NCBI GenBank assembly: GCA_017495165.1
Contig: JAFEII010000030.1
Span: 86,190-102,189 of the forward strand
DNA from: Hydromonas sp.
GTDB lineage: Bacteria > Pseudomonadota > Gammaproteobacteria > Burkholderiales > Burkholderiaceae
Direction of reading: 5' to 3'
DNA length: 16,000 nucleotides
The notes beneath the pieces are model-generated. The model was not told where the DNA came from. It saw only the letters and a list, made by a program, of their open reading frames with translations, and ran no database searches. The translations under genes were made by a program, and so were the position numbers. Positions 1 through 16,000 of this stretch are shown here, piece by piece; positions within the stretch are counted from its first letter, which is position 1; each line of letters opens with the position of its first letter.

Positions 1-118
1 CCAGCGCGGGCTTTAGAGGCTTTTATTTATTTGTTTGCGTGCCTGTTGCGCATCAGCCCCTCCCAAAAAGCAGCCAAATTGGCGCCGTATTTTTTTAACC
101 CCAACCGAGTTGTTGAAT

Positions 119-2002
119 ATGTCAGAGTCCATGCAGCCTGAGAAAAACGGGTTTGATGCAGCCGCTTTTGTCGCCAGCCTGCCGCATTTACCGGGTGTTT
201 ACCGCCACATCGATGAGAACGATGTGGTTTTGTACGTGGGCAAAGCGCGTGACTTAAAAAAACGGGTCGCCAATTATTTTGCGCGTACCGAATCGTTAAG
301 CCCGCGCATCGCTTTGATGGTCAGCAAAGTCGTTCGGGTGGATGTGACCATCACGCGCACCGAAACCGAAGCGCTGTTGCTTGAAAACAATCTGATTAAA
401 AGCCTTGCGCCGCGCTATAACATCGTTTTTCGGGACGACAAATCCTATCCGTACCTCAAAATGACCGCCAGCACTTTTTCGCGCATGGTTTACTACCGTG
501 GCGCGGTGGACAAAAAACACCAATATTTTGGCCCTTTCCCCAATGGCTACGCGGTCAAATCGTCGATTAAGTTATTGCAAAAAGTATTCAAACTGCGCAC
601 CTGCGACGAAACCGTGTTTCGCAACCGCTCGCGTCCGTGCATGTTGCACCAAATCGGGCGGTGTAGCGCGCCGTGCGTGGGCTTGATTAGCGCTGAGGAT
701 TACGCGCAAGACATTGCCGCCAGCGTGCAATTTTTGCGCGGCGAGTCTGATGCGTTGCTGCAAAATTTTCAAACCCAAATGATGGCGGCGTCACAGGCGC
801 TTGAGTTTGAAAAAGCCGCTCAACTGCGCGACAAAATTGGCGCGTTGTCCAGCATGATGGCGAACCAATCGGTTGAAAGCACGGGCGATGATGTGGATGC
901 GGACATCATCGCCGTCGCCTGCGCCGATGCGCGCTATTGCGTGAATTTGGCCATGGTGCGCGGTGGGCGACATTTGGGCGACAAAGCCTTTTTCCCCACG
1001 CACACCCAAGACTGCAGTGCGCAAGATGTGGTGGATGCGTTTGTTGCGCAACATTACGCCGATGGCGTTGCGCCGTATGTGATTGTGGCCGACACCATGC
1101 CGTCTGCAGAGGTTTTGGAGATGCTCAATGACGTGGCAGGGCGCAAATTGTTGTGGGTCAAACAACCACAAACCCAACGCAAAACATGGCTTGAAATGGC
1201 TCAAAGCAATGCTCAGCTCGCATTGTCGCGCCGCATGCAAGAAGCGGGCAGCGCCAAAGTGCGCACCCGTGACTTGGCCACGCTGTTGCAACTCGATGAG
1301 TTTGGGCATGGTGACGAATTGGCGCGCCTGCGCATTGAATGCTTTGATATTAGCCATCATTCGGGCGAAGCCACTCAAGCATCGTGCGTGGTTTATCAAA
1401 ACCACGCCATGCAAAACGGTGAATACCGCCGATTTAATATCGCCGATGTGACGGCGGGCGATGATTATGCCGCGATGCGCCAAGTGCTGATGCGCCGCTA
1501 TGCGAGCATCATCAAAGGCGAGGGCGTCATGCCAGACGTGGTTTTGGTGGACGGCGGTAAAGGGCAAATCAGTATGGCGGTTGAGGTGTTTAACGAGCTT
1601 GGGCTCGATTTAAACCTGATTGTTGGGGTTGCAAAAGGCGATGGGCGGCGCGTTGGACTCGAAACTTTGCTATTTGCAGATGGACGTGCGCCCATAAAAT
1701 TGGGTAAACTGTCGCCTGCTTTAATGTTGGTCGCTCAAGTGCGCGACGAAGCGCACCGATTTGCCATTACAGGCATGCGCGCCGCTCGCGCCAAAGCACG
1801 TAATGTCTCAAGGCTTGAGGAAATCGAAGGCATCGGCGCCAAACGCCGTGCCGCATTGCTCCAGCGCTTTGGCGGCATGGCAGGGGTCAAAAACGCCAGC
1901 GTCCAAGACCTTAAAACCGTTGTTGGCGTATCGGCCAAATTGGCACAAGAGATTTATAAACAGTTGCATGAAGATGCGGGAAAATCAGATGAATTGGTCT
2001 AA
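119..2002 (+). CDS. uvrC: excinuclease ABC subunit C (UvrC)
   Basis: The ORF 35..2002 has an N-terminal GIY-YIG signature (GVYRH...[18 protein letters not shown]), a central UvrC-type region and a C-terminal helix-hairpin-helix region ([18 protein letters not shown]). The start is moved to the first ATG at 119 (MSESMQ...) because position 35 is a TTG with non-conserved-looking residues. ATG 131 is an alternative start. Confidence 0.93.
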
Positions 2003-3035
2003 GTTGGATTATTCAAAAACGCAGGTTCGCAAAGCGGGTGAAACGCTGGCAAAGAGCCTGACTGAAACCGACACCGATGACTTAGCGACGGCGATTGACG
2101 CTTATAAAGCCGCCTATGATATTTTGGCAAACTGGCGGGCGACGCATGCCTACCCGATGCAAACCATTTTGAATCAGTTGCGTAAAAAATCGTTGCAAAT
2201 AGATGATTCGGCAATTGTGGTGCAACGCTTAAAACGCTATCCGTCCATTTTAGCCAAACTGCAACGCGAACCGCACATGAAGTTAGATACCATGGAAGAT
2301 ATCGCGGGTTGCCGTGTTGTGCTGGACAATATTGAAAACGTGTATGAGTTGTGGGATGCGTTAAGCAAAAGCCGCTCAAGAAACAAGCTCAAACGCGCGC
2401 GTGATTACATCAAACAACCCAAACCTTCGGGTTATCGAGGTGTACACCTGATTTATACGTATCAAGGTAAAAAGAATGAATACGCAGGTTTGCCCGTGGA
2501 GTTACAACTGCGCAGCAAAGTTCAGCACTCATGGGCAACGGCGGTCGAAGTGGTGGGCACTTTTTTACAAGAAGCCTTAAAGTCAAGTCGCGGCAATCAA
2601 GACTGGTTGGACTTTTTTGAATGTGCGGGCGAGGCTTTTTACGCACTGGAAACCAAGAAGCCATTTGCGCGCGTTAAAACGTTGTCGGAAATGGTTGATA
2701 GCTTAAAAGTGCTCGCATTGCTTCCCGCTTTTGCGGTTGCCACCAATGTGTTGAGTGACCAATTGGCGCATAAAGCTGATTTTTATTTAATATCATTGGA
2801 TATTACCAAAAGACGCTTAAACTTTAAGCGGTTCGCTGAGCGCGATTTGGACAATGGGCTCAATTTATACGCCCAATTTGAGTCTGAGTTTAAGAATGAC
2901 CCGAGCAAAGATGTTGTACTTATCTCTGCCGAATCTGTTGAAGGCCTGCGTAAAGCCTACCCAAACTACTTTGCGGACACGAGCGATTTTGTGCGCAACC
3001 TTAAAACCGTACTGAAAGCCCCAAATGCCATTTAA
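1989..3035 (+). CDS. stand-alone RelA/SpoT-homologue (RSH) synthetase-domain protein with an uncharacterised ~150 aa C-terminal domain; candidate CapRel-like fused toxSAS
   Basis: The nucleotidyltransferase motifs of the RelA/SpoT synthetase domain appear in order: [11 protein letters not shown] (RxKxxxSxxxK, 2226-2258), DIAGCRVV (2298-), GYRGVH (2430-2447) and [17 protein letters not shown] (2499-2549). There is no HD hydrolase, TGS or ACT region. The upstream 76 codons of ORF 1761..3035 lie in an alternative frame of uvrC, so the start is set to ATG 1989 ([18 protein letters not shown]), preceded by GGGAA at 1978-1982. ATG 1968 and 1974 are alternatives. The C-terminal part carries YPNY (2958-2969). 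Confidence 0.8.
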
Positions 3036-3594
3036 TTTTCCGATTCTGCTCACGTGGGCACGTGTGATTGCGATTCCTTTGTTGGTCGCCATTTATTATT
3101 CTCCGTTTGGCGCGCTGGATGAGACGCTGCGCAACTCTTTGGCGGCAGGTTTGTTTATATTGGCGGCGATTACCGATTGGTTTGATGGGTTCTTGGCGCG
3201 TCGTTGGAATCAAACCAGCGCGTTTGGGGCGTTTTTAGACCCGATTGCGGATAAATTATTGGTCACCGCGTGTTTGATTGTGTTGGTGCACGAAAAGCAA
3301 GCGCACGGCTTGATTGCCTTGATTATTATTGGGCGCGAATTGGCCATTTCTGGCTTGCGTGAATGGATGTCGTCTATTGGCGCCCGCGCGGCGGTGGCGG
3401 TGAATAATTTGGGCAAATATAAAACTGCTGCGCAAATGTCGGCCTTGCCGATGTTGTTGCTCAATCGTGATGTTTTTGGGCTCGATTTTCACCTGGTTGG
3501 TACGTGGCTTTTGTATGTTGCGGCTGTGTTGACCGTGGTTTCGATGGTGGTGTATCTGAAAGCGGCTTGGCCAACAATTAAGGCGAATGCTTAA
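3025..3594 (+). CDS. pgsA: CDP-diacylglycerol--glycerol-3-phosphate 3-phosphatidyltransferase (PgsA)
   Basis: The CDP-alcohol phosphatidyltransferase motif is present (DWFDGFLARRWNQTSAFGAFLDPIADKLL), and the protein is multi-pass hydrophobic at 189 aa, a typical PgsA size. Its ATG lies 11 nt inside the end of the preceding gene. Confidence 0.9.
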   Translation: MPFNFPILLTWARVIAIPLLVAIYYSPFGALDETLRNSLAAGLFILAAITDWFDGFLARRWNQTSAFGAFLDPIADKLLVTACLIVLVHEKQAHGLIALIIIGRELAISGLREWMSSIGARAAVAVNNLGKYKTAAQMSALPMLLLNRDVFGLDFHLVGTWLLYVAAVLTVVSMVVYLKAAWPTIKANA

Positions 3595-3676
3595 ACAAAG
3601 TACTTAAAGTCGCTGTTTAAAGCAATTATTTAAAGCAAGTATTTAAGTTAAATGTTAAATTTTAAATGCTTAAAAT
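3591..3676. repeat. phased TTAAA(G/C/T) repeat array in the AT-rich pgsA-hemW spacer
   Basis: TTAAAC/TTAAAG/TTAAG copies begin at 3591, 3604, 3617, 3630 and 3643, an exact 13-bp period. TTAAAT/TTAAAAT copies then begin at 3648, 3655, 3662 and 3670, a period of about 7 bp. Positions were counted directly from the sequence. Confidence 0.6.
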
Positions 3677-3685
3677 GCAGGATTT

Positions 3686-4900
3686 ATGAACACTCAAACC
3701 ATTACGTTTCACCCAAAAGCACCCCATAAAACCACGTCGCAAGACGTGGTTTTATCCGCTTTACCGCCGCTCAGCTTGTACGTGCATGTCCCTTGGTGCG
3801 TCAAAAAATGTCCGTATTGCGATTTTAATTCGCACGAATTCAAAGAGCAAGGCGCGGATTGGGAATATGAATACATTCAAGCGCTGCTCAAAGACTTGGA
3901 AAACACCTTGCCGCTGGTTTGGGGCAGGCGTTTGGTGAGCGTATTTATTGGGGGCGGCACGCCCAGTATTTTGTCGCCTGAATCAATTGACACATTGCTC
4001 GCAGGAATTCGAGCGCGCATACCGTATGTGGCGGACATGGAAGTCACGATGGAAGCCAATCCCGGTACGCTGGACAACGCCAAGCTCAAAGGTTTTCGTG
4101 ATGCCGGCGTGAATCGTTTGTCGATTGGCGTGCAGAGTTTTGATGATGATTTGCTTGCGCAAATTGGCAGAATCCACAACGGCGCACAAGCGCGTGAAGC
4201 CCTAGCCACCGCGTATCAGTTATTTGACAAAGTTAATTTGGACATTATGTTTGCCTTGCCCAACCAAACCATGGCGCAACTGCAAGCGGACGTGCAAACC
4301 GCGCTCAGTTTTAAACCCACGCATTTGTCGTATTATCATTTGACGCTCGAACCCAATACGTATTTTCACCGCTACCCGCCCAAATTGCCTGATGACGAGT
4401 TGGCATTGGACATGCAGGCGTACATTGAGACCGCGCTCGAATCGGCAGGCATGACGCACTACGAAGTCTCCGCTTTTGCAAAAACAGGGCATGAATCGGT
4501 TCACAACACCAATTATTGGCAGTTTGGCGACTACATCGGCATTGGCGCTGGCGCGCACGGCAAAATCAGCCGCCACGACGGCATTGTGCGGCATGCCAAG
4601 TTTAAACACCCGCAAACCTATGTGGCACAAATGAGCCAAGGCAACGCCGTCGAATCGGAGCAACACTTAAGCCGCGCCGACTTGCCGTTTGAGTTCATGC
4701 TCAACGCCTTGCGCCTGCGTGATGGCGTCAAAGTCAGCCATTTTGCCGCCGCAACGGGTTTAACCATCGCCGATTTGGAGCCTGCATTATCAACCGCTCA
4801 AACCCGTGGTTTGATGGTGAATGAACACGGTGTATTGCGAGTGACGGATTTGGGTTGGCGGTTTATGAGCGATGTGCAGGCGTTGTTTTTGCAGGAGTAA
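3686..4900 (+). CDS. hemW: radical SAM heme chaperone HemW (HemN-like, formerly annotated as oxygen-independent coproporphyrinogen III oxidase)
   Basis: A radical SAM CxxxCxxC motif is present (VPWCVKKCPYCDF), followed by FIGGGTPS and a HemN_C-like C-terminus. At 404 aa the length fits HemW better than HemN. Confidence 0.85.
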   Translation: MNTQTITFHPKAPHKTTSQDVVLSALPPLSLYVHVPWCVKKCPYCDFNSHEFKEQGADWEYEYIQALLKDLENTLPLVWGRRLVSVFIGGGTPSILSPESIDTLLAGIRARIPYVADMEVTMEANPGTLDNAKLKGFRDAGVNRLSIGVQSFDDDLLAQIGRIHNGAQAREALATAYQLFDKVNLDIMFALPNQTMAQLQADVQTALSFKPTHLSYYHLTLEPNTYFHRYPPKLPDDELALDMQAYIETALESAGMTHYEVSAFAKTGHESVHNTNYWQFGDYIGIGAGAHGKISRHDGIVRHAKFKHPQTYVAQMSQGNAVESEQHLSRADLPFEFMLNALRLRDGVKVSHFAAATGLTIADLEPALSTAQTRGLMVNEHGVLRVTDLGWRFMSDVQALFLQE

Positions 4901-5105
4901 AGCCTTACATATTGAACCGTGCGTAAAAATTACGATGTGAACGTGCGCGGCATCTGCACAAACCAGTTGATTGCAGGCTGCTTGGCGTTGCGCTTTGGCT
5001 CGAATCCATGAAATTTTTAAACGCACGAAAAACCATTTCAACCAAATAGTTAATTACATTCAGGCTTGCGCTGGCAAGTCTTTGCTACAACAACAGGAGC
5101 ATTGC

Positions 5106-5741
5106 ATGTCTACAAATTCACCCACACTTTCGTTTGACGCCATCATCCCGATTGGCTTTTTTTGCGGCCCAACCGAGTGGTTGGAGGCGTTGGATTTGCG
5201 CAAGCAGTCCAATCCATTTGACTGGGTCATCACCGATCTTGACCATGTGAGCGAGCTTATTGACAATCAGTTCCATGACTTGTTTGACGAGGCGCATTTG
5301 CTGAGTCATTCAAATTGGTGCAATGAAATGCGGATTGTGGATCACGACCATTATATGTTTCGCTTTTTTCATGATTTTCCTGCGGACATGTCGATTGCTG
5401 AGAAACTACCTGAAGTGAGGGAGAAGTACGAGCGGCGCATCACACGTTTTTACAACATGCTTAAGGATTCGCAGTCGCTGTTGTTTATTCGTTATGTTCG
5501 CAATGATGATGACGATGAGGCGCGCAAAATGACGCGTTTTATTGAGGTCATGACTGCTTTGAACCCCAACTTCAAACTCATCGTGATTAAAAATACCGAT
5601 TCCAAATGGGATGAGCGTCCGCATCAGGACAAAATATTGCGAATTTTTGAGGTTGAAAAAGACCCGCATGATTGCGTGAAGCGGCAGTTGCCAGAGGCGC
5701 TGCAACTGTTTTTGCAGAATGAAGTAAGCCTGACGGGTTGA
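5106..5741 (+). CDS. hypothetical protein, DUF1796-like (putative papain-like cysteine peptidase fold family)
   Basis: The N-terminal IPIGFFCGPTEW...SNPFDWVI and the later FFHDFP match my recollection of the DUF1796 family (G..C ... PFDW ... HDF). The start is set to ATG 5106, which has an AGGAG at 5095-5099. The upstream 45 codons of ORF 4971.. look non-coding. Confidence 0.55.
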   Translation: MSTNSPTLSFDAIIPIGFFCGPTEWLEALDLRKQSNPFDWVITDLDHVSELIDNQFHDLFDEAHLLSHSNWCNEMRIVDHDHYMFRFFHDFPADMSIAEKLPEVREKYERRITRFYNMLKDSQSLLFIRYVRNDDDDEARKMTRFIEVMTALNPNFKLIVIKNTDSKWDERPHQDKILRIFEVEKDPHDCVKRQLPEALQLFLQNEVSLTG

Positions 5742-5882
5742 TGGGAAAATACAGTAAGCCTGCCGCTTGTGAAAAACGCTCATTGGATTGGGTAAAAAAC
5801 AATTGGGCGGGATGGGTTCAGGATCAGGTTTTGCAGGGTGATGTAGGCTGGCGTTTTTTGAGTGAGTGATTTAAATGGCGGG

Positions 5883-5899
5883 CTTAATGTTCAGTTAAG
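5883..5899 (+). promoter_or_regulatory. PmrA/QseB-box-like direct repeat upstream of the cytochrome b562 gene
   Basis: CTTAAT (5883-5888), a 5-nt spacer gttca, then GTTAAG (5894-5899). A possible -10 element TAAGAT lies at 5923-5928. The site is 62 nt upstream of ATG 5961. Confidence 0.3.
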
Positions 5900-5960
5900 T
5901 TTCGAGTGTTTTAATCATGACGTAAGATCAAACACACCCAACTACTTAAAAAGGCCTGAC

Positions 5961-6350
5961 ATGAAAAATTTAAAAAAACACACATTATCTGTACTTTGCT
6001 TAATGCTCATTGGCGCTGCTTGGGTTCAAAGCCCTGTGTATGCAGGCGAAATCAAACGCACCATGAAACAAATGAATCAAGCCTTTAAAGGTGCGATGAG
6101 CAGCAGCTCAATTGCCGAAATGGCGCCGTTTGTGGCGAGCTTAAAAGAGCAAGGATTGGCTGCCGCGCGCATGAGTTTGAGTGGTTCGGCGTCTGAGCAA
6201 AGCGATTACCGCCAAGGCATGCAGCAGATGCAAAACAACTTTATTGAGCTTGACCGAGCGATCGCTTCTGGCAATCTAGATGCCGCCAAAAATATTTTAC
6301 AAAATATTAAAAATACCGAAAAAGTCTATCACCGCAAGCTGGGCGTTTAA
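5961..6350 (+). CDS. cybC: soluble periplasmic cytochrome b562 family protein
   Basis: A signal peptide (MKNLKKHTLSVLCLMLIGAAWVQSPVYA) is followed by a mature sequence that aligns by eye to E. coli cytochrome b562. This includes the N-terminal Met ligand context (EIKRTMKQMNQAFK versus DLEDNMETLNDNLK) and the C-terminal His ligand context (GNLDAAKNILQNIKNTEKVYHRK versus [23 protein letters not shown]). The start is set to ATG 5961. Confidence 0.8.
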   Translation: MKNLKKHTLSVLCLMLIGAAWVQSPVYAGEIKRTMKQMNQAFKGAMSSSSIAEMAPFVASLKEQGLAAARMSLSGSASEQSDYRQGMQQMQNNFIELDRAIASGNLDAAKNILQNIKNTEKVYHRKLGV

Positions 6351-6424
6351 TTGTATGTCCGAGCAAGTCCCGAGTTGTATTTAATGAAACCCATATGACC
6401 AAAATTGACTGAATAGGCGCTATC

Positions 6425-6952
6425 ATGACCATCAAACCCGCAACCAAATACCCCGCATCGGTGATTTTTTTCCACGCCGTTATTGGTTTACTCATGATTG
6501 CCACGCTGATATTTGGCTGGTTGCTTGAAGAAAATCCAGATTTAGAAGACTGGCATAAAGCGCTTGGCATCGCTATTTTGTTTTTGGGCGTGATTCGTAT
6601 GCTCAATCGCTTGCGCACCAAATCTCAAATTCCTGCGTCTTTGAATGCAAAAGGCACGCTGCAATTTGTCGCCGAAAAAACCGTGCATGGTTTGTTGTAT
6701 CTGGTGATGTTTAGCACGCCGTTATTGGGCTGGTTGTTGGTCAGTGCACAGGCCGAGCCGATTGGTTTTTTTGGCCTGTTTGAAGTGCCTGCACTGATGG
6801 CGGAAAATGAATCTTTGACGCGCACGCTCAAGCATTTACATGAATTGTCGGCCAATGTATTTTTTGGTTTGGTGCTTTTGCATGTGGCGGGCGCTTTATT
6901 GCACCACATCAAGCACAAGGGCGGCGTTTTTAAAAGAATCATGCCTTTTTGA
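6425..6952 (+). CDS. cybB: cytochrome b561 family membrane protein (CybB/YodB-like, PF01292 type)
   Basis: The protein is a 175-aa four-helix membrane protein with conserved His positions (FFHAVIG, WHKALG, HELSAN, LLHVAGALLHH) and a C-terminal RIMPF that resembles the E. coli CybB ending RMMPRK. Confidence 0.8.
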   Translation: MTIKPATKYPASVIFFHAVIGLLMIATLIFGWLLEENPDLEDWHKALGIAILFLGVIRMLNRLRTKSQIPASLNAKGTLQFVAEKTVHGLLYLVMFSTPLLGWLLVSAQAEPIGFFGLFEVPALMAENESLTRTLKHLHELSANVFFGLVLLHVAGALLHHIKHKGGVFKRIMPF

Positions 6953-7005
6953 GCGGTATGCGTTGATTGAGATTAAAGCTGCGCGTGGCTGATATTGGAG
7001 CATTT

Positions 7006-7671
7006 ATGCGGATATTGTTGATTGAAGACAACGCGCTGCTGGGCGAGGGCATTGTAGACGGCTTAACCGATGCTGGTTTTTTGGTTGATTGGCTGCAAGA
7101 CGGCCAATCCGCTATCACGGCATTGCAAACACAACACACGTTTGATGCCATGGTTTTAGACATTGGCTTGCCCATTGTGGATGGTTTGGCTGTATTAAAT
7201 TGGGTGCGCGCTCAAAGCTCAAACTTGCCTGTGTTGCTTTTAACCGCGCTTGATGGCGTTGATGATAAAGTCAAAGGTTTGAATGCGGGCGCTGATGATT
7301 ATTTGGTCAAACCTTTTGCGTTGGTTGAATTGGTGGCGCGCTTGCGCACGCTTTTGCGTCGTCAATTTAAACAGCCTTCCAATCAAATCACCTGGCGCGA
7401 TTTTGTACTTGATGTTGAATATCAATCGCTGATTAAAAATGGCCAAACCCTTGCGCTGACTGCGGTTGAGTTTCGTTTGCTGCATATTTTATTGGCCAAT
7501 CAACCCAATTATTTATCGCGCACTCAGTTAGAAGAAAAACTCTATGGCTGGCAGAGCGAAGTTGAAAGCAATGCGCTGGATGTGCATTTGTCGCATTTGC
7601 GTAAAAAACTGGGTGAGCATTGCATTATGAATACACGTGGCCTAGGCTGGCGGATTGGAGATGACGCGTGA
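7006..7671 (+). CDS. OmpR/PhoB-family response regulator (QseB/PmrA/BasR-like)
   Basis: The receiver domain is present (MRILLIEDN, phospho-acceptor context MVLDIGLP, KPF), as is a winged-helix output domain (LTAVEFRLLHILL...GLGWRI). The start is set to ATG 7006, with GGAG at 6996-6999. Confidence 0.88.
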   Translation: MRILLIEDNALLGEGIVDGLTDAGFLVDWLQDGQSAITALQTQHTFDAMVLDIGLPIVDGLAVLNWVRAQSSNLPVLLLTALDGVDDKVKGLNAGADDYLVKPFALVELVARLRTLLRRQFKQPSNQITWRDFVLDVEYQSLIKNGQTLALTAVEFRLLHILLANQPNYLSRTQLEEKLYGWQSEVESNALDVHLSHLRKKLGEHCIMNTRGLGWRIGDDA

Positions 7672-15254: not shown

Positions 15255-16000
15255 TGATTTTGCAAGCAAAACAGTTGTCGATTCAGTACGGCGGTTCAAT
15301 GCTCGTTGAGCCATTTGATTGGACAGTTAACGCGGGCGAGAAATGGGCGATTCTGGGCGCAAATGGCGCGGGCAAATCAAGCCTTCTTCGCACGATTTGC
15401 GGCATGGAGACCGATCAGTACGAATCAGTTCTGTTTAATGAACAACCTCTAAAATCATTGTCGCCGCGAGCGCAAGCCGCGCATAGATTGTGGGTGCCGC
15501 AACGTTATGATGAGCCATTTAATATCACGGTTTGGCAGGCATTAAGCAGCTTGAATCAGGGCCGTTCAGAGGCACATTTGCAAGCGAGTCTTGAGGCGTT
15601 TGGCTTGCTAAAAATGCAAAATCATTGGGTGCATCAGCTTTCAGGTGGCGAGCGCCAGCGCTTAACATGGGCGATGGCGCACGCACATCAGCAACCGAGT
15701 ACGCAATTATGGTTGCTTGATGAGCCATTTGCAGCGCAAGATTTGGCGTGGCAAGTGCGTTTGTTGCGTTATTTAAAAGCGTTGCCGTGCGCGGCCGTCG
15801 CCGCCGTACATGATGTGAATCAAGTAGCCGACTTCGCCAGCCACGTGTTGATGCTCATTCCCAATGCAAACGGCGTGCACCGTGTCATGACAGGTGAAAT
15901 TGCGCAAATGATGCGCGCAGAGCAGCTCGAAGACGTGTACGGCGTGCCGTTTCATGCAATGCGCAGCGAGGATGGACGGTTTGGATGGTGGCGGATTTGA
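15254..16000 (+). CDS. btuD: ABC transporter ATP-binding protein (BtuD-like)
   Basis: Walker A (GANGAGKSS), ABC signature (LSGGERQR) and Walker B (LWLLDEP) are present. ATG 15254 overlaps the permease TGA by 1 nt, and GTG 15251 is an alternative start. The stop falls at the window end. Confidence 0.82.
   Translation: MILQAKQLSIQYGGSMLVEPFDWTVNAGEKWAILGANGAGKSSLLRTICGMETDQYESVLFNEQPLKSLSPRAQAAHRLWVPQRYDEPFNITVWQALSSLNQGRSEAHLQASLEAFGLLKMQNHWVHQLSGGERQRLTWAMAHAHQQPSTQLWLLDEPFAAQDLAWQVRLLRYLKALPCAAVAAVHDVNQVADFASHVLMLIPNANGVHRVMTGEIAQMMRAEQLEDVYGVPFHAMRSEDGRFGWWRI

Follow-up and report, generated by a model that had tools for sequence, protein, structure and literature searches.

A gene for a RelA/SpoT synthetase-domain protein wedged between two housekeeping genes, uvrC and pgsA, raises the question of whether its product is an alarmone synthetase, as the database names of its homologues imply ('(p)ppGpp synthetase' or 'RelA/SpoT domain-containing protein'), or a toxin carrying its own antitoxin. 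We addressed this question in a 16-kb stretch of DNA (hereafter the window), where the gene occupies positions 1989–3035 of the plus strand and translates into a 348-aa protein ending at a TAA stop. A prior sequence-only reading had proposed a CapRel-like fused toxin-antitoxin, an architecture that homology, motif alignment and the predicted fold of the whole chain now support. The locus features the following elements, in window coordinates:

119–2002, plus strand: uvrC, the upstream flank (Pfam UvrC domains; L001 gene call), whose last 14 nt overlap the CapRel start
1978–1983, plus strand: Shine-Dalgarno-like GGGAAA, 5 nt 5' of the ATG at 1989 and within the uvrC coding sequence, read from the sequence
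1989–3035, plus strand: putative CapRel-family fused toxSAS toxin-antitoxin gene, 348 aa and stop (ORF and translation, phmmer, BLASTP, PADLOC, PHROG)
1989–2201, plus strand: N-terminal helical region, residues 1–71 (AF2 helices 10–21, 32–52 and 54–71)
2202–2588, plus strand: toxSYNTH catalytic core, residues 72–200 (Pfam RelA_SpoT; AF2 five-strand sheet)
2589–2774, plus strand: helical linker, or anchor 1, residues 201–262 (AF2 helices 204–222, 229–238 and 241–256)
2775–2927, plus strand: pseudo-zinc-finger domain (pseudo-ZFD), residues 263–313 (AF2 strands 265–271, 276–282 and 307–313, helix 284–301)
2928–2981, plus strand: switch region, residues 314–331, with A323 and Y324-P-N-Y327 (nt 2958–2969), aligned with CapRelSJ46 A351, Y352 and Y355
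2982–3035, plus strand: C-terminal helix, or anchor 2 (residues 332–343; AF2 helix 332–343), tail and stop, overlapping the pgsA start
3025–3594, plus strand: pgsA, the downstream flank, a CDP-alcohol phosphatidyltransferase gene (Pfam CDP-OH_P_transf, E 9e-37), whose first 11 nt overlap the CapRel end

Pfam recognizes a single domain in the protein (RelA_SpoT, residues 79–184, E 1.1e-20) and no HD, TGS or ACT domain, as the sequence-only reading had it, and the four catalytic motifs announced there are all in place: RxKxxxSxxxK as R80-L-K82-R-Y-P-S86-I-L-A-K90, DxxGxR as D104-I-A-G107-C-R109, GYRGVH as G148-Y-R-G-V-H153, and ExQxR...W as E171-L-Q173-L-R175 ... W182. The toxSYNTH ATP-donor residues (R80, K82, S86, K90, D104 and R109), the G-loop (G148-Y149), E171 and Q173 are invariant in 42 of 42 homologues. 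The roughly 150 residues described beyond the catalytic core begin near residue 208; a lack of CxxC pairs had been remarked in them and extends to the entire protein, whose only two cysteines are C108 and C212, while the YPNY motif indeed lies near the C-terminus, 21 residues from the end. Nor is there room for the separate antitoxin ORF whose absence had been pointed out, as the gene shares 14 nt with uvrC and 11 nt with pgsA.

The closest solved structure by sequence is that of CapRelSJ46 (J46_0058 of Salmonella phage SJ46; PDB 7ZTB and 9ERV), a fused toxSAS toxin-antitoxin retrieved by phmmer against the PDB at E 5e-38 over residues 8–338, with RelQ as the next best solved relative at E 1.8e-10. 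BLASTP aligns the window protein with CapRelSJ46 at 31% identity over residues 4–338 (E 9e-49). The PADLOC profile PDC-S33, an untested phage defence candidate, matches both proteins over their full length (1.9e-116 for the window protein and 7e-87 for CapRelSJ46), the latter match linking the profile to CapRel, and PHROG 4773, of no assigned function, covers the window protein end to end (1.5e-90). Both are computational families without an assigned mechanism; a literature search returned no mention of PDC-S33 by name in papers or supplements, only the general definition of PDC systems. The profile family extends over at least 232 species-representative genomes, archaeal MAGs included. With the best solved relative and the common PADLOC profile as proxies, the protein is, on sequence, an uncharacterised member of the already known CapRel family. 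PDC-S33 and PHROG 4773 would thereby correspond to an experimentally understood fused family, which offers a mechanism for the profile family, and the current label of '(p)ppGpp synthetase / RelA-SpoT domain protein' should read probable CapRel-type abortive-infection toxin-antitoxin.

The AF2 model of the protein (pLDDT 85.8) arranges toxSYNTH, linker helices, a β-β-α-β domain, a short YPNY helix and a C-terminal helix in this order. Compared with CapRel, as had been suggested, it is matched by Foldseek to 7ZTB across the whole chain (E 2.6e-23, TM 0.72/0.73, 360 columns), and to RelP and RelQ over its N-terminal half only (TMq about 0.4); it deviates from the open crystal form by an RMSD of 6.4 Å, a measure that, like the TM-score, does not by itself separate open from closed states. 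The domain at residues 263–313 lacks cysteines and features the published pseudo-ZFD topology, in which three antiparallel strands form a sheet and a helix is placed between the second and third of them (PMC9712102). Residues 325–328 form a short separate helix, a hint at most of a docked YxxY switch. A dedicated search with the C-terminal 148 aa, likewise proposed in the sequence-only reading, matches 1541 representative clusters, and in the full-length proteins among them the family pseudo-ZFD occupies the same place. The view of this domain as a possibly novel module needs correction: it is a divergent, shorter copy of the family pseudo-ZFD and its fold is not new. The domain is presumed to provide the sensor surface.

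At the residue level, the KAYPNYF segment aligns with the Y352/Y355 switch of CapRelSJ46 residue for residue. Eight positions mapped from that protein, in toxSYNTH (R79 to R80, R116 to R109, Y155 to Y149), at the interface (V338 to V310, L339 to L311, A351 to A323) and in the switch (Y352 to Y324, Y355 to Y327), are conserved in 40–42 of the 42 homologues, and the two changes relative to CapRelSJ46, A77 to V78 and A341 to S313, are conservative, with V and A alternating at position 78 and S and A at position 313 in the family. P325, N326, Y327 and F328 show no variation, Y324 being kept in 41 of 42, making YPNYF the most conserved stretch and pseudo-ZFD residues 271–300 the least conserved one. 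A variable pseudo-ZFD next to a hyperconserved switch is a pattern already reported for CapRels. In the N-terminal region, N48-W-R50-x-x-H53-x-x-P56 is likewise invariant among the 42 homologues and aligns with CapRelSJ46 QNFRELHLYP; by analogy with FaRel2, where the equivalent region recognises tRNA (PMC11782079), residues 1–71 may have a role in tRNA recognition.

The window protein thus shares with CapRelSJ46 a single polypeptide of about 350–370 aa, the same succession of N-terminal helices, toxSYNTH, linker helices, pseudo-ZFD, YxxY switch and C-terminal helix, the R79/R116/Y155 and V338/L339/A351 equivalents, and an identical KAYPNYF. The two differ in that identity amounts to 43% in toxSYNTH, 27% in the pseudo-ZFD and 31% overall, and in that the window pseudo-ZFD is shorter by 12 residues and carries a 9-residue deletion in the β6-β7 loop, through which the SJ46 protein contacts the capsid protein. 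Of the SJ46 sensor residues, neither L280 nor L307 is conserved, and the 8-residue toxSYNTH insertion PSLDGGAT of CapRelSJ46 is missing. Unlike the prophage-borne CapRelSJ46 gene, the window gene is chromosomal, within uvrC-pgsA, and its host is a betaproteobacterium (a Formosimonas-like MAG). By description, the same fused architecture is found in CapRelEbc (Enterobacter chengduensis) and CapRelKp (Klebsiella pneumoniae), members of an enterobacterial clade that are about 70% identical to SJ46 and whose phage specificity is set by the C-terminal region. In the bipartite toxSAS systems (FaRel2:ATfaRel2, PhRel:ATphRel and the unfused CapRel:ATcapRel), which pyrophosphorylate the tRNA CCA end, a YxxY pseudo-ZFD also neutralises toxSYNTH at the ATP-donor site, but as an antitoxin encoded by a separate gene and acting in trans, whereas the window holds one ORF and no adjoining small gene.

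These data support a model where the protein is probably a single-polypeptide CapRel-type toxSAS toxin-antitoxin: a tRNA 3'-CCA pyrophosphokinase that inhibits itself until a phage triggers it and that then aborts the infection. At rest, its C-terminal pseudo-ZFD would fold back onto the N-terminal toxSYNTH, with Y324-P-N-Y327 inserted between R80 and R109, so that the adenine pocket of the site for ATP, the pyrophosphate donor, is blocked and the enzyme kept silent. When a phage infects, one of its proteins, alone or in a complex with a host protein, would bind the pseudo-ZFD and anchor surface and hold the protein open, and the released toxSYNTH would then transfer pyrophosphate from ATP to tRNA 3'-CCA ends, halting translation and aborting the infection. 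The overlapping reading frames further suggest that the gene is co-expressed with uvrC and pgsA. The CapRel background given in the sequence-only reading is accurate (PMC9712102). For CapRelSJ46, experiments show that the N-terminal fragment is toxic and that the C-terminal fragment rescues, Y352A, Y355A and interface-residue mutations lead to constitutive toxicity, and the protein pyrophosphorylates tRNA and is triggered by a phage capsid protein (PMC9712102). Autoinhibition of the window protein and its role in phage defence are inferred, the latter with indirect support from the provenance of PDC-S33 and the variable pseudo-ZFD, and the tRNA 3'-CCA substrate is suggested both by CapRelSJ46 (PMC9712102) and by the link between neutralisation mode and substrate, as YxxY/pZFD neutralisation at the donor site is reported only for translation- or tRNA-targeting toxSAS, while (pp)pApp producers have their acceptor site blocked by Tis1-like inhibitors (PMC11782079). 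The capsid-protein trigger that had also been evoked holds for CapRelSJ46 (PMC9712102) but not as a family rule, since CapRel triggers need not be capsid proteins (PMC11578894, PMC13423816); for the window protein, the 31% identity, the shorter sensor and the loss of L280 and L307 mean that the trigger is not predictable by homology.

The genomic setting is unusual. The gene sits in a Lon-uvrC-X-pgsA-hemW housekeeping block, X being CapRel, with no prophage, plasmid or defence island around it and no mobile-element genes, integrase included, in the 16-kb window; such surroundings are typical of CapRels, though not defining, and we counted their absence against the defence reading. Relatives retrieved by a PgsA metagenome scan, all at no more than 61% identity and none of them a closely related empty-site genome, normally have uvrC and pgsA 0–200 nt apart and no CapRel, and the gene is an insertion within this otherwise widely conserved pair. 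A 13-nt perfect direct repeat flanks it (1908–1920 and 2998–3010), of a kind that 1.5% of shuffles yield; as an insertion scar it was rejected and is probably due to chance, because only 8 nt of it are left in the two syntenic relatives and because its NLK codons belong to the family consensus. The ATG at 1989 reads as the conserved start of the ORF, with an in-frame TAG 12 nt 5' of the corresponding ATG in the Formosimonas orthologue (L006) and the other in-frame ATGs, at 1968 and 1974, restricted to the window lineage. The GGGAAA at 1978–1983 may serve in ribosome binding, with AGGAAA at the equivalent place in L006 and thus (G/A)GGAAA 5 nt upstream at both loci. No Rfam family matches the window at gathering thresholds, E-value mode gives nothing credible near the gene, and no tRNA lies nearby.

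Part of this setting would suit a domesticated or host-cue CapRel, coupled to uvrC-pgsA and activated by a perturbed host factor or stress, or persisting mainly as an addictive, self-stabilising toxin-antitoxin. Because both gene ends overlap housekeeping genes (by 14 and 11 nt), there is no space for a dedicated intergenic promoter or terminator, and a consensus scan for such elements around the gene, uninformative in itself, gave counts at or below shuffle expectation. The uvrC-pgsA slot furthermore holds CapRel in three related lineages, and CapRelEbc activation requires host FtsZ in complex with T7 Gp0.4 (PMC13423816), so that host factors can participate in CapRel sensing. We nevertheless consider this reading unlikely, as a hyperconserved switch, a variable pseudo-ZFD and divergence faster than that of the flanks, measured here in two syntenic relatives, are as described for phage-sensing CapRels, the family model behind PDC-S33 was built on genes lying within BREX, DISARM and type I RM loci (bioRxiv 10.1101/2024.01.29.577857), and some homologues adjoin Hma, DISARM, BREX, Old or integrase genes, although the neighbour census finds defence genes beside only a minority of them. 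That the gene is the decaying or inactive remnant of an earlier insertion is suggested by nothing specific beyond the atypical location and is extremely improbable: nine independent contigs carry the intact ORF, every catalytic and switch residue is conserved, and a dN/dS of 0.089 against an 84%-identical orthologue indicates that the gene is maintained under purifying selection.

Other readings bear on the chemistry. A toxic alarmone synthetase, making (pp)pApp as FaRel and Tas1 do or (pp)pGpp as GRel and Pag1B do and killing by nucleotide depletion rather than tRNA modification, would have the same toxSYNTH fold and ATP-donor residues, common to all toxSAS (PMC11782079), and sequence alone gives no certain substrate specificity. 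It is improbable given that CapRelSJ46, the closest relative, pyrophosphorylates tRNA, that the C-terminal domain is the YxxY pseudo-ZFD of translation-targeting toxSAS and not the acidic DMK domain of Pag1B/PANGU (bioRxiv 10.64898/2026.04.06.716658), and that the gene has no SAH hydrolase, Tis1-like or NAP partner next to it; across 46 homologue loci no partner gene is shared, the largest family comprising 3 of 150 neighbouring ORFs. A non-toxic housekeeping synthetase of the RelQ, RelP or RelV type, providing (p)ppGpp for the stringent response, would account for the homologues' names and the lone Pfam domain, and RelQ and RelP do share the catalytic core fold (TM about 0.65–0.79 relative to target length). 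These are however tetrameric (p)ppGpp synthetases of about 200–230 aa without N-terminal helices, pseudo-ZFD or YxxY, and match only residues ~76–185, at E about 1e-10 as opposed to 5e-38 for CapRel; the window protein carries some 70 additional N-terminal residues and 150 C-terminal ones, the latter homologous to a proven antitoxin and sensor domain. The NCBIfam RelQ equivalog GTPPhKinYjbM scores 58.1 bits for a cut-off of 320, and the RelA/SpoT equivalogs 27–30 bits for cut-offs of 728–947, leaving this option very improbable.

Within the preferred reading of a phage-triggered CapRel toxin-antitoxin, a more specific and rather doubtful extension is that the uvrC-pgsA junction of Formosimonas-like betaproteobacteria might constitute a fixed chromosomal CapRel slot, where a promoterless gene would depend on read-through and translational coupling from a DNA-repair/lipid-synthesis operon, where divergent alleles would be exchanged through homologous recombination at the conserved ends of the genes and where the shortened pseudo-ZFD would respond to a new kind of trigger, neither capsid nor any other enterobacterial CapRel trigger so far. 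The characterised CapRels all belong to a single enterobacterial clade, and the window protein, 31% identical, from a freshwater-type betaproteobacterium, with an intact switch, a remodelled sensor loop and no mobile element, could serve as a clean test case for the reach of the autoinhibition and trigger logic beyond that clade, and for the way in which a toxic gene is safely expressed from within a housekeeping operon. Finally, the most divergent segment between the syntenic orthologues is the linker, or anchor 1 (residues 201–262), with 36% identity to CapRelSJ46, 69% to the L086 protein and 34% to the L006 one.

The open reading frame at 1989-3035 on the forward strand encodes 348 residues and ends in TAA, and all four synthetase motifs named in the sequence-only reading are found in its translation (R80-x-K82-x-x-x-S86-x-x-x-K90, D104-x-x-G107-x-R109, G148-Y-R-G-V-H153 and E171-x-Q173-x-R175...W182). 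That reading had proposed a CapRel-like fused toxin-antitoxin, and its particulars hold: the claimed lack of HD, TGS and ACT domains agrees with RelA_SpoT being the only Pfam match in the protein (residues 79-184, E 1.1e-20), CxxC pairs are absent, with C108 and C212 the only cysteines, and Y324-P-N-Y327 is coded by 2958-2969. It had likewise excluded a separate adjoining antitoxin gene, for which the overlaps with both neighbours indeed leave no room:

119-2002: uvrC, overlapping the first 14 nt of the CapRel gene
1989-3035, forward strand: CapRel gene
3025-3594: pgsA, overlapping the last 11 nt of the CapRel gene

Comparison with the orthologue from a Formosimonas sp. metagenome-assembled genome (MAG) supports the start at 1989: that orthologue begins with the same ATGAAT, preceded by an in-frame TAG at a distance of 12 nt, and the two genes have in common a (G/A)GGAAA element 5 nt upstream of the start.

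The proposed identity is supported by sequence, mapped residues, fold and family models alike. The best matches among all PDB sequences (phmmer) are 7ZTB and 9ERV, titled 'Salmonella tRNA pyrophosphokinase CapRel' (E 5e-38, residues 8-338), followed at ~1e-10 by the housekeeping RelQ and RelP, which match over the catalytic core only. BLASTP against CapRelSJ46, the experimentally characterised fused toxin-antitoxin of phage SJ46 (gene J46_0058, KU760857), aligns residues 4-338 with 11-366 at 31% identity (E 9e-49). In CapRelSJ46, R79 and R116 coordinate ATP, the G-loop residue Y155 is needed for defence, which Y155A abolishes, Y352 and Y355 form the YXXY motif, and substitution of the interface residues A77, V338, L339, A341 and A351 leads to constitutive toxicity (PMC9712102). 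We mapped these positions by global alignment.

Functional residues of CapRelSJ46 and their counterparts in the window protein
A77: V78
R79: R80
R116: R109
Y155: Y149
V338: V310
L339: L311
A341: S313
A351: A323
Y352: Y324
Y355: Y327

Across an alignment of 42 homologues (46-84% identity) the mapped positions are invariant or nearly so, and at the two that are unlike CapRelSJ46, V78 and S313, the family alternates between V and A and between S and A, respectively. An AlphaFold2 model built on the same alignment (mean pLDDT 85.8, pTM 0.77) features three N-terminal helices, a five-stranded toxSYNTH catalytic core, linker helices at 177-256 and a C-terminal domain (β265-271, β276-282, α284-301, β307-313) that is followed by a helix at 314-323, a short separate helix at YPNY (325-328) and a last helix at 332-343. 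These predicted C-terminal elements match the pseudo-zinc-finger domain (pseudo-ZFD) as published, in which a helix precedes the last strand of a three-stranded antiparallel sheet and anchor helices, with a helical extension at the C-terminus, keep the domain in place (PMC9712102). The structural comparison with CapRel bears out the proposed likeness, as Foldseek against the PDB returned 7ZTB_B (E 2.6e-23, TM 0.72/0.73, 360 columns), with RelP and RelQ covering only the N-terminal half of the model. Furthermore, the PADLOC profile PDC-S33 matches both the window protein (1.9e-116) and CapRelSJ46 (7e-87) end to end, so that PDC-S33 amounts to the fused CapRel family. It is one of the untested 'phage defence candidates', which were derived from genes lying inside BREX, DISARM and type I RM loci (bioRxiv 10.1101/2024.01.29.577857). 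The function-unknown profile PHROG 4773 is likewise a full-length match (1.5e-90). These data support the annotation of the gene as a hitherto uncharacterised fused CapRel toxSAS toxin-antitoxin, whose family is already captured computationally by these two profiles.

The suggestion that the C-terminal domain might be a novel module did not survive: the last 148 residues of the protein, searched alone, match 1541 clusters at E <= 1e-3 among 1.84 billion cluster representatives. Full-length matches always place it at ~190-350 of ~350-aa proteins, and shorter ones may be fragments or stand-alone antitoxins. Conservation across the 42 homologues is lowest at residues 271-300 and highest at 321-330, a pattern also described for CapRels (PMC9712102), and this, together with the constant position, identifies the domain as the family's usual sensor/antitoxin. 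Identity to CapRelSJ46 amounts to 25% in the N-terminal helices, 43% in the toxSYNTH core, 36% in the linker, 27% in the pseudo-ZFD and 46% in the switch and C-terminal helix. The pseudo-ZFD is shorter, at 51 residues versus 63, having lost 9 residues from the β6-β7 loop that contacts the capsid protein in CapRelSJ46, and conservation does not extend to L280 and L307, which are sensor residues in CapRelSJ46. The specificity of the domain probably differs. Such remodelling of the sensor loop, in a protein far from the characterised CapRel clade at 31% identity, is of modest interest.

By analogy, the CapRel mechanism provides the best-supported model. At rest, the pseudo-ZFD would be folded back, with the YPNY switch lodged between R80 and R109, where it plugs the adenine pocket; a phage-derived protein or phage-host complex would bind the pseudo-ZFD and anchors and keep the protein open; and toxSYNTH would then pyrophosphorylate the tRNA 3'-CCA end, blocking aminoacylation and translation and aborting infection. 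We infer tRNA as the substrate from CapRelSJ46 (PMC9712102), and further support comes from donor-site YxxY/pseudo-ZFD inhibition accompanying tRNA-targeting toxSAS, whereas in (pp)pApp producers Tis1-like domains obstruct the acceptor site (PMC11782079). Autoinhibition and a role in defence would follow from the same analogy, and the gene is presumably coexpressed with uvrC and pgsA. Release by a phage capsid protein, as stated in the sequence-only reading, is correct for the SECΦ27 major capsid protein and fails as a general rule: known triggers also include Bas11 Gp54 and the T7 Gp0.4-FtsZ complex (PMC9712102, PMC11578894, PMC13423816), and a capsid trigger should therefore not be assumed here.

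A housekeeping small alarmone synthetase is excluded for practical purposes, as the protein reaches 58 bits with the RelQ equivalog, whose cut-off is 320, and carries extra domains homologous to a proven antitoxin. A toxSAS producing (pp)pApp or (pp)pGpp is unlikely given the lack of a partner gene at the locus and a C-terminal domain that is a pseudo-ZFD, neither Tis1-like nor DMK (PMC11782079; bioRxiv 10.64898/2026.04.06.716658). The most serious alternative is a domesticated or host-cue-responsive CapRel, for which the unusual operon embedding speaks; it differs from a phage-triggered CapRel in trigger and biological role only, the biochemistry being alike. That the gene is a relic is contradicted by its dN/dS of 0.089 relative to the syntenic orthologue at locus L086, which indicates purifying selection.

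Nine contigs (two NCBI MAGs plus Logan assemblies) encode the identical protein, always within Lon-uvrC-X-pgsA-hemW, and orthologues occupy the same slot at L086 and at the Formosimonas locus L006, which indicates a betaproteobacterial source within the Burkholderiaceae. Relative to both loci, the CapRel gene diverges faster than its flanks.

Identity to the window at the two syntenic loci
L086: CapRel 84%, flanks 94-97%
L006: CapRel 56%, flanks 82-86%

Across ~60 metagenomic loci that are more distant and in which uvrC and pgsA are syntenic, usually 0-200 nt separate the two genes and none carries a CapRel homologue; the CapRel gene is therefore an insertion into a long-standing, conserved pair. 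Such an insertion into a housekeeping pair, with coding overlaps at both ends, is of modest interest, as are the signs of allele turnover at the slot. The linker (201-262) is the most divergent segment relative to the syntenic orthologues. Against L086, CapRel dN is 0.09 versus 0.03 in the flanks and dS is 1.0 versus 0.33-0.66 in uvrC, pgsA and hemW; within the gene, dS reaches 1.4-1.7 at the centre and 0.38-0.46 at the two ends, the central value being two to four times that of ends and flanks, and nucleotide identity is 75-81% across 2201-2900 versus 82-99%, mostly >85%, in the flanks. These crude estimates would fit a recombination event that put a divergent allele in place of the gene's centre, and suggest that the history of the centre reaches further back than that of the locus; simple rate acceleration may instead lie behind the central divergence.

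At the 5' end of the L006 orthologue (5965-6040; JBOFII010000009.1), an imperfect ~33-nt tandem duplication encodes the peptide (S/P)KLEHSK(A/T)(R/K)V twice (MNRSKLEHSKARVH-WPKLEHSKTKVR), and may be either a plain duplication or a scar left when recombination inside the conserved start of the gene replaced the allele. A 13-nt perfect direct repeat, ACCTTAAAACCGT, at 1908-1920 (uvrC tail) and 2998-3010 (CapRel tail), 1090 nt apart, is of a kind that arises in only 1.5% of shuffles. Since it shrinks to 8 nt in both syntenic relatives, and the NLK codons are part of the family consensus, it is probably due to chance and was rejected as an insertion scar. A second variable gene near the slot encodes DUF1796, a putative papain-like cysteine peptidase (5106-5741, forward strand), and lies where the GC content of the window is lowest (~0.44); it is missing downstream of hemW in L006 and replaced by an unrelated 174-aa ORF in L086.

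Two peptide patterns retrieved relatives from 232 species-representative genomes spanning Gamma-, Beta-, Alpha- and Deltaproteobacteria, Cyanobacteria, Vicinamibacterales, Chloroflexi and several DPANN and Methanosarcinales MAGs. No recurrent partner emerged among 150 neighbouring ORFs from 46 loci (largest family count 3), and genes for Hma, DISARM, BREX, type I RM, Old, PIN and integrase are scattered among them. This would fit a single-gene module that is self-contained and only sometimes resides in defence islands. Full-length relatives, 35-41% identical, are found in MAGs labelled Nanoarchaeota, Woesearchaeota, Micrarchaeota and Methanosarcinales (loci L036, L041, L042, L044, L046, L053-L055, L058, L059, L065, L075, L077, L080 and L083), one of the archaea-labelled relatives lying in the complete Woesearchaeota chromosome CP060218.1; if these labels, taken as given, are true, CapRel-type genes in DPANN archaea would widen the family's reported range. 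The Vicinamibacterales MAG CBDDJQ01 holds three copies on three contigs (L048, L051, L052), two of them with identical scores and at the same distance (~3.17 kb) from the contig end, suggesting that the homologue rides on a repeated mobile element in this genome.

Elsewhere in the window, the gap downstream of zapA (11125-11436, minus strand), where many proteobacteria encode 6S RNA (ssrS), spans ~180 nt (10946-11124) and yielded no Rfam match to that RNA, even at E <= 1. At 12036-12232 on the forward strand, a cobalamin riboswitch match spans the full model (1-189; 24 bits versus a gathering score of 31.5, E 0.0011). Three ORFs come after it: immediately downstream one for a TonB-dependent receptor (12236-14248), then a large one with a hydrophobic product (14163-15254), and then one that has a Walker-A-like motif (15218-16000). 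By appearance, the latter two look like a putative BtuC/FecCD-type permease and ABC ATPase, and the match probably represents a genuine, though divergent, B12 riboswitch that controls an operon for B12 uptake.
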